A stretch of DNA of 64,000 bases from NCBI GenBank assembly GCA_963681965.1, contig OY820579.1, forward strand, positions 32,001-96,000. The letters are read 5' to 3'. Positions 1 to 64,000 of this stretch are shown in pieces. The stretch comes from a bacterium. Lineage in GTDB: Bacteria > Electryoneota > JAOADG01. Numbering within the stretch: position 1 is the stretch's first letter; the number at the start of each line of letters is the position of its first letter. The notes under the pieces are model-generated. The model was not told the origin of the DNA, ran no database searches, and worked only from the letters and a program-made list of their open reading frames with translations. The position numbers were made by a program, and so were the translations under genes.

Positions 1-942
1 ACGATTGCATCTACCGATACTTTGAGTACTCTAACACAACAGGGATTGCGGTTCGCAACGTATAAAGACGTTGTTACTCGCGGTCGGGGAATTATCGTCA
101 AGACGGATTCGTTAACAAAACTATCGTCCATCCGCCTTGAGATGGTAGCCGACGAAGTCATTGGAACGATGATTCAGATTCACGGACGTACCAGTAAAGG
201 GTTGTGGCAAATGCTCCCCTCGTCCGCCGATACGGCAGGTGTTTACCATTACGAAGGACCGCTTTATTCCACTTTCAGTCTCATCGATAATCAGGATCGT
301 ACGCCTCCCCGCATTGACTTCCAAGCGGAAGGTCAAATATTCTCCGAAGGGGGCTACATTCGTCGCGGCGCGCGATTCTCGGCAATGGTGTACGATGATG
401 GTGGATTGGATTTATCGCTACCCGGTTCCGTTTCCTGTATCGTCGGTCGCAGTGGCAGCACGAATGCCGATTCGATGACTAGTTCCGAATTGATCCTTCC
501 GGAAGGATTGAGCAGCAGTAAAAATCAACCGGTACTAGTGACCCGGCATTTCTCTGCGGGTAAATTCTGGATGAAAATTCAGGTTCAGGATTTAGCGGGT
601 AATCGCAACAGCGACTCGATCAACTTTGTTGTCGTTAACGATTTCCAACTCGATTGGGTCGGCAATTTCCCGAATCCGTTCTCCAAGACGACTACATTCT
701 TCTATAGTCTAACCGATCAGACCAGCGTTCCGGTCGAGATTTCGATTTACACGGTATCGGGTCGCAAAATTCGGACACTGCGCGAAACCGATGCTCACGT
801 GATCAACTATCGCGAATTGCTTTGGGACGGTCGTGACGAATCCGGTCAAGTTGTGGCTAACGGTGTATATTTTTATCGTTTCATTGCCAAAAATGGCAGC
901 AAAACGATTGAACACAAAGGTAAGCTGGCAAAACTGAGGTAA
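1..942 (+). CDS. C-terminal part of a large secreted protein with a FlgD-Ig/T9SS-type C-terminal sorting domain (probably 5'-truncated by the window)
   Basis: C-terminus reads NFPNPF...IYTVSGRKIR...WDGRDESGQVVANGVYFYR; a PorV-like gene follows directly. Confidence 0.8.
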   Translation, partial: TIASTDTLSTLTQQGLRFATYKDVVTRGRGIIVKTDSLTKLSSIRLEMVADEVIGTMIQIHGRTSKGLWQMLPSSADTAGVYHYEGPLYSTFSLIDNQDRTPPRIDFQAEGQIFSEGGYIRRGARFSAMVYDDGGLDLSLPGSVSCIVGRSGSTNADSMTSSELILPEGLSSSKNQPVLVTRHFSAGKFWMKIQVQDLAGNRNSDSINFVVVNDFQLDWVGNFPNPFSKTTTFFYSLTDQTSVPVEISIYTVSGRKIRTLRETDAHVINYRELLWDGRDESGQVVANGVYFYRFIAKNGSKTIEHKGKLAKLR

Positions 943-945
943 CGA

Positions 946-2016
946 ATGCAATACCAGCGGTATCGAAAACCTCCTCATCCAATTCATTCGGCTGTTCGGA
1001 ACAGACGACTGTCACGTGGTTTTCACCGAATTCTCTTTTCGCTCCTGATTGCAGCGAGTCTCGGTTCCGTACCATTGGTGCGTGCCAATCGCTACGCCGG
1101 TGAATTTCTGGAATTGGGAGTCGGTCCTCGACAGTTAGCGATGGGTGGCACCGTCGCGAGCGGCGATCAAGCGTCCTCGTTTTATTGGAACCCGGCACTG
1201 TTATCGCGACTACGGGGTACCGAAGTCAATGCGATGTATGTTCCACTATTCGACGGATTGGCAACCTATCACGTGGTCGGGATTGCCATGCCAATCACCG
1301 GTGCGGCAATCGGTTTGCATTGGGTGCGGCTTTCAGTGGATAAGATTCCGATTTGGCCCGATTACTCATCGATGTCGATCGACGATCGTCAGCGGGCGAT
1401 ACGCGAGCGTGGCGGACGTCCGATCGGTATCACCAGCGACAACGAAGATGCAGTCTTCTTTACTTTTGCAAAATTAAACCGATTTACTGCCGATCTGGGA
1501 TGGAGTTATTTCTCGCTACCGTTGGAAATCCCCGCAGGCATCAACGTGAAGCTTGTCCGGATGGCATTGTACAATAAACGCGCCACCGGAATTGGTGTCG
1601 ACGCCGGTATCGGCTTGCGGTTTTCAATGAACGATTTATTGGGTCAAAAGAAACTCGGCGACATCAATCTCGCCATCGTCGCGGACGACTTTACGCGAAC
1701 CGGTATCAACTGGGGAAATGGCGTCGAAGACGCGATTCCGATGAATTTCCGGTGGGGCTTCGCTTACTCACAACCGTTTCGGGATTGGAAGAGCGATGTC
1801 ACACTCGAGTTGAATACCGAGAAGAAATACGATTATGAAGTGAATTACGGTGTTGAGTATACTTTCGATCGCCGCTATTCAGCTCGAATTGGACGGCGAC
1901 AGGGTTTAACATCCTATGGCGCGGGGCTGCGCGTCTGGAAAGGTCAGATCGATTATGCATTCCAACAACCGGAACTTGGAAATCAGCATTGGATCGGCGT
2001 TACTTTCCACCTCTAA
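946..2016 (+). CDS. PorV/PorQ-like outer-membrane beta-barrel protein
   Basis: Signal peptide, then AGEFLELGVGPRQLAMGG...FYWNPALL; C-terminal DYAF...LGNQHWIGVTF; true start may lie further downstream. Confidence 0.8.
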   Translation: MQYQRYRKPPHPIHSAVRNRRLSRGFHRILFSLLIAASLGSVPLVRANRYAGEFLELGVGPRQLAMGGTVASGDQASSFYWNPALLSRLRGTEVNAMYVPLFDGLATYHVVGIAMPITGAAIGLHWVRLSVDKIPIWPDYSSMSIDDRQRAIRERGGRPIGITSDNEDAVFFTFAKLNRFTADLGWSYFSLPLEIPAGINVKLVRMALYNKRATGIGVDAGIGLRFSMNDLLGQKKLGDINLAIVADDFTRTGINWGNGVEDAIPMNFRWGFAYSQPFRDWKSDVTLELNTEKKYDYEVNYGVEYTFDRRYSARIGRRQGLTSYGAGLRVWKGQIDYAFQQPELGNQHWIGVTFHL

Positions 2017-2035
2017 TCGTCGCGATTCTGTGTTG

Positions 2036-2821
2036 ATGAATACGAAACTCCTTATCCTTGTAACCATGTTGCTTACGATAGCCATTGCAGGTTGCGGGAA
2101 AAATCGCTCGCCGGACGATGTAACACCTCCGGTACGACCCGAGCTGCTGCCTTTGGCTTCGTTTTCAACCTTGACCGATTCGGTCTGTGGACCGGATCAA
2201 CCGAGTGTATCGTCGCCGAATGGTTTTAAATTGATGTGGGCACCCTGTCCCGATGCCGACTTAGCAGAATGGCAGATCTTTTTTCGACGCGCCTATACAA
2301 TGGATTCACCGATTCTGGCAGGGACTCACAGCGCGCAATTAAGCGGTCGTACTTTCGTTGTGGTCGATTCCCGGATACTGCCCAATGCTTCGACCGATAG
2401 CAGCTATTTATATGAATACTGGATTAATGCAGTCGACCAATCCGGTAATGTCTCCGAGCCTTCCGAAGTACGACGTTTTGAACTCATTCGCAAACTCGAC
2501 GGCTTTACTACCGAAGGAGCCGATGCCGGGAACCCGGTTTTTTCCGGAACGTATGTGATTTCCAACCCCGAGAGTTCACCGGATCGGTATTCGCTGAAAT
2601 TGCGCAACTCCGAAGGCAGACTGGTTTGGCATTACGAGTATAGTAATTACCCCTCCGACGGTCAGATTCTGATCCGTTTTAACGACGATAACACTGCGAA
2701 TCGGCTGTATTTGCGGGATAATGGTCGGCTTATGTTGGGTGACTATTCAGCGCGAATCGAATTCTGGCGACAAGAGAGTGCCGGTTCGGTGTCAACGCTG
2801 TCATTTTCGGTAATTCGGTAA
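2036..2821 (+). CDS. Lipoprotein with Fn3-like region
   Basis: ATG 2036 gives MNTKLLILVTMLLTIAIAGC (lipobox); YWINAVDQSGNVSEPS Fn3-like motif. Confidence 0.7.
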   Translation: MNTKLLILVTMLLTIAIAGCGKNRSPDDVTPPVRPELLPLASFSTLTDSVCGPDQPSVSSPNGFKLMWAPCPDADLAEWQIFFRRAYTMDSPILAGTHSAQLSGRTFVVVDSRILPNASTDSSYLYEYWINAVDQSGNVSEPSEVRRFELIRKLDGFTTEGADAGNPVFSGTYVISNPESSPDRYSLKLRNSEGRLVWHYEYSNYPSDGQILIRFNDDNTANRLYLRDNGRLMLGDYSARIEFWRQESAGSVSTLSFSVIR

Positions 2822-2893
2822 GCGGTAACGATGACGATATGATTTTTTTAGCATTTACATTACTATCTTACGGTTCAGAAAGGAAGGTGTCCT

Positions 2894-3391
2894 TTGACCT
2901 TTAAAAAGTCGATTCTGGTGTTCTCGTTCTTGTTATTGATAGCAAGTACGGCGTTTGCTCAACAAATGGGACCGGTTGGTACCCTTGTTGGCACTGGCGG
3001 TGAGCGTGGCGCGCAGTATTACATTGGCAGTCAAAATGAACTGCTCATGGCTGTCAATATTTGGGGTTTGGTTTTGAAACCGGGTCAATATCTAGTTCCC
3101 TCGAACACCGATTTAATGACTTTAATCTCTGTCGCTGGTGGACCGCTCTATAAAGCAAGGCTTGATAATATCAAAGTCATCCGGAGTTCGACTGCGGGCT
3201 CGGAGGTCTTGACGATAAATATCAATAAATTCTTGAAAACTGGTGACGAACGACTCATTCCGAAGCTTCAACCGGGTGACACGGTGATAATTTCGGGTTC
3301 GCTCGGAGAGCTGACGACTCAGATTGTCAGCGTTATTGCCCAGTTAGCGGTTATTGCGAACGTGTATTATCTTTTCTTCATGAAAACTTAA
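2894..3391 (+). CDS. SLBB-domain (polysaccharide export-like) protein
   Basis: VNIWGLVLKPGQY...LISVAGG...LQPGDTVII; signal peptide and C-terminal hydrophobic helix; AGGAAGG RBS. Confidence 0.8.
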   Translation: MTFKKSILVFSFLLLIASTAFAQQMGPVGTLVGTGGERGAQYYIGSQNELLMAVNIWGLVLKPGQYLVPSNTDLMTLISVAGGPLYKARLDNIKVIRSSTAGSEVLTININKFLKTGDERLIPKLQPGDTVIISGSLGELTTQIVSVIAQLAVIANVYYLFFMKT

Positions 3392-3410
3392 TTGGATTAT
3401 CGTAGAACCC

Positions 3411-3439
3411 TTGACAGGTATCATGGTTTTGCGTAAGTT
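3411..3439 (+). promoter_or_regulatory. sigma-70-type promoter
   Basis: TTGACA-N17-TAAGTT upstream of the CDS at 3488. Confidence 0.55.
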
Positions 3440-3487
3440 GTGTTATAAATAAATAGTCATGGATAATTCTCTCATGGCGGAGGCGAC

Positions 3488-4642
3488 ATGAAGGTTTGGA
3501 AGTTTATTCTAGTAATATCCGCTCTTTCACTGATGCTTACTTCTATCGCATCAAGTGAAGAATATGTAGGCGGAATGGGCACGATGTGGGTCGGTTCGGC
3601 AATGACTTTGCCGCCTGGCGCAGCCGATATTGGCATTCACGGTCAAGTATGGGCTGGCAAGGTCGGTAATTTAAGTGGGATCAAAACGGGAAGTTCCGCT
3701 TTGAACATTCACTTTGGTTACAGCCGTAATTTTGAAATCGGTATGTCCCAAATCACCTATATGGATCCGAACTGGGGTAGTCGCTCCTACAATCTTAACG
3801 GTCAGATTGGTAAAACGAACGACAATTACATTATTCCCGGTGATTTGACATTACGCTTCAAATACGGCAGTCTAGCGACGACGATGGGTCAACTCTATGT
3901 GTTGCACTCGTTTCAGCTCGGCATCCGCTATCGTGTAGCGAAATACAACAATCTACCGCTCTATCCCTATTTCGGTGGTGGCAACGCTCCGTCGTTGACT
4001 TGGAATATGTCGTGGTACCAGCGTCCGCTTTATCCTGAGGAAAGCGAATTCATCGGTGTCAGTGCGACCTATACCAATCACAACGATCAGAATGGTTTCG
4101 GCGAATCTGCTCAATCCATTCAGTGGGGTGCCGCATATATGCATCCGATGCAGAATATGTCGGTCGGTCTGCAATTTCACGGCATGGCATTCATTCATAT
4201 GCCGCGTAAAGAAGTTTTCAGTCGTGAACCGTTTGCCTACATTAGCCCGGTTGTAAACTTCCAGCTCTTCTCGGGCATGGAAATGATGCTGTCTCCGGAA
4301 ATCTTACTGGGACAAGCCAAGAATACAACCTCCGGCGTTTTCGAACCGAAAGACACCTACAACTACGAACCGTGGCGTTTTTCCGGTTTGCTTCGCTTCC
4401 GTCCGTCCACCACGTTCTATTCGAGCGATCCATTTGCCAAGGTTGGCGAAGGTCGTCGTGGCGCCGGCGCTGCCGCATTGCGTGAACGACTGGCTCGTCA
4501 ATCGCGCGAAAGCCTGTTCGACTGGACCGTCGATAGCGAACGCGATCTGCAATTCTTGAATCTCGATCTTGAGAAGACTCGTATCGAGCGTCAGAAAGCC
4601 GAAGAAGAACTGTTGAAGCTTAAGCAAGAAGTCGGTAAATAA
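3488..4642 (+). CDS. Hypothetical exported/outer-membrane protein with C-terminal coiled coil
   Basis: GGAGG RBS, signal peptide, beta-rich body, charged C-terminal helix. Confidence 0.65.
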   Translation: MKVWKFILVISALSLMLTSIASSEEYVGGMGTMWVGSAMTLPPGAADIGIHGQVWAGKVGNLSGIKTGSSALNIHFGYSRNFEIGMSQITYMDPNWGSRSYNLNGQIGKTNDNYIIPGDLTLRFKYGSLATTMGQLYVLHSFQLGIRYRVAKYNNLPLYPYFGGGNAPSLTWNMSWYQRPLYPEESEFIGVSATYTNHNDQNGFGESAQSIQWGAAYMHPMQNMSVGLQFHGMAFIHMPRKEVFSREPFAYISPVVNFQLFSGMEMMLSPEILLGQAKNTTSGVFEPKDTYNYEPWRFSGLLRFRPSTTFYSSDPFAKVGEGRRGAGAAALRERLARQSRESLFDWTVDSERDLQFLNLDLEKTRIERQKAEEELLKLKQEVGK

Positions 4643-4663
4643 TTCTACCGATACTCGATCTTA

Positions 4664-4693
4664 CAAAAAACCTGCCGTCTGGCAGGTTTTTTG
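4664..4693 (+). terminator. Rho-independent terminator (bidirectional shape)
   Basis: caaaaaacctgcc-gtct-ggcaggttttttg. Confidence 0.85.
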
Positions 4694-4721
4694 TTTGAGT
4701 AGGTATTATGATTCTTGTATC

Positions 4722-4919
4722 GTGGTTCTAGAAAACGAAGATATCATGATGCAGTGTCAGGATTCTCCGAACAGGTACACACAGCCAACAAAAACCTGCG
4801 GGCGACCGCGGGGAGCCGCTCCTACTACTACCTAACAACTTATTCTCAAGAGATACTGTAATACCGTATTCCGAATCGTGGTTATAATCTACGAAAGGGG
4901 CGAATGCGATTCGCCCCTA
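4722..4919. repeat. Degenerate copy of the TIR/REP element plus a second REP-like palindrome
   Basis: gtggttctagaaaa...gtgtcagg...acctgcgggcg...cctactac...aacaacttattctcaagagatact aligns with copies at 41940 and 52869; ggggcgaatgcgattcgcccc follows at about 4897-4917. Confidence 0.7.
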
Positions 4920-4999
4920 AAAAATATCTCGCGATGCGAGTATGCTTCGTGATCAGACCTTGCGTATACAAATGAGAAAACCGATTTCAATGAAGTGAA

Positions 5000-6139
5000 T
5001 CAGGTACGCAGGTATTGATCCAATATTTCCAGTCGCTCGGGATTCCCCATTTCGAACCAGTTACCCGTTTGTTCGAAGGCTCGCACTGTCTGATCCTCGG
5101 CAATCGCTTTCAGATAGCTATCGATAATCGATAGATCGTGATACTTCGATAAATGTTCGAGACCGGTTGGTCCAATCAAGTGAATACCGGTAAATCCCAA
5201 TTCTCTAACAGAACCATGAGGATTCGTAACGAGTTTAGAACCGAGCTTCGGCGATTTCAAACCGCAGATTCGATTTTCGTCATCCACCAAAAGATAACTA
5301 GATGCCGATCGTTGCTGACAAACCAGGAGCGCCAAATCAGATGGATTATAGTGGGTGTAGAGCGAATTTAAATCGAAATCGGTATAGATGTCGCAGTTAT
5401 GAATTAAAACCGGCTCGGGACCGTGCAACCAGCGTGCTGCTTGTCTGATGCCCCCACCGGTACCAAGGATCTCCGGTTCAAAGGATAGTGCTAATGAAAT
5501 TTCGGGGTGCGATTCGCGAAACCGTATTGACCACTGTTCGATTTGTTCGGCATGGTGGTGGGCATTGACGACTAGTTCGGAACAACCACTCTTGATCAAC
5601 GCATCGGCACACCAATCGAGCATCGAGCGCCCCCCCGCTTCCACCAACGCTTTTGGACGAGTGTCGGTCAGCGGTCGAAGACGAGTACCGAAACCGGCAG
5701 CCAATATCATGCCCCGATGTTTTCGGTGATGCGGAAAATCCTGTGCGAGTTGCCAATGAATTATTCGAACATTCCACCCCAGTTGACGAAGCATTTCTGT
5801 TAGCCGATTGGCACAAAAGACTGAGCGATGACGCCCACCGGTACATCCGAATGCAACTTGCAAATCGGCGAACCCGCGCTGCGAGTAATTCCTCGCATGA
5901 CCCGCAACTAACTCGAAACAGTGTTGGATATATGTATCCAATTCGGTTTGATATTCGCGAAAAAAATTGACGATGGGTTCGTCGAAACCGGTCAAGTTCG
6001 AGAGATCCGGGTTCCGCCCGGGATTTGGCAAGCCGCGACAGTCGAATACGAAACCTCCACCATTACCGGTAGGATCGCGAAACGGGTTTCCATAGCGATA
6101 GCTGAAGCTGTAGACCCGGATCAGTAAAGGATTCGTCAT
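5000..6139 (-). CDS. Fusion of a RapZ C-terminal domain and a MurU-like nucleotidyltransferase
   Basis: SFSYRYG...FDCRGLPNPG...FGCTGGRHRSV, then GMILAAGFGTRLRPLTDTRPKAL. Confidence 0.85.
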   Translation of the reverse strand: MTNPLLIRVYSFSYRYGNPFRDPTGNGGGFVFDCRGLPNPGRNPDLSNLTGFDEPIVNFFREYQTELDTYIQHCFELVAGHARNYSQRGFADLQVAFGCTGGRHRSVFCANRLTEMLRQLGWNVRIIHWQLAQDFPHHRKHRGMILAAGFGTRLRPLTDTRPKALVEAGGRSMLDWCADALIKSGCSELVVNAHHHAEQIEQWSIRFRESHPEISLALSFEPEILGTGGGIRQAARWLHGPEPVLIHNCDIYTDFDLNSLYTHYNPSDLALLVCQQRSASSYLLVDDENRICGLKSPKLGSKLVTNPHGSVRELGFTGIHLIGPTGLEHLSKYHDLSIIDSYLKAIAEDQTVRAFEQTGNWFEMGNPERLEILDQYLRT

Positions 6140-7362
6140 TATCGCGCTCCTGCGGTGGTTCGATCGATAGTATCGGATTCAAGAAATTTCGTCCACGGTT
6201 TCAATTCAGCGATTCGAGCAATTGTCTCCGATAACAGCGGCGTCATTTTTCGCAATCGAGTATCCGAGTTGATGATCGAAAGGGCATTTCGCAATCCGAA
6301 TGGAATGGCTGATAAATGCTGGCGATGCCCCTTCAGAATACCGTTGTTACCGTAACTACCCAGCGCCTGCAGGACGCGAAGCAGGGCATACGGTGCAAAA
6401 CTCGCGTCTAGAACCGCGGGAGGATAGCCGTGCTGCTCCAATAGCGAAAAATGGATTTCGCGCAATTCTTCGCGAAAGTCCGGTGGTAAATCGGCACGGG
6501 CATCGAACAGCAGCGACGCGATATCGTAACAAGGTGCACCGATCCGACCGGATTGGTAATCGATACAGACGAGTCCGCGAGCAGTCACCATGATATTGCG
6601 GGATTGAAAATCGCGATAGAGAAAAGCGTCGCGTGGAAATTCGGCAAGCAAGGATCGGTGTGTGGCAAATTCCAATTCCAACTTAAAACGATTCTTAGAA
6701 TCGGGCATCAAGATCTGGATAAATTTTTCCAGAAAATAGTCGTGATCGCGCTGCCAAGCGGCTTCATCGAACTCTGCCCCTTGGTAACAGAGCGATCGAT
6801 CGATTCGGCTCGGCGACTTAATTTGGAATTGAACCAGTGTTTCGACTGCATTGCGATAATTGTCGCGGATTTGATCGATCGGAAAATTACCTGCACGTTC
6901 CGCTCGCAATCGGGTCAATTTATCGAACAGCGTTTCATTGCCGAGATCTTCGAGTAGATAACAGAATCCGGTTTCGTCTTCAATTAAGATCTCCGGCACT
7001 GGAAGATCCAGTTGAGTAAAGGTTCGGGTGAAGCTAAGGAAAGCACGATTCTCGGCGAGGACTGGTCCGTAGATGCCAATCACGGAATGAGTTGCATCGA
7101 CTATTCGATAGATTGTACGTGCCGATGCATCGCCTTTCAGCCGCTCGATGGTGGTTGGAGGATTCGCGAATAGTGTTTGAAACAGCAGTGTCAGTCGTTC
7201 GCACTGTTGCCCGGTAGAAAGATTTGTCGGCAATACATCAGTCGATTGCGGCACGCTCGGGATCCCCACTGCCCATCGTTCGAATGCGATCGAAGATCGC
7301 GTTGGAGATTGCGATGTAGCGTTCGCGACTTTCCAAATCGGCACCGATCGAGAGAAATTCAT
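6139..7362 (-). CDS. AmgK-like anomeric sugar kinase (APH phosphotransferase family); true start probably TTG at about 7233
   Basis: GDASARTIYR, LLEDLG, YRDFQSRNIM, IDYQ; adjacent to the MurU-like gene. Confidence 0.8.
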   Translation of the reverse strand: MNFSRSVPIWKVANATSQSPTRSSIAFERWAVGIPSVPQSTDVLPTNLSTGQQCERLTLLFQTLFANPPTTIERLKGDASARTIYRIVDATHSVIGIYGPVLAENRAFLSFTRTFTQLDLPVPEILIEDETGFCYLLEDLGNETLFDKLTRLRAERAGNFPIDQIRDNYRNAVETLVQFQIKSPSRIDRSLCYQGAEFDEAAWQRDHDYFLEKFIQILMPDSKNRFKLELEFATHRSLLAEFPRDAFLYRDFQSRNIMVTARGLVCIDYQSGRIGAPCYDIASLLFDARADLPPDFREELREIHFSLLEQHGYPPAVLDASFAPYALLRVLQALGSYGNNGILKGHRQHLSAIPFGLRNALSIINSDTRLRKMTPLLSETIARIAELKPWTKFLESDTIDRTTAGAR

Positions 7363-7888
7363 CCTGTGAAATCGGTTTACCGATATACATTCGTAACGGT
7401 TCCCGGCGGAGCTGTTTTCGATCCAATCGCCAACTCCCTTCGATTCGAACAGGAATGATCGGAGCCGGCGCCATCGTCAACAACATTCCGACGCCGCCCT
7501 TGATTGCTAGAAAGCGACCATTCAGCGAGCGGGTTCCTTCGGGAAAAATCAAACAAGCTTTACCATTTTTTACTTCATCAGTTAAGCGGCGCACGACATC
7601 TTTATCGAAGCCGGAACGATTCACCGGGATCGAATTGAGATAAGTGATAATTTTTCCCAAGAACCCTTTAAATAGAGTCCGTTTGGCTGCAAAGTAGATT
7701 TCCCGGGGCATGGTGGACCCGATAATGGGAGGATCGAAATTCGATTGGTGATTTGACACGATCCACAGCGAACCGGTGATTGGAACATTTTCCAATCCGA
7801 TAATTTTCAGTCCGGCGACTAATTTCAGAATGTAGTGGGGTATTTCTTTACAAATGCGATAACCCAAACGCATCGGTCCGTACTTCAT
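7238..7888 (-). CDS. plsC: 1-acyl-sn-glycerol-3-phosphate acyltransferase
   Basis: NHQSNFD and IFPEGTRS motifs. Confidence 0.9.
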   Translation of the reverse strand: MKYGPMRLGYRICKEIPHYILKLVAGLKIIGLENVPITGSLWIVSNHQSNFDPPIIGSTMPREIYFAAKRTLFKGFLGKIITYLNSIPVNRSGFDKDVVRRLTDEVKNGKACLIFPEGTRSLNGRFLAIKGGVGMLLTMAPAPIIPVRIEGSWRLDRKQLRREPLRMYIGKPISQDEFLSIGADLESRERYIAISNAIFDRIRTMGSGDPERAAID

Positions 7889-8607
7889 ATACTCTTTTCA
7901 ACAATTTTAGCAGGGTTTGCAGGAACAAATCCGGTCTCACTAGCCCACTCGACAATTCGATCAACTACCTGTTTGATGGTAAGATCACTGGTATCCAGCA
8001 CTCGGGCATCATCTGCGCACCGCAGTGGTGAAGTTTCGCGCTCACTGTCCAATTTATCGCGTGTTCTCAAATCGGCGATCACGTCTTCGACCGATTTAAT
8101 TACGCCGATCTCTTGGAGATCATGTTGACGGCGTCGCGCGCGCACTTCGTCGGACGCGATCAAATAGACTTTGAGTCGTGCATCGGGAAATACAACCGTA
8201 CCGATATCGCGCCCCTCGAGCACAGCGCCATTCCGACCGGCATTACGTTGCAACCGCACCATCTGTTCGCGAACGGTGGCATGAGCCGATACTGCACTAA
8301 CATTGGCAGATATTTCCGGTTTTCGGATTGCGTCCGAGACATCCTCACTGTCGAGCAGCGTTTTACCGTCGTGGGTAAACTCGACGGTTGTATCGCTGGT
8401 CATCCGGTGTAATGCAATCGCGTCGGAAATGGGTATATGGCGCTGTAACGCTTTAACCGTCAGTGCTCGATACATTGCCCCGGTATCGATATGCGGGAGT
8501 GCCAAGGTGGCAGCAACCCGCTTCGCAACGGAACTCTTGCCCGATCCAGCGGGACCGTCAATCGCGACAACCGGTAACAGTTGGTGATTCGTATTGGGTT
8601 GATCCAT
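7885..8607 (-). CDS. cmk: Cytidylate kinase
   Basis: AIDGPAGSGKS, DTGAMYR, EGRDIGTVVFPDA. Confidence 0.95.
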   Translation of the reverse strand: MDQPNTNHQLLPVVAIDGPAGSGKSSVAKRVAATLALPHIDTGAMYRALTVKALQRHIPISDAIALHRMTSDTTVEFTHDGKTLLDSEDVSDAIRKPEISANVSAVSAHATVREQMVRLQRNAGRNGAVLEGRDIGTVVFPDARLKVYLIASDEVRARRRQHDLQEIGVIKSVEDVIADLRTRDKLDSERETSPLRCADDARVLDTSDLTIKQVVDRIVEWASETGFVPANPAKIVEKSI

Positions 8608-8736
8608 TCAGTATTGATCCTGAGTGTGTGATCCGAGTGATCTAAATCGATTAATTGATTAAGATAACGTATCGCACCCTCGCGGAAAAACAAAAATCGA
8701 GCGATATATTTGTTTGTTTCAAGGGAATCACACAAT

Positions 8737-9639
8737 ATGAGAGCTAAGTATTTAATTCTCTTTGTACTATCAATAATTGCAGTCAGTTCATTCAGTGGGT
8801 GTAATGGTTCCAATGCGATTACTCCCAATCCGAATAGTGGGATCACTGCAACCGAAGTCTTTCGCGATTACGATTCCGCGGCATGGCACCGGATTGCGGG
8901 CTTCGATCAAACTCGTCCACTGGATCAGCGGAAACCGGGCTTTCTAATGATGCTGAACGTCTCGCTATTAGCGGCGCGACACGGTGCGCGAGAAATTGAG
9001 TCATTCGTCCCGATCGACACGCTGTTGTTTGTTTTCAACAATGGTTGGTTTGGTCGAAGTACCGACACATTATCGGGTGGATCGCTGGCATTCCGGTGGA
9101 AACTGACACCGAATCCGTTTCGGAACGAAGGCACTCCAACACGGTACGACCAGCGTGCCGAATTGTCCTATACCGATAATCTTCATATTTCCACGACTCG
9201 TTTGACATCCGTCATGTATACTATCCATAGCGGAAACTACTATCAAGGTCAATACGATCAACGTTATGAAGTGGAGATCAGTATTCTGGGCATTCCCCAA
9301 ACAATTTCTTACGGTGCCCCGTTGAACTGGGACCAGTTGGATTGCCGAAGAAACAGCTCTAATCAATTTTTGTCCCCGCAAGGTATTTTCAGCGCAGTCG
9401 GTACGAGCGATCTGACCGATCCGGATTCGTCCGGGGCGTCGAAAACGTATAACTTTCAAGGCAATTGGAACATTGCCCGCACTGTAAGCGTGCATGATTC
9501 AATTGGATCGCTTTCAGTTGGTGGCGAGTTGTTTGCCAGTTATTTTTATACTGGTTTCGATTCTACTTCGGGAGTTTACCGGGGAAGCTATCGACTTGCC
9601 AATGGTCGCTCAACGTTGTATTCTTTTTCGATGCAATAA
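8737..9639 (+). CDS. Hypothetical lipoprotein
   Basis: MRAKYLILFVLSIIAVSSFSGC lipobox. Confidence 0.7.
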   Translation: MRAKYLILFVLSIIAVSSFSGCNGSNAITPNPNSGITATEVFRDYDSAAWHRIAGFDQTRPLDQRKPGFLMMLNVSLLAARHGAREIESFVPIDTLLFVFNNGWFGRSTDTLSGGSLAFRWKLTPNPFRNEGTPTRYDQRAELSYTDNLHISTTRLTSVMYTIHSGNYYQGQYDQRYEVEISILGIPQTISYGAPLNWDQLDCRRNSSNQFLSPQGIFSAVGTSDLTDPDSSGASKTYNFQGNWNIARTVSVHDSIGSLSVGGELFASYFYTGFDSTSGVYRGSYRLANGRSTLYSFSMQ

Positions 9640-9689
9640 TCTATCACCGTTATCAGGTGTCAAACCGATGTTAGGATGTTAGCGCCACG

Positions 9690-10496
9690 ATGAAAATGAA
9701 CCGGTATCCGATCTTCCTCATACTATCAGCTCTGGTATTCACTTGGCTGCTAACATCGTGCTCGCCGTCGCGCGAAGACAGCGGACTGTTACCGACGTTT
9801 TACGTATCGCAAACAGCGCAAAAACGGGTATGCACCACACTGCTGGCGCGAACTTGGGAACAGATTCGATTGGTCGATCAATTGCAAAAAGGGTTTGCTT
9901 GTCCCAACCCGCAGGAATCATCCTCCGGATTACTACCGGCAGATCACGATTACTATGCGCGGAGCATCGGCGACAGCTTGGTCGAAAGTGTGAGATTCGT
10001 TCCGAATATCTGGCAAAATCCGGGAACGCATGCCGATTCGGTGTATTACGGCTGGAATATTTACGGCGGCGATACGACGAATAATGGCACATACTACTAT
10101 CTCATCGCATCGAAGCGAGTGACACAGGATTCGTTATCGCATTTAACCGGTTCAGCGGTATATCATCAAAATTATGTAGCAACCGCTAGCGACGGGTATA
10201 CCTACGATTATTCGTACAGCATCATCGGCTCATTCGACGTGCCGGGCGGTGCACCGCCACCTTTGGGCGATGCCGTGTACAGTTGGAGTGGAACAGTCCT
10301 TACATGGGAATCCGATGCAATTCCATCGCGCTGGGATTTGACTGGAACGAGCCGACGTACGAATTCCGGTGGGTGGAGCATTACGATGGCGATCGATAAT
10401 GATGAATTGCTTCGCGCCGAATTGGATTCGTTGGGTATCGGATCGTATCGGATCGGTTGGAACGATTTCGATGAAGCGTATAATTATCGTCCCTAA
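9690..10496 (+). CDS. Hypothetical lipoprotein
   Basis: Hydrophobic N-terminus ending LLTSC. Confidence 0.7.
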   Translation: MKMNRYPIFLILSALVFTWLLTSCSPSREDSGLLPTFYVSQTAQKRVCTTLLARTWEQIRLVDQLQKGFACPNPQESSSGLLPADHDYYARSIGDSLVESVRFVPNIWQNPGTHADSVYYGWNIYGGDTTNNGTYYYLIASKRVTQDSLSHLTGSAVYHQNYVATASDGYTYDYSYSIIGSFDVPGGAPPPLGDAVYSWSGTVLTWESDAIPSRWDLTGTSRRTNSGGWSITMAIDNDELLRAELDSLGIGSYRIGWNDFDEAYNYRP

Positions 10497-10549
10497 CGGT
10501 AAGAGTCAGTAAAAATTTCTTTTCGGCGCACTTTTTAGGTGCGCCGCTT

Positions 10550-11281
10550 TTGTTCGAAACGACAGGATTTAGATTGATAGTTCCCAGTATCAAATATTCC
10601 ACGACTCCCATCACAGCGATCCTCCTTCGGCGGTACCAGCGGTTTCTCGCCGATGTGCAATTGCCGGACGGAACTGAAGTGACAGTGCATTGTCCCAATC
10701 CGGGACGGATGACATCGGTCTGTTTTCCGGGTGGTGAAGTTCGGTTGCTTGCGACTCCCGGTAATAAAATGCCATATCGGTGGATTCAAACGCTGACACC
10801 GTTTGGATGGGCGGCGATCGATACAATGCTGCCGAATCGATTACTCAGAGAGGTGTTGTCGAATGGATTGATTGCCGGGTGGGGATTGCCGGAATCAGTT
10901 CGTCCGGAAGTGACTGTTGGCGATAGTCGCTTCGATTTCGAATTGACTTATCCAGCGATGCGAAGGTTAGTGGAAGTGAAATCGGTGACATGGTTCGACG
11001 AAGCCAGTGGGAAGTTCTTGTTTCCGGATGCACCCAGCGTACGTGCGGTTAAACATCTCAACACGTTGATACAATCCCAATCCGAGACGACGAAGACCGC
11101 CATTGTGTATGCCGTACAACATCCGGCAAGCGGTACGGTAGGCGCGGCGGCAGCGATCGATCCCCAGTATGCGGAAACGGTTGCGATAGCCAAACAGCGG
11201 GGAGTGGAATTTCGAGCTATGCGATTGACAGCGGATGAAACTGGCGTAACGTGGGCAGATGAAGAATTAACGATCGCTTAA
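10550..11281 (+). CDS. sfsA: SfsA DNA/RNA nuclease (sugar fermentation stimulation protein)
   Basis: RYQRFLADV, HCPNPGRM, SRFDF, VEVKSVT, FPDAPSVRAVKHL. Confidence 0.9.
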   Translation: MFETTGFRLIVPSIKYSTTPITAILLRRYQRFLADVQLPDGTEVTVHCPNPGRMTSVCFPGGEVRLLATPGNKMPYRWIQTLTPFGWAAIDTMLPNRLLREVLSNGLIAGWGLPESVRPEVTVGDSRFDFELTYPAMRRLVEVKSVTWFDEASGKFLFPDAPSVRAVKHLNTLIQSQSETTKTAIVYAVQHPASGTVGAAAAIDPQYAETVAIAKQRGVEFRAMRLTADETGVTWADEELTIA

Positions 11282-12108
11282 GTATTCGCGTTGTTCAGAC
11301 GTTTTGCGATGGCTTTCAGATAGTCGGGATTGCGTTCGATCAGGAGATAGTGCCTCCCCAATTCCTTAGCAGCAACCGCAGTGGTGCCGGTACCCGCCAT
11401 GGGATCGAGAATCAGATCGCCGGGATTGGTTGAGGAAGAAATCACACGACGGAGCAGCTCAAGCGGTTTCTGAGTAGAATGGGTTTTATTGCCGTCGTCG
11501 TCGCGCAACCGTTCGGAACCGGAACAGAGCGGAATTCGCCAGACGTTAATTCCCAATTTCCCCTCGTTGAAACGCTTCGCTTCACTCTTGTGGAAAGTAT
11601 ACCCCTTCGCATTTTTGTCTTTCAATGCCCAGAGCAAAGTTTCGGTGGAATTGGTGAAGCGGACTCCGAGGAAGTTCGGCATTGGGTTCGATTTGAACCA
11701 GACGACATCGTTCAACAGCCAGTACCCATTATCCATCAGGATCTTGCCAACACGGTAGATATTGTGGTAGGAACCAATAATCCAAATCGTCGCTTTCGGC
11801 TTCATGATCCGCTTTAACTCGGTCAGGTAGCGGCGGGTGAATTCGTCGTATTCGTTGAAATCCTTGAAAGTATCCCAATGATCGTCGACACCGTCGACAT
11901 CGGAACCGGACCAGCGTTTCAGCCGTTTTTTCGGTAATTGAAGAAAATAGGGGGGATCAACAAACACGGAATCGACGCACTCGTCGGGGAGTTTCGGTAA
12001 AATCTCCAAGGTATCGCCGGCGATGACGCGATCGATCAACGATTCAGCGGGATACTCGGAGGAAATCGATGGATGCTGGGATTTCGGTGCTGTGACTGTT
12101 TTCTTCAT
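11278..12108 (-). CDS. Orphan beta-class adenine DNA methyltransferase, CcrM/M.HinfI-like
   Basis: DPPYFLQL, WIIGSYHNI, WFKSNPMPNF, WRIPLCSGSERL, HSTQKP, LDPMAGTGTT. Confidence 0.85.
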   Translation of the reverse strand: MKKTVTAPKSQHPSISSEYPAESLIDRVIAGDTLEILPKLPDECVDSVFVDPPYFLQLPKKRLKRWSGSDVDGVDDHWDTFKDFNEYDEFTRRYLTELKRIMKPKATIWIIGSYHNIYRVGKILMDNGYWLLNDVVWFKSNPMPNFLGVRFTNSTETLLWALKDKNAKGYTFHKSEAKRFNEGKLGINVWRIPLCSGSERLRDDDGNKTHSTQKPLELLRRVISSSTNPGDLILDPMAGTGTTAVAAKELGRHYLLIERNPDYLKAIAKRLNNANT

Positions 12109-12184
12109 GTCAGACAATATAACCAATCAAGAGTAAATCACAACCGCTGAATCCGATCGGTGCAGAGAATTTATCCGGTGGTCG

Positions 12185-12781
12185 TTAGTTCTTTGCAAGA
12201 ATTTCCAGATATTCGTCGGTTGATTTGATGATCGCGAATCCTGCGGCGAGCGATGCGTGGACCACTTCCTTCACCCGATCGCGCTCGACGCCGACCAGAT
12301 TGAATGGGCAACTGGTGGCATCACTCAGAAAGTAGACGTAATAATCGAGATCGTGCGCTTCGCGGGCAGTGGTCTCGCAACAGAAATTGGTCATGAATCC
12401 GGTCACCACGACAGTATCGATATGTTCGGATTTGAGGAGTTGGTCCAGTTCGGTCTGTTTGAACGAGGAGTAGCGGTGTTTATCGATTTCGAAGCGATTT
12501 TTGATCTGGTGCAGCGAATCGGCATAATCGACGATATCCGTTCCGGTAATGAATGAACTCGGTTTCCGGGTGCCGGTATAGTCCCACATTCGCCCGGCAT
12601 CGGCGCCATCGGCGCGATACATGTGCTGGATATAAATGACAGGGAAGCGTTTCCGCTCGAAAGCTGCAATCAAGCGGTTGATACGTTCAATTACCGGTTC
12701 ACAATCGTCGATATAGGTACGGAGTCCCGGAGTCGTGTAGAATTTCTGGACATCGATTACCAGTAACGCCGGATGTCTCAT
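12185..12781 (-). CDS. Isochorismatase-family cysteine hydrolase
   Basis: ALLVIDVQ, KHRYSSF, TGFMTNFCCETTAR. Confidence 0.9.
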   Translation of the reverse strand: MRHPALLVIDVQKFYTTPGLRTYIDDCEPVIERINRLIAAFERKRFPVIYIQHMYRADGADAGRMWDYTGTRKPSSFITGTDIVDYADSLHQIKNRFEIDKHRYSSFKQTELDQLLKSEHIDTVVVTGFMTNFCCETTAREAHDLDYYVYFLSDATSCPFNLVGVERDRVKEVVHASLAAGFAIIKSTDEYLEILAKN

Positions 12782-12909
12782 TATTACTCCCAGAAAAAAA
12801 AATCAAAACGCTTATTCAGATACAACAATATACTTCATTCGATATATATTATTACACCCTTGATGTACAATTTCAATCGCTTGTGTGATTTAACCCCAAC
12901 AACTGCTGG

Positions 12910-14184
12910 ATGGAGTCGATGATGCGGATCTACCTACTTGTTTTTGCGACACTCATATTTTGTGGCTGTACTTCAAAAACGACCACCAATCCCGATAACG
13001 AGAATGTGCAACCGGTCGAATTGACCATAGTGAATGAAACACCGGTCCGAGCGACGGTCGAGATCGTGAATCAAACGGGTCATTCACTGGAACCGGGCGA
13101 TTCCGTGATTTACACGATCCCGAGTAATTTCAATGCAGTAATCGTCTCCGGTACATTCGCCGCTTATTTCAGTAGCCTACAATCAGTGGGAACAATAGTT
13201 TCCTATTGCGATACGCTGCAGGTGAACAATCTCTCGCGCTACCGTCACAAACTTCAACTCAAACCGAAGTACTGCTGCTTTACCCTGAAGAATCGGTCGC
13301 TCTATGCAATCGATCAGGTGAAGGTCAATTACAACTTAGGTCATGAAACGACGATCAACTCGACTTACCCGAATGATGGTGTCGAACGTGCCGTTGGGAT
13401 TTACGACACCAGTTATGCGAAAGCAGTGTATGTACATTTTGTGACATCACTGGGGCGATCGTCGACGTGGGCGGTTCGCGTCGACTATTTATTTCCCAAT
13501 ACCGCAAATCAGCGGATCAGATTGGATGCCGATTCGACCGGACGCAGTTTACGGGTAGTATGTATCAATACCGTACCGTATCCAGTGAGTTGTACGATCG
13601 GGAGCAATTCCACCGTGACCATACCGACAGGGGACAGCATTTGGTATCAATACTCCGAAAATCCGACGACGGTGCAACTCAGCGCGAGTTGTCGCGTGTT
13701 GGGCTGGAACGATGCACCGTTGGGGAATACGATCACCTGGAATCAAAACTTGTATGTTGCCGATGCCGGTTCGGTATATCGCTGCCGACTTTCGGTTTCG
13801 ACTGCCTATTTCCTGTTAAAATTCAACAATACCAGCAGCGATACTTTTACAAAATTCGGGATGAATGTGCAACGCTACGATTCGGTCGAAGTGGCAATCG
13901 ATGTACCGCCCGACGGTGTAACCCGACTTTTGGGATTTTATACCGCCTATACCGGCACGGCGATCTCGGGCACGAGCGGCAGTACTACGCAAGTCTATCA
14001 TCTCTGGCGTAACGGAACCGAATTCACATTGCCGAATACGACCAATCAAGTATTGACGATCACGGCGAGCAGCGACCGTCGGATTACGGTTGCTAGCGGA
14101 CGACAATATGATTCGTCGATCGTCGAGATAGTTTCGGACGGAGTAGAACCATCAGCAAATCACAGGGAATCGAGTTCACGATGA
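12910..14184 (+). CDS. Lipoprotein with two tandem copies of an about 180-aa beta-rich domain
   Basis: Lipobox IFCGC; repeated N.TP...GDS...P.DGV.R..G.Y...PNT.NQ pattern. Confidence 0.7.
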   Translation: MESMMRIYLLVFATLIFCGCTSKTTTNPDNENVQPVELTIVNETPVRATVEIVNQTGHSLEPGDSVIYTIPSNFNAVIVSGTFAAYFSSLQSVGTIVSYCDTLQVNNLSRYRHKLQLKPKYCCFTLKNRSLYAIDQVKVNYNLGHETTINSTYPNDGVERAVGIYDTSYAKAVYVHFVTSLGRSSTWAVRVDYLFPNTANQRIRLDADSTGRSLRVVCINTVPYPVSCTIGSNSTVTIPTGDSIWYQYSENPTTVQLSASCRVLGWNDAPLGNTITWNQNLYVADAGSVYRCRLSVSTAYFLLKFNNTSSDTFTKFGMNVQRYDSVEVAIDVPPDGVTRLLGFYTAYTGTAISGTSGSTTQVYHLWRNGTEFTLPNTTNQVLTITASSDRRITVASGRQYDSSIVEIVSDGVEPSANHRESSSR

Positions 14185-14816
14185 AACGGATCATTGCAAT
14201 ATTTCCGATAGTGTTGATACTGCTCAATATTTCCGGGTGCTATCACGGAACATCATCGTCGGGAACAAATCCGGTGAAAGCAGATCCATTCCGGTATATG
14301 ATGGTCAATGAAACATTGACGCCGCTTCAAGTCACAGTACACGGCTGGAACATGCGAACGATCCCGTCGGGCGATACGACGACCTTTCAATACACTGCGA
14401 ATCCCGGCACGGTGATATTTCAATGCGTTGCGAAAGTTACAGCGTACCCTGATCAAGTATTGGGATTGACGCTCATCGCCAAGGACACGATTGCCGTCGA
14501 TACAGTCGATATGTACGGCACCTCGATTTATGTATCGGAGAGCTATTTCATTTTGTATATGAAAAATTACTTCACTACTCCGATCGACACAGTGATTGTC
14601 AACTATCAGACGACGGTAGCGGATACCGTGAATTGGCTGATACCGGCAGATCGGCAGCCTTGGATTCTGGGATATCATCGCGCCACCGACAGTACGACGG
14701 TGTATGCGCATTTTCTGGATAATGCCGAGACAAGTCTGCTGTGGCATCACGGCACCGAATTCAATTTTCCCGATTCGATGAATCAGGCAGTGACGCTGAA
14801 TGCGGATCCGAGGTAG
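14181..14816 (+). CDS. Lipoprotein with one copy of the same domain
   Basis: Lipobox ISGC; WHHGTEFNFPDSMNQ matches WRNGTEFTLPNTTNQ in the upstream gene. Confidence 0.7.
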   Translation: MKRIIAIFPIVLILLNISGCYHGTSSSGTNPVKADPFRYMMVNETLTPLQVTVHGWNMRTIPSGDTTTFQYTANPGTVIFQCVAKVTAYPDQVLGLTLIAKDTIAVDTVDMYGTSIYVSESYFILYMKNYFTTPIDTVIVNYQTTVADTVNWLIPADRQPWILGYHRATDSTTVYAHFLDNAETSLLWHHGTEFNFPDSMNQAVTLNADPR

Positions 14817-14837
14817 GAGAGGGAAAGTAGTTCACTC

Positions 14838-15227
14838 CTAGAAATAAATAAAACTCTGTGGGGGTAGTCCAGAAGGTATAATTGATTCAATTTTTTTAGG
14901 TCGATTGAATCTCCTAACCTCGCTTAGAAGAATAGCAGTACCGACATTCTTTCCATCATAGTACTTCTCGAATTGAATTCGATCGATCCCGGAAGTGGCG
15001 CGAAATTTACGCCATAAATTTTTGGGATTATCGTAGATGACTGCCAGTACCTCGGCACTAAAATCGATCGAGTGAATGGGTGCGGTCTGATAAAAATAAA
15101 TTTCCGAAATCGATTTTGAGAATTTCTGCTTTCGAAATTCAACAGTCTTGTTGCCCAAAAGAATTTGTTCGGCGTAGCGGGGATGGATCGAAACTAAGAT
15201 CCGAAATTGATCTTTTTGAGTAACCAC
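14838..15227 (-). CDS. ASCH-domain protein
   Basis: SIHPRYAEQILLGNKTVEFRK, YQTAP, C-terminal PPQSFIY. Confidence 0.9.
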   Translation of the reverse strand: MVTQKDQFRILVSIHPRYAEQILLGNKTVEFRKQKFSKSISEIYFYQTAPIHSIDFSAEVLAVIYDNPKNLWRKFRATSGIDRIQFEKYYDGKNVGTAILLSEVRRFNRPKKIESIIPSGLPPQSFIYF

Positions 15228-16693
15228 GCAGCGGAATCTCCTTTGAGTCGAGTAATTGTTTGAGGTGGTCCTTTAATATATCCTAACACTAGCAATTCGT
15301 CAAGTTTAATAGCTGGTTCAAATGAAAAACAGATCCTCATTTTTATTGCCATCGCATCTTTTGTACAATTTCTAGTTGAGTGATTAATTTCTGACTCTGG
15401 AAGTACTGCATATCCTTTACAAAATTTTATGATTTGTTCCGTACTCTTTGAAATTTTAATTTTTTCGACAATACAAATATTCGTCACAATTTGTTCTGAG
15501 TGAGACAAGTAAAACAAAAGTGCTGCTCCTTCATCCAGCTTTATACGAGTATTTGAACTAATATAGACTTTGCGAATACTATTGCTGTATGTGTGAGATT
15601 CAAAGAGAAAGTCATGTTGAGGATTGAATTCTGGAAAGAGACCATTGTGCCACTCCGGTTTGATTGGAACTAAAAAAATGCGTTGACTGTTTGGTTTTAT
15701 GTATCGGGGTCCATACAATCGATTCGCTTCGAAAGAAGACAATAAATTTGTATCGCTATCTGCTGGTGGAAGAAGATATTTTACATAAACTGAATCTATC
15801 CCATTTCGTGCAAAATGCTCAGTTTTCATAAATCCAAATTCTTCTAGAAAATTGCTTAAATCAGGATGAGAATGCGTATTTACTTCAACAATTATACATA
15901 AATGATCGTGCGTATAAGCGTAATCGAAAATTCCTTTTAGCAGCAGTTCACTCATGTATTGGCCTTGGGCTTTATATATTAATTTAAGAGTACATATCTT
16001 TAGTATATCTTGATTACATAACTTATTAAAAAAATCCATATCATGTCGTTTAAGAATTGCGATACCCCAATACTGCTCCTGATTTGATTCCTGAATAACG
16101 ATACAATCCCGCTGCTCTTCTCTACATCTGGAAATCCAATTCATAAATCCAGGATATTCTTCTTTAAGTGAAACGAAGATGTCATCCTCTAGATTTAAAT
16201 AATGCGCCTTGATTATTGAGGAGTGCGGAAAAATTGTCAATCTCTTCGATGACTGAATCATTTTAATTGCATCCTTTAAAAAAATGACTTTTGATTCAAT
16301 TTGCAAGAGCCTCGCTCGTTTATGAATCTCTTTATCTTCAGTGACAAGAAAATGAACAGCTTGTGCATATAAAGCGGCGAGTAGATAATAATCAACAATG
16401 TCATTTCGTTTGCTGGGAACTGGTATTACTTTACAAATGTTGACGATTGGTGGAGAATCCATTAACATTTCGAATCGTTTTAAAGATAATTGTCGTAGTT
16501 TTTTTCTCTCCTCATTTCGATCCGAAGTAATATCCTGAATTTGAGCAGGATGAATAAAAATGTGATGTCTGTGCTTATTGCATAATCTTTGAAATTCCAG
16601 CGCAATTTCACTTAATGACGTGATATCATTTAATGATTGCGGTTCTGCAGGAAACAGGATATTAGAGTCAATTAGAAAATTGTAAGTTCGCAT
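15194..16693 (-). CDS. PIN-GNAT-EVE/PUA-like multidomain protein
   Basis: PIN acidic motifs IDSNI, NDIVD, VTED; GNAT LKICTL...FLEEFGF; C-terminal VPIKPEWH...IRKVYI...LLFYLS...GPPQTI; AT-rich DNA. Confidence 0.75.
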   Translation of the reverse strand: MRTYNFLIDSNILFPAEPQSLNDITSLSEIALEFQRLCNKHRHHIFIHPAQIQDITSDRNEERKKLRQLSLKRFEMLMDSPPIVNICKVIPVPSKRNDIVDYYLLAALYAQAVHFLVTEDKEIHKRARLLQIESKVIFLKDAIKMIQSSKRLTIFPHSSIIKAHYLNLEDDIFVSLKEEYPGFMNWISRCREEQRDCIVIQESNQEQYWGIAILKRHDMDFFNKLCNQDILKICTLKLIYKAQGQYMSELLLKGIFDYAYTHDHLCIIVEVNTHSHPDLSNFLEEFGFMKTEHFARNGIDSVYVKYLLPPADSDTNLLSSFEANRLYGPRYIKPNSQRIFLVPIKPEWHNGLFPEFNPQHDFLFESHTYSNSIRKVYISSNTRIKLDEGAALLFYLSHSEQIVTNICIVEKIKISKSTEQIIKFCKGYAVLPESEINHSTRNCTKDAMAIKMRICFSFEPAIKLDELLVLGYIKGPPQTITRLKGDSAAWLLKKINFGS

Positions 16694-16786
16694 AGTACTC
16701 TCAACGATATATTACAAAGCATATATTATATATATAGTACAATATTTATATAACAAGATCAATCTTATATGTATCGACACACGAAC

Positions 16787-16812
16787 AAAAGGCGAGCTTT
16801 CGCTCGCCTTTT
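16787..16812 (-). terminator. Rho-independent terminator
   Basis: aaaaggcgagc-tttc-gctcgcctttt. Confidence 0.85.
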
Positions 16813-16813
16813 T

Positions 16814-16844
16814 CCTAACTCCCAATTCCTAACCCCTAACACCT
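16814..16844. repeat. Degenerate 7-bp tandem repeat (four copies plus a partial)
   Basis: cctaact cccaatt cctaacc cctaaca cct. Confidence 0.55.
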
Positions 16845-18624
16845 ATCTTTTGATACGTTCGCCTTCGTCTTCGACACAGAACAACCAGCCTGCAACCGCG
16901 CCAACGCGGATCGGTGCCGGTGCTTCGCCGCCACTAGGCGTCGACATCCACCAGAATTCGCGACCACGATGGAACCGGCTGCTCTTTTCGCTGCCGTCAT
17001 CGGTCTCGGCTTCGGCTTTCATCTTCTTGAGGCGTTCGTGCCATAGTTCCCAATTCTTCATCCGGAGATCGATCCAGCCATCGAAACACCACTGATCGAC
17101 ACGTTCGGCGGAAACCGGGAAGTCTTTCTTCTTGCCCGGATCCGGGGGAATAACCACCGCATCGGCACGAAGAATCGATTTACCATCGGAGAACAGAATC
17201 GGCAAACCGATCGTGAGAATCTGCGAGCGTAGTTTCGGATCGGTCTTCAACATCGCTTCGGCAGCACAACGCATGGCTTCCGGAGTGGCATGCAGCGCCG
17301 CTTCGTAGGTGCCGTACGTTCGCTTCAGCAGATAGGCTTCGAACAACAACTTGCTGAGGCGCGGCGGTCCGAGAATTTCAAACGCGACGCTGTCTTCGCC
17401 ATTGGTCTTCTCGAGATCTTCAAGCTTCTTGAGGGCTTTCTCGCGAATAGCACCGGCGCGGTACGTCGGTCCCATTACCGCGGCGTCGATCGCGCCGACA
17501 ACATCCTTACCGGAATTGCCACCACATAGTTCATTGACCATGACATCGGCAATTTCTTCAGGCGTAATAAATTCCATCTGACCGATGCTGGTGATTGCTT
17601 CGAATTCGCCGGCGGAAAATACGCCATTCTCACCGGTATCGATGAATACGGCTTTGAGATCGTCGCCGGTAGGTTTGGCGCTGCCCGGTTTGACAGGGCT
17701 GAATTTCTCACCGAGTACTTCCGCTTGTTCGGGAGCGACATCGACCATAGCGATCGGACGACCCTTGCGATAAATCTTATCGAAGCGGATATCTTTCCAC
17801 GCAATGGCGGCTGCCGGTTTGATTTCTTTCACGACCGGTGCACCGGGTGTGATCGACATCAGCGTCAGCAGCAACGAATGCGCGCCGGCGACCGACGTCT
17901 TCGACATCAATACGCGCGACGGTTTCCCTTCGCTGTGCGTGTACGGGATGTTGAGACCCATACCACCGGTACCCATTGTACCGCACTTGATGTACGCGGT
18001 GACTTTGTGGCTTTGGCGTTCGACGGGCGATAGCTTGGTCGGCTTCATTGCTTCGAACATGACTTGGATGTGCCGCACCAATTGCGGAATGTAAAGCGAT
18101 CCGATCATCGATTCCGTGAAGTTCACGAGATTGGTCGGATCGGTGTTTTTTCCGGCGCGGAAATTTCCGATTTCGGTTCGGAGGCGCTCAGACTGTGAAT
18201 AAAGATCCTGATAGGCGATGCCGGTCGCGGTGTTGATACAGTCGATTACGGCGTCGGGTTTGTGCTCGTCGAGGAATCGGACAAACGTATTGTTCGTCAA
18301 GATCTCGGCGTCGAGCGGATCGAGAATGTCGCGCAAGTGAATTGCTCGGCGAGCCTGATCCTTGAGGATTTCATCTGCCTCGGGATCGGGACTGCGTCGG
18401 AGATCTTTGAAATCCCAACGAACGAAGACATTTCCCCAAACCGGAACCAATTCACAGTTCCCGGCATCGGGTTTTAATGTCGCGACTCCTTCTTTGGCTT
18501 CGGCTTCAGTCAAGCCGCCAATGACCACCTTACGGGGTTGTAACTTCAGTAATTTTCGGCAAAACGCGCGACCCACCAGACCGGCGCCACCGAGTACGAG
18601 AATTGTTTTTCCACGGATATCCAT
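16843..18624 (-). CDS. Large Rossmann-fold (SDR/KR-like) oxidoreductase of unknown function
   Basis: ILVLGGAGLVG dinucleotide-binding motif; GTMGTGGMGLNIPYTHSE block; AAGGAG RBS. Confidence 0.7.
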   Translation of the reverse strand: MDIRGKTILVLGGAGLVGRAFCRKLLKLQPRKVVIGGLTEAEAKEGVATLKPDAGNCELVPVWGNVFVRWDFKDLRRSPDPEADEILKDQARRAIHLRDILDPLDAEILTNNTFVRFLDEHKPDAVIDCINTATGIAYQDLYSQSERLRTEIGNFRAGKNTDPTNLVNFTESMIGSLYIPQLVRHIQVMFEAMKPTKLSPVERQSHKVTAYIKCGTMGTGGMGLNIPYTHSEGKPSRVLMSKTSVAGAHSLLLTLMSITPGAPVVKEIKPAAAIAWKDIRFDKIYRKGRPIAMVDVAPEQAEVLGEKFSPVKPGSAKPTGDDLKAVFIDTGENGVFSAGEFEAITSIGQMEFITPEEIADVMVNELCGGNSGKDVVGAIDAAVMGPTYRAGAIREKALKKLEDLEKTNGEDSVAFEILGPPRLSKLLFEAYLLKRTYGTYEAALHATPEAMRCAAEAMLKTDPKLRSQILTIGLPILFSDGKSILRADAVVIPPDPGKKKDFPVSAERVDQWCFDGWIDLRMKNWELWHERLKKMKAEAETDDGSEKSSRFHRGREFWWMSTPSGGEAPAPIRVGAVAGWLFCVEDEGERIKR

Positions 18625-19002
18625 TAAGTCTCCTTGCTTGGTGCAGATCCTTGCGGACGGAGTGTTGAACGGTGTGCGACAAAAGGTAAAGAGAAAATGA
18701 AGGGGTAGGCAAATGCTAAAAAATTCTCAATCGGTCATTCGGTGAAACTCGGCAAATCAGACAGAAAATACTTTATAACTCGTGTAAGAATTTGAATCAC
18801 AATCAAATTGCGAAAACGGCATCCCGTTCTTGATAAACCGCCTTGAATTCATTATCGTGAATAAAGTAAGGTAATGCAGATTGTGATATATTTACAGTCG
18901 TAAATTCAACACATTTGGTTTTTTTGAAGTGAAAATAGATACCACTCACGATTTCGACTTCGATTTGCAGACTACGATCGATCCAACTAATCGAGGCAGT
19001 TC

Positions 19003-20670
19003 ATGACCCGATCTGTCTCACGAACTCCGCACCCGCCATCCGACCAAAATCATGCTGTCGAATCATCCAACCGGAATCTTCCCACACAATGGAATTCCGA
19101 ATCGGACTTACGTGCGGTATTGGACAACACGCACCGTGCGTACTTGCTATTGGATCGCGATGGTAAGATTCTACTGCTGAACAAGACAGCACAACAACTC
19201 TTCCGAGATTTCTATTCCTACGATTGTGCCCCGGGCGATCCATTGCAATTCATTGCAGAAAAAATGAACGACTTCGATTATGGTTTTCATTTCCGCTCGG
19301 TGCTTGACGGGAATTGGTTGACTTATCAGAAGCCGTTGATTCGCGAGGATGGCTCCGAATGCTGGTTTGAATTTCATTACGAACCGGTACTTGACAACAA
19401 TAACCATGTAGCCCGGGTTGTAATCAGCGCAACGGATATTACCGAACAGAAACAATCGGATTTCGAACGTCAGCGATTGCGGGAACGATTGCTCTCTCTG
19501 CAGAAGACGGAAAGCTTGCGGACGCTTGCGGGTGGGATTGCGCACGATTTCAACAATCTATTGGGTGGTATTCTCGGTTTCGCGGAATTATCGATGCTGT
19601 CGTTATCGGAGAGTTCTCCGGTTTACGATTACATGAAGAAAATCGAAACGGCAACTCATCGTGCTGCAGCACTCAGTAAATCTTTGCTCGCTTTTTCCGG
19701 TCACGGTAAATTCAATGTGCAATCGATCGAAGTAAACGACACGATCGAAAATCTTCTGCTCACACTGATTGCGGCAGTTAAAGGAAAATGCTCAATCTCG
19801 TTCGTTCCGCATTCGGTACCATTATCGATCGATGCCGATGTCCAGCAATTCAGTCAACTGCTGCTCAATCTGGTTTTGAATGCTGCCGAAGCGTATCAAG
19901 ACGATGAAAAGGGATCCATCACGATTACTACCGGTCTCATTTCATTCGACGATAATTTACGATTAGCGTGTCAATTCGATTCGGATGCACTTCAAGGGGA
20001 AGCGATCGCGATCGAAATTTGCGACGATGGAATCGGAATCGATCAGGAAACACTCCTTAAAATATTCGATCCATTCTTCTCGACGAAGCAATTCGGACGC
20101 GGTCTTGGACTTGCCGCCGTACAGGGAATTATTCGCAGCCACAGTGGCGCAGCGAAAATTGAAACTGCACCCAATCTCGGCACGAAATTCAGTATTTACC
20201 TTCCTCGATCAAGTGCCGCCATTTCCGAACGGATCGATTACACAACTGCGATTTCTGAAGAGACGTATACGATTTTGGTGATCGACGACGATGAATCGTT
20301 GCTGACGATCGAGCGCAGTATCCTTGAAAAAGCCGGTTACGATGTTATTTCAGCAAACGATGGTATCAAGGCGATCGACGCGCTTCGCGAAAACCGCGAT
20401 CGTATTTCGCTCGCAGTACTCGATGTAACGATGCCGATTATGAGCGGTGAAGTGGTATTGGAACACTTATTGACGATTAAAGAAGATCTGAAAGTGATCG
20501 TTACTAGCGGTTTTGGTGAAGCGGATATCGCAGCAAAATTCATTCGTCACAAACCGACGGTATTTCTCCCGAAACCGTTTAGTTTCGAGCAACTCGTCTC
20601 GAGTATCAACAATCTGCTGAATCAAGATCCGAAATCGGAGAAGTTGATTGCCAACGAATCGATGCTCTAG
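19003..20670 (+). CDS. PAS hybrid histidine kinase with receiver domain
   Basis: GGIAHDFNNLL, NLVLNA, DPFFSTK, GRGLGL, ILVIDDD...LDVTMP. Confidence 0.92.
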   Translation: MTRSVSRTPHPPSDQNHAVESSNRNLPTQWNSESDLRAVLDNTHRAYLLLDRDGKILLLNKTAQQLFRDFYSYDCAPGDPLQFIAEKMNDFDYGFHFRSVLDGNWLTYQKPLIREDGSECWFEFHYEPVLDNNNHVARVVISATDITEQKQSDFERQRLRERLLSLQKTESLRTLAGGIAHDFNNLLGGILGFAELSMLSLSESSPVYDYMKKIETATHRAAALSKSLLAFSGHGKFNVQSIEVNDTIENLLLTLIAAVKGKCSISFVPHSVPLSIDADVQQFSQLLLNLVLNAAEAYQDDEKGSITITTGLISFDDNLRLACQFDSDALQGEAIAIEICDDGIGIDQETLLKIFDPFFSTKQFGRGLGLAAVQGIIRSHSGAAKIETAPNLGTKFSIYLPRSSAAISERIDYTTAISEETYTILVIDDDESLLTIERSILEKAGYDVISANDGIKAIDALRENRDRISLAVLDVTMPIMSGEVVLEHLLTIKEDLKVIVTSGFGEADIAAKFIRHKPTVFLPKPFSFEQLVSSINNLLNQDPKSEKLIANESML

Positions 20671-20901
20671 TTTTCGAAGGTTTCAACTTATTCATTCCCA
20701 TCATTCAATCTCTCAACCTCTATTCCCACTGATAACTTATTTTCTGCCAACGAATACATAATGAGTTACGATTTAAAATTAGATCTACATCACAACAAAT
20801 TTGATTAAATTTAAATTTTGGGTTGCGAACATCGTTACCTTCTTCTTACCCTTTATGGTAGTATGATTACAAGCCTATTTCATGATTCTATTGATGAGGT
20901 T

Positions 20902-22440
20902 ATGATGAAAACACGTCTGTTTTTTCTGCTTTTGTCGATGCTCTTCGCAATTTCTTCTTGTAGTCGATCTCCCAATGGGAGTAGCGATAACAGCATCAAC
21001 AACTCTAGTCCTTCATTAGTCCACTTCTCTGCAACGTCGACTCAGACCAACTATCAGAGCGATACGCTTCGCTTCGATGTTTCAGTAACCGATCGAAATG
21101 GTGCTCGTTACACGGGAGATGGTGCGGTTTGCTGGCATCGACTATCTACGGCTAGTGGTTCCTGGCGGTTTGATACTACTCCGATTGCGAATGGTATCGC
21201 ATCGAATGTATACATGCGGGGATCGGGATCAGATTTATCTGCCGACACACTCATCGTGTGTCTCCTCGATGAATTTTCAACCAACGACACGCTCGTTTTA
21301 CGACCGCGAATTCGACCGATGCGCTTTGGATTGACGTTGGATTCCGTCAATACGTCACGTATTGCTGTTGGTGGTTCTACCACTCGATTATTGGCGCAGG
21401 TTCATTTCGAGCGCGTGATTTATTCACCAGTGGGTGTACCGGTGCGGTTCACTATTGTCAATGCGATTAGTTTCGGGACTGCGCCGTATCGTCCGGCGTT
21501 ACTTCGAACTTCAAGTGGATCAATCGGATACGATACACTCACAGCAGCGACTGACGATCACGGAGTCGCAGGGATTTATCTGTTGACCGGAAACCGAGCC
21601 GGTAACGTACAAGTGGCCGCTGAGGTTTTGAATCCGACCACTGGACAACCATTTTCACCGCCTATTCGCAATCAATATGCCAATCTCGCTATCATTCCGG
21701 GTGCTCCGGACAGCGTCGATTGGACAATCGATTCGCTCGATTTCCAGCAAGAAGGGGGGGGGATCTGGACCATTTCACTTCCGACAATCACGGTTCGCGA
21801 CCGGTTTCGCAATCTAATCCATTCTTCATTTTCGTATTCAGTGTCGCCGGAATCGCTGGCAGTAATCGTCGGCGGTAGCACTCCAAGATTGCAGTTTCAC
21901 GGTCTAAACACAATGGATACTGTGTTGTTTACGTGTACCGATACGTTGTTAAATCTTACGGTGAGAAATCGTTTTGCGCTGCCGTTGTTAGGTGGGTATG
22001 TTCAATTAACTAGTATTCCTGGTACTTGTTTCTTTACTTCCGGTCGCGAAACAGCCACTCTGGTTGTCTATGCACTTATTCGAGATGGCTACGGTAGCCG
22101 AATACCGCGGGTGCCGGTCGAGTTTACAACGCAATATGGACATTTTTATAAAACTACAACCGAAGCCGCTTCCGAGGTATACAATCCACCGCTAGTGAAT
22201 GGTTTGCAAAATGGGATTGCACCGAATGTTAGACGCACGGGGAACTACAGCTTTCCGGTACCGGGATATACCGATCCGAACGGCATTGGCACTGCGACTC
22301 TGTATTTGCGAGTGAATGAATCTGATGTCTTTACGAATCCAGAAGTGATTGAGCTGAATGGCGAGATCAATGCTCACGTACCGGGTTACAATATTCAATC
22401 GGCAAGATATATAGTCAATTACCAACGATCAACGCGTTGA
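20902..22440 (+). CDS. Lipoprotein with Ig-like (invasin-type) domains
   Basis: MMKTRLFFLLLSMLFAISSC; VPVRFT...TDDHGVA and RDGYGSRIPRVPVEF motifs. Confidence 0.7.
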   Translation: MMKTRLFFLLLSMLFAISSCSRSPNGSSDNSINNSSPSLVHFSATSTQTNYQSDTLRFDVSVTDRNGARYTGDGAVCWHRLSTASGSWRFDTTPIANGIASNVYMRGSGSDLSADTLIVCLLDEFSTNDTLVLRPRIRPMRFGLTLDSVNTSRIAVGGSTTRLLAQVHFERVIYSPVGVPVRFTIVNAISFGTAPYRPALLRTSSGSIGYDTLTAATDDHGVAGIYLLTGNRAGNVQVAAEVLNPTTGQPFSPPIRNQYANLAIIPGAPDSVDWTIDSLDFQQEGGGIWTISLPTITVRDRFRNLIHSSFSYSVSPESLAVIVGGSTPRLQFHGLNTMDTVLFTCTDTLLNLTVRNRFALPLLGGYVQLTSIPGTCFFTSGRETATLVVYALIRDGYGSRIPRVPVEFTTQYGHFYKTTTEAASEVYNPPLVNGLQNGIAPNVRRTGNYSFPVPGYTDPNGIGTATLYLRVNESDVFTNPEVIELNGEINAHVPGYNIQSARYIVNYQRSTR

Positions 22441-22458
22441 TTGTGGCTTGATCTAGCG

Positions 22459-22488
22459 AAAAGGGCGGTGTGAACACCGCTCTTTTTT
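22459..22488. terminator. Bidirectional terminator between convergent genes
   Basis: aaaagggcggtg-tgaa-caccgctctttttt. Confidence 0.8.
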
Positions 22489-23177
22489 TATTCTCTTTCA
22501 GTAGTTTCTGATTCTGAATCAATTCGATCAGTTTCGATGATTGGTTCGGGTGGGTGTTCCGAATCCGTCATCGGTGTTTCCAAGTCGACTGGTGTGCTCG
22601 GTTCAGGAAGTTCGGCTGAATTCTGTGATTGTTCAGCGACAGTTTCTGGTTCTTTCGTTGCATCGTCGCGGAAAGTGGTTTGATATTCTTCGATGAGATC
22701 GGTTAGTTTCGTCACGCCGAATAACTCGAGGAAGAGGTCGGTGACGCGGAAGAATGCCGCACGACCGGGGGTTTCTTCGCGACCGGCTTCTTCAATTAAT
22801 CCGCGCGCTTGAAGGCTGTTGACAACACTATCGGAATCGACTCCGCGCAAGCGATCAATTTCGGAACGGGTTGCAGTTTTTTGCATTACGATAATTGCGA
22901 GTACTTCCAAAGCAGGTCGAGTAATCTTTGCCGGTTCGCCGCGAACGGAAATCAACAACTGAGCGAATTCGGGACGGGTACGCAAGCGAATCGCCGAACC
23001 TTCGCGCGACACAAACAGCGAGTGTCCTTCATTGCGGTACTGCTCTTCCAGCAATTCCAACTCGCGATCGACCCGACCGACCGGCATGACGAGCAATTCG
23101 GCAATCCTCGCGAGTGTCAGCGGGTTATCAGTGGCAAATAGCAATGCTTCCAGTTGTGCACGTTCAGGTGTTAACAT
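22488..23177 (-). CDS. scpB: SMC-Scp complex subunit ScpB
   Basis: LEALLFA, ALEVLAII, TRSEIDRLRGV, TPGRA...FLELFG. Confidence 0.92.
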   Translation of the reverse strand: MLTPERAQLEALLFATDNPLTLARIAELLVMPVGRVDRELELLEEQYRNEGHSLFVSREGSAIRLRTRPEFAQLLISVRGEPAKITRPALEVLAIIVMQKTATRSEIDRLRGVDSDSVVNSLQARGLIEEAGREETPGRAAFFRVTDLFLELFGVTKLTDLIEEYQTTFRDDATKEPETVAEQSQNSAELPEPSTPVDLETPMTDSEHPPEPIIETDRIDSESETTERE

Positions 23178-23190
23178 GAATGGTTCCGGA

Positions 23191-24030
23191 TTATTCTTCC
23201 TTCGAATACGACAAGGGTAATTCCAACTCTTCGGTCTTTTCTTCTGTCGGCAGGATTGGTGTTTTCACACGGGTAAGATAAATCGCGCCAGTCTCTTCGT
23301 CCTGTTCGATCAAGACGATTTGTTGCGTCACCAATTCCAGCAACGTCAAGAAGGTCAGTACTTTGTCGATCAGCGATTCACCGCGCCAGATCGCGCGCAA
23401 TTCTTTGCGCTCATGTAGCGGCAACCGGTGAATCAGTATCTCGCGACGATTGGCAATCGGTTCGTCACCTTTCGGCAACACGCGAATCTGCTCGCGCGGA
23501 CGCATGACCAATTCGCGGTATATCTGCAACAGTGCGCGACGCGTCTTCTCATTGACCGGTGTCAACGGCTTGGTGCGATCGCCCGCTCCCAATCCTCGCG
23601 GAAAGGTGCCCCACCAACTGCGGTAGCGACGTGCGAGCATCGTGGCAAAACGATTGTGTTCACGTTCGTCCGTCCAATTTTCCGGTTCGGGCGGTTTGAC
23701 CATTGCCACTTCGGGCAAACCGATTTTTCCGAGCAAAGCGCTTTTTACTTCAAGCAGCAACGCATCGTAATAAATCGACGTACCGGCACCGAGGATATCG
23801 CGCCCGGCGAGTGTCGGCATCGTTTTGAAGACCTGCTCCGCCACTGCGATGGGGGGAATCTCCTTGGTATCCAATTCACCGCGACGAAGCAGGAAGCAGA
23901 GTACATCGAGGGGACCTTTGAAGGCGGGTAGATCGACTTGCACGATCCCCTCAAAGATAGACTCCTGCGGTTCCTCGACAGTAGTGTCGAGGGGTTCTTC
24001 GTCGATGATTTCGATCGGTGCGCTGCTCAT
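23191..24030 (-). CDS. scpA: Segregation/condensation protein ScpA (divergent)
   Basis: FKGPLDVLCFL, KSALL, TFLTLLEL; upstream of scpB. Confidence 0.85.
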   Translation of the reverse strand: MSSAPIEIIDEEPLDTTVEEPQESIFEGIVQVDLPAFKGPLDVLCFLLRRGELDTKEIPPIAVAEQVFKTMPTLAGRDILGAGTSIYYDALLLEVKSALLGKIGLPEVAMVKPPEPENWTDEREHNRFATMLARRYRSWWGTFPRGLGAGDRTKPLTPVNEKTRRALLQIYRELVMRPREQIRVLPKGDEPIANRREILIHRLPLHERKELRAIWRGESLIDKVLTFLTLLELVTQQIVLIEQDEETGAIYLTRVKTPILPTEEKTEELELPLSYSKEE

Positions 24031-24037
24031 CGGATCA

Positions 24038-25057
24038 TCAGTTCTCGAAGCCCATCAATACGCGGACTTCCGACATGGTTTTTTCGGCTTCAATCCGTGC
24101 TCGTGTTTCGCCATCGAGCAGAATCTCGCGCACCACCTCGGGTTTGCTCGCATACTCGGCGCGTTTTTCTTGAATCGGATTCAGGAATTCGAGTATCTTA
24201 TCACCGCATCGTTTCTTGCAGGCAACACAACCCAACGCTCCGGATTTACAATCCTGTTCGATCTGCGCAGTTTCACCCAGATTAAATTTCTGGTGATAAG
24301 TGTAGATCGTACAGATTTCAGGACGTCCGGGATCGCTCTTTCGGACTTTCTGCTCATCGGTGATAGCACCGCGGAGCTTCGCTCGAATCTCATCTTCGGG
24401 ATCGGACATCAAGATCGTATTGCCGAGCGATTTTGACATGCGCCGTCGATCCAATCCGGGGAGTCGAGCAAATTGTCCGACGCGCGGTTCTGGTTCTGGA
24501 AATACCGGTTCGCGGTTTTCGCAGAACACAAAATTGAAGCGCCGCGCCAATTCGCGTGCCAACTCGATGTGCGGTACTTGATCCTCGCCGACCGGCACCA
24601 AATGTGCTTTGTAGACAAGAATGTCGGCAGCCTGCAATACCGGATAACCGATATGACCGTAGGAAAATTCATCTTCCATTCCAAGATCGCGAATCTGCTC
24701 TTTGAAGGTCGGATTGCGTTGCAATCGACCGAAGCTGATCAACATCGAAAACAGTAAATGGAGTTCGGCATGTTCGCGTACCTGCGACTGGCGAAAAATC
24801 GGCGATTGCTGCGGATCGATTCCCGCGGCAAGCCAATCGAGCACCATTTCATAGGTGTTTTCCCAAATCTTTTCCGGGTGTTGATAGTCGGTAGTAAGTA
24901 CATGCCAATCGGCGACAAGATGAAAGTTGTCGTATTCCGATTGCAAATTCACCCAGTTTTCCAAGACGGTGAAATGACCTAGATGAAGCTTTCCCGTGGG
25001 TCTCATCCCCGAGAGAATTCGCTTCCGCTGCGGTGCCACATTGCCTCCTGTTACCAT
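24038..25057 (-). CDS. trpS: Tryptophanyl-tRNA synthetase
   Basis: SGMRPTGKLHLGH, YPVLQAADIL, VPVGEDQ, RMSKS. Confidence 0.97.
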   Translation of the reverse strand: MVTGGNVAPQRKRILSGMRPTGKLHLGHFTVLENWVNLQSEYDNFHLVADWHVLTTDYQHPEKIWENTYEMVLDWLAAGIDPQQSPIFRQSQVREHAELHLLFSMLISFGRLQRNPTFKEQIRDLGMEDEFSYGHIGYPVLQAADILVYKAHLVPVGEDQVPHIELARELARRFNFVFCENREPVFPEPEPRVGQFARLPGLDRRRMSKSLGNTILMSDPEDEIRAKLRGAITDEQKVRKSDPGRPEICTIYTYHQKFNLGETAQIEQDCKSGALGCVACKKRCGDKILEFLNPIQEKRAEYASKPEVVREILLDGETRARIEAEKTMSEVRVLMGFEN

Positions 25058-25398
25058 TTATGAAAGATGAAAAACGAACCGATCAAAACGAATGCAAATC
25101 CCACCAGAACATTCCAGCGGATCGGTTCTTGTAAATACCACGCTGAAAAAAGAACGAAAATCGATAGCGTGATAATTTCCTGAATTGTCTTTAGTTGTGC
25201 GCCGGAATAATAGCCGTAGCCGATCCGATTGGCGGGAACCTGCAGACAATACTCGAATAGCGCAATTCCCCAACTGACCAAGATGGTTGCAATCAACGGC
25301 GACGATTTAAAACGAAGGTGTCCATACCATGCGAAGGTCATGAACACATTTGACCCGATCAGTAAAATGACCGGCATCCACAATCGGTACGACAACAC
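25051..25398 (-). CDS. DMT-family small membrane protein (DUF486-like)
   Basis: SNVFMTFAWYGHL, FEYCLQVPANRIG, QLKTIQEIIT. Confidence 0.88.
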   Translation of the reverse strand: MLSYRLWMPVILLIGSNVFMTFAWYGHLRFKSSPLIATILVSWGIALFEYCLQVPANRIGYGYYSGAQLKTIQEIITLSIFVLFSAWYLQEPIRWNVLVGFAFVLIGSFFIFHKW

Positions 25399-25448
25399 AG
25401 TGAATATTCCTGAGACGAATCAAAATCAGTGGATTCAATTTAATAGTT

Positions 25449-25472
25449 CGGGCGGACTAGTTTGTCCGCCCG
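25449..25472. repeat. REP-like palindrome
   Basis: cgggcggac-tagttt-gtccgcccg; the arms resemble the REP in the 114-bp element. Confidence 0.5.
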
Positions 25473-25561
25473 GTTGGGAACATCGCTCAATTTACAGCGT
25501 CTCTCTGCCGAAAACCACTCAATTGGTAGAAAAAAGTGTCGGCAATTCGCTTGGATCTTGA

Positions 25562-26677
25562 TTATAAAGCACTATATTCCAATCCTGTAAATTCGCTAAC
25601 CAGTTCCCGTGTCGCTTTTCCTTGCCATAATGTGATGCCACTTCGAACCGGTTCGGGGCATTCAAAGGTATTCCCAGTACCCTTTTCGGCGATGCAAAGC
25701 AGCATATCACCGACCAGATTAGTTAATAGATGCGAAGCAGTACGACCGACTGCAGCCGGTAAATTGGGCACACATAGGTGTGTCACGTTATCCTTGACGA
25801 ACACAGGATCGCGCAGGGATGTCGGTCGCGACGTTTCGATCGAACCACCCTGATCGATTGCGAGATCGACAACGACACTACCCGGCTTCATCGCTTTGAT
25901 CATCTCGGCAGAAACGACGTGAGGTGCGGGAAGATCTTCCATGTGGACGGCACTGATCAAGACATCGACGAATTTAGCGATGTTCATCAAATTACTCGGG
26001 ATCGCGACCATGGTTTCGAGATGCGGATACAACGTGTCGGGGAGCGTCCGTAATTGATCGGGAAAGCGGTCAAGAAGAAGTACCCGGGCACCGGCACCAA
26101 TTGCGGCACGAGTGGCGGAAATACCGGCAGCACCGGCACCAATCACAGCGATTTGCGCACCCGGCACCGAGGGAAGTGACGGCATTAAAATTCCGCGTCC
26201 ACCATGCTGCGTCTGCAGGTACGTTCCCGCCATTTGAACGGCTAATCGACCGCCAATTTCGCTCATCACCTGTCGTAATGGATAAGATCCATCATTAGAG
26301 CGAACGGATTCCAATGCCAGCGCACTGATCCTACGGTCGCGTAGTTCTGCCAGGTGTGCTTTCGACATTGATGCAATCAACAAGAAGCTGACAAGCAGTT
26401 GTTCTTCTTGCAATAGTTTTATTTCATCAAGCGATGGGGGTTGCACTTTGGCGACAATTTCGGCACGCGCAATCGCTTCCGACTGCGAATAGGCGATCAA
26501 AGCGCCACGGTCGGAATAATCGGTATCTTTCCAACCTGCCCGCTCCCCGGCTCCGGTCTGCACATATACGCGGTGACCAGCGGCAACTAACGCACCGACA
26601 CCATTGGGATTGAGCAATACGCGCGATTCTTCCGGAAAACTCTCCTTGAGTAATGAAATATCCATTGGCGCCCCCAT
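25562..26677 (-). CDS. Alanine dehydrogenase-like protein (divergent active site)
   Basis: KE...ESRV, MSEIGGRLAVQ, GGRGIL, IGAGAAG, DLAIDQGGSIETS, CVPNLP. Confidence 0.8.
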   Translation of the reverse strand: MGAPMDISLLKESFPEESRVLLNPNGVGALVAAGHRVYVQTGAGERAGWKDTDYSDRGALIAYSQSEAIARAEIVAKVQPPSLDEIKLLQEEQLLVSFLLIASMSKAHLAELRDRRISALALESVRSNDGSYPLRQVMSEIGGRLAVQMAGTYLQTQHGGRGILMPSLPSVPGAQIAVIGAGAAGISATRAAIGAGARVLLLDRFPDQLRTLPDTLYPHLETMVAIPSNLMNIAKFVDVLISAVHMEDLPAPHVVSAEMIKAMKPGSVVVDLAIDQGGSIETSRPTSLRDPVFVKDNVTHLCVPNLPAAVGRTASHLLTNLVGDMLLCIAEKGTGNTFECPEPVRSGITLWQGKATRELVSEFTGLEYSAL

Positions 26678-26823
26678 AAAATTCGATGATATGTTTCAAC
26701 AAACAAAACAAGTATATACCTGCGGATCTACTACCCGCTTGGTAGTGGTACGAAATTCACCCGGGATTGGTTTTGATCTGAATAAATAATTCCGAAATGA
26801 ATGAAACGATGCCGGTTGGATCG

Positions 26824-27156
26824 CTAGATCTCGATGAGTTCTCCGGTAAACATCTTTTCCTGAATATCGCCCATCGACACAATCCGTCCGGTGGCGAGTT
26901 GCTCGGAAATACCGTAATAATCGCAACAGGTTCTACAGGCGTAAAGGTGTACCCCCTCTTTCGCCATCAACAACAATGGTTCGATGATGGGCGAGTCCTG
27001 TAATAACATTTTCACACCTTCGTGGAGAAAGCAGATCGAATCCGGTTCGACAATCGATTCCGCCAGCGTTCGCCAGAAGTTAACAAACAGCTTATTGCCT
27101 AATTCATCATCTTTCCCGAGATACGTATGGGTAACCAGAATCACTTTATGACTCAT
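26824..27156 (-). CDS. DsrE-like protein (YedF C-terminal domain type)
   Basis: LGKDDELGNKL, FLHEGVK, ACRTCCDYY, GRIVSM. Confidence 0.75.
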   Translation of the reverse strand: MSHKVILVTHTYLGKDDELGNKLFVNFWRTLAESIVEPDSICFLHEGVKMLLQDSPIIEPLLLMAKEGVHLYACRTCCDYYGISEQLATGRIVSMGDIQEKMFTGELIEI

Positions 27157-27265
27157 TTTCGCTCCACATTTCGACAAACATCGTACCAGATTGATAATCA
27201 GAATTGGTGCTGCTTCAAAAGAAATTTACAAAGAACCGAAAAAAATAGATCGAAATAAAATATCG

Positions 27266-28114
27266 TTAAATGGTGGTTTCTACAATTGATCGCAACAATT
27301 TTAAATTCTTCTCGTACCCGGCTTCGCCTTCGGGTGTCTCGAGAATTCCGGGAACATTGGCAAACCGTGGATCATTCAGGAGATAGTAGAACGGTTTGAT
27401 TCCCAGCGAACCGAGCCCGATATCCTCGTGACGGTCGATTCTGCTGGCGAACGGTTTTTTGGAATCGTTCAAATGAAAAGCCCGCAGATGTTCGATACCG
27501 ATCAATCGATCGAATTCCTCCATTACATCATTGTATTTGTTTGCAGTGTCGTAGCCCGCGCTATAGGTGTGACAGGTATCGAAACAGATGCCGATACGCT
27601 CGGGTTCTTTCACGTTGTCCCGAATAAATGCGAGATGCTCGAATTTATATCCGAGATTCGTCCCTTGACCCGCAGTCGTTTCGAGCAGTGTCATCGTTTT
27701 CAGACCGGGCATGGCAGTGTGAATCTCATCGACCGATTTCACCATCTCCTGCAATCCCCACTCTTCCCCTTGCTTCAGATGGGAACCGGGATGCGTGACT
27801 AGAAACGGAACGTCCAAAGCCTCGCAGCGCGCCAGTTCATCGAGAAATCCTTTAATCGATTTCTGACGATTATCGGGATCGGGTGCGCAGAGATTGATTA
27901 AATAGCTATCGTGCGAAGTCGTATTACGGGGATCGATCCCGTTGCTTGAGAGTTGTTCTTTCCAGCCGCGGATGTTGGAATCCGTAAGTGGTTTGGCAAA
28001 CCATTGGTTTTGATTTTTGGTAAAGATTTGAATTGCTTTGCATCCCAACGCGAAGGCAGAAGGTGGTGCTTTATCCACTCCGCCGGCAGTTGAGATATGT
28101 GCGCCCAGGATCAT
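27266..28114 (-). CDS. nfo: Endonuclease IV
   Basis: GAHIS, HDSYLINL, HPGSH, ETTAGQG, DTCH, HLNDSK, DRHE, ILETP. Confidence 0.96.
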   Translation of the reverse strand: MILGAHISTAGGVDKAPPSAFALGCKAIQIFTKNQNQWFAKPLTDSNIRGWKEQLSSNGIDPRNTTSHDSYLINLCAPDPDNRQKSIKGFLDELARCEALDVPFLVTHPGSHLKQGEEWGLQEMVKSVDEIHTAMPGLKTMTLLETTAGQGTNLGYKFEHLAFIRDNVKEPERIGICFDTCHTYSAGYDTANKYNDVMEEFDRLIGIEHLRAFHLNDSKKPFASRIDRHEDIGLGSLGIKPFYYLLNDPRFANVPGILETPEGEAGYEKNLKLLRSIVETTI

Positions 28115-28182
28115 TCTCACTCCAATATTCCAATGTAATATTATACGATTCATCACTTAAGGCAAGTAAAATCAGAAATCAG

Positions 28183-28210
28183 AAAAAAAAGACGGGCTTT
28201 ATGCCCGTCT
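28183..28210 (-). terminator. Terminator after the decarboxylase operon
   Basis: Minus strand agacgggc-ataaa-gcccgtct followed by a T-run. Confidence 0.8.
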
Positions 28211-28236
28211 ATTTATTTCAAATTGTAATCGATCGA

Positions 28237-29475
28237 CTATTTGAAAAAGGGTGCCAGAGAAATATATACTCCGGTTAAGATTGCAGTTGTAATGACTCCG
28301 CTAATATTCGCACCGATTGCATCGGGGAGAATGATCGCTTCGTTATTCACCTCGGAAACGGATTTCTGAGCGACTTTGGCAGTGGTCGGTACGCAGGAAA
28401 CTCCGGCAATTCCGATGGTCGGATTGAATTTTCCGCGTTTGATGTAGTACAGGATGTAACCTCCCATCAGTCCACCAATTCCCGACAACAAGAGTGCGAC
28501 AATTCCGAGTATCAGCAGCAGCAGTACTTTTGGATTCAGGATAGTACTAGCTTCGCAGAGGATTCCGAGCAACAATCCCAGAAAGAAGGTCGAACCATAG
28601 AGCACCGGACCTTCAATGAATTCTTGAATTTTTTTGATCCCTGCCTCACGCACGGCAACACCAACAAAAAGCGAGAGAAACAACGGTGCAGCGACGGGAA
28701 ATAGCAAACATAGAACAGTGCAGGAGACTACGGCGAATGCAAGTTTCTGTCCGGAAGTAATATTGCGGATTTTTTTCGGTGGCTCAGCTTTGATCCCTCG
28801 AAGTTTTCGGGGAACTAGCAACTTTATTAAATATGGATACCCACCGTAGGTCAAACCGAGATAGAGATATGCCACCACGGTGATTGGGACGAACGTATGC
28901 TTCGCTAATGTCAACGAAGTGTAGAGAACCATCGGACCATCGGCACCACCAACCATTGCAATCGAAGCGGCTTCCCCTTTATCGAGACCCATCGCCATCG
29001 CGATCGGAAACGTGGCAACGGTTCCCAATTCGGCGCAGAGCGCTAGAAACATACTCTGGAACGGTTTGGCGATAACGTAGCCGACGTCCAACAGGACACC
29101 AATGCCCATAAACACGAGACATGCAATGAGACCGTTGCTGAAGGTGAAAGTATAGATCGGTTGGAGAAAATCGATCTGCAGGATTGTCATCAGATCGTCG
29201 GTTTTCGCTACCAGTGGTGCGACAAATAGATTTCCGGTTTTTGCACCGACTGCAGCCGCCGACACAGTGTCGAGTGAAAGGACTCCGGCATTGACCGCGC
29301 ACATACCGAGACCCATCGGGATCATAAGCAGCGGTTCAAGCACTTCTTTCTTACCCAGATAAACCAGCACCATCCCGAGAATCATCAGGCAGATCCGCGA
29401 TATGACAAGCATGGGATGGGCTTCCACCATGGTGGCGATACCACCGAACAGATCGAGAATATTGAACGAGTTCAT
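28237..29475 (-). CDS. Na+-translocating decarboxylase beta subunit (OadB/MmdB family)
   Basis: EPLLMIPMG, FMGIG, GGADGP, AGVSCVP, GANISGVI. Confidence 0.93.
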   Translation of the reverse strand: MNSFNILDLFGGIATMVEAHPMLVISRICLMILGMVLVYLGKKEVLEPLLMIPMGLGMCAVNAGVLSLDTVSAAAVGAKTGNLFVAPLVAKTDDLMTILQIDFLQPIYTFTFSNGLIACLVFMGIGVLLDVGYVIAKPFQSMFLALCAELGTVATFPIAMAMGLDKGEAASIAMVGGADGPMVLYTSLTLAKHTFVPITVVAYLYLGLTYGGYPYLIKLLVPRKLRGIKAEPPKKIRNITSGQKLAFAVVSCTVLCLLFPVAAPLFLSLFVGVAVREAGIKKIQEFIEGPVLYGSTFFLGLLLGILCEASTILNPKVLLLLILGIVALLLSGIGGLMGGYILYYIKRGKFNPTIGIAGVSCVPTTAKVAQKSVSEVNNEAIILPDAIGANISGVITTAILTGVYISLAPFFK

Positions 29476-29485
29476 AGAAAGTCCA

Positions 29486-29599
29486 TCACTTCTTGAAGCG
29501 GATGAGTACCGACAATCCTTTGATCATGGCGGCAACGAAAAATGAGACGATCCATCCGATCAGATAGACTGTCGCTGCGAAAATTACCGGATCGGTCAT
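29486..29599 (-). CDS. 37-aa single-TM protein, probable extra subunit of the decarboxylase pump (absent from ORF track)
   Basis: Hand translation MTDPVIFAATVYLIGWIVSFFVAAMIKGLSVLIRFKK; ATG abuts the upstream stop, GAGGAGG RBS. Confidence 0.75.
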   Translation of the reverse strand: MTDPVIFAATVYLIGWIVSFFVAAMIKGLSVLIRFKK

Positions 29600-30022
29600 T
29601 TAAATTTCCTCCTCGGAATATTCGATCAGCAGTTCTCCGGTTTGAACGGAATCACCTTCATTCACATGGATAATTTCGATACGCCCATCGTCCGGTGAAT
29701 AGATCTTGGTGATCATTTTCATGGCATCGATCTCGAGCAGTACTTCGTGCCATTTCACTCGCTGTCCAGATTTCACATGGATCTTGTGCACAACACCGGA
29801 TAAGGGAGAATTGATTTGATCGACCCCCTCGCTTTTCGGTTTCGATTTCGGAGTGATTCGTTCCACTTCCGAAGCAGTAATCATCGATGGCAAATCGGAA
29901 AGCTTCTCCACTTTCGGAGGATGATGCGATTGAGCGGATACATTATCCGATTCGTCGTCTTCAATCACTTCAACATGTACCTCATACGGAACGCCATTCA
30001 CGGAGACGCGGTACTTTTTCAT
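29600..30022 (-). CDS. Biotin carboxyl carrier subunit
   Basis: MKKYRVSVNGVPYEVHVE; biotinyl-Lys motif DAMKM. Confidence 0.9.
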   Translation of the reverse strand: MKKYRVSVNGVPYEVHVEVIEDDESDNVSAQSHHPPKVEKLSDLPSMITASEVERITPKSKPKSEGVDQINSPLSGVVHKIHVKSGQRVKWHEVLLEIDAMKMITKIYSPDDGRIEIIHVNEGDSVQTGELLIEYSEEEI

Positions 30023-30336
30023 GTTGTCTTCCTGTCAATTTGGTGTGATAAAAACAGTTGTGTTCTTCCAATCCCGCTCCACGATTCAGTCCCGGGTGGG
30101 GATTGAAGATAGCGGATGTGATGAATAACGAATTTTTTGCTTTCGCAGGCTGCGATCGCCGCCATAATTGCAGCAACGACTTGCCCATCGGGAGTCGACG
30201 GTGACGGAACCGCAGAAACAACGGCAACCTGTTCCCGTTGTTCGCGTCGTTCCCGGTACTTCGTAGCTTTGCGGGCAGCGATAATTGCAATTACCGCGAT
30301 CACCAGAAGGATGAGCAATATCAGATATTCATTCAT
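30019..30336 (-). CDS. OadG/MmdD-like membrane-anchored subunit
   Basis: N-terminal TM, VVAAIMAAIA, WSGIGR. Confidence 0.8.
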   Translation of the reverse strand: MNEYLILLILLVIAVIAIIAARKATKYRERREQREQVAVVSAVPSPSTPDGQVVAAIMAAIAACESKKFVIHHIRYLQSPPGTESWSGIGRTQLFLSHQIDRKTT

Positions 30337-30369
30337 AGTCTATCCTGATCAGCGATCGGATCGATGCGA

Positions 30370-31917
30370 TCATAACGGTATCGTTCCATGTTTTTTCGGT
30401 GGACGCAATTCCCGTTTCGATTCGAAAGTTGCGAACGCGAACAATAGATACTCTCTGGTATCGCCGGGTTGAATGATGCTGTCGATCTGACCGTGACTCG
30501 CAGCAACATACGGCGAAGCGAATTTATCGCGATACTCTTCGATTTTTTCCTCGCGCAATGCCTGTTGATTCTCCACCGCTTCGAGTTCTTTCTTATAGAG
30601 AAGATTGACGGCGCCTTCGGCACCCATCACGGCGATTTCGGCAGTCGGCCAAGCGAATACGCGATCGGCACCCAACGCTTTAGCGCACATTGCCAAATAC
30701 GAACCGCCATAAGCTTTCCGCAAAATCACCGTTACTTTCGGAACGGTAGCCGCCGAATAGGCGAAGAGCATTTTTGCACCGTGACGAATGATACCCCGAT
30801 GTTCCTGTTCGATTTCAGGCAAGAAACCCGGCACATCGACTAACGTGAGTAACGGGATATTCATTGCATTACAAAACCGAATGAACCGAGCCGCTTTATC
30901 CGATGAATCGATATCGAGTACCCCAGCCTTCACCGAAGGTTGATTGGCGACAATTCCGATCGTTCGACCACCGATCCGTGCCAGACCGATTACAATATTC
31001 GGAGCGAATAACTGGAATATTTCCAAAAAATCGCCATCGTCGATGATTCTGGTAATCACATCCCGGACTTCGTAGGGTTCTCTGGGATCGTCGGGAATGA
31101 TACTATCCAACTCATCATCGTGTCCAAAATCGAGCGTACCGTAACGGGCAGTACGCGGTGGATCGATCGCGTTGTTTTGCGGCAGGAAGGACAATAAGCG
31201 CTTGCTCAGTTCGATTGCAGCCTCGTCGCTTTCAACTACAAAATGTGCCAAGCCCGCCTTCGAAGAAGCGACTCGGGCACCGCCCAACTCTTCAGCTGTA
31301 ATTGATTGTCCAGTAACGGCTTTGATGACATCGGGACCGGTTAACAACATCTTCCCGACTTTATCGACCATAATGACAAAATCTGTCAGTGCCGGAGAAT
31401 AAGCCGCGCCACCGGCACACGGTCCGGCAATGATCGAGATCTGCGGTACGACGCCCGACAGGAGCGTGTTGTGATAGAAGATTTCGCCATAACCGTGAAG
31501 CGATTCGACCCCTTCCTGAATTCTCGCACCACCGGAATCGTTGATCTGAATAAACGGAGCTCCGCATTTCATCGCTTGTTGCATCGCGGAAACAATCTTC
31601 TGGGCATGCATTTTTCCGACTGCACCGCCACCGACGGTAAAATCCTGCGAAGCGACAAATGTCAGGCGTCCGCGGATCGCACCGCAACCCACGATCACAC
31701 CGTCGGCAGGAAATTTCGATCCATCCGAATCACCCGGCGCCGTTGCAAACAATCCAAACTCTTGAAAAGTACCGGGATCGAGCAAGTAGTCGATGCGTTC
31801 GCGAGCCGTGAGTTTTCCGGACGAATGTTGCTTCTCTACGCGTGCAACACCACCCAGCTCATACATTTGGCTCTGACGTTGATCCAGTTTCTGCGATTTC
31901 TGCTTTGTTGTAGCCAT
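30370..31917 (-). CDS. Acyl-CoA carboxyltransferase (methylmalonyl-CoA decarboxylase alpha-like)
   Basis: GKLTARERI, DSGGARIQEG, GPCAGG, DVPGFLP, RKAYGG, KKHGTIPL; start placed at MATTK. Confidence 0.92.
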   Translation of the reverse strand: MATTKQKSQKLDQRQSQMYELGGVARVEKQHSSGKLTARERIDYLLDPGTFQEFGLFATAPGDSDGSKFPADGVIVGCGAIRGRLTFVASQDFTVGGGAVGKMHAQKIVSAMQQAMKCGAPFIQINDSGGARIQEGVESLHGYGEIFYHNTLLSGVVPQISIIAGPCAGGAAYSPALTDFVIMVDKVGKMLLTGPDVIKAVTGQSITAEELGGARVASSKAGLAHFVVESDEAAIELSKRLLSFLPQNNAIDPPRTARYGTLDFGHDDELDSIIPDDPREPYEVRDVITRIIDDGDFLEIFQLFAPNIVIGLARIGGRTIGIVANQPSVKAGVLDIDSSDKAARFIRFCNAMNIPLLTLVDVPGFLPEIEQEHRGIIRHGAKMLFAYSAATVPKVTVILRKAYGGSYLAMCAKALGADRVFAWPTAEIAVMGAEGAVNLLYKKELEAVENQQALREEKIEEYRDKFASPYVAASHGQIDSIIQPGDTREYLLFAFATFESKRELRPPKKHGTIPL

Positions 31918-32333
31918 CTTACGAAGCACCTGTCGGGTAAAGGGGTATCGAGAGGGAAGAGTGAGTTCCTGATTAAGGGGATCGTCTGAGCTTTGAAGTA
32001 CTTTTCCGATCCTCATTACTCTTGAAAAATAATCAAAAAAGGGAATTCGGACAAATTTTTCAGGCGAAACAAATGAACCGTTTCGCTTATAGACTTGTTT
32101 TCGATACAACTAATTGCGTAATATTGGTTCAATCGGCAAGTTTCTTGTTGTTAAATAATAGTCTGTTATTTATAATCACCAGATTATTCGTGATTCGGTT
32201 CACAATAATATTGTACGATCAAAACGAGTTTAGTGCGGTAACGGAAAAGATTTATCGATTTTGTACAAACGGCATTCAACCTAGCTTGATTGCATTACTA
32301 TTACTATCGATCGAAATACTCGAAGGGAGGAAG

Positions 32334-32666
32334 ATGAAAATTATCGATACTCCGTTTACGGTACTTGACTGGTCTGAAATCGCAAGCGATTCGATTTCGG
32401 GATCAATCGGGATATGCGATTGGCAAACCCTCGAAACAGGCAATGTTCGGATTCGCAAGGTTCGATATCAGCCCGGTTTTCAAGCGGATCATTTCTGCAA
32501 ACGCGGACACGTGGCACACGTCCTTTCGGGTGATTTGACGATTGCATTGAACGACGGTACGATTCACTTGCTTCAAGCCGGGATGAGTTTCGTAACAGCC
32601 GACGACGAAGCCAACCCACATGCGGTTTCGACAATCAATGGTGCGACGGTGTTTATCGTAGATTAA
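32334..32666 (+). CDS. DHCW-motif cupin-fold protein
   Basis: GGGAGG RBS; YQPGFQADHFCKRGH; C-terminal GATVFIVD. Confidence 0.85.
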   Translation: MKIIDTPFTVLDWSEIASDSISGSIGICDWQTLETGNVRIRKVRYQPGFQADHFCKRGHVAHVLSGDLTIALNDGTIHLLQAGMSFVTADDEANPHAVSTINGATVFIVD

Positions 32667-32678
32667 GTTGGCGGTCGA

Positions 32679-34922
32679 TTAGACTGAAGGAAACTGCCAC
32701 TGCAATAGGCGAGATTTATATTCGCGACAGAAGAGTTCCGCTTCCTGTTTCTTACCGTTGAACATCACGGCATGAATCAACCCAATACCAGCGACAAACT
32801 CGAGTTCGTAACGCAATTCCTGATTGGTTTCGGTCGTGATGGCGAGTACCAGTCGCAGCAATTTGCTGCCATCGGTTTGTGGAATCAGTTTGTATCCATC
32901 ACTTCGAGCCCGCCCACTCCCCGGCAATTCAAGCATCCGCTTCAATTGACTTGCCATCCGGAAACCGTGGACATCGTTTTCCCAAACGTAGTTTCCGAAC
33001 TGCAACGGCAATACCGCAAGTGCCGGACCGAACAGCGATAGCAATCCACTCTTGCCGGAACCAGTGTGATCGGGATCGGCTTCATCCAATGCATCCAAAT
33101 ACCAGTGTCCCGAAGTTTTTACCGCATTCAGAACTTGCTTGCCGTCATCCAATAAAAAGCGTCCGTATAGTCCAGAGCGTATTTTTACGATCACATCGTC
33201 TGTAGTAAATCCGGACGATAACCGGTAATTCCACTCCCCGCCGATAATCGAAAATGGAAAATAATCTTCCAATTTGGTGGGGAATTGAGCAACGAAATCA
33301 GTTATGAGATCGCCCGGTAGCAGCTCTCCCTCAGCCAGATAGTGGGTTTGATTGCCTCGTTTGGCGACGAGACTAGCCCACTTCGCTGACAGCGTTTGCG
33401 CACCGGGATACCAATCCGATTGGAGTTGGACATGGAGATGCGGTTCCGGCGAACGTCCACTGTTTCCGACACGACCGACTTCTTGACCGGCGTTGACATG
33501 CTGTCCGATCGCAACTTTCACGCTGCCATTCTGAAGGTGTGCTAACAAAGAATATTCACCCTTCGAATGATAGATCGAAACGTAGTTTCCGAAGGGATTT
33601 TCGGTATCGACCGTTTGCGGTGGATTGTCGGGAAGATAATTCACGAAAGCAACTACTGTTCCGGCAGCCGGTGCCAGTACCGGTAGTCCGTAACCATAGT
33701 AATCGGTCAAAGAGAGACAAGGATATGAAGCAGATCGTTTATCGCGATCCAGCAACATCAAATCCCAGGCATACTTACCAATTCCATTATGGGTGGGTTG
33801 ACCGTCCACGCTTTGTGTCAGCGTCCATTGTCCGTAGTGCGGCATGCGGAAAGAGGTCAGTGCGTTGCCAGAGGTTCTCCGCCAGCGCCAATATTGCCGA
33901 AGATTACTCTCGGCAGTCCCCACATTCGCCAGTGGATACACATGAATACCCTTTAATATTCCGAGCCGGAAGGGAAAGAGTAGTATTAGAATACCGATCG
34001 CAAAGGGGAAAGCAAGTGGCGGCAGGTCGCTGGGTGCGAGAAAAATCTTCGTTGCAACCGCGAGAACTCCAACCAGCACAGTTCCGAGCAATGCAAAGAA
34101 AATACCGCGCCAATTCGGCAACACAAAAACACCGCACAAAGCTCCAGCCGCGAAAACACAATTGAACGCGGTTAGCGCAGTTTCTTCACTGAATAATTGC
34201 GCATGCACAAAAAGATTAACGAACAGGATTCCGATACCAGCACCGACGACCATCGCAATTGCGGTGATACGGGTTCCGAGCAGGATCCCGGTTAAAATTA
34301 AGAGACCTGCCAGAACACTGGTCTGGAATGATGTTGCACCGATCACCCTAAGAAATAAATTCACCATATCGGGTAATCGCGCAGTTAAATGCTCATTGAG
34401 AGCGAGCAACCACGGAATGTAGTTTTCACTATGTGCCTGACTTATCGGGATCCGCGATTGTGGTACCATCCGCGTCGATAAAAGCCCCACCCAACTAGCC
34501 AACACAAAGGGTAATGCCGTAGCGGACAAACCGTATTGCCAGCCCAACCAACTGGTCAACATAGCACAGAGGACTGCGGCAAAGATCGCAGCAAGTGGTA
34601 CTAAAAAGAGCATCGAAAGGGACGGCGACAGATAGAGCGAAAGCGCCAATCCGGTTAACAAACCCGCCGCTCCAAAAATACCGGCACGGAAGTAAGCACG
34701 GTCGGCGAAATACAACTTTGCAAAGAGATGGGCAGAAAGCGCACCGAGTAAACCGTAAAATCCGTGGTGAAGTTGGAGAAAAGTGGCTGCTAAAAATAGG
34801 AGACCGGTGCGACGGCGACCGGTAAATAGAACGGCTCCATAGGCAGTGAGAAGATCGTTAATCAGCTCGCGCAACACTTGGAGCCGATTAGATTTGAGAA
34901 CGCTGCCGGTTGCATCACTCAA
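32679..34922 (-). CDS. Urea-transporter-family membrane domain fused to an M23 peptidase and an unknown C-terminal domain
   Basis: About 10 TM segments with two LPF/FPF repeats; TH...WD, GNYV...AHL, GNSGRSPEPHLHVQ. Confidence 0.85.
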   Translation of the reverse strand: MSDATGSVLKSNRLQVLRELINDLLTAYGAVLFTGRRRTGLLFLAATFLQLHHGFYGLLGALSAHLFAKLYFADRAYFRAGIFGAAGLLTGLALSLYLSPSLSMLFLVPLAAIFAAVLCAMLTSWLGWQYGLSATALPFVLASWVGLLSTRMVPQSRIPISQAHSENYIPWLLALNEHLTARLPDMVNLFLRVIGATSFQTSVLAGLLILTGILLGTRITAIAMVVGAGIGILFVNLFVHAQLFSEETALTAFNCVFAAGALCGVFVLPNWRGIFFALLGTVLVGVLAVATKIFLAPSDLPPLAFPFAIGILILLFPFRLGILKGIHVYPLANVGTAESNLRQYWRWRRTSGNALTSFRMPHYGQWTLTQSVDGQPTHNGIGKYAWDLMLLDRDKRSASYPCLSLTDYYGYGLPVLAPAAGTVVAFVNYLPDNPPQTVDTENPFGNYVSIYHSKGEYSLLAHLQNGSVKVAIGQHVNAGQEVGRVGNSGRSPEPHLHVQLQSDWYPGAQTLSAKWASLVAKRGNQTHYLAEGELLPGDLITDFVAQFPTKLEDYFPFSIIGGEWNYRLSSGFTTDDVIVKIRSGLYGRFLLDDGKQVLNAVKTSGHWYLDALDEADPDHTGSGKSGLLSLFGPALAVLPLQFGNYVWENDVHGFRMASQLKRMLELPGSGRARSDGYKLIPQTDGSKLLRLVLAITTETNQELRYELEFVAGIGLIHAVMFNGKKQEAELFCREYKSRLLQWQFPSV

Positions 34923-34934
34923 GGGTAATGTCTT

Positions 34935-35060
34935 TCAATTCACCAACACTGCGCGATATCGTACAGAATTGGATCTTACCTGTGCTATTTCGTCCGCTTC
35001 ATCTTGCCGGAGTAATAATGTTACACTTGGTTCTTGAGCGGTTTGGACAGCAAATTTCAT
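34935..35060 (-). CDS. Putative 41-aa peptide inside the RRE cluster (absent from ORF track)
   Basis: MKFAVQTAQEPSVTLLLRQDEADEIAQVRSNSVRYRAVLVN; occupies 126 of the 145 intergenic bp; weak RBS. Confidence 0.4.
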   Translation of the reverse strand: MKFAVQTAQEPSVTLLLRQDEADEIAQVRSNSVRYRAVLVN

Positions 35061-35067
35061 CTCGTAC

Positions 35068-36450
35068 TCACTTTCGGAGATGTTCCGGTAGTTGATCGAG
35101 TTGCTTCCAATATTCGACAGTTTCCGCTTTGCGAACGATGTGTGTCTCGCCTTGTTCGTCGATTAAAATTACTGGCGGTCGTGTATGAATAAACTGCGTC
35201 GACTGGGTAAAATTGTATGCCCCGATGTTGCGGACGACTAAATGATCGCCGGTACGCATCTGCGGTAATGAGGTATCGTGACTCAACACGTCGATGTTCA
35301 TGCACAGATTTCCGAGGATCGTGGTTCCCTCGGTCATGACGCCGGTTTCCGCCGAAGCCCGCATATCGTACTTATACCAGTAAACATTCGAGAGCAAATT
35401 GATGCCGGCATCGACTACGATCGCTTTCCGATCGCCACTTAACCGCCGTTGACTGACGACAGTGGTAACCATGTGCATCGACTCGTCCACCATCGCTCGA
35501 CCGTGTTCGAACATTAACAGTGGCAACTCGTCGGTAGAGAACGGACCTTGCAATAGTATCGGACAAATTGCTTCGGCATACATATTGAAATCCGGGCAGG
35601 ACTGCTCACCCGGCAACCAAGCGGAATGGAGCGTATTTTTCGATGCAAAGCCACCGCCGAGATCCCAGTATTTGAGCTTTATATCAAAATCGTTGCGAAG
35701 CAGAGTGGCTAACTCGACGATCTTCGTTGCTTGCTGCGAATACATATTGACATCGTCGATGTAGGTTCCAATGTGACAGTGAATACCGACTAATTCGAGA
35801 TGCTGACTATCGACGATTCGCTTTGCGACGGTATAAGCATCGCCGCTTTCGTATTGGAATCCAAAACGCGACCACGGTGGATAGTTCAATTCCAGTGCGA
35901 TACGGATTCCAACTTCGACTTTTCGATTCAATTCGCGCGCAACTTCTTCCATCAAGTAATATTCATCGAAACTATCCAAATTGATAATTGCGCCATCTTC
36001 GACTGCTCGCGTCAAATCCTGACGCGATTTATCGGGACCATTGAAAACGATTTGATTTCCGGGAATTCCGTTTCGTCGAGCCATCTCGTATTCGGTACCC
36101 GAAACGACTTCCGCCCATGCCCCTTCGCTATGCAATGTCATCGTAACGGCATCGAGGTAATTCGTTTTATAACTGTATGCGAGTTGTACTCGAGGATATC
36201 GCGGACCGAAGGCTTGCATCAACATCCGGTAGCGACGCCGGAGCGACGATTCCGAAATCACATACAGCGGCGAACCGTACTTCTTGACCAATTTTGCAAC
36301 CGAGACGCTATCGATCGAACTGTAAGGATAGGCAGAGTGGGGACGACCGTATTTGTTGGTCAATCCGACCACATTGCGAATAATTGTCGGCTTTTCCCAA
36401 AACTCTTTACGAATGGAATCGCCTTCATTCGGGGTAAATTGTCCCGTCAT
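35068..36450 (-). CDS. PLP-dependent fold-type III decarboxylase (DAP/Orn/Arg decarboxylase family)
   Basis: YGSPLYV, YSYKTN (PLP Lys), FNGPDK, HCHIGT, DLGGGF, EHGR, GNLCMNID, GAY. Confidence 0.9.
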   Translation of the reverse strand: MTGQFTPNEGDSIRKEFWEKPTIIRNVVGLTNKYGRPHSAYPYSSIDSVSVAKLVKKYGSPLYVISESSLRRRYRMLMQAFGPRYPRVQLAYSYKTNYLDAVTMTLHSEGAWAEVVSGTEYEMARRNGIPGNQIVFNGPDKSRQDLTRAVEDGAIINLDSFDEYYLMEEVARELNRKVEVGIRIALELNYPPWSRFGFQYESGDAYTVAKRIVDSQHLELVGIHCHIGTYIDDVNMYSQQATKIVELATLLRNDFDIKLKYWDLGGGFASKNTLHSAWLPGEQSCPDFNMYAEAICPILLQGPFSTDELPLLMFEHGRAMVDESMHMVTTVVSQRRLSGDRKAIVVDAGINLLSNVYWYKYDMRASAETGVMTEGTTILGNLCMNIDVLSHDTSLPQMRTGDHLVVRNIGAYNFTQSTQFIHTRPPVILIDEQGETHIVRKAETVEYWKQLDQLPEHLRK

Positions 36451-36452
36451 TA

Positions 36453-37559
36453 TTACTCCTTTTCTCCATGTCCAGCACGATCGTCTCGATAAACGACTTC
36501 ACCATGCACAATCAGTCCTTCCAACGCATCCAATTCACAAATAATATCGACTGCATGTCGAGCGAAAGTCACGCCACTACGATAGTTCGGCAACACTCCG
36601 GGATCTTGTCCCAGTGCCAATTGTAGGTTTGCATACGGTAGATTCTGCCCTGATCCGGTCGTAAGATAGCACCACGATGGAAACCGGGGATTGATTTCAA
36701 TCAGGTAAAACATCCCGCTCTGTTCGTGTCGCATCAATTCCAATTCACAGGGACCGCGCCATTGCAAAGCTTCGATGACTCGTCGCGACAGTTCCAAGAG
36801 TTCGTTATCGCGAATCGTAATCCCTGCCCACGCTTTGCCTTTTTCCGTCAACCGCAGTTTACGCATCGGTACTGCGCCGATTAAATTCCCTTTGCCATCG
36901 CCAACGGCGCAGACATTGTATTCCTCACCGGGAATCATGTTCTGCACCATGATCGGAATACCCCATTTGGCGCGAAGTTTTTCAAAATAGATCACCGCTT
37001 CCGACCAGGAATGCGCAATATATGCTTCGTAGAACACCCCTTTGATTACCGCCGGAAATCCTGTCCGGGCAATGGCTCGATCGAGCGACGGTAGGTCGGT
37101 AACGGTTTCAGTGATTGGAACCGGTAGGTCGTTTTTCGAACAAAACTCGACTAATCGTGCTTTGGAACGCATTCGCAACGATTTCAGATCGGGAATAAAA
37201 GTACCGATCCCCATCGTAGTAAGATCGTCGCGGATCGAATTATACAGATCGAGTTCGGAATCAAGATTGGGGATGATCGCATCAAGTTTCACGCGCGAGT
37301 TGATATAGTGAATTCGATCAAGCGTAACTTCGGCACCCGTGTTGGGATAAGGGATGAGATAAACCTGATCGACGATATCTTTATCGAAGCTTCCAGTATC
37401 ATAGGTGTCGTAAGTCAGACCAATAATCAAGCCATCGTACCCGCCTTGACGAATCGATTTCGCCACAGCGATTCCGGGGGCAGGATTATCGGTCGCTTGT
37501 AATCCGGTGATTGCCACAGCTTTCGGACGAGATGCACTGTAACTATCGCTTTTTATCAT
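36453..37559 (-). CDS. ATP-grasp ligase (CarB/PylC-like)
   Basis: AIIPNLDSEL, FPAVIKG, VQNMIPGEEY, LIEINPRFP; AGAGGA RBS before MIKSD. Confidence 0.9.
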   Translation of the reverse strand: MIKSDSYSASRPKAVAITGLQATDNPAPGIAVAKSIRQGGYDGLIIGLTYDTYDTGSFDKDIVDQVYLIPYPNTGAEVTLDRIHYINSRVKLDAIIPNLDSELDLYNSIRDDLTTMGIGTFIPDLKSLRMRSKARLVEFCSKNDLPVPITETVTDLPSLDRAIARTGFPAVIKGVFYEAYIAHSWSEAVIYFEKLRAKWGIPIMVQNMIPGEEYNVCAVGDGKGNLIGAVPMRKLRLTEKGKAWAGITIRDNELLELSRRVIEALQWRGPCELELMRHEQSGMFYLIEINPRFPSWCYLTTGSGQNLPYANLQLALGQDPGVLPNYRSGVTFARHAVDIICELDALEGLIVHGEVVYRDDRAGHGEKE

Positions 37560-37649
37560 CAGATGCTTCCTCTGCACAATAATCCCGAGCATCGCTTCCG
37601 ATCGAAATTCGGATCACACCGTCGTGAATATCGGCTCTTAAACATTCTA

Positions 37650-37886
37650 TTACAGTAAAGAGAATTTCTTAATTTGTGTCACGAATTGTTCGATATCGAA
37701 GCGTGCTTCACGCTCGTCGACTTCGAACTTATTCATCACATCCCGAAGGATTGAATTCGGTTCTTTCTCAGCCAGCAATTGCTGCATGATATAAGTTCCG
37801 GAATTGTTGAGTGTATAGGTAATGCCGGTAGCATGGTCGAATAAAAACCCGCTTTCGGTCAAGGTAATGCGGTCATTGAGGGGCAT
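37650..37886 (-). CDS. Stand-alone PqqD-family protein / RiPP recognition element (RRE)
   Basis: 78 aa: ESGFLFDHATGITYTLNNSG...KFEVDEREARFDIEQFVTQI (3 strands + 3 helices pattern); GGAG RBS. Confidence 0.88.
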   Translation of the reverse strand: MPLNDRITLTESGFLFDHATGITYTLNNSGTYIMQQLLAEKEPNSILRDVMNKFEVDEREARFDIEQFVTQIKKFSLL

Positions 37887-37997
37887 TCTCCGTCCCATCC
37901 AATCAAGCGAGATTTTCCAATCTCGACATTCTTCGATACAACGGGTACGGCGGTAATACGTTGATTGCAAACAATCCAGTAAGATCGACGACCCGAC

Positions 37998-38189
37998 TTA
38001 AAATATCGCCAGCAGTCTCGACCAATCGACATTTAATCCAAGCAAAGCGCGCTTTTCAGCCAATTGTGCCGTTTCACCATAACCTTCGCGTACGGAACCA
38101 TTGCTCAACGTAACGAAGCTGCGATACTGCTTTCCAAAAACTTCCGTTATCATCGAAATCACGATAACGCGTTCGATTTCTTTTTCCAT
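37998..38189 (-). CDS. 63-aa hypothetical protein
   Basis: GAGG RBS before MEKEIERV; GYGETAQLAEKRAL resembles a dsRBD/HicB-like hairpin-helix. Confidence 0.5.
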   Translation of the reverse strand: MEKEIERVIVISMITEVFGKQYRSFVTLSNGSVREGYGETAQLAEKRALLGLNVDWSRLLAIF

Positions 38190-38304
38190 GGTAACCCTCA
38201 ACGGACTGCTCATTCTTTGCTCCAAGGTCACAGATAGGTATTTATCCGCTCGAGAGACAATACGATTGAAATTACGGTTTAAAACTCCCAAATCAACATC
38301 ATAA

Positions 38305-38865
38305 CTATTCTTCGATCATCGTCTTTAGTCTCGCTACCGCAAAGCTGAAATTCGCCTTCACGGAACCGACGGTTTTCCCGGTCAAACTCGCGATTTCCTG
38401 ATTGGAAAGTTCTTCTTCATGTCGCATAATAAATACCGAACGCTGTTTCGGCGACAATTTCTCCAATGCAGCCTTTAATTGAGCTTTTCGCTCTTTGAGC
38501 ATCACGATCTCATCGGGAATCGGATTATCACTCGGAACGTTCTGGAAAAGATCTTCGTCCTCGCCCCATTCGTCAGTGTTACGAAACACCGCCCACATTT
38601 TCCGACGCCGCATATGGTTCAGCGAAAGATTGTAGACAATCCTAAATACCCAGGATGAGAACGCACATTCGCTTCGAAACCGCGGCAGCTCTTCCCATGC
38701 TTTCAGAAAAGAATCCTGCACCACATCTTCCGCTTCCTGACGATTGCGTAGCAACCGGGTAGCGAGGATCAATGCGCGTTCGCGATGTGCAACCACCAAC
38801 CGATTGAAGGATTGCGTGTCGCCCGACACCGATGCGAGGATTAGTTCTGTTTCGTTCCGATTCAT
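38305..38865 (-). CDS. ECF sigma-70 factor
   Basis: GDTQSFNRLV, AEDVVQDSF, FSSWVFRIVYN, region 4 LSNQEIA...GSVK. Confidence 0.93.
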   Translation of the reverse strand: MNRNETELILASVSGDTQSFNRLVVAHRERALILATRLLRNRQEAEDVVQDSFLKAWEELPRFRSECAFSSWVFRIVYNLSLNHMRRRKMWAVFRNTDEWGEDEDLFQNVPSDNPIPDEIVMLKERKAQLKAALEKLSPKQRSVFIMRHEEELSNQEIASLTGKTVGSVKANFSFAVARLKTMIEE

Positions 38866-38879
38866 CGGTGAATATAAAG

Positions 38880-38895
38880 AGCAACTAATGTGCCA
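38880..38895 (-). promoter_or_regulatory. sigma-54 (-24/-12) promoter
   Basis: Minus strand TGGCAC-ATTAG-TTGCT, a full consensus match ending 14 bp before the ECF ATG; a sigma-54 activator gene is adjacent. Confidence 0.85.
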
Positions 38896-39026
38896 ATAAT
38901 CTTATGTTATTGTTTAATCACGCATTAGATATAAATCAATTACATATTTACGCAGTCTTCGACTTTTTCTACGAGAAATTGAGCTTTCAATCACGAGATA
39001 ACCGATTAGAAATACTCATTTCACCG

Positions 39027-40154
39027 CTAATCTTGACGCTTATTCCACTTTTGCAATCGATCGCGGATATTTTTCTCAGATATTCCCAGTCTTCTGGCGG
39101 CTTCACTCCGATTGCCATTGGAATCGACTAGCGCTTGCTCGATTAACTTGCGTTCGTACTCTTCCACCAACTCGAACAGATTTTTCGATGGTTCGAAAGG
39201 ATCGGGATTCGATTGCGATTTCCTCTCACTTTCGTCAATTTCAGCCCGATCAGGTTCAATTCGATCAGGAGCATTCACTGAAAGTGTAGTGTTTACCGTT
39301 TCACTTGGTTGATTAAATAGGACCTGATTCTCATCATTATTCTTAATTTCAGACGCTGAAACCGGGAGAATGACCGTTTTTTCGACCGAACCGGAAAATT
39401 GAGGCGGTAAATCCTCTTCATCAATTAAATTTTTTGTCGCTAGAATGACAGCATGCTCGATCGCGTTCTCTAATTCGCGGACATTTCCGGGCCAATCATA
39501 CCGCAAAATTCGCTGCCAAGCTGCCGGAGTCAATCCACGAATTGATTTCTCATTGCGTGTGTTGATGGTTCTGACAAAGAAATCAGTAAGGGGTCGGATG
39601 TCTCGTCTTCGAAATCTAAGTGGTGGAATTTTAATAACTACCACATTCAAACGATAAAAAAGATCCTCTCGGAAAGAACCTTCTCGAACCATTTCCGCCA
39701 AGTTGCGATGCGTAGCCGTAACAATCCGAACATCGACGTTGATCTCTTGCCGACCACCGACCCGATAAAAAGAGTGATCTTGCAGGAATCGGAGAAGTTT
39801 TACCTGAGTATTGGCAGGTAAATCGCCAATTTCATCAATAAACAGTGTCCCTTGGTGAGTTTCTTCGATGAGACCCTTGCGATCATGATCGGCGCCGGTA
39901 AAAGCACCTTTATCGTACCCGAAAAGTTCCGATTCCAACAAGGCTTCGGGGAGAGCGGCACAATTCACTGCGGTAAAAGGACATTTCGCTCGAAATGAAG
40001 AGGAGTGCAAGAGACGAGCAATTAATTCTTTGCCAGTTCCCGATTCACCTTGAATGAGAACGGTCGCAACAGTCGGAGCGACACGTTTGGCAATATTCAC
40101 GACCGATTCAAATTCACCGGATTCGTAAATAATATTTTTTTGCCAATCGCTCAT
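39027..40154 (-). CDS. sigma-54 enhancer-binding protein lacking an N-terminal sensor domain
   Basis: GESGTGKE near residue 36, ESELFG...[15 protein letters not shown]-terminal Fis-type HTH. Confidence 0.93.
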
Positions 40155-40251
40155 CTTGAATTCAATCTCAAATCTTTCAGCACCTTACACCATTCGTAGA
40201 TTTCGTCGAGATAAGATACTGAGAGCAGCGATTGCAATCCAAGAGTAAAAA

Positions 40252-41049
40252 TTAATTTCTCTTATTCGAGGTGATTCCTATCATTCGGAACAGTTCCCAA
40301 GCGATTTCTTTGGCTTTTTGTCCATAGGCATGATCAGGTGCCCTAATTGTAAATGCAAATACATAAATTTTAGTATCTTGCTCGATCCATCCAACATATC
40401 GACCCATCACCGATTTTCCATCGATCATTTGCGAGCCGGTTTTCCCGTGAAGGATATATGAATTCGTCGAGTCTTGGATCGTGATTGCTTTAACGATGTC
40501 AGTTGAGCGCTTGGAAAATGGGAGTTGATTTCGTGTTAACTCGGTGAGAAATTCGATTTGTTGCCAATCGGAGATCAGTATAGAACCCTTCGATAGCCAG
40601 AAGCGATCAATTCCTGCCGAAATATCGCGGTTTCCATAATGAATTGTATCAAGATATGCCTGCATTCGTGTTTTACCGATGCGGCGAGCTAATTCTTGAT
40701 AGAACCAAACTACCGAATTTTGAATTGCTGTCCGCAGACAATGGTCGTGATTCCAAGAAGTTATGTTATCGGAAACGCCATTCCACTTGATAATTTCTTC
40801 GGGATCGGCAATTGCTCCCGCTTCGAGTGCAAAGATTGAATTGGGGATTTTGAAAGTTGAACAAGGTAGATGGGGTATCGAGCAGCCGGATGCATTCAAC
40901 ACCAGTGTATCGCCGGATGTCAGCTCGACAATCGCACCAGAGGCAGTATAACCATTGAAAAGAGTATCGGTTTTCAGCTCCGAGACCGCATAAACCGAAG
41001 AGGAAATTACGAATAAAAGTCCAATCGAACTGATAAGCAATCGATTCAT
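40252..41049 (-). CDS. Class D beta-lactamase / OXA-like serine enzyme
   Basis: STFK, SVVW, YGN, FWL, KTG; signal peptide. Confidence 0.88.
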   Translation of the reverse strand: MNRLLISSIGLLFVISSSVYAVSELKTDTLFNGYTASGAIVELTSGDTLVLNASGCSIPHLPCSTFKIPNSIFALEAGAIADPEEIIKWNGVSDNITSWNHDHCLRTAIQNSVVWFYQELARRIGKTRMQAYLDTIHYGNRDISAGIDRFWLSKGSILISDWQQIEFLTELTRNQLPFSKRSTDIVKAITIQDSTNSYILHGKTGSQMIDGKSVMGRYVGWIEQDTKIYVFAFTIRAPDHAYGQKAKEIAWELFRMIGITSNKRN

Positions 41050-41125
41050 GGCTATTCTCAGCAGTTTGGTGGATCGAATTAGATTCGAATAGAAGAGTGA
41101 ATCATGAATCAGAAGGCGAACGTGA

Positions 41126-41794
41126 TTATGCTTCTTTTTTCACCCAGATCCAGAAAATAAAACAGGTTTTTAGCGATTGTTTCCGCTTAAATTCAAACTT
41201 CGTCAACCAATCCAACGGAATTACTGGCGAAAAGGCATAATGTGACCGGATGTCGACGATTCGGAATTTCGCTTTGAAATAATCAATAATCACAGGATTG
41301 GACAACACGTTGTTCCAATAACTGTGCCAGCGGTGAATATATCGGCGATATATTCTGACGAGACAGTTACCGCTTCCGGTTTCGATAAATAAGCCTTGCC
41401 CATTGGGTTTTAACAACCGATGGATTTGCGCTACCCATTGTTGATAAACCTCACGGTCTTTGATGTGGTAGAGTACGCTTTTCGTGACGATGATATCAAA
41501 TTGATCTTGTAATTGGAATAAATCGCCAACAATAAACGAACATTTATCGGCAACTCCGGCATTCTTCACATACTCTATCGCATTTTCCCTGCAGGTCGCT
41601 TCACTCTCGATACCAACCACCTCGGCACCAAGATTCGCAAGCAGTGCCGCAAATCGCCCTTTACCGTAACCAATTTCCAAAACCCGCTTACCTCGAAAAA
41701 AATCCGGACCGACAGCTTCTAATGCTTCATTCAGCACCGGTCCCCAGAATTTGACACGCCATTCGGCAGCTTCTTCGATTAAACGGTAATCCAT
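41126..41794 (-). CDS. Class I SAM-dependent methyltransferase
   Basis: VLEIGYGKG, FDII, LLKPNG. Confidence 0.88.
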   Translation of the reverse strand: MDYRLIEEAAEWRVKFWGPVLNEALEAVGPDFFRGKRVLEIGYGKGRFAALLANLGAEVVGIESEATCRENAIEYVKNAGVADKCSFIVGDLFQLQDQFDIIVTKSVLYHIKDREVYQQWVAQIHRLLKPNGQGLFIETGSGNCLVRIYRRYIHRWHSYWNNVLSNPVIIDYFKAKFRIVDIRSHYAFSPVIPLDWLTKFEFKRKQSLKTCFIFWIWVKKEA

Positions 41795-41939
41795 TATGTA
41801 CCCTTTTGTTGTTACGTTTGACTAGGAAATTACTAATTAATCAATATCCAAACAAGCATACTGAGTGGTTAATATGCGCGATCTAGCTGAACTAACCTAA
41901 AGAGCATTTTTGGAGGTGCTTTTCCGTCTTCGTATACTT

Positions 41940-42053
41940 TAGTGGTTCTTGAAAATAAGTTGTTATAATTCGGTGTCAGGCTTCGCCTGACCTGCGGGCA
42001 GACACGGGGGTCAGCCCCTACTACCGATAACAACTTATTTTCAAGAGATACTA
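41940..42053. mobile_element. 114-bp MITE-like element with terminal inverted repeats carrying a GTAG-type REP
   Basis: 27-bp TIR with perfect core tcttgaaaataagttgttat / ataacaacttattttcaaga; inner hairpins gtcaggc-ttc-gcctgac and gggc...gccc-ctac; near-identical copy at 52869. Confidence 0.8.
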
Positions 42054-42077
42054 TTTAGCGATATTTTGAGGTGTATT

Positions 42078-43001
42078 GTGAGCGATCAAGTCAATGTAGC
42101 GGGGCGTTCAGACGAGTCTCGCGAAGTAGGATCCTGGAAAGTGAAAGTCGGTTTAGCAGAGATGCTAAAGGGTGGCGTGATTATGGATGTCACGACCGCC
42201 GAGCAAGCAAAACTAGCCGAAAAAGCGGGTGCATCGGCAGTCATGGCACTGGAACGCATTCCCGCAGATATTCGTGTTCAAGGTGGCGTAGCCCGGATGT
42301 CGGATCCGAAGTTGATCCAAGAAATTCAAGCAGCAGTGACCATCCCGGTAATGGCAAAATGCCGGATTGGACATATTACCGAGGCTCGGATCCTGGAAGC
42401 GTTGGCAATCGATTTCATCGACGAATCAGAAGTCTTGACCCCAGCCGACGAGCAGTATCATATCTGGAAACACGATTTTAAAGCACCATTTGTGTGCGGA
42501 TGTCGAAATTTGGGCGAAGCGTTGCGCAGAATCGGCGAAGGCGCTGCCATGATTCGCACCAAAGGGGAAGCTGGCACCGGCAATGTGGTCGAGGCGGTTC
42601 GGCACATGCGATCTGTGACCGAAGAGATGAAACGGTTACAAGGACTTCCGCCGGAAGCCTTGATGGCGGCAGCGAAAAATCTTGGCGCACCATTCGATCT
42701 CGTGCAATATGTTGCGGAACACGGCAAATTACCGGTACCGAATTTTGCTGCCGGTGGCGTAGCCACCCCAGCCGATGCAGCGCTGATGCGTACCCTCGGT
42801 GCCGAAGCAGTTTTTGTCGGCAGCGGCATCTTCAAATCGACTGATCCATTGGCACGGGCAGAGGCAATCGTTCGAGCGACTACTTATTGGGACGATCCCA
42901 AAGTGCTTTTGGAAGTCTCAACCGGTCTCGGTGAGCCGATGAAGGGTTTGTCCATGGAGCAAATTCCCGAGAGCGATCGCCTCGCCGGTCGCGGCTGGTA
43001 A
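42078..43001 (+). CDS. pdxS: Pyridoxal 5'-phosphate synthase lyase subunit
   Basis: [44 protein letters not shown]-terminal RGW. Confidence 0.97.
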
Positions 43002-43017
43002 AATTCTCGCAAGTAAG

Positions 43018-43049
43018 AAAAAAGAGGCACGAATGTGCCTCTTTTTTTT
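43018..43049 (+). terminator. pdxS terminator
   Basis: aaaaaagaggcac-gaat-gtgcctctttttttt. Confidence 0.9.
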
Positions 43050-43160
43050 ATTCAATCACTACCATTCAAATTCTCGTTGTGAAAGAATCGATTTATTGAT
43101 AGTTTATCTCGAATAATAACTCAAGTAACGGTATCGCAATGACGAAGACACTTATGGATA

Positions 43161-43295
43161 GTAGGATGAGTGCCCCCTGCTCGAGGATCGAGGCGTGAGT
43201 TACACCCTCGTTCCAATTATCGAGAGCATTCGCGCTATAGGTATTCCTCCTGCACGACTACCCCTTAGCGATGAAAGTCGTTAGGGGGTTTTTAT
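43161..43295 (+). ncRNA. Candidate orphan structured small RNA with its own terminator
   Basis: Four nested stems at 43161-43253 with G-U pairs favouring the + strand, then accccttagcga/tcgttagggggt plus T-run; no family recognised. Confidence 0.5.
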
Positions 43296-43313
43296 TGGAT
43301 GTAACCTATCGAC

Positions 43314-43347
43314 AAAAATCAAGGGATGCGAGATGCACCCCTTGAAA
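43314..43347 (-). terminator. Terminator of the large histidine kinase gene
   Basis: Minus strand tcaagggtgc-atctc-gcatcccttga-ttttt. Confidence 0.65.
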
Positions 43348-43401
43348 ACAAATACCCGTCTTAATTGGAGATAAATTCGATCCGGAATTATCGAATAATT
43401 G

Positions 43402-46400
43402 CTAGCTCTTAATCGAAGCGAGTGCTTTCCGAATTAATTCACCCATTTCGTTGATCTTGTACGGTTTTACCGCAACGGCAATAAATCCGAAATCGCGGTA
43501 ATTCGCAATGACCGGATCAGTCGAGTATCCACTGGAAACGATCGCTTTGACAGCAGGATTAATTTCGCGCAACATTTTCAATGTTTCCAAACCACCGACA
43601 CCGCCCGGGATCGTCAAATCCATAATCACGAGATCGAAAGTCCGGTTTTCGGCGATCGCTTTTTGGTATTCTTCGACAGTTTGCCGCCCATCTTCCGTGA
43701 TTGTCACCTCGTACCCGAAGTGCTTCAATCCCCGTTCCAGAACCGATCTAACGATATCATCGTCGTCTAAAACTAAAATCCGACCTTTTCCTTTGATATT
43801 GTTGATATCGAGTGATTGCGAAGCTTCAATGTTCGAATTTGCGCTCGCTACCGGCAAATAGACGGTAAAAGTGCTGCCGACCTTTTCCTGCGAACTAACT
43901 TCGATCGCACCGGAATGATATTTTACGATCGAGTAGGTAGTTGCAAGTCCAAGTCCGGAGCCACTCTCTTTCGTAGTGAAATAGGGATCGAAAATCTTGT
44001 CGATCTGCGTCGATGGAATGCCAATTCCGGTATCGATCACCTCGATCCGGATATAATGATCACCCTCAAGTGTGACTGGTAGTGCGTGCTCGCGCCTCGA
44101 TACGTTCTTTGCACGAATAATAATCGATCCGCCTTTCGGCATCGCTTGATCGGCATTAATCACAAGATTCTGGAATACTTGACTTATTTGCCCGGCATCA
44201 ATTTCCACCGTCCACAAATCAGCAGGAAGTTCGAATTTGCAGGTCGATTTCGATCCGCGAAGAGCAAACTCGACGGTATCGATCAGAATATCTTTAATCG
44301 CCTGCGATTTTCGGATCGGTGTTCCGCCTTTGGCGAACATCAACAATTGTTGCGTAAGATCTTTGGCGCGCAACGCGGATTTCTCCGCTTCGGCAAGCAA
44401 TTTGATGGTTTCATCTCGAGCATCAGGAAACATTCTAACAAACGAAATACTTCCAACAACACCGGTAAGCAGATTGTTAAAGTCGTGTGCTATTCCTCCG
44501 GCAAGGATACTGAGCGATTCCAATTTCGCAGATCGTTGCAACTCCTCTTGTACTTTCTTTTCGGATGTGACATCGCGGAAAACCAGTACGACACCAATTA
44601 CCACGCTATTGGCATCGAAAATCGGTGCTCCGGAATCGGCGATCACATATTCATTCCCATTGCGAGAAAGTAATTTGGTATGGTTTGCCAGACCGACGAT
44701 TTTCTTTGTTCGGAGGACAGCATCGACAGGACTTTCCAGCGGTTTGCGAGAATTGATATCGACGATCACAAAAATATCGTGTAACGGTTTTCCCAGCGCT
44801 TCCTCTTGTGTCCACCCGGTCAATTTTTCAGCCACTCGATTCAATAGCGAAACCCGACCAGCCCGATCGGTTGTGATGACACCATCGCCAATACTGCGGA
44901 GTGTCACTGCCAGTCGCTCTTTCTCTTCCTGCAAAGCCATACGATTCATCATACCATCGGTCACATCCCCGATCGTTCCGAGCAATCGAATCGGGAGTCC
45001 ATCGATGTTACGTTCGATAATTGATGAATTTTCCAGGCAGAGATATCCACCATCTTTTTTTCGAACCCGATAGGTTGCTTCGAAGAATTTATTGGAAGAA
45101 TCGACTGATTCAGCGACCTGTCTTTTCACAGAATCGAAATCGGAGGGGTGTATCCAGCTAATCCAAGTCTGAATCGTATTATCAAAATCCTCTGCATCAT
45201 ACCCAAGCATCGATAAAATGTTCTCATCGATGAAAAGCTGCCCGGAAATCGGATCCAGTTCGGAAATACCGACTTTTCCAGCCAAGGTTGCCATTTTGTA
45301 GCGAGCGGCAATTTCTTGAAGTCGCTCTTGCGTCTGCTTCAAAGCTGTCACATCGACATCGAGACAGAAAATTTCCTTGACAACCCCATCTTGAAGGACT
45401 GGGAACATCGATGAATATACCCAGACCCGTTCTCCAGATGAAGCGATCGTCGACCATTCCGATGGCTCTGTCGGTTTTCCACTGTTCCAAATACTATCGA
45501 TTGTCTCTAAAAAAACCGATTTATCGACGTCGGTGGTCAAGATTACATCTTGAATTTTCTTACCAATGACTCCTTCTTTTGGCTGCCCGTACAAAGTCTC
45601 GGACTTAGAATTCCAATGAATAATCGTTCCATCGCGATCATATCCCTGGATCGCAATCATAGGATTGTTTTCGATGATATTATCGAAGCTTTCACGAGTA
45701 TCGCGGATTAATTTATCGGCTTGGATTATTTGGGTGATATCTTTACTGACAAACAGCAGAAACTTTTCCTGTTCATAGTTTTCGAACATATCCGCCGAAC
45801 AAAGAAACGTTCTCACTTCTCCCGATTTGGTTCGATATTCTCTGATAGCGGTATTTAACTTGGGGTTTTCGAGCAGATAGGCAATCACGCGATTTCTTTC
45901 CGCTTGATCTTCGTAGAAGAAATCCGAAGCCAACCTACCAACCAACTCTTCGCGGCTATAGCCCGATACTCGAACGAACTCCTCGTTGACATCGACAAAT
46001 ATGCCATCGGTCATCGATGAGATTGTGACGGCATTCGGGTTATTATTGAACGCACTGGAAAATTTCAGTTCGGAAGCTTGCAGCATCCGTTCCATCCGTT
46101 TTCGTTTGGAAATATCTTGAAATGCCAGCAAGACGTGCCAATCGGATTGTATGGAATATGTCAATTGAAGATCGACAATCGTGGGTTTTTTCGAAAACCG
46201 GATTCGTGTTTCTTCTTCAATCACCAAATTTCCATTACCCAATTTCATTATCGCATTCGACATCGATTTTCGAAATTCTTCGGTCGAGAACGATTCAGGA
46301 TGCAATTTCGCTTGTTCTTTCGAATTCAATTCGAGAAGATTCAATGCCGCACGATTAATTCCGACAATTTTAATTTTCTCAATCATCGGCACGAGCGGCG

Positions 46401-47460
46401 TATAATCCTGAGTTAGATCCCAGCTCTCAAGTTGTCGGCAAAATTGCGGCAAAGACGATTTGAACGGGATCAATTCCGATGCATCGATCTCCATCATCGG
46501 GATTGGCGAGTCTTCGAACAAATGACGAAAACGAATTTCCCGATTTCTCAATTCCGCATGATTCTGCATCCGATCAGTTATGTCGCGGATGGTTGCCTGA
46601 ACGATGTTTTCACCGTCAATATCGATCGCATGCAAACTAATTTCCGTGTCGATTTGCTTACCGGATTTGGATTGATAAATCCATTCGAATACCGGTCGCT
46701 CTCCCGCATTTGCCACAAATAAATATTTATCAACTAGCGATTTTGAAGAAATTCCGTTTGCCTGAGTTTCGGGCGAAAAGTCGATCGGTGATTTGCCAAG
46801 AAAATCATCGCGACTGAAACCCATTAATTTTTCGGTGAGAAAATTGCAATCGCAAAAATAGCCGTCTTTCAATAACATGATAGCATCGTTGGCATTTTCA
46901 AACAGCAATCGATATTTTCGTTCACTCGTTTGTAATTGCAATTCAGCCAGTTTTCGTTGGGTAATATCTGTACGGGTACCAATAATTCGAATCGGATCAC
47001 CCGAAGGTTCGCGTTCGACAATATTCCCTTGCGAGAGCACCCACATCCAAGCGCCATCGCGTTTTTTTAAGCGGTATTCCGATCGGTATTCCGAAGCCGA
47101 ACCGTTAATGTAAGCGTTCAGATCACTCTGCATTCGCAGCAGATCATCCGGGTGAATCAGTACTCGCCACCGTGTATACAAGCGATTGAACTCATCCGGG
47201 TCGTATCCCAACATTTCTGCCCAATGAACGTTGATCGAATCCCCGGTTCTTCGATTCCAATCCCATACCGCTTGATTTGCACTTTCCAGAGCAAGCTGCA
47301 ATTGTTGTTCGCGCTTGCGCAATATGTCGAATACCGCTTTGGTCTCGTCTGTTTCCGACGGGAGATTCGTCATCCCATTAATTAATGCAAGCGCTATTTG
47401 AAAATCCGCTTCGGATTTGCAGGTAGCTCGAAGTTCTTTCATCAATTGCGAGGATAACAT
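43402..47460 (-). CDS. Multi-PAS cytoplasmic hybrid histidine kinase (about 7 PAS/PAC units, receiver domain)
   Basis: Repeated PAS/PAC units; GGIAHDFNNLL, NLVINADQAM, DPYFTTK, MDLTIPGG. Confidence 0.95.
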   Translation of the reverse strand: MLSSQLMKELRATCKSEADFQIALALINGMTNLPSETDETKAVFDILRKREQQLQLALESANQAVWDWNRRTGDSINVHWAEMLGYDPDEFNRLYTRWRVLIHPDDLLRMQSDLNAYINGSASEYRSEYRLKKRDGAWMWVLSQGNIVEREPSGDPIRIIGTRTDITQRKLAELQLQTSERKYRLLFENANDAIMLLKDGYFCDCNFLTEKLMGFSRDDFLGKSPIDFSPETQANGISSKSLVDKYLFVANAGERPVFEWIYQSKSGKQIDTEISLHAIDIDGENIVQATIRDITDRMQNHAELRNREIRFRHLFEDSPIPMMEIDASELIPFKSSLPQFCRQLESWDLTQDYTPLVPMIEKIKIVGINRAALNLLELNSKEQAKLHPESFSTEEFRKSMSNAIMKLGNGNLVIEEETRIRFSKKPTIVDLQLTYSIQSDWHVLLAFQDISKRKRMERMLQASELKFSSAFNNNPNAVTISSMTDGIFVDVNEEFVRVSGYSREELVGRLASDFFYEDQAERNRVIAYLLENPKLNTAIREYRTKSGEVRTFLCSADMFENYEQEKFLLFVSKDITQIIQADKLIRDTRESFDNIIENNPMIAIQGYDRDGTIIHWNSKSETLYGQPKEGVIGKKIQDVILTTDVDKSVFLETIDSIWNSGKPTEPSEWSTIASSGERVWVYSSMFPVLQDGVVKEIFCLDVDVTALKQTQERLQEIAARYKMATLAGKVGISELDPISGQLFIDENILSMLGYDAEDFDNTIQTWISWIHPSDFDSVKRQVAESVDSSNKFFEATYRVRKKDGGYLCLENSSIIERNIDGLPIRLLGTIGDVTDGMMNRMALQEEKERLAVTLRSIGDGVITTDRAGRVSLLNRVAEKLTGWTQEEALGKPLHDIFVIVDINSRKPLESPVDAVLRTKKIVGLANHTKLLSRNGNEYVIADSGAPIFDANSVVIGVVLVFRDVTSEKKVQEELQRSAKLESLSILAGGIAHDFNNLLTGVVGSISFVRMFPDARDETIKLLAEAEKSALRAKDLTQQLLMFAKGGTPIRKSQAIKDILIDTVEFALRGSKSTCKFELPADLWTVEIDAGQISQVFQNLVINADQAMPKGGSIIIRAKNVSRREHALPVTLEGDHYIRIEVIDTGIGIPSTQIDKIFDPYFTTKESGSGLGLATTYSIVKYHSGAIEVSSQEKVGSTFTVYLPVASANSNIEASQSLDINNIKGKGRILVLDDDDIVRSVLERGLKHFGYEVTITEDGRQTVEEYQKAIAENRTFDLVIMDLTIPGGVGGLETLKMLREINPAVKAIVSSGYSTDPVIANYRDFGFIAVAVKPYKINEMGELIRKALASIKS

Positions 47461-47783
47461 TCATTTCCTCCCGATCGATCGCGTAGCGCTATCAATCGCA
47501 ATTTCCAGTCGCATGTGAGCCGGTGGCATCTTTTAACATCCGAGTATTTATCGATGTATGATGGATGATTAAGCGATTTGTGATCTATTCGAGCAATATA
47601 TGAAAAAAAGCTCAAACGCTCTCATAGTCTTCACATACTTAACAAACTTTTAGCGTAAAATGGTCATCATCCGATTCTTTCGAATACTCACCGATTTTGC
47701 TATAACACGCGAGTATTTTTCAAGTAATACAAAAAACGATGCAAACAAATGTTTGCATCGTTTCGAAATCGGTCAGGATTTCA

Positions 47784-50765
47784 TCAGCTACAACCGGTCG
47801 CTGAAGCGCCACATTCGATACAATAGTAGCAACTTCCGCGCTGAATAGTCATGTTTCCGCAGACGGGACACGCGGGACCACTACTATCGATTTCAGATAA
47901 ATGCAATTCGGTTTGCTTTGGATCGGGTATTGTCGATTCCAATACTAAAGCGAATCTGCCGGGATTGCTGGTTGGCTCTTCATCGTCGGCACGCGACGTT
48001 CGCCGGTCGCCATCGACTTGGGCTTCGGGTTTGGCGATGAACTTCTTTTCGAGCCAGCGGAAGATATAATCCATGATCGATGTGGCGGATGGAACTTCGG
48101 GATTGATCGTGAATCCCGATGGTTCAAACCGCATTCGTTGGAACTTGCTCGACAGTATTTTCAACGGGACACCGTATTGCAGCGCCAACGAAATCGACGT
48201 TGCAAAGGCATCCATTAAACCGGAGATTGTCGAACCTTCTTTCGACATCTTGATGAAAATTTCGCCGGGTGAACCGTCCTGATACATTCCGACGGTGATA
48301 TAACCTTCATGTCCGGCAATCGAAAACTTATGCGTAATCGAGGCGCGTTCGTCAGGAAGTTTTCGGCGTGCCGGTTTGAATGGTTTTACCGGTTGTCCCT
48401 GCTTCTCGGCTTCTTTCAAGCTGGTGTTGAGCGGTTGGGTTCGTTTACACCCGTCACGATAGATTGCAATCGATTTCAGACCGAGTTTCCATGCTTGCAT
48501 ATAGATGTACTCGATCTCTTCGACAGTCGCCTTGTTGGGAACATTTACCGTTTTCGAAATTGCACCGGAAAGGAATGGTTGCGCCGCCGCCATCATTTTG
48601 ATGTGCGCATTGTATGAAATGTATCGCTCGCCGTTATGCGGTTTAAAGGCACAATCGAATACGGGAAGGTGCTCCGGTTTCAGATTGGGCGCGCCTTCGA
48701 TCGTATCCTTCGTCTCGATGTATTTCAGAACATCTTCGACCTGTTCGTCGTTGTAACCCAGTGTCCGCAACGAAACAGGAACAGTTTGATTGACGATCTT
48801 CAACATTCCGCCACCGATCAATTTTTTGTATTTGACCAGAGCGATGTCGGGTTCAATCCCGGTCGTATCGCAATCCATCATGAATGCAATCGTTCCAGTT
48901 GGCGCCAATACGGTAACTTGCGCGTTGCGATAACCGTATTCGGAACCGAGCATATAGGCTTTTTCCCAGGATTGTTGTGCGGCTTTCAACAGCGGTTTGT
49001 AAACGGTTTGACGCGCGTGGATATTGTCGACCGATGCCTGATGTTTTCGAATAACCCGAAGCATAGCGTCGCGATTCTTCTCGAACGATCGGAACGCACC
49101 CATTTTGACGGCGATTGTCGCCGAAGTCCGATAAGCTTCACCGGTCATCAAGGCAGTAATCGCACCAGCGGTAGCTCGGGCTTCGTCGCTATCGTACGAG
49201 TAACCGTAACTCATCAACAACGCGCCAAGATTGGCGTAACCCAAGCCCAAGGTGCGAAATTCCGCACTGTTCGCGGCAATCCGGTCCGTCGGGTAACTGG
49301 CGCTATCGATCAGGATTTCTTGTGCCAATATCATCGTACTAACGGTGTGCCGGAACCCTTCGACATCGAATCCGCGATTATCTTTACCGAATTTCAAGAC
49401 ATTGATCGATGAGAGATTGCATGCGGTATTGTCAAGGAACATATATTCGCTGCAAGGATTCGAGGCATAAATCCGATCGGTTGCAGCACAAGTGTGCCAG
49501 TCATTGATCGTCGTATCGAATTGCAGACCGGGATCGCCGCACTGCCACGCTGCCTCGGCGATTTTGTGGAACAGCTCGCGTGCTTTCATCGTATCTACGA
49601 CGAAACCGCCTTTCACTGCACGGGTCTGCCAAAAGCTGTCGTCCTCGACTGCGAGCATAAACTGATCGGTAATACGAACGCTATTGTTACTGTTCTGAAA
49701 GTAAACCGAAGAGTACGCTTCGCCGCCGAAACTGCCATCGTAACCGGCATCGATCAGCGCCCACGCTTTCTTTTCCTCGCTCACTTTACAACTGACGAAG
49801 TCAAGAATATCGGGATGGGTCACATTCAGAATCACCATCTTAGCGGCACGTCGGGTTTTTCCACCGGATTTAATCACACCGGCGAAGGAATCGTAGCCTT
49901 TCATAAAGCTGACCGGACCACTAGCCGAACCGCCACTGGACAATTTCTCGCGGCTGGAACGTAAGGTCGAAAGATTGGTTCCGGTGCCACTGCCGAATTT
50001 AAACAACATCCCTTCGGTTTTCGCCAGATTGAGGATCGATTCCATCGTGTCTTCGACACTATTGATGAAACATGCGCTGCACTGGGGTTTTTCCTCGACA
50101 CCGACGTTGAACCAGACCGGGCTATTGAATGCGGCAATCTGATGGAGCATCATATAAGTCAGCTCATCGTAAAAATTCTCAGCCGATTCTTCATTTTCGA
50201 AATAGCCGTCTTTCAAACCCCAGCCGGTAATCGTTCGGGTCACGCGTTCGATCAACTGTTTGAGACTGTATTCGCGTTGCGGTGTACCGTATTCACCTTT
50301 AAAATACTTCGACACGACGACATTCGTCGCCAGCATCGACCAACTCTTCGGCATTTCGACACCGCGTTGTTCGAATACAATTTCCCCTTTTTCGCTGTTT
50401 ATCTGGGCATCGCGAAATTCCCATTCTACCGTATCGAACACCACCATCCCGGGTTTAGTAAAATGCCGTTCGACGCGGAGACCGCGAGATTTCTCTTCGC
50501 GCAATGCTTCGGTTTCGGAGCCATTTCGAATCTTTTCAATTTCGGCTTTCATCGATTTTGATGGTTCTTCGGGTTGATACGGGATGGTTTCAGTCACAGT
50601 TTTCGATTCAGTGGATTTCGCAATTTCAACTGCCGGCATCTGACCTCCGTCGGTCAATATTTCTTCTACAAAACGCATTTGGTAATTTCCTATTTCGTTT
50701 TGATTAGTTGTAGTAGGTACGTTTTCGCGATTTGCTCGCGAACCGCGATTTGCTTGATTACTCAT
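47784..50765 (-). CDS. nrdJ: Class II (B12-dependent) ribonucleotide reductase with TSCPD domain and Zn-ribbon
   Basis: FNSPVWFN, QCSACFI, GGKTRRAAKM, SNPCSEY, APTGTI, ISKTVN, CPVCG...CIECG...GCS. Confidence 0.96.
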   Translation of the reverse strand: MSNQANRGSRANRENVPTTTNQNEIGNYQMRFVEEILTDGGQMPAVEIAKSTESKTVTETIPYQPEEPSKSMKAEIEKIRNGSETEALREEKSRGLRVERHFTKPGMVVFDTVEWEFRDAQINSEKGEIVFEQRGVEMPKSWSMLATNVVVSKYFKGEYGTPQREYSLKQLIERVTRTITGWGLKDGYFENEESAENFYDELTYMMLHQIAAFNSPVWFNVGVEEKPQCSACFINSVEDTMESILNLAKTEGMLFKFGSGTGTNLSTLRSSREKLSSGGSASGPVSFMKGYDSFAGVIKSGGKTRRAAKMVILNVTHPDILDFVSCKVSEEKKAWALIDAGYDGSFGGEAYSSVYFQNSNNSVRITDQFMLAVEDDSFWQTRAVKGGFVVDTMKARELFHKIAEAAWQCGDPGLQFDTTINDWHTCAATDRIYASNPCSEYMFLDNTACNLSSINVLKFGKDNRGFDVEGFRHTVSTMILAQEILIDSASYPTDRIAANSAEFRTLGLGYANLGALLMSYGYSYDSDEARATAGAITALMTGEAYRTSATIAVKMGAFRSFEKNRDAMLRVIRKHQASVDNIHARQTVYKPLLKAAQQSWEKAYMLGSEYGYRNAQVTVLAPTGTIAFMMDCDTTGIEPDIALVKYKKLIGGGMLKIVNQTVPVSLRTLGYNDEQVEDVLKYIETKDTIEGAPNLKPEHLPVFDCAFKPHNGERYISYNAHIKMMAAAQPFLSGAISKTVNVPNKATVEEIEYIYMQAWKLGLKSIAIYRDGCKRTQPLNTSLKEAEKQGQPVKPFKPARRKLPDERASITHKFSIAGHEGYITVGMYQDGSPGEIFIKMSKEGSTISGLMDAFATSISLALQYGVPLKILSSKFQRMRFEPSGFTINPEVPSATSIMDYIFRWLEKKFIAKPEAQVDGDRRTSRADDEEPTSNPGRFALVLESTIPDPKQTELHLSEIDSSGPACPVCGNMTIQRGSCYYCIECGASATGCS

Positions 50766-50768
50766 TTC

Positions 50769-51581
50769 CTAAGCCTCACTCAGGCTTCGGATAAAACTCG
50801 GTAGCTCCATCTCGATGCTCTCGATAGTTCGAAAACCATACCAGATCAGGCTTTTTCCCTCGATCTTGATCGGTTTCGTACAACAACCGTATTCGGCTAA
50901 CCGTTCTACCATCGAATTGATTTCGCTATTCGACCAGCAATACGGCTCAGATGGAAAAATGATAAATTCGGGATTTTCTTGTGCAACACTTTCCAGCGAT
51001 ACTATTGGATAACGTTCCACACGATCGAAAAACGGATTCACTACTCCTGCTCTACTCAACCAATCTGCCAGATAGGTATCGCCATTGGCAGTCATTAGCG
51101 GCGAATTCCAAACAAGAGCAACCGCGCGGTAGTTATGCATGTCGGTAGAGTCATGCGCGGTAAAGAGGGTTTTCGCAATACGCAGAGCGAATACTTCAGC
51201 TTTTGAATCGCACCCGGTAAGAAAACCCAGATGACGAAGTAAATCGGGAACATCGGATATCCGTCGCACATCACTGACATATACCGGATAGCGTTCGGAC
51301 AAGTAGCAATAATGTTCAATTCGATTTTCTTCGCGATTGAGAAGGATCAAATCCGGATTCAACGAATCAATCAATTCCAGATCGGGATTTTTCGGTCCAC
51401 CTAGTTTCGGAAGGAATTGGATCAAGTCGACCGGATCGGTACAATAACTCGATACTCCTACCACTTGCGAACCGCCACCAATTTCAAATAGCGTTTCCGT
51501 GATCGATGGAACGAGCGATACAATTCTTTTTGCCGGTTGATTGCACTTCACCAAATGTCCGCACGGGTCGATGAGATGCAT
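50769..51581 (-). CDS. BtuF-like helical-backbone cobalamin/metal-binding protein with no signal peptide
   Basis: RIVSLVPSITETLF, GGPKNPD, NREENR, PSEPY, WYG. Confidence 0.85.
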   Translation of the reverse strand: MHLIDPCGHLVKCNQPAKRIVSLVPSITETLFEIGGGSQVVGVSSYCTDPVDLIQFLPKLGGPKNPDLELIDSLNPDLILLNREENRIEHYCYLSERYPVYVSDVRRISDVPDLLRHLGFLTGCDSKAEVFALRIAKTLFTAHDSTDMHNYRAVALVWNSPLMTANGDTYLADWLSRAGVVNPFFDRVERYPIVSLESVAQENPEFIIFPSEPYCWSNSEINSMVERLAEYGCCTKPIKIEGKSLIWYGFRTIESIEMELPSFIRSLSEA

Positions 51582-51619
51582 TCGTTTTCTCGATCTCTTT
51601 GTTCGTTGAATCGCACCTA

Positions 51620-51648
51620 AGAATAGTGTCTCGATAATCGCGAGTCAA
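51620..51648 (-). promoter_or_regulatory. sigma-70 promoter of the btuF-like/nrdJ operon
   Basis: Minus strand TTGACT-N17-TATTCT. Confidence 0.7.
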
Positions 51649-51656
51649 GATTGTGA

Positions 51657-51704
51657 ACTCAATCTATTGTGGTCACACTCATCACTTCATACTATCGCTG
51701 GTAG
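51657..51704. promoter_or_regulatory. Tandem NrdR-box-like sites
   Basis: ccacaatagattgagt (good match to acaCwAtATaTwGtg) and a weaker ctaccagcgatagtat offset by 32 bp, next to the -35 element. Confidence 0.55.
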
Positions 51705-52190
51705 AAAATCGGGGGTTTGATTTATTGAAGTCTCGATTCATTGAGTGGTTGTTTCATTCTCTTCCGGGAGGGAGTATTCATAAAAAATTAATTACTCTTC
51801 GGTGTAATTTTTCCGAGAGTCATTCGTGAGCGAAAATCACATAACTCTCCTCTCAAAAATATTCTTCGAGAGGAGAGAGTGTATAGAAGATTGTCTCCAA
51901 ACTCGAATCAAAAAAAAGTTGCAAATCGATCTCAATATCGACGGAAAATGCTCATAATTTTACATTTAGAGTTCAAGCAAAATTTTGTTGTGGGAGTAAT
52001 GTCAAATAAAGGAACACGGTTCAGCTCGGTTTTATTTTGAAAGTGCTCGAAAAAAGAGTATAATCCGGCGCGAATTTCAAAACGAACTTTTTAGGTCAAA
52101 TCGAGCCTTGGAAGCATCTAAATTTAACTCTATCCTCAAAACTCCAGAAGATTACTAAATAAAACTCGGTAATAAATTTGCTAGACGATC

Positions 52191-52769
52191 TTAGAACTGT
52201 AACGCACACATTCGAATCGGTAAACCGGTTTCCAGAATCCAATTACCGAGATGTTCAAACGTGACCGATTCCACCGGGATCATTTCCACTTGCGCGTGAC
52301 GAGTAAGACGATGAGTGCGGATGCGTTGTTTGGCATAATCGAACGATGCCTTGCTTTCGATGACAAACGCCATTTCATCATCTTCAGCTAATTCCGATAA
52401 TACTTGTTCGCTTGGTAATGCCGACGATTCCATGTTGGTTCGGGGTTTCGACCAAACGACGCGGCGATAGACACCATCGGGTAATCGACCCACCGAGATT
52501 GCACCTGAGGTAACGACGCGAACGCGATGTCCGGCTTCCATCAAGCAACTGCAAACCCCGGAGAGCGCGCCGTACGCCAACGGTTCGGCACCAAAGATTT
52601 CCACTGGTGCATCGGGCATACCACTGCATTCGACAGCAATTTCTTCCGCTTCCAGCACTTCGCCATGAGAAGTTGGATCGTCCGGTTCCGCCAATCGTAC
52701 TAGCCAGCCGGGAAATCCATGCCATCTTCCACCAGACAGAAATCCCAATGTTATCGACGCCACTCGCAT
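52191..52769 (-). CDS. QueE-like protein lacking the radical-SAM CxxxCxxC motif
   Basis: G.P..LVRL, VEIFGAEPL, DEMAFVI, WILETGLPIR are collinear with QueE; the Cys loop is replaced by AEPDD. Confidence 0.7.
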   Translation of the reverse strand: MRVASITLGFLSGGRWHGFPGWLVRLAEPDDPTSHGEVLEAEEIAVECSGMPDAPVEIFGAEPLAYGALSGVCSCLMEAGHRVRVVTSGAISVGRLPDGVYRRVVWSKPRTNMESSALPSEQVLSELAEDDEMAFVIESKASFDYAKQRIRTHRLTRHAQVEMIPVESVTFEHLGNWILETGLPIRMCALQF

Positions 52770-52868
52770 AGAATCCCTCGCTCACAAATTCATTGACGAC
52801 AGTTCAAATGTATCGCTGTTTTACTCGAATCATTAGCAGAATATAAGCAGTTAACCGAGATTACTCTA

Positions 52869-52982
52869 TAGTGGTTCTTGAAAATAAGTTGTCATAATTC
52901 GGTGTCAGGCTTCGCCTGACCTGCGGGCGGACGCGGGGATCCGCCCCTACTACCGATAACAACTTATTTTCAAGAGATACTC
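52869..52982. mobile_element. Second full copy of the 114-bp TIR/REP element
   Basis: Near-identical to 41940-42053; REP reads gggcggacgcggggatccgcccctac. Confidence 0.8.
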
Positions 52983-53065
52983 TACGATACGAATGCGGAT
53001 TCGTACAACAGCACAGATCGGAGATCTGTGCTGGGAAATTGTACCGCATAATTATGAGCGAGCGA

Positions 53066-53662
53066 TTACTTCTTTGCGATCGGACCGATCGGGAGAACCA
53101 CCTTGCCATATACTTCATTCAGAACTTGCGCCATCGCACCGTAAATTGCCGAGAACCCGCAGAAGATTCCTTCTATTCCGGCAAAGGTTTTAATTGCACC
53201 GTTCTCGGTGATATCGCCAAGCGCCAACAAGAAAAACAACAATGCCAGCGATGCAAAGACTACCTGCAGCATCCGATTCAAGCGGAGAGTTCCGATAAAC
53301 ATGAATGAAGTAAATACGCCCCAGAGCGCCAAATAGGCAGCCATCTCGATATTATTCGAGGCGGCAGTCCAGCCCAATTTCGGCATCACCAATAATCCGA
53401 CCAGCGACAACCAAAATAATCCGTAGGCAGTGAATGCGGTCGTGCCAAAAGTATTTCCTTTTTTCCATTCCATGATTCCGGCAAAGATCTGTGCCATGCC
53501 ACCAATAAATATTCCCATCGCGAGGATCATTCCGCCGAGACCATAGGCACCGGCGTTGTGAAGATTGAGTAACACAGTGGTCATTCCAAATCCAAGCAGC
53601 CCAAGCGGCGCAGGATTGGAAGTCGTATCGATAATTTTCATGGCATTGTCGGGGGATGACAT
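53066..53662 (-). CDS. satP: Acetate/succinate uptake transporter (SatP/YaaH, GPR1/FUN34 family)
   Basis: [38 protein letters not shown]. Confidence 0.93.
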
Positions 53663-53784
53663 TTGCGCTCCTTTGTTAATGATTCGGGGTATCTTCCGAT
53701 ACCCTTTCCGATGAATAATTGTGAAAAAAAGGACTAGAGTTTGTCGAATCTGGAACTAATCAACACTGAATTCAAGCTTCTCTG

Positions 53785-53918
53785 AACATGTACAGACAAG
53801 AGTGTCAGTACCTACGATAACAACATGTACAGACAGGAGTGTCTGTACCTACAAATACCTACGGGTTGACACGGGGGTCCGCCCCTACTACCGGTAACAA
53901 CTTACTTACAAGAGATAC
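53785..53918. repeat. Cluster of three GTAG-type REPs plus the right end of the TIR element
   Basis: Two aacatgtacagac..gagtgtc.gtacctac copies, then gggttgacacgggggtccgcccctac and taacaacttacttacaagagatac. Confidence 0.8.
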
Positions 53919-53929
53919 CAAAGAATTAT

Positions 53930-54481
53930 TTACAGTCTGTTCCGGATTGGATCCGGAATGATCGACATCGGTTTTGCTTGTTGAATGGCATTGTATAATT
54001 CTTGTGCATTTTCCGATCCGAGGAAAAGATGCTCACCGATGGTCAATTTAATCAACACCCCATTATGCTTCGAGAACGGCGAACCAATTCGTCCAAGATG
54101 ATGTCGAACCCGCCACCATCGCGCATCGAAGACCGATCGCAGCGAGGTCATTTCGAAGCTTTCGACAATCTCAAACGGGATCGTATCCCAGCGTCGGGGA
54201 CGATGTCGCCATTGATAATAGATCGCTCGATTAGTAACAATCAAAGCACATTTCAAGCGGGTGGCAGCAGTGATTGCTACGATGAAAATACCTATAGCAA
54301 ATATCGATCCAGTTTCTGGTACCGAGCGATATTCGGGTGCTTGCTGCAAGAACATCCATAACCACATTACTACCACCGAACCGGGTACGACTGCGATTAT
54401 CAACAAGATTGCCCAAGTCGGGCTGCGATAGCTTTCGCGATAGACGATTTGTTCCGATAGATCGAGTCGCGGTTGTCTCAT
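53930..54481 (-). CDS. DUF6141-like 2-TM membrane protein (most diverged paralogue)
   Basis: Two TM segments, then GVLIKL..GEHLFLGS shared with its neighbours. Confidence 0.7.
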   Translation of the reverse strand: MRQPRLDLSEQIVYRESYRSPTWAILLIIAVVPGSVVVMWLWMFLQQAPEYRSVPETGSIFAIGIFIVAITAATRLKCALIVTNRAIYYQWRHRPRRWDTIPFEIVESFEMTSLRSVFDARWWRVRHHLGRIGSPFSKHNGVLIKLTIGEHLFLGSENAQELYNAIQQAKPMSIIPDPIRNRL

Positions 54482-55017
54482 TCACTCGCGCCTGCAACCA
54501 TCCTCATGCGAATCACCGCTTCAAGATCGTTCATGTGCTGCGACCCCAATAGGATCGTCTTCCCCGATTTCAGTGTCAGTAGTACGCCTTCGCTACCGGA
54601 AACATTGAATGCGCGATCCTTGTTGCTGAATCGGCGATAACGAATACCCCACCCACCGTATTCGGCAAACGGTCGGTAATGCCGTGCTTCAGCCGATTCG
54701 ATCTCGGAATATGGAACGTTCTGCCAGCGGAAATGAAAAGGATAGTACCGGTATTGGATTCCGGTATCCTTCACCTGGATCACTAATTTACTCAGACTGA
54801 AAATCACGGGAACCGGAACAGTAATTACGATTACAAAGAGCCAATCCCACAGCGTGTTACCGGAATTGCTCAATCCCAATTCCGCTTCCGTCGTCAACAT
54901 GTAAGCAAACGATGCAAACACGAATACCGGAATTCCAATCACCAGCATCCACGCCCACCATTGAGTTGGATGTTGGGTTTCATGATAATGAACAGTTTCG
55001 CTATTGTTCGATGACAT
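54478..55017 (-). CDS. DUF6141-like membrane protein
   Basis: QWWAW, YYPFHFRW, YRPFAEYGGWGIRY, FNVSGSEGV, LLGSQ. Confidence 0.8.
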   Translation of the reverse strand: MSSNNSETVHYHETQHPTQWWAWMLVIGIPVFVFASFAYMLTTEAELGLSNSGNTLWDWLFVIVITVPVPVIFSLSKLVIQVKDTGIQYRYYPFHFRWQNVPYSEIESAEARHYRPFAEYGGWGIRYRRFSNKDRAFNVSGSEGVLLTLKSGKTILLGSQHMNDLEAVIRMRMVAGASE

Positions 55018-55029
55018 TGTTTGACAGCC

Positions 55030-55578
55030 TCAATTAAATGGTACTTTCGCAACGGGAATATTGCTACGAAGTGCCATTTCCAATTCCAGCATTTTTCTCG
55101 AACCAAAGAGAACATTACTTCCATTTTTTAGAGCCAGAAACACCCCTTCGTTACCCGAGACATTGTATGCCTTCCCTTTCGCACCGTAGCGAATTCCCCA
55201 TCCACCGTAGTCAAGGATCGGTCGATAGGTTGTTGCAGTCGCAGTTTTGATTTGATCGAATCCAATAAACTGCCAGCGGAAATGAAGCGGGACAAAACGA
55301 TAGTAGAGACCGTCGGCATGCACTTCCACGATAAGTTTCATGCGCGTCATCAGATATGGCAAACCAAGTCCGATCACGATAAACATGGTGACATCGAGCC
55401 AGAGTGGAGACGGTTCGCTTCCGACGTGCCCAAAGGGTTGTTGCAGAACGAATCGAACATACGCTCCGTAGAGCATAATTCCGGAAGGAATGAGCAGAAT
55501 GAGGATCAACCACCACTGCTGGAAGCCTTGTACTTCGCGAAATTGCGGTGGCGATACCGGTCTATTGCTAGCTGCCAT
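55030..55578 (-). CDS. DUF6141-like membrane protein
   Basis: FQQWWL, FVPLHFRW, YRPILDYGGWGIRY, YNVSGNEGV. Confidence 0.8.
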   Translation of the reverse strand: MAASNRPVSPPQFREVQGFQQWWLILILLIPSGIMLYGAYVRFVLQQPFGHVGSEPSPLWLDVTMFIVIGLGLPYLMTRMKLIVEVHADGLYYRFVPLHFRWQFIGFDQIKTATATTYRPILDYGGWGIRYGAKGKAYNVSGNEGVFLALKNGSNVLFGSRKMLELEMALRSNIPVAKVPFN

Positions 55579-55668
55579 GAGTTGTTTGTCCTTGAAGATC
55601 GGAATTGGGCGGGATTGATTACCCGCCCAAGCCAATTTCGTCAAGTCGATTGTATCGTAGTTAGACGA

Positions 55669-56790
55669 TTAAATATGATCGGCAATCGCCTGTCCCATTT
55701 CAGTAGTTGTATTCGAACCGCCCATATCGTAGGTGCGCACTTTACCTTCTTTAATCACAGCCGCAGTGGCTCGTTCGACCTCACGTGCGAGTTCCGGTTC
55801 GTCCAATTTATCGAGCATCATTTTCGCGGACAAAATGGTTGCAATTGGATTGACTTTGTACATTCCGGCATATTTTGGTGCGGAACCGTGCGACGGTTCG
55901 AACACTCCAAGTCGATCGCCGATATTGCCACTGCAACCGAAACCGAGACCGCCAACAAGTTGCGCACATAGATCGGAAATAATATCGCCGAATAGATTCG
56001 GTGCAATCAGTACATCGTAGCTATGCGGATTCTTGATTAACCACATGGTCATGGCATCGACGTTCGCTTCATCGAAAATAATTTCCGGATATTCGCGGGC
56101 AACATCCTTGGCGATATCCAGAAACAGACCATCGGTGGCGCGTACGACGTTTGCCTTGTGTACGATCGTTACTTTTCGGCGACCATGTCGACGGGCAAAC
56201 TCGAAACCGGCGCGAATGATCCGTTCACTGCCATGTCGCGTGTTAATTTTACATGAAATGGCAAATTCATTGCCATTCAACTTGCTGAAGTGGCTGAATG
56301 GTTTGGACAATTTAGTCAGAACTGCTTTTAGTTCGTCGGGAACCGGATTGAATTCTACTCCGCAATACATATCTTCGGTGTTCTCGCGGAACATCACGAT
56401 ATCGATCCCCTCTTTGAAATTGAGCGGGTTGCCGGGATAGGCTTTGCAGGGACGCAGGCAATTGTACAGGTCGAAGCGTTGACGCATGCGTACGATCGGC
56501 GAGCGGTAAATGAGCCCCTTTCCCTGCAATTCGGGAATCAGTTCTTTTTCAGCGATTTTTGCGGGTTTCGAGGTGATTGCACCAAACATAGCGCTATCGA
56601 CCGATTCCAGCATATCGATCGTTCGCTTCGGCAACGCATCGCCTTCCTTGCACCAATAATCCCAACCAATATCACCGTGAATATAATCGGCTTTGAAATC
56701 TAATTTATCGAGCACGATTCTGGTTGCTTCCAGAACTTCACCACCCACGCCATCCCCTGGCATCCAACCGATTCGGTATTTCTTGGTCAC
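55669..56790 (-). CDS. Isocitrate/isopropylmalate (possibly homoisocitrate) dehydrogenase family protein
   Basis: PGDGVG, LRPCK, RENTED.Y, HKANV, NLFGDIISD, EPSHGSAP; GTG start. Confidence 0.92.
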   Translation of the reverse strand: MTKKYRIGWMPGDGVGGEVLEATRIVLDKLDFKADYIHGDIGWDYWCKEGDALPKRTIDMLESVDSAMFGAITSKPAKIAEKELIPELQGKGLIYRSPIVRMRQRFDLYNCLRPCKAYPGNPLNFKEGIDIVMFRENTEDMYCGVEFNPVPDELKAVLTKLSKPFSHFSKLNGNEFAISCKINTRHGSERIIRAGFEFARRHGRRKVTIVHKANVVRATDGLFLDIAKDVAREYPEIIFDEANVDAMTMWLIKNPHSYDVLIAPNLFGDIISDLCAQLVGGLGFGCSGNIGDRLGVFEPSHGSAPKYAGMYKVNPIATILSAKMMLDKLDEPELAREVERATAAVIKEGKVRTYDMGGSNTTTEMGQAIADHI

Positions 56791-57121
56791 GGTATTCCCT
56801 TTCGATCTAGATTCAACTATTCGACCGGACGTATCGACGTTCCAATCGCAAAATTCAGGTACAATTCGAGCTGCAATCAAAGTCGCTTAGCTACAGAAAT
56901 TGCAGCTTCCATAAGCAATAAAGATAAGCAATTCGAAAGCATACTTCCAGAAATATCGAGAGTACCGCGTATAATGCGTTTATATTCAACATATATCATC
57001 AAAAATAGAAATGGATGATTGTACACAATTTTAATCAAACCTGTTGCGATTCCCTTCCATCAAAACATACATTTCGGTGTAGTTTTTTCACTGTCTCGTC
57101 AAACTATCGAAGGAGAAGATT

Positions 57122-57232
57122 ATGGCTTGCTGCAAGAAACCCGCAGGCGAAGCACCCGCAAAAAAAGAAGCACCGAAGAAGGAAGTCAAAGCTGCCGCCA
57201 AACCGAAAGCACCTGCTAAGAAAGCGAAGTAA
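57122..57232 (+). CDS. 36-aa Lys/Ala/Pro-rich histone-H1-like peptide (absent from ORF track)
   Basis: MACCKKPAGEAPAKKEAPKKEVKAAAKPKAPAKKAK; AAGGAG RBS; terminator downstream. Confidence 0.75.
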   Translation: MACCKKPAGEAPAKKEAPKKEVKAAAKPKAPAKKAK

Positions 57233-57292
57233 TTTGTTTTCATTGCCGGATTGAACGGATTTTGGTTCACCCATTCAGTTTCGATAATAAGT

Positions 57293-57319
57293 AAAGGAGC
57301 AGATAAATCTGCTCCTTTT
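57293..57319. terminator. Bidirectional terminator
   Basis: aaaggagcagat-aa-atctgctcctttt. Confidence 0.75.
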
Positions 57320-57344
57320 GCTTTCAAAAGATATCTGATGAGAC

Positions 57345-57866
57345 CTATGCACCCCAAAGTGTACCGGTATTGACCGGTTTCCCCATCAATTTCAAGTAAT
57401 AGAACAGTTGTCCTTTATGCTGGGAAAGATGCATATCCATCTGAAGCAATCTCTGACCGAGGCAGATGTCCATGTTGTCCCAAGGGGCTTTGGCGATCTC
57501 GGTATCGAGGCGTTCTTCCGAGCATTGATCGAGCATTTCGAATGCCAATTTCCGATCCTGCTTCAACATCCTTTTCGCTTCGGCAACCGAACCTACTGCT
57601 TTCATCTTCTCCGCCGGCGTCATCATTTCATCCGGTGGTTTGCTCGGATCATAATCTGCCGGTAAACCCCAATCGCCGGTGACAAAACCGCGACAGCAGG
57701 CGCCATTCGCTTCGGTGATGTGATACAGCAATTGACCCACTGTCATCCAATTAGAACCGGTCGATGGTTTCCAATTCAATTCAGAATCGTCAACTAGATC
57801 GAACAAATTGTTCGTTACAGCGTAATTGTAATGAAAAGCACCTGATAGCAACTTCTTCCATTCCAT
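57345..57866 (-). CDS. DinB-family protein
   Basis: WKPS...MTVGQLLYH and HLSQHKGQLFYYLKLMG. Confidence 0.88.
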   Translation of the reverse strand: MEWKKLLSGAFHYNYAVTNNLFDLVDDSELNWKPSTGSNWMTVGQLLYHITEANGACCRGFVTGDWGLPADYDPSKPPDEMMTPAEKMKAVGSVAEAKRMLKQDRKLAFEMLDQCSEERLDTEIAKAPWDNMDICLGQRLLQMDMHLSQHKGQLFYYLKLMGKPVNTGTLWGA

Positions 57867-57911
57867 CTTTAACCTCTTTCCATTGATAAATACTAGATCG
57901 ATATAACAAAA

Positions 57912-57934
57912 CAGAGGTAGATTTTCTACCTCTG
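57912..57934 (-). terminator. Terminator-like hairpin after aspA
   Basis: cagaggtag-atttt-ctacctctg. Confidence 0.65.
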
Positions 57935-57949
57935 CTCAGAACATAACAA

Positions 57950-59377
57950 CTATTTTTTGGCGACACCCGGCTCGGTCATCGCACGAATCGCTTCGGGCGA
58001 CAATATCCGATCGATCTCCTCTTCGGACAGGAAATCTTTTTCGATGACGATATCGCGAATTGACCGACCTGACTTTCCCCATTCTTTGACGACTTCGGCT
58101 GCCTTCAAGTATCCAATTACCGGATTAAGTGCAGTTGCTACCTGTGCATTACGTTCTAAATAGCTACGGCACTTCGATTCGTCGGCAGTAATTCCCTTAA
58201 CGCATTTCTCGGCAAGGTGCTTGGATGCAGTCCGAAGAATAGTCAATTCCCAGAACAAATTCAATGCGATAACCGGCATCATGACATTCAATTGGAACTG
58301 TCCGGCGCCGCTGGCAAGAGCGATCGTATTGTCGAATCCCATCACCTGATAACAGACCATATTCGTCATTTCAGGGATCACGGGATTGACTTTTCCGGGC
58401 ATAATCGAAGATCCGGGTTGCAATTCGGGAAGACGAATTTCCGCGATACCGGTGGTGGGACCACTAGATAACAAGCGGAGATCGTTGGAAATCCGCCCCA
58501 TTTCAATCGCCAATTCTCGACACGCACTCGATAATTCAACAACCGGACCCATCGACGACATCGCTTCGAAGTAATCGGTCGCCGGTACTAGCGGGAATTT
58601 GGTAATTTCTCCCAAGACTTTTGCCACGCGAGTGCGATACTCGGGATGGGTATTCAATCCAGTTCCGGCAGCACTACCACCGAGACCGATCTCATATAGC
58701 GATTTTTTCGCTTCGAAGACGCGCTTGTGCGATTTTTGAATGGCATGCGCCATTCCACCGAACTCCTGACCTAAGCGGATCGGCACGGCATCCTGCAGGT
58801 GGGTACGAGCACTCTTAATGATATGATCGAACCATTTAGCTTTACCGGTGAGTTCTTCTTCAAGCAATTTGACCGACGCAATCAGCGCACGAGCGCCGCG
58901 GAGCCCACCCAGTCGAATCGCAGTCGGAATAACATCGTTGGTCGACTGACCAAAATTGACGTGATTGTTCGGCGATAGATAACTTTCGTCGCCTTTCTCT
59001 CGTCCTAAAATTTCCAAAGCACGATTGGCAATCACTTCGTTCGCATTCATGTGATGCGACGTACCGGCGCCTGCCTGATAGGGATCGACGACGAATTGAT
59101 CCTGAAATTTGCCATCCATGATTTCTTGCGATGCTTGCATAATGGCATGTGCTCGCTCGGAATCGAGCATTCCCAATTCCATATTTACCTGTGCGGCAGC
59201 GCGTTTAATCGCAGCCAGCGACCAAATAAAGTAAGGGTGAGGATGTAAACCGGAAATCTGGAAATTCTGAACTGCGCGGATGGTTTGAACCCCATAATAC
59301 ACTTTATTGGGGATGTGCATTGGTCCGAAACTGTCGCGTTCGATTCGATAACCGGGTTTCGGTTCCAACTCGTTCAT
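57950..59377 (-). CDS. aspA: Aspartate ammonia-lyase (class II fumarase/aspartase family)
   Basis: QAGAGTS, QSTND, RTHLQDAVP, GSSIMPGKVNPV; fumC not fully excluded. Confidence 0.8.
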   Translation of the reverse strand: MNELEPKPGYRIERDSFGPMHIPNKVYYGVQTIRAVQNFQISGLHPHPYFIWSLAAIKRAAAQVNMELGMLDSERAHAIMQASQEIMDGKFQDQFVVDPYQAGAGTSHHMNANEVIANRALEILGREKGDESYLSPNNHVNFGQSTNDVIPTAIRLGGLRGARALIASVKLLEEELTGKAKWFDHIIKSARTHLQDAVPIRLGQEFGGMAHAIQKSHKRVFEAKKSLYEIGLGGSAAGTGLNTHPEYRTRVAKVLGEITKFPLVPATDYFEAMSSMGPVVELSSACRELAIEMGRISNDLRLLSSGPTTGIAEIRLPELQPGSSIMPGKVNPVIPEMTNMVCYQVMGFDNTIALASGAGQFQLNVMMPVIALNLFWELTILRTASKHLAEKCVKGITADESKCRSYLERNAQVATALNPVIGYLKAAEVVKEWGKSGRSIRDIVIEKDFLSEEEIDRILSPEAIRAMTEPGVAKK

Positions 59378-59693
59378 AGTAGTTCTCCAATCCTATTCTG
59401 TTTAGTGCAGATTGATGTGATTCAAAATAAAAATCACTCACACCGATCAATAGCCTTTAAGATTAGTGATACGATGAAGCCTAGTCAAGCTTGTACCGAT
59501 AAATCTGTCGCAATAGGCATTTTGTGATCTTTTCCACAAACAAATTCTTTAATTTTTTAGATCGGATTGTGGACACTTTTGGATCGCAACAAAATTCACA
59601 TTCATTTTTCCAAATTCCGACTCACACAATCGAAACGTCGTCGATTGGTTGATATTGTGAAATTATTAAGTCGATTAATTCTGATGAACTGCG

Positions 59694-60035
59694 TCACGGT
59701 GTAACGATTTCGTAGCCTTGTCGAAACCAAGCAATAATCCCATTTTGCAGCGACGACACGTTCGTATAGCCCATTTGTATCAGTTTTGCAGCACAACTAG
59801 CCGATCTGGCACCGGAATGACAGTAGACAACAATTTCTTGCGATAGGTCGGGGCATACTGTTCCAATTTGCTCACGGAGATTTCGCATCGGTAGTAAAAT
59901 TGCACCCTTTATAATGCCATCAGCGTGTTCTTCTCGCTCCCGGACATCGATCAATTTGGGTGGATGATCAGTTCGGGTTTTGCCGTGGAGTGTAACCGCA
60001 TCGATTTCCGGTACGGTATTTCGTCGAAAAAACAT
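59694..60035 (-). CDS. Rhodanese-like protein
   Basis: LIDVRE, YCHSGARS, GIIAW. Confidence 0.92.
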   Translation of the reverse strand: MFFRRNTVPEIDAVTLHGKTRTDHPPKLIDVREREEHADGIIKGAILLPMRNLREQIGTVCPDLSQEIVVYCHSGARSASCAAKLIQMGYTNVSSLQNGIIAWFRQGYEIVTP

Positions 60036-60161
60036 TGATCCCTCTGATGAATTGGCGCTTGTATGTTCGAATTCGATGGTTCAAAAACTCTACTAACCAT
60101 AGTCATTTAACCAGCAACATCGGATTGAGTTGCATTAGTCTTTCGAATTCATAATCTTGGA

Positions 60162-62186
60162 ATGTGTTACGGAGTGAACTTGGATCGTATTGAACCGACT
60201 GTCCCAACTCGCAAAATGACCTTTACCGAGTGGTTGTTTATTGGCGCTTTGATTGCCCGTTGCGGGTGGCTTATCGGTATGATCAAAACCCCATTCTGGA
60301 AAACCCCACTCGTTGATGCATTGGTTTACCATGAACTTGCGCTTAAGATCAATTCCGATGGCTGGCTTCCGACCTCGGTTTTCGAGCGAACTCCGCTCTA
60401 TCCCTACTTAATTGCAATCGTGTATCAGTTGGTCGGATCCGAACCATTTTGGATCAGGATGTTGCAAGCCTGTATCGGGGCAGTGAATGTCGTACTGATC
60501 TATCGGATCAGTTCGAAGATATTCAATGAATCGGTAGGACGGGTTGCCGGAATTATCGCTGCATGTTACGGGATGTTCTGGATTCACGAAGCGGATTTAC
60601 TCGCACCGGTTTGGGTAATCTTCTTCATGCTGCTGTCGATCATCTTCGCACTTCCGACCAAGAATTCGAATACGTCACCGATCCTTAAATTGCTGCGTCC
60701 ACTCGCCAGCGGTCTCAGCATGGGTTTGGCGATACTCGCTTGGCCCACCGTCACCTTTGCAGCGCCGGGTATTTGGCACATCGTCGGGCGGTCCAAAGAC
60801 CCCGATCTCAAAAATGATGTGACACCGAAGCGATTTCTTGCTCGCCAGATGGCTGCGATCGACTTTCGGGCGACTTTGCTGGTGATTGTCGCTACCCTCA
60901 TTCTTCCGATGAGTCTTGTAGGATTTCAATACATCCGGTTCGGCGAACCGATGCTTTCATTACAAGGCGGGGTGAATCTCTATCTCGGGAATAACCCGAG
61001 TTCCGACGGATTTTCGGCAATTATGCCGGGCATTGGTCCAGCGTGGAGTTTCGATGAATTGCGTGCCGATCTCGATCGAAAACTGAATCATCATGTCAGT
61101 TGGTTGGAGTTCGACCGGTATTATCGCAACGAAGCAATTCGCTTTTTCCTCACGGAACCGGTAATGGCTGCCCGGTTATGGCTGCAGAAATTTCTATTTC
61201 TAATCATGCCGACCGAGATTCCGAATACTTTCGATCCGTACGTGTTAAGCATGGCTTATCCGTGGGCAAAATCGGCACTCGTCGTCGGTTGGTGGCTGAT
61301 TTTCCCGATGGCGATCGTTGGCATCGCGCTCCGATGCCGCAAGCTACTCCGAAATTCACTTTCACCCTTTCAGCGAACAGCAGAACAGGGATTGTGGATT
61401 GCGCAAGCAGGGCTGGCTATCGGTGTCATGCTGTTTTTCATCAATATGCGATACCGGTTACCGTTAGTACCACTTCTTATCCCCTTTGCCGGTGTAACCG
61501 CAGTTTCGATCTGGGAACAGCGGAAGTCAATCAAACAGCTCCTGGTTCCATCCGTTGCGACTTTACTGCTCATCGGTATTCTGAAGATCGATTTCTCGCA
61601 CTATGGCGGTGACGGTGGCACCTATGGAATGATGCAACTGGCGATCGCGTTTCGCGACCAACAAAATTTCGAGCAAGCCGAGCACTGGTTCAATTCGGCA
61701 ATGGAAGTGAATCCCGGCTATCCCAGTATCCGCCATGAACTGGCACGACTGGCAATTCGCCGAGGCGATTATTTCGATGCGAAGCGACTAGCAGACGAAG
61801 AGGTTCAAGTCTCGCAATCGACTCCCTTTAAGATTGATGTGGCATCGGTGTTACAGAATATCGGCACGATTTACGGTCACCTAGGAATGTTGGATAGTGC
61901 TGAATTCTGCTTTCGAGAGTCACTCGCTCGCAATCCATCCTATTTTCTCGCTCAAAAAAATCTCTGGCGTACCCGATTACAGATCGGTGTTCAAGCATTT
62001 CTGGCGAATGACTCTACCAAGGCGATTGCGATCTGGCAACAGATCAAACAAGAAGCCGGGAATCAGCCGATTGCGGATATGATCGATAAAGTGATGGTCG
62101 ATCTTGAGAATGGAACGCTGAAAAAACACTTAGACGCGCTACCATCGTTATCGGAATTCGGGTTTGAAGAAGACGATTTACAGTAA
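60162..62186 (+). CDS. GT-C (ArnT/PMT-like) membrane glycosyltransferase with C-terminal TPRs
   Basis: DALVYH, PLYPY, GGVNLYLGNNP, RYRLP; TPR-like helices; start uncertain (60174 or 60216 possible). Confidence 0.85.
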   Translation: MCYGVNLDRIEPTVPTRKMTFTEWLFIGALIARCGWLIGMIKTPFWKTPLVDALVYHELALKINSDGWLPTSVFERTPLYPYLIAIVYQLVGSEPFWIRMLQACIGAVNVVLIYRISSKIFNESVGRVAGIIAACYGMFWIHEADLLAPVWVIFFMLLSIIFALPTKNSNTSPILKLLRPLASGLSMGLAILAWPTVTFAAPGIWHIVGRSKDPDLKNDVTPKRFLARQMAAIDFRATLLVIVATLILPMSLVGFQYIRFGEPMLSLQGGVNLYLGNNPSSDGFSAIMPGIGPAWSFDELRADLDRKLNHHVSWLEFDRYYRNEAIRFFLTEPVMAARLWLQKFLFLIMPTEIPNTFDPYVLSMAYPWAKSALVVGWWLIFPMAIVGIALRCRKLLRNSLSPFQRTAEQGLWIAQAGLAIGVMLFFINMRYRLPLVPLLIPFAGVTAVSIWEQRKSIKQLLVPSVATLLLIGILKIDFSHYGGDGGTYGMMQLAIAFRDQQNFEQAEHWFNSAMEVNPGYPSIRHELARLAIRRGDYFDAKRLADEEVQVSQSTPFKIDVASVLQNIGTIYGHLGMLDSAEFCFRESLARNPSYFLAQKNLWRTRLQIGVQAFLANDSTKAIAIWQQIKQEAGNQPIADMIDKVMVDLENGTLKKHLDALPSLSEFGFEEDDLQ

Positions 62187-62281
62187 TCTCCGAGGGTTTT
62201 GAACATCGATGTAAACAAACCGGAGTGTTTCCGAGTAGGATAGTTAGAGGGGGATCATCTAATATCCTAAAGGAGACGAAC

Positions 62282-62701
62282 GTGAACCGGATTTCGCTTT
62301 TTGTAACTGCTATTCTAGCAATCTTGATTTTTCAGATCGGGGTGACGACAAGTGTCACCAATGCTATTGCTGCCGATAAACCCGATCAAGTCACACTGAA
62401 AGACTTTCCTTCGATCGAAGGCGGAATGAAATCGTTGGCATCGAAGTTGATTTATCCGGCATCGGCTAAAAATGACGGTGTTGAAGGTAAAGTGATGGTC
62501 AGCGCGACGATCGGAAAAGATGGTTCGGTCGATTCGATCTGGGTTGTGAAAGGAGTTCGCACCGATCTCGACAGTGCCGCAATCACCGTTATTAAACGAC
62601 TCACTTGGAAACCGGGCAAAACCGAACAAGGCGAAGCAGTCAAAGCAACGGTGACGATTCCGATCATGTTTAAATTGAAATCCGATAAAAAGAACCAATA
62701 G
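62282..62701 (+). CDS. TonB C-terminal domain protein
   Basis: AAGGAG RBS plus GTG; YPASAKNDGVEGKV, LDSAA, WKPG, IPIMFKL. Confidence 0.88.
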   Translation: MNRISLFVTAILAILIFQIGVTTSVTNAIAADKPDQVTLKDFPSIEGGMKSLASKLIYPASAKNDGVEGKVMVSATIGKDGSVDSIWVVKGVRTDLDSAAITVIKRLTWKPGKTEQGEAVKATVTIPIMFKLKSDKKNQ

Positions 62702-62744
62702 TAATCCATTTTCGCATCGGAAAATAAACGACTCGAGGTGAATC

Positions 62745-63284
62745 ATCGTCGATTACACCGAGATCATAACACAGATTCAAGCCGGCGATGTCGAACAGTA
62801 TCGCTATATCGTGCAGGAATGGAAAGACGAGTTACTGAAACTCGCTTTCCATTTCACGCACGATTGGAATGACGCGGAAGAAATCGCGCAGACGACATTT
62901 ATTAAAGTCTATCGGAATCTCCAGCAGTATGACCGATCTCGACCCTTTCGACCTTGGATATTACGGATCCATTTGAACAATTGCCGCAGTCATTACAGAA
63001 AAATCCAATTCGAACGTCTATTCTTTACCGGATTAATTTCAGCACAATCGATTGCAACACCTTCCGACAGCTCCGATATCACCGAACCAATCATCCAATC
63101 GGCAATCGATCATCTTTCCTGGAAACAACGGTCGGTCTTCGTGATGATCGAAATTGAAGCTCAGAGTGTCGAAGCGACTGCCGAAATGTTACAGTGTGCC
63201 AGTTCCACAGTACGGGTGCATCTAATGCGCGCCAAGCAGAATTTACAGAATCGCTTGAAGAAAGCGGGGATCAGTTATGAATGA
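62745..63284 (+). CDS. ECF sigma factor (N-terminus extends upstream of the ORF-track start)
   Basis: AEEIAQTTF, FRPWILRI, TVRVHLMRAK; in-frame upstream DYTEIITQIQAGDVEQYRYIV. Confidence 0.85.
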   Translation: MVDYTEIITQIQAGDVEQYRYIVQEWKDELLKLAFHFTHDWNDAEEIAQTTFIKVYRNLQQYDRSRPFRPWILRIHLNNCRSHYRKIQFERLFFTGLISAQSIATPSDSSDITEPIIQSAIDHLSWKQRSVFVMIEIEAQSVEATAEMLQCASSTVRVHLMRAKQNLQNRLKKAGISYE

Positions 63285-63600
63285 TCTGCAACGATATTTA
63301 TCCGGACGACAATCCGAGCAACCACCCCAATCGCTCAGTCACCGATTGGAAGTGAAGGTAATGAATCGGATTCGTTCGCAACACGCTCCGCGCTTGCGAT
63401 ATCGGCTGAAACTGGTAACGGTTGGTATTTCTGCGATCCTACTCACTCTGCTGTGGATTTCATTTCGGTCAACGGACAATTTACCAGTCGAGGCGCTGAC
63501 ATATAACAATTACAATGAATCGATCGTGATTTTAGACGATCATCAAGCCATCCTCCTCACCCCTCTTTCCAACGGTTCGCAACCGGGAGGACACCGATGA
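63277..63600 (+). CDS. Putative single-TM anti-sigma factor
   Basis: Overlaps the ECF stop; PPQSL...KVMNRI followed by a TM helix. Confidence 0.7.
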   Translation: MNDLQRYLSGRQSEQPPQSLSHRLEVKVMNRIRSQHAPRLRYRLKLVTVGISAILLTLLWISFRSTDNLPVEALTYNNYNESIVILDDHQAILLTPLSNGSQPGGHR

Positions 63601-64000
63601 AAATCATTCGAATTGGTTGTTTGTTAACGGTCTTACTGCCATTGCTACTCTCTTGTCAACGGTTCTTTCCGCAGCGGTATTTGGTTTCGGCGCGGGTGAC
63701 GCATTTCAGTATCGTCGGGAGAGAGGGCGATCTGAATTTTCCGATGATAGCGCAGATCAAAGATATCGACGCGATTACCAAGGACATCGACGAGGCGGAG
63801 TACTATTATAAAAAGCTATCCTCAGTATATCAGTTCAAATCGTTCGTATATCAGCAGTCGGATAAAATCGATACAATTCTTACGAAGCAATCACTCGAGA
63901 ATCCGCTATCCTTTTCGCGCTTGACGCACTCACCGATACCGGTAGCAGTCGAATTGACAGGGATTGACGACCAACGCATTCGTTTCATCGTTCGAAGCCA
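63597..64000 (+). CDS. Lipoprotein, 3'-truncated by the window end
   Basis: GGAGG RBS; MKIIRIGCLLTVLLPLLLSC; frame stays open to the end. Confidence 0.7.
   Translation, partial: MKIIRIGCLLTVLLPLLLSCQRFFPQRYLVSARVTHFSIVGREGDLNFPMIAQIKDIDAITKDIDEAEYYYKKLSSVYQFKSFVYQQSDKIDTILTKQSLENPLSFSRLTHSPIPVAVELTGIDDQRIRFIVRS

Follow-up and report, generated by a model that had tools for sequence, protein, structure and literature searches.

A conserved bacterial four-gene cassette in which a stand-alone RRE protein is predicted to dock on the N-terminal tail of a PLP-dependent decarboxylase

Introduction

What does a stand-alone RRE protein recognize when its gene lies beside those for an ATP-grasp ligase, a fold-type III PLP-dependent decarboxylase (DC) and a fusion of a urea-transporter (UT) domain to an M23 peptidase? 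RREs are known for docking free leader peptides. The four genes lie in a 64,000-nucleotide stretch of bacterial DNA (the window, to which all positions refer), and a preliminary description, made from its letters, read them as a peptide- or protein-templated ligation/decarboxylation pathway with dedicated membrane processing or export. Three outcomes had been named beforehand as refuting that reading (no synteny elsewhere, no RRE fold, a DC that is plain lysA); we examined all three, and none refutes it. The reading gains partial support: synteny, the RRE fold, a DC distinct from plain lysA and a candidate template all favor it, while every catalytic step, from ligation through on-template decarboxylation to export, is one that we infer.

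Results

The four genes form an operon conserved across phyla

ORF and Pfam analyses placed four co-oriented, closely packed genes on the minus strand (Table 1), just where the preliminary description had them. The intergenic gaps are 57 bp (PqqD/ligase), 2 bp (ligase/DC) and 145 bp (DC/UT-M23). A radical SAM enzyme, lasso cyclase, YcaO or PQQ enzyme had not been recognized nearby, and we likewise found none among the ten neighboring ORFs scanned.

The order PqqD, ATP-grasp, DC, UT-M23 was kept at 62 of the 80 genome loci, which span many phyla; the remaining 18 were without one or more family matches, mostly at contig ends. Relatives with full flanks carried the four families in the same order in five of six cases, and a metagenome set of 80 loci showed the identical order wherever the contig reached. 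Synteny beyond the window is thus established, and we regard the cassette as conserved because its order recurs in this way. The ligase and DC genes were adjacent in 79/80 genome loci (L066 stops short of DC), several loci had 4-bp gene overlaps, and UT-M23 orthologs occurred in exactly the nine of 31 phylum genomes that hold a cluster DC. An arrangement of this kind is far beyond chance.

At least 586 cassette loci were present in one species-level genome set. The hosts number hundreds of species, drawn from Bacteroidota, Ignavibacteria, Marinimicrobia-like bacteria, Myxococcota and other groups. In most other genomes, the cassette adjoins genes for a TPR protein and for an outer-membrane-barrel-like protein. 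Existing annotation of the cassette reads only "urea transporter" and "hypothetical", and NCBI calls close relatives "urea transporter". Our literature search found no description of the four-gene cassette, in keeping with the earlier statement that no characterized pathway was known to have this gene set. The cassette is a conserved, widespread and undescribed bacterial operon.

Table 1. Positions of the cassette genes and their subregions in the window
Feature	Residues	Position	Strand	Remarks
PqqD-family RRE gene		ORF 37650-37970	-	78-aa product at 37653..37886; the start at 37886 agrees with an alignment of relatives
ATP-grasp ligase gene		36453-37592	-	379 aa (36456..37592) as longest ORF
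Fold-type III PLP decarboxylase (DC) gene		35068-36450 (protein 35071..36450)	-	460 aa
Disordered DC tail	1-40	36331..36450	-	pLDDT < 50 at 1-38; missing in canonical lysA
Predicted RRE-docking stretch KEFWEKPTIIRN	15-26	36373..36408	-	Holds W18-x-x-P21-x-I23
Lys33 codon, in G29-L-T-N-K-Y-G35 motif	33	36352..36354	-	Proposed acyl-acceptor lysine
UT-M23 fusion gene		32679-34922	-	747 aa
Urea-transporter-fold channel domain	24-343	33894..34853	-	Pfam UT; dvUT 3k3f
M23 metallopeptidase domain	354-518	33369..33863	-	Catalytic set intact
C-terminal beta-rich domain of fusion	548-740	32703..33281	-	AF2 model

The small protein has an RRE fold

The small protein scored 38.2 bits against Pfam PqqD (cut-off 23.4), and its PDB match was the lasso RRE TfuB1 (6jx3, E 3.1e-4), in support of the RRE fold that had been assigned to it. 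Its best NCBIfam match was the lasso PqqD chaperone, at 46.5 bits and under the cut-off of that family. The gene is the sole PF05402 match in the genome.

Two familiar settings for a PqqD-type protein were rejected. For PQQ biosynthesis, PqqA, PqqB, PqqC and PqqE were all missing among the neighbors scanned. For lasso peptide biosynthesis, the Asn-synthetase-like cyclase and the transglutaminase-like B2 protease were absent from the ten ORFs scanned, and we found neither a conserved small-ORF precursor nor a conserved acidic residue 7-9 positions after G35 of the DC tail (see below).

The decarboxylase is closer to FslC/FigC than to LysA

DC is a PLP decarboxylase with an alanine-racemase fold and belongs to the FslC/FigC-like clade. 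Its PLP lysine, K95, lies in an SYKTN motif, and its body was modeled by AF2 at pLDDT > 90. The Pfam matches were Orn_Arg_deC_N (108.3 bits) and Orn_DAP_Arg_deC (45.6 bits). Its nearest solved structure was FigC/FslC, the N-citrylornithine decarboxylase, at 243.6 bits, compared with 159.6 for the best DAPDC and only about 90 bits for BtrK. DC and FigC are 37% identical over about 400 residues and have a C-M loop in common. The NCBIfam FslC profile NF041039 gave 263.2 bits against a cut-off of 500, and no IucA/IucC-type enzyme (NIS synthetase) was found among the neighboring ORFs scanned. Enzymes of the FigC clade (SbnH, AcsE, MccE, BtrK) act on amino-acid moieties borne by larger scaffolds (PMC7857480).

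That DC might simply be the genome's lysA holds insofar as it is the only lysA-like gene there, the sole TIGR01048 or PF02784 match in a 99.9% complete genome that also has dapA and dapF. Nevertheless, an ordinary diaminopimelate decarboxylase with unrelated neighbors is extremely improbable, given the sub-cut-off score on the lysA profile (TIGR01048, 238.8 bits vs 297.9), the greater similarity to FslC, a C-M where two of the phylum's canonical lysA genes have C-E, the extra 38-residue tail, the strict co-occurrence with UT-M23 and the synteny across phyla. In addition, a lysA-like gene is entirely absent from 17 of 31 relatives, which marks its lack as a trait of the group.

The decarboxylase tail carries a lasso-leader-like motif

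DC begins with a disordered tail, against which the two canonical lysA genes compared show a 38-residue gap. We observed this tail in 75/75 cluster DCs and in 77/77 metagenomic ones, and in none of four non-cluster paralogs. It contains a lasso-leader-like [YWF]xxPx[ILV] motif with a lysine 15 residues downstream. The motif matches the YxxPxL recognition motif of lasso leaders and the YxxP recognition motif of scaffold peptides (PMC10368454 and PMC13622209, respectively).

P21 and K33 were invariant in 52/52 sequences, Y/W/F18 was at least 90% conserved, and position 35 held G in 48 sequences and S in the other four. The spacings were equally regular, at 15 residues from the aromatic residue to K in 69/71 sequences and 26 from K to GSP in 70/71. 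Among 77 metagenomic DCs, 69 had K at +15; the others had P (two), T, Q, A or S (one each), or a lysine shifted by one residue (two, with N and F at +15). One representative carries T at the lysine position, and more distant DCs retain YxPPx[LIM] and lose NKFG.

In a six-frame translation of the genome, the motif occurred once, in DC. Across 87 loci, the only conserved small ORFs were PqqD itself and antisense shadows, and no protein of 30-247 aa shared words with the tag. A search for a separate leader peptide found none, nor was there a carrier-protein domain in the core genes or their neighbors.

The RRE is predicted to grip the decarboxylase tail

Models of PqqD in complex with the DC tail reached an ipSAE of 0.64 (runs 0.66, 0.64 and 0.64), compared with 0.02 for the best of three controls. 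This passes an ipSAE mark that 58 of 80 solved complexes attained, as did 2 of 110 mismatched pairs, although the pass may mirror the likeness to lasso systems because lasso RRE-leader complexes have already been solved. The runs agreed in at least 83% of contacts, with a partner pLDDT of at least 79. In the modeled interface, DC residues 15-26 face residues 22-30 of PqqD as well as the C-terminal helices, and the tail is predicted to dock antiparallel on strand beta3 of the RRE. PqqD thus probably grips the floppy N-terminal tail of DC, judging from these models, and the tail is probably the candidate template in place of a free precursor. The protein-templated idea thereby acquires a concrete candidate, backed by conservation and docking, while the chemistry on it is our inference.

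The ligase belongs to the ATP-grasp family

The only Pfam matches of the ligase were ATPgrasp_Ter (52.6 bits) and ATP-grasp_3 (30.5 bits), and its sole PDB sequence match was 2pn1 (E 1.1e-6). An alignment of seven sequences had 58 invariant columns, including E299-I-N-P-R303; the relatives start ~20 residues further in than the longest ORF. Separately, we noted a variant with two tandem ligases and one representative with an ATP-grasp-DC fusion, whose linker holds the tag with R in place of the lysine.

The hallmark of graspetides is an ATP-grasp macrocyclase plus a free precursor with Thr/Ser/Lys and Asp/Glu core repeats. This assignment was rejected: no conserved precursor was found, and the ligase matched the two families above only. 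A LysW/LysX carrier system was set aside as well; the best TIGR02144 match in the genome reached 33.1 bits (cut-off 275.6), and no conservation is seen at the C-termini of the core proteins, where a LysW-type carrier would need a C-terminal Glu.

A urea-transporter-like channel is fused to M23 or to a sirtuin

The fusion matched Pfam UT at 150.7 bits (residues 24-316) and Peptidase_M23 at 60.6 bits (residues 411-502). The channel superposes on dvUT (3k3f) with Z 42.3 and an rmsd of 3.1 over 315 residues, yet both pore threonines of the dvUT LTxPF motifs align to Ala, and the urea-transporter equivalog TIGR03441 scored 129.6 bits against a cut-off of 274.6. The M23 domain matched M23 structures at Z 12-14.6, and H378, D387, H462, H495 and H497 were invariant in 51 sequences. 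Its C-terminal neighbor gave borderline structure matches only (Z about 8) and no atlas match of 0.9 or above. The UT-M23 combination is already listed as a bacterial domain architecture (PMC12998343); no published work assigns it a function.

In a sister subfamily, UT is fused not to M23 but to full-length SIR2 (118-145 bits), as observed in eight of nine variant loci checked. The variant SIR2 matched Sir2Tm (1yc5) at 138.8 bits and kept the Cys pairs as well as the motifs GAGxSxxSGIPDFRG, TQNVD and HG; it is a canonical sirtuin, that is, a lysine deacylase. Sirtuins take acyl groups off lysine side chains. The DC tails of this subfamily have K at +15 in six of nine loci and have lost G35.

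Discussion

Our tentative reading, which we hold at somewhat below even chances, is that the four genes encode a self-templated machine for ligation and decarboxylation, whose putative chemistry we reconstruct from its parts. The stand-alone RRE is predicted to bind the [YWF]xxPx[ILV] motif in the disordered tail of DC. The ATP-grasp ligase would acylate the lysine 15 residues downstream (K33) with an amino-acid carboxylate, leaving the alpha-amino-acid end free, and DC, as a member of the FslC/BtrK clade, would strip the alpha-carboxylate of the tethered residue in cis or across the dimer. The cytoplasmic domain on the UT-like channel (an M23 amidase, or a sirtuin in the sister subfamily) may then cut the N-epsilon-acyl-lysine bond, which would restore the tail and release a small amine or amide at the pore mouth. 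Against this reading, the tail lysine is not universal among DCs, known relatives have a narrow UT pore, and parts of the system are unlinked in the window's genome and in one other (G002). Tethering would also look wasteful if the product were a simple amine and nothing more elaborate.

The tail might instead be a docking tag and nothing else. The RRE-tail contact would then assemble a metabolon in which the ATP-grasp enzyme makes a free N-acyl amino acid and DC decarboxylates it, with the channel-fused M23/SIR2 acting on something else. FslA followed by FslC offers a parallel, as FslC-type enzymes use free N-citryl amino acids (PMC7857480); the YxxP part is more widely conserved than the lysine, and the ligase-DC fusion has the tag in its linker and R for K. 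We nonetheless consider this unlikely, if still a serious contender, as it leaves unexplained the invariance of K33, the constant distances that separate K from the motif and from the folded body, and a channel that bears either an amidase or a lysine deacylase.

Another view takes the lysine for the site of a reversible switch. The ligase would write an acyl mark on it and M23/SIR2 would erase the mark, regulating a DC that uses free substrate moving through the UT channel, either in its activity or in its recruitment to the membrane. The parts would suit a writer (ATP-grasp), a reader or adaptor (RRE) and an eraser (M23 or sirtuin), and sirtuins are classical regulators; but the DC clade works on tethered or conjugated amino acids, and the two-tandem-ligase variant suggests stepwise building rather than a mark. 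We find a switch improbable.

Leader-type proteolysis strikes us as similarly improbable. Here, the RRE would guide M23 to cut the tail at 34|G35, thereby activating DC or baring a new N-terminus for the ligase. The 17 residues from W18 to G35 equal the distance from -17 to +1 in lasso leaders, position 35 is nearly always G, one representative has T at -2 as lasso leaders do, and the M23 catalytic residues are intact. However, the sister subfamily replaces M23 by a sirtuin, which to our knowledge cannot cut backbone bonds, and it keeps the lysine while lacking G at position 35; moreover, the acidic residue expected 7-9 positions after G35 is not conserved.

Returning to the self-templated machine, an iterative form of it is a long shot. 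Repeated ligase/DC rounds would grow a linear, nylon-like polyamide (e.g., poly-gamma-aminobutyrate or poly-beta-alanine) on the tail lysine, each decarboxylation baring a new amine for the next ligation. After a cut by M23 or sirtuin, the chain would be threaded through an amide-selective pore of the UT type and through the TPR/barrel proteins, reaching the cell surface. BtrJ performs its ligation twice. If true, this would amount to synthase-dependent secretion of a non-ribosomal, non-sugar polymer.

Among known systems, the cassette resembles lasso pathways with B1 RREs (TfuB1 and others, accompanied by the B2 protease and C cyclase) in its stand-alone PqqD-type RRE, in the YxxPx[LIV] motif, which stands at an equal distance from a conserved Gly, in the antiparallel docking predicted here, and in combining an ATP-dependent amide-forming enzyme with a peptidase in one operon. 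It differs in that the "leader" forms the N-terminal end of a 460-aa enzyme rather than a free peptide, the ligase is of the ATP-grasp type, and the peptidase is M23 or is swapped for a sirtuin.

In butirosin biosynthesis (BtrI/BtrJ/BtrK), BtrK works on a carrier-tethered residue. As in the cassette, an ATP-grasp ligase adjoins a DAPDC-like decarboxylase. BtrK falls in the same clade as FigC (PMC7857480), the nearest solved relative of DC. Unlike that pathway, the cassette has no acyl carrier protein, would form an amide on the DC tail lysine rather than a thioester, and adds an RRE and a channel-fused deacylase. The rhizoferrin route (FslA/FigA with FslC/FigC) and SbnH, AcsE and MccE share the logic of ligating and then decarboxylating (PMC7857480), whereas the cassette has no NIS synthetase and its substrate is probably protein-tethered, not citrate-linked.

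Pearlins and LysW/AmCP exemplify small molecules built on peptide or protein carriers. The fosfazinomycin scaffold FzmZ is also comparable, with a small molecule on a ribosomal polypeptide, a YxxP seen by an RRE and release by a peptidase (PMC13622209); in the cassette, however, the scaffold is fused to a pathway enzyme, and attachment is proposed at an internal lysine instead of the C-terminus. Finally, the channel has the full UT fold of bacterial urea transporters such as dvUT, but scores below the cut-off, has its pore threonines replaced and always lies in a ligase/decarboxylase operon.

The cassette gives a function-linked context to two odd fusions, UT-M23 and UT-sirtuin. An RRE whose client is an enzyme's own tail, the best candidate here, would extend RiPP-type recognition to protein-templated metabolism.

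A four-gene cassette with a conserved order

The preliminary description placed four co-oriented genes here, encoding a PqqD/RRE protein, an ATP-grasp ligase, a fold-type III PLP decarboxylase (hereafter DC, 460 residues) and a urea-transporter-like (UT) channel fused to an M23 peptidase (UT-M23). We recovered all four as minus-strand open reading frames, with every Pfam match above its cut-off and 2 bp between the ligase and DC genes; on NCBIfam models, all four scored below cut-off. The ten neighbours scanned held no radical SAM, YcaO, lasso cyclase or PQQ enzyme, in agreement with that description. They include an ECF sigma factor and an adjoining sigma-54 activator, neither of which is kept beside the cassette at other loci, as well as a class D beta-lactamase-like protein, a methyltransferase, a DHCW cupin and a carboxyltransferase. 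The intergenic gaps of the cassette contained no conserved element, and a promoter and terminator scan returned sites no more numerous than in shuffles.

Features of the window in and around the cassette
Feature	Coordinates	Strand	Remarks
UT domain + M23 peptidase fusion	32679-34922	minus	747 aa; Pfam matches above cut-off
C-terminal domain of UT-M23	32703-33281		last 200 residues; confident beta-rich domain
41-aa ORF	34935-35060		inside cassette; no family match
Fold-type III PLP decarboxylase (DC)	35068-36450	minus	Pfam match above cut-off
ATP-grasp ligase	36453-37592	minus	Pfam match above cut-off
PqqD-family ORF	37650-37970	minus	likely start 37886, giving 78 aa
97-aa ORF	37998-38291		flanking cassette; no family match
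ECF sigma factor	38305-38865		directly upstream of cassette
Sigma-54 activator	39027-40154		AAA+ domain and HTH; no receiver domain
Class D beta-lactamase-like ORF	40252-41049		231.6 bits on NF012161, slightly under cut-off 250

Synteny of the four genes, anticipated from the window, was borne out elsewhere. The order PqqD, ligase, DC, UT-M23 recurred in five of six relatives examined with 20-kb flanks; the sixth, G002, has UT-M23 on a separate contig. A pattern scan with one genome per species gave at least 600 matches, at least 586 of them confirmed ligase relatives. Among the best 80 of these (at least 586) loci, all four genes stood in order in 62, only the first three in 15 and other partial sets in 3, the incomplete loci lying mostly at contig ends. 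Adjacent cassette genes overlap by 4 bp at several loci. By record title, carriers among the matches listed include Ignavibacteria, Bacteroidota, Neomarinimicrobiota, Myxococcota (including a Sorangium isolate), Leptospiraceae, Lentisphaeria and Planctomycetota, among others. Within the phylum, close orthologs of the DC (E no higher than 4e-124) were present in 9 of 31 genomes, and full-length orthologs of UT-M23 in exactly the same nine, the remaining 22 having generic M23 matches only; as kin are not independent, we treat this co-occurrence as a pattern and not as a statistic.

Several further proteins accompany the cassette across 87 loci, none of them beside it in the window: a TPR protein of ~210 aa directly after UT-M23 (53 loci), a barrel-like protein of ~275 aa without a Pfam match (28), a secreted Cys-motif protein of ~150 aa (14) and, directly upstream of PqqD, a small protein that is FG-GAP-like and ends in a type IX secretion (T9SS) tail (35). 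At one locus (L087:7049-7849) the FG-GAP-like protein is placed between PqqD and the ligase, a position that hints at a functional link between the cassette and a surface protein in FCB-group bacteria. When T9SS tails were used as tblastn queries, well over 100 places matched in the window's genome, which must therefore have a very large T9SS cargo set. Far from the window in the same genome (G000:C1:2859188-2860485), a homolog of the Cys-motif protein (38% identity over 109 aa) comes after a 293-aa ORF whose last residue is aromatic; in other genomes the Cys-motif protein precedes PqqD.

The decarboxylase carries a predicted RRE recognition tag

Our search for a separate precursor peptide yielded no candidate. 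We clustered every ORF of 18-100 aa lying between genes at 87 loci and obtained only PqqD and antisense shadows. The 41-aa and 97-aa ORFs of the window were unconserved at related loci, and the C-termini of the core proteins, considered as acceptor sites, were variable. Nor was a stand-alone tag peptide found among proteins of 30-247 aa, by a word-based search that could miss short unannotated peptides.

By inspection, all 75 cluster DCs are extended at the N-terminus, and the extension contains a conserved motif. An AF2 model of the DC gave pLDDT below 50 for residues 1-38 and above 90 for the body, marking a disordered tail. In the window, the motif reads K15-E-F-W18-E-K-P21-T-I23-I-R ... 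G29-L-T-N-K33-Y-G35, and comprises a tag, [YWF]xxPx[ILV], and a lysine 15 residues after the tag's aromatic residue (+15). In a 52-sequence alignment P21 and K33 were invariant, and Y/W/F18, G29 and G35 at least 90% conserved. Among 71 sequences (4 further ones escaped the strict pattern), the aromatic-to-lysine distance was 15 in 69 and the lysine-to-GSP distance 26 in 70. The tag was absent from all four non-cluster fold-III paralogs of the phylum. It occurred once in a six-frame translation of the window's genome, but the reversed-genome control also gave one match, so the weight rests on conservation of the tag and not on its lone occurrence.

The same recognition motif is described at -17 to -12 of lasso leaders (available text of PMC10368454) and in the RRE-bound scaffold peptide of fosfazinomycin (available text of PMC13622209). 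Lasso-leader numbering applied to the DC tail puts G35 at +1 and K33 at -2. The RRE-type identity proposed for the small protein held up: besides its Pfam PqqD assignment, its best matches were lasso B1 chaperones (NF033530, 46.5 bits, under cut-off; TfuB1, 6jx3). We then modelled PqqD together with residues 1-60 of the DC, each entered as an alignment, alongside three controls. The ipSAE was 0.64 (runs 0.66, 0.64, 0.64), compared with 0.02 for the best control; the ipSAE mark is reached by 58/80 solved complexes and 2/110 mismatched pairs. The runs had at least 83% of contacts in common, with partner pLDDT of at least 79. The predicted interface joins DC residues 15-26 to PqqD residues 22-30 and the C-terminal helices, and its residue numbers run oppositely, as for an antiparallel strand on beta3. 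Because solved lasso RRE-leader complexes exist, this result establishes likeness and is not proof of binding; on the model, the RRE probably docks on the DC tail. On a less likely rival reading, the tail could be a pure docking tag, its role confined to that contact, which would leave the invariant K33 without an explanation.

Distant relatives and a sirtuin variant

Searching 1.84 billion representatives, we retrieved 843 proteins with an E of 1e-30 or less. The top group bears the tag, and more distant DCs have YxPPx[LIM] without NKFG. One library protein (P0015, 871 aa) is an ATP-grasp ligase fused to a tagged DC, with a YxxPxI tag in the linker and Arg replacing the lysine. Starting from the distant forms, we scanned metagenomes and obtained 80 loci with gene order unchanged as far as each contig extends. 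All 77 metagenomic DCs with a complete N-terminus had the tag at the expected place; lysine stood at +15 in 69 and was displaced by one residue in 2, the remainder having P (2) or T, Q, A or S (1 each).

In a distinct group of metagenome loci (L113-L122, L124), the cassette comprises PqqD, a tandem pair of ATP-grasp genes, a DC with the tag, and a UT channel. At eight of the nine checked, a full-length SIR2 domain (118-145 bits) takes the place of M23 on the channel, and the ninth has UT only. This SIR2, a canonical sirtuin, scored 138.8 bits against Thermotoga Sir2Tm (1yc5); its zinc cysteines are retained, as are the NAD-binding, TQNVD and HG motifs. In the tails of this group, lysine is at +15 at six of nine loci, threonine replaces it at one, and lysine is at +11 or +17 at two; the glycine is not kept. 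Immediately upstream of the sirtuin cassette, L122 and L115 have two further ORFs, one GNAT-like (~180 aa) and the other for a secreted protein (840-970 aa).

In the M23 form, 51 sequences all keep the catalytic residues H378, D387, H462, H495 and H497. The channel has the UT fold (Z 42.3 to 3k3f) with both pore threonines replaced, and the fusion has no further membrane helix beyond it. The C-terminal beta-rich domain gave only borderline structural matches (Z ~8), to lipid-binding and barrel-like sheets, and is missing from the UT-sirtuin variant. A protein search for UT fusion partners returned only eight close relatives, all UT-M23; the available text of PMC12998343 lists the UT + M23 domain combination but gives no context for it.

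Sirtuins strip acyl groups off lysine side chains and require cytoplasmic NAD+, which places the channel-fused domain in the cytoplasm. On the best reading, SIR2 and M23 share the task of cleaving an N-epsilon-acyl-lysine bond. On a less likely rival reading, an acyl group on the tail lysine might serve as a regulatory switch. Lasso-like backbone cleavage of the tail at 34|35 would match the lasso numbering of G35, but among the rivals it is the one that a sirtuin in place of M23 speaks against most strongly.

The decarboxylase is probably distinct from housekeeping lysA

A plainer account makes the DC an ordinary diaminopimelate decarboxylase. It is the sole TIGR01048 and PF02784 match in the 99.9% complete genome, where dapF and dapA are present. 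However, it scored 238.8 bits on the lysA model against a cut-off of 297.9, and its best solved relative is the N-citrylornithine decarboxylase FigC/FslC (243.6 bits; best DAP decarboxylase 159.6, BtrK ~90). Its loop C383-M384, invariant in 52 homologs, is the same as C354-M355 of FigC, whereas the phylum's two canonical lysA genes have C-E there and lack the first 38 residues of the DC. A lysA-like gene was absent from 17 of 31 phylum genomes (most 93-98% complete, two 77-79%) and above cut-off in only 2, so the lack is a trait of the group that the DC does not mend. Together with the exact tracking of UT-M23 by DC, these observations oppose a housekeeping lysA, although the DC may moonlight in that role. 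A LysW/LysX route, considered as a way to account for the absent lysA, gave no match above cut-off in the window's genome.

A proposed self-templated mechanism

The substrates of the DC clade (FigC, SbnH, AcsE, MccE, BtrK) are amino-acid moieties on larger scaffolds, according to the available text of PMC7857480. We propose that the DC could act on its own tail. The RRE would grip the tail, as predicted; the ligase would acylate K33 with an amino acid via its carboxylate, leaving the alpha-amino-acid end free; the DC would decarboxylate the tethered residue; and, at the channel, M23 or SIR2 would set the product free. In other genomes, the neighbouring TPR and barrel-like proteins suggest that it might then pass to the outside. 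We hold this full sequence only tentatively, at somewhat under even chances; its weak points are the non-lysine exceptions at +15 and a chemistry that we infer. Of the RRE-dependent, peptide- or protein-templated ligation and decarboxylation pathway first proposed, with membrane processing or export, the conserved cassette stands and the DC tail is a candidate template, but the search for a separate precursor peptide came up empty.

The cassette has its recognition logic in common with lasso B1 proteins, its ligate-then-decarboxylate logic with BtrJ/BtrK and FslA/FslC, and its scaffold logic with fosfazinomycin, pearlins and LysW, yet it lacks a defining feature of each. We found no description of it in the literature, and the available text of two RRE surveys (PMC12710340 and PMC7470986) does not mention its gene set. 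Overall, the cassette, undescribed in print, is real and widespread.

Follow-up and report, generated by a model that had tools for sequence, protein, structure and literature searches.

Probable Docking of a Lasso-B1-Type RRE on the N-Terminal Tail of a PLP-Dependent Decarboxylase in a Four-Gene Cassette without an Obvious Precursor

Introduction

What does an RRE bind when no precursor peptide is apparent beside it? RREs flag RiPP clusters independently of their class, on the assumption that a precursor peptide is the ligand. In the window, i.e., the whole stretch of 64,000 nucleotides analysed here, a small stand-alone RRE is encoded next to an ATP-grasp ligase and a decarboxylase, and the first-pass annotation had proposed that the missing ligand is built into the decarboxylase itself, as a leader-like segment ahead of the catalytic core. 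The lasso-type RRE of this locus appears indeed to be directed to an enzyme. If the binding is true, genome mining would gain an explanation for "orphan" RREs without a precursor, and leader-RRE pairs would be reusable as protein-protein connectors or as guides for carrier arms.

Literature searches returned no publications on the cassette, and supplements of RRE surveys may list such orphan RREs. In two such surveys, matched by term, there was no match for decarboxylase and urea (PMC12710340) or decarboxylase and ATP-grasp (PMC7470986).

The Cassette and Its Distribution

Four genes on the minus strand form the cassette, given here in the order of transcription:

37650..37886, minus strand: stand-alone PqqD-type RRE of 78 aa (Pfam PqqD, PF05402, 38.2 bits at a cut-off of 23.4)
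36453..37592, minus strand: ATP-grasp ligase (Pfam PF15632 and PF02655)
35068..36450, minus strand: fold-type III PLP decarboxylase of 460 aa (Orn/DAP/Arg family), closest to FslC and LysA
32679..34922, minus strand: fusion of a urea-transporter-like membrane domain, an M23 peptidase and a C-terminal domain (Pfam UT at residues 24-316, M23 at residues 411-502)

The start of the RRE was set at M29 of the ORF 37650-37970, in register with the family alignment. Comparison was made with loci from at least 80 species genomes of many phyla and from at least 80 metagenome contigs, the latter found via divergent relatives. Among the metagenome loci listed, the decarboxylase genes all have the tail described below. 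The four genes are the sole ones which the window neighbourhood has in common with the 80 genome loci listed. The cassette occurs in many phyla, with Pedobacter and Mucilaginibacter among its culturable hosts. The ATP-grasp gene lies directly upstream of the decarboxylase gene in 74 of these 80 loci, and the others end at a contig edge. By a profile search, 68 of the 80 have a PqqD-like gene immediately 5' of the ATP-grasp gene; of the remaining 12, 11 end at a contig edge and a single one, L003, has room for the gene. The linkage therefore holds in 68 of 69 checkable genome loci, and in 58 of 58 informative metagenome loci. In L003 the tail of the decarboxylase is kept, and a PqqD gene is absent from the 6.8 kb upstream. 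Where present, the RRE gene always directly precedes the ATP-grasp gene, the frames mostly abutting or overlapping. Of 160 loci, 112 have M23 downstream of the decarboxylase gene, and the others mostly end too early to judge.

Among solved structures the ATP-grasp ligase has one weak relative only (2pn1, E 1e-6), which gives no hint of its substrate. In the UT-M23 protein, residues H378, D387, H462 and the pair H495-x-H497 are kept at 90% or more in 70 homologues. The M23 peptidase of this fusion probably faces the cytoplasm, judging from the sequence, since hydrophobic segments are absent past residue 329 and the last one is trailed by RQYWRWRR.

Two variants of the cassette were encountered. 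In 11 metagenome loci, checked with Pfam on L084, L090 and L092, the RRE gene of a sister cassette is followed by two successive ATP-grasp genes, the decarboxylase gene and a fusion gene in which a CobB-type sirtuin is joined to the urea-transporter domain, so that a lysine deacylase domain of CobB type stands where the M23 peptidase is otherwise located. This two-ligase cassette with a urea-channel/sirtuin fusion is new here. Its tails keep the docking motif described below and differ in the remaining part; a lysine twelve residues past the motif proline (P+12) was seen by eye in 9 of 11. The other variant is P0197, a natural fusion of ATP-grasp ligase and decarboxylase, in which YVRPSI is retained between the two enzymes, in a stretch from which lysine is absent.

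An Extension ahead of the Catalytic Core

Both decarboxylase domains are matched by Pfam (PF02784 and PF00278). The scores against the NCBIfam models remain under the cut-offs, with 263.2 bits for FslC (cut-off 500) and 238.8 bits for LysA (cut-off 297.9). The best solved relative is FslC (7kh2, E 3e-71), followed by LysA (1e-45) and BtrK (1e-24). Invariant in 120 decarboxylase sequences are K95, H226, G266-G267, E315, R318, C383, D387 and Y412, the catalytic residues among them. The ATG (36448-36450) is situated 2 nt past the TAA which ends the ATP-grasp gene and is closely preceded by AAGGAG, and translation of the minus strand assigns residues 1-35 to window positions 36346-36450.

The following features were located at the N-terminus:

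36319..36450, minus strand: N-terminal extension, residues 1-44, disordered and conserved (start of homology, AF2 pLDDT, alignment A1)
36373..36408, minus strand: predicted RRE-docking strand, residues 15-26, KEFWEKPTIIRN (interface of the predicted complex, motif conservation)
36382-36399, minus strand: motif W18-E19-K20-P21-T22-I23, i.e., W18-x-x-P21-x-I23
36346..36357, minus strand: second conserved block N32-K33-Y34-G35, twelve residues past the proline (columns of A1)

The Pfam models, the models of LysA and FslC and the solved structures, including BtrK, align to the decarboxylase only from residues 42-46, and therefore the first 44 residues or so constitute an extension, about 30-35 aa longer than that of LysA. 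An AF2 model of the monomer, computed with 120 homologues, reached an overall pLDDT of 91; for residues 1-40 the values per block of ten residues were 45, 59, 53 and 65. Secondary structure is absent from the model before residue 38, the pLDDT is at least 94 afterwards, and the tail is left unplaced.

A single motif of this kind has little weight. Of 602 background ORFs with at least 250 aa, 33 (5.5%) have one [WYF]xxPx[ILVM] among their first 45 residues, and the motif arises in 1522 of 20000 shuffles of the window tail; the single occurrence in the window tail is therefore not significant. The homologues are more telling. From 280 of them (120 proteins plus 80 loci each from genomes and metagenomes, the sets probably overlapping in part), three were left out because they are cut N-terminally and one because its frame is broken. 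All 276 with an intact N-terminus contain [WYF]xxPx[ILVMF], the aromatic residue being mostly Y (229) and less often F (40) or W (7). In the filled columns of alignment A1 the proline P21 is present in 119 of 119 sequences, and so is an aromatic residue. In a tree of 116 cluster representatives, computed without the tail columns, one clade takes in every canonical tail (7 of 7) and, of 11 further tails with the motif, 8; its neighbours have short N-termini. The first-pass annotation had described an extension of about 45 aa with W-E-K-P-T-I ahead of the core and had named conservation of [WY]xxPx[IL] in homologues linked to an RRE as a check; the former was borne out with about 44 aa and W18 to I23, and the latter came out positive in every complete tail for the slightly wider form [WYF]xxPx[ILVMF].

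The predicted RRE interface does not include the second block, N-K-[FY]-G. The columns of this block in A1 show N in 101, K in 111, F/Y in 118 and G in 112 of 120 sequences; the column P+12 has K in 111, R in 7, P in 1 and S in 1. In the set of 250 unique tails, K was counted 215 times at P+12, R 10 times, N 7 times, P and T 5 times each and S 3 times; the cases with N are shifted by one residue and have K at +13, and a few segments were mispicked by the pattern. Lys33 as an obligatory acceptor was rejected, since the position varies among the tails of both sets.

The RRE and Its Groove

The RRE family profile finds the lasso proteins TbiB1 (1.8e-13), TfuB1 (1.5e-9) and PbaB1 (9x90, 3.9e-6), and it matches PqqD proper (3g2b) with an E value of 0.015 only. 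Against the NCBIfam model lasso_PqqD_Strm the RRE scores 46.5 bits, under the cut-off of 70. By these profile matches the helper protein is an RRE of the lasso B1 type.

According to PMC13381572, discrete lasso RREs recognise [Y/W]xxPx[L/V/I/F/A]. In LppB, D70 makes a hydrogen bond to the leader tyrosine, while the leader proline is sandwiched by F74 and the kink there is fixed by N33; in PbaB1, the leader tryptophan is held by Q79 and E75. HMMER alignments, read together with this source, map N33, Y60, D70 and F74 of LppB to N27, residue 54, D64 and F68 of the RRE. In chain numbering, LppB 51/78/88/92 correspond to RRE 27/54/64/68 and PbaB1 60/97 to RRE 27/64, with an offset of 18 from the published numbering in both proteins.

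These positions are kept in the family. Of 129 RREs, all but one have N27 (128), and in all 129 either Y or F occupies position 54 and one of F, Y and W occupies position 68. D64 is found in 104, and the exceptions track tails with Phe. The window pair combines a Trp tail with E60 and D64 in the RRE, at the positions of E75 and Q79 of PbaB1. The C-terminus of the RRE is variable and without a fixed acceptor residue.

The relation between position 64 and the tail can be given as counts:

Tyr tails (107 loci), RRE position 64: Asp 102, Asn 4, His 1
Phe tails (20 loci), RRE position 64: Tyr 13, Ser 4, Phe 2, Gly 1, Asp 0
Trp tails (2 loci), RRE position 64: Asp 2

Of all RRE columns, position 64 is the most informative on the tail aromatic, with a mutual information of 0.43 (next column 0.22). 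A Fisher test which ignores relatedness gave 2e-22. On the tree of the decarboxylase core the Tyr/Phe state of the tail switches at least 5 times. Independent pairs amount to 3 on supported branches and 5 on all branches; all are concordant, with a sign test p of 0.25, and with so few pairs a p of 0.05 is out of reach. The combination of a Phe tail with loss of Asp64 matches, at the level of sequence, what would be predicted when the partner of the hydrogen bond is lost. This covariation of Tyr/Asp versus Phe/non-Asp offers a ready mutational test of the docking.

A complex of RRE and tail was predicted with ESMFold2, both alignments being supplied, and obtained a score of 0.70, the best of three controls reaching 0.02. 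Of 80 solved complexes, 58 attain the mark used for such scores, as do 2 of 110 mismatched pairs; these figures are rough here, since own alignments were used. The runs agreed in at least 95% of contacts, with a pLDDT of the partner of at least 56. Tail residues 15-26 are predicted to lie against RRE residues 22-30 (beta3), 32-34, 52-56 and 60-75 (alpha3), i.e., in the canonical groove. Complexes of B1-type RREs with YxxPxL leaders have been solved (5v1v, 6jx3, 9x90, 9x8z); the score thus indicates likeness to solved complexes rather than binding of this particular pair, and may reflect the model's prior exposure to them.

The Search for Another Ligand

If the tail were not the ligand, a separate peptide would be expected somewhere. 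The 69 regions upstream of the RRE (68 genome loci and the window) were compared for conserved small ORFs within 600 bp, and none was found; the largest family, present in 6 of 69 regions, was rejected as a precursor since it looks like an out-of-frame overlap. The gaps between the cassette genes are short. An ORF of 97 aa (37998-38291), placed between a sigma factor gene and the RRE gene, was also rejected; it has no Pfam or NCBIfam match and is absent from the 80 loci listed.

A search for shorter proteins matching the window tail gave no candidate. A profile of 60 tails was run against proteins of 17-81 aa and yielded 63 matches; the 18 of them which were read are fragments of decarboxylases, or frameshifted or chimeric pieces, and stand-alone motif peptides were thus rejected for these 18. 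The window's own genome, available as one contig and 99.9% complete, contains a single PqqD match and no match to the lasso B2 peptidase domain (PF13471). The tail profile finds the decarboxylase gene in it with an E value of 5.9e-12; the next hit, at E 1.01, is not significant. In the material covered here the motif is never borne by a separately encoded short precursor and always fused to the enzyme.

What the Docking Could Serve

Taken together, the RRE quite probably docks on the motif in the decarboxylase tail, as sequence comparison and the modelled complex both suggest. The proposal of the first-pass annotation that a built-in leader is the ligand is thereby supported, namely by the motif in 276 of 276 tails, the linkage with the RRE, the contact residues, the covariation and the predicted complex, which passed its controls and has canonical geometry; its description of a RiPP-like cluster without an obvious precursor agrees with the searches, in which neither a conserved precursor ORF nor a stand-alone motif peptide came up. 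The best overall explanation, which appears likely, is that a lasso-B1-like RRE without a precursor clamps the tail, the ligand being a whole enzyme. The floppy tail of about 44 residues would present a motif of the lasso-leader type, [Y/F/W]-x-x-P-x-[I/L/V], from W18 to I23, and the RRE would clamp it as an additional beta-strand in the beta3/alpha3 groove. The pocket for the aromatic residue would have RRE residue 54 as its lining and residue 64 as its cap, with the proline resting against N27 and F68; the block N-K/R-F/Y-G may provide a second contact. The RRE would in this way keep the decarboxylase beside the ATP-grasp ligase as a non-covalent tether. An amide made by the ligase could be decarboxylated at once, following a logic like that of FslC, at the cytoplasmic face of the urea-channel/hydrolase fusion.

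The first-pass annotation had offered two purposes of docking, a scaffold for ligase and decarboxylase or the presentation of the segment GLTNKYG for modification. As to the purpose, we infer that a tether is slightly favoured, at somewhat less than even chances. It fits because the tail is invariably fused to an enzyme and the swaps from K to R at P+12 keep the charge. Against a tether it may be noted that P0197, in which ligase and decarboxylase are already joined, has YVRPSI all the same, and that the near-fixed lysine at P+12 is not explained by tethering itself. The same docking could serve another end, which is tentatively considered: RREs present the segment downstream of a leader to a partner enzyme, and here the RRE might present the stretch after the motif, on which the ATP-grasp ligase would load an amino acid at Lys33. 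The decarboxylase would then act in cis on the tethered group, being its own carrier protein, the added amino acid would be extended in the two-ligase cassette, and the channel-fused amidase (M23 or sirtuin) would remove the product. Lys side chains serve the ATP-grasps of graspetides as nucleophiles, and a tethered glutamate is what BtrJ/BtrK act on. The lysine stands exactly 12 residues past the proline in 215 of 250 unique tails and in the 9 of 11 sister-cassette tails, a CobB-type lysine deacylase domain takes the place of M23 in the sister cassette, and the motif in P0197, where ligase and decarboxylase are joined already, points in the same direction. However, the P0197 tail has no lysine at all, other residues stand at P+12 in part of the 250 tails (R 10, P 5, T 5, S 3), and the commonest replacement preserves the charge and not the nucleophile. 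FslC takes an amino acid acylated at its distal amine, which would imply a carboxylate acceptor rather than a lysine; N-acyl-diamines resemble acyl-lysine side chains, so that the sirtuin swap would fit a small-molecule route, too; and ligation, decarboxylation and release of a simple amino acid have no obvious net use. It is doubtful, although conceivable, that the cassette as a whole works as an assembly line guided by the RRE and tethered to the enzyme, in which Lys33 is fed to the ATP-grasp ligase and a small amine or amide is made for export.

Two further explanations were weighed. It is rather improbable that the tail serves within the decarboxylase itself, e.g., as a lid or a dimer contact, with the PqqD-like protein binding an unlinked peptide or the ligase only. 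The N-K-F-G block is tighter than a docking site requires, a low pLDDT in a monomer can reflect an absent partner subunit, and L003, whose tail persists without a PqqD gene nearby, speaks for it and against docking. Left unexplained, on the other hand, would be the RRE groove residue which tracks Tyr or Phe in the tail, and the retention by the RRE of the residues which hold Tyr and Pro of leaders; divergent subfamilies retain only the YxxPx-hydrophobic part of the tail, and the searches among small ORFs, short proteins and the own genome brought up no other candidate ligand. Very improbable is a sacrificial precursor, i.e., a tail that is the core of a RiPP and leaves the cell after modification and cleavage by the M23 peptidase, with the enzyme being consumed as in borosins. 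The layout is leader-like, with a docking motif and a conserved block about ten residues on, and a peptidase fused to a membrane protein belongs to the same operon. Yet the sister cassette has a sirtuin-type deacylase and no protease in the place of the peptidase, a split form consisting of a free peptide and a tail-less enzyme was not found (the 18 short matches mentioned above, of 63, are fragments), it would be costly to spend an enzyme of 460 aa per product molecule, and urea-transporter pores are narrow.

Relation to Known Systems

The lasso B1 RREs (TbiB1, TfuB1/FusB1, PbaB1) and LppB have their fold and family in common with the cassette RRE. The motif of their leaders, [Y/W]xxPx[L/V/I/F/A] (PMC13381572), is the ligand motif here as well, the contacts N33, Y60, D70 and F74 of LppB recur as N27, Y/F54, D64 and F68, and the geometry of their complexes is that predicted for the cassette pair. 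In contrast, lasso systems have a short precursor with a variable core, and the ligand in the cassette is the N-terminus of a PLP enzyme of 460 aa; the context of a B2 protease and a lasso cyclase is absent, and the partner is an ATP-grasp ligase. A further difference is that Phe, too, can provide the aromatic residue in the cassette, the Asp being lost in parallel. In its sequence features, the pair of RRE and tail resembles the pair of lasso B1 protein and leader, the separate precursor being the feature which is absent.

PqqD and PqqA provide a looser parallel, in which a small stand-alone protein of the PqqD fold hands a bound peptide to a partner enzyme. PqqA presumably starts with W-x-x-P (W-x-K-P), to which the cassette tail was likened. 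PqqD proper is a much weaker match to the cassette RRE (3g2b, E 0.015), and a PqqA/PqqE context was not seen near the cassette, within the scope of a single PqqD match.

The catalytic residues of the decarboxylase are shared with FslC, the N-citrylornithine decarboxylase of rhizoferrin synthesis, and with LysA. The route of FslC, in which an amino acid is first ligated and then decarboxylated, would plausibly share its logic with the cassette. FslC aligns only from residue 42 and is thus without the tail, and the ligase of its pathway is an NIS synthetase, whereas that of the cassette is an ATP-grasp enzyme. In the butirosin system (BtrI/BtrJ/BtrK) and with LysW/LysX, a small protein, an ATP-grasp ligase and a fold-III decarboxylase are adjacent as in the cassette; the small protein of the cassette differs in being an RRE of the PqqD fold, and an ACP or a carrier of the LysW type is absent.

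Borosin precursors are reportedly fused to their own methyltransferase, and NHLP leaders are said to be of protein size. In both, a recognition or substrate segment is covalently contained in a large protein, as is the case for the cassette tail. The segment of borosins and NHLP leaders is the substrate of the pathway, whereas the tail of the cassette decarboxylase may be a mere docking handle on a downstream enzyme.

Variants of the cassette

A sister form of the cassette consists of genes for a PqqD-like protein, two ATP-grasp proteins, a decarboxylase whose N-terminal tail is a variant one, and a urea-transporter fusion protein in which a CobB-type Sir2 deacylase takes the place of the M23 domain. 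Among the matches listed, it was present in 11 of the 80 metagenome loci and in none of the 80 loci from species genomes. Its extent in three metagenome loci was as follows:

L084:3224-9012, sister cassette
L092:4609-10268, sister cassette
L090:360-3658, sister cassette

A gene for a large TPR protein was located upstream of the sister cassette in L084 and L092.

The PqqD-like gene was missing from one Planctomycetota locus (L003:1-9420), which contained the ATP-grasp gene and a tailed decarboxylase; no PqqD-like ORF was found in 6.8 kb upstream, and this was the sole such exception in 69 informative genome loci (among the matches listed). A natural fusion of the ATP-grasp ligase to the decarboxylase was represented by the homologue P0197 (871 aa); its YVRPSI motif is located in the linker, and its tail stretch is devoid of lysine.

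Genes flanking the cassette

The following features lie around the cassette in the window; the third and fifth were assigned by eye:

38305-38865, - strand, ECF sigma factor, just upstream of the cassette
39027-40154, - strand, sigma-54 activator without receiver domain, just upstream of the cassette
40252-41049, - strand, secreted-looking 265-aa protein with an S-T-F-K motif
37998-38291, - strand, 97-aa ORF between the ECF sigma factor and RRE genes
28237-32109, - strand, gene run (carboxyltransferase, small membrane protein, biotin-carrier protein, membrane beta subunit)
32340-32666, + strand, cupin protein of the DHCW-motif type (NF038084; score 116.5 bits against a cut-off of 70)

ECF sigma factor genes were likewise found near the cassette in L068, L078, L119 and L150. 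The 97-aa ORF had no family match and no conservation in related loci. At the far end, the cassette and the cupin gene are convergent. The window's cassette is not accompanied by TPR or barrel genes. Judged by eye from the sequences, the 265-aa protein looks similar to domains of the class D beta-lactamase or penicillin-binding kind, and the gene run appears to be like a sodium-pumping decarboxylase.
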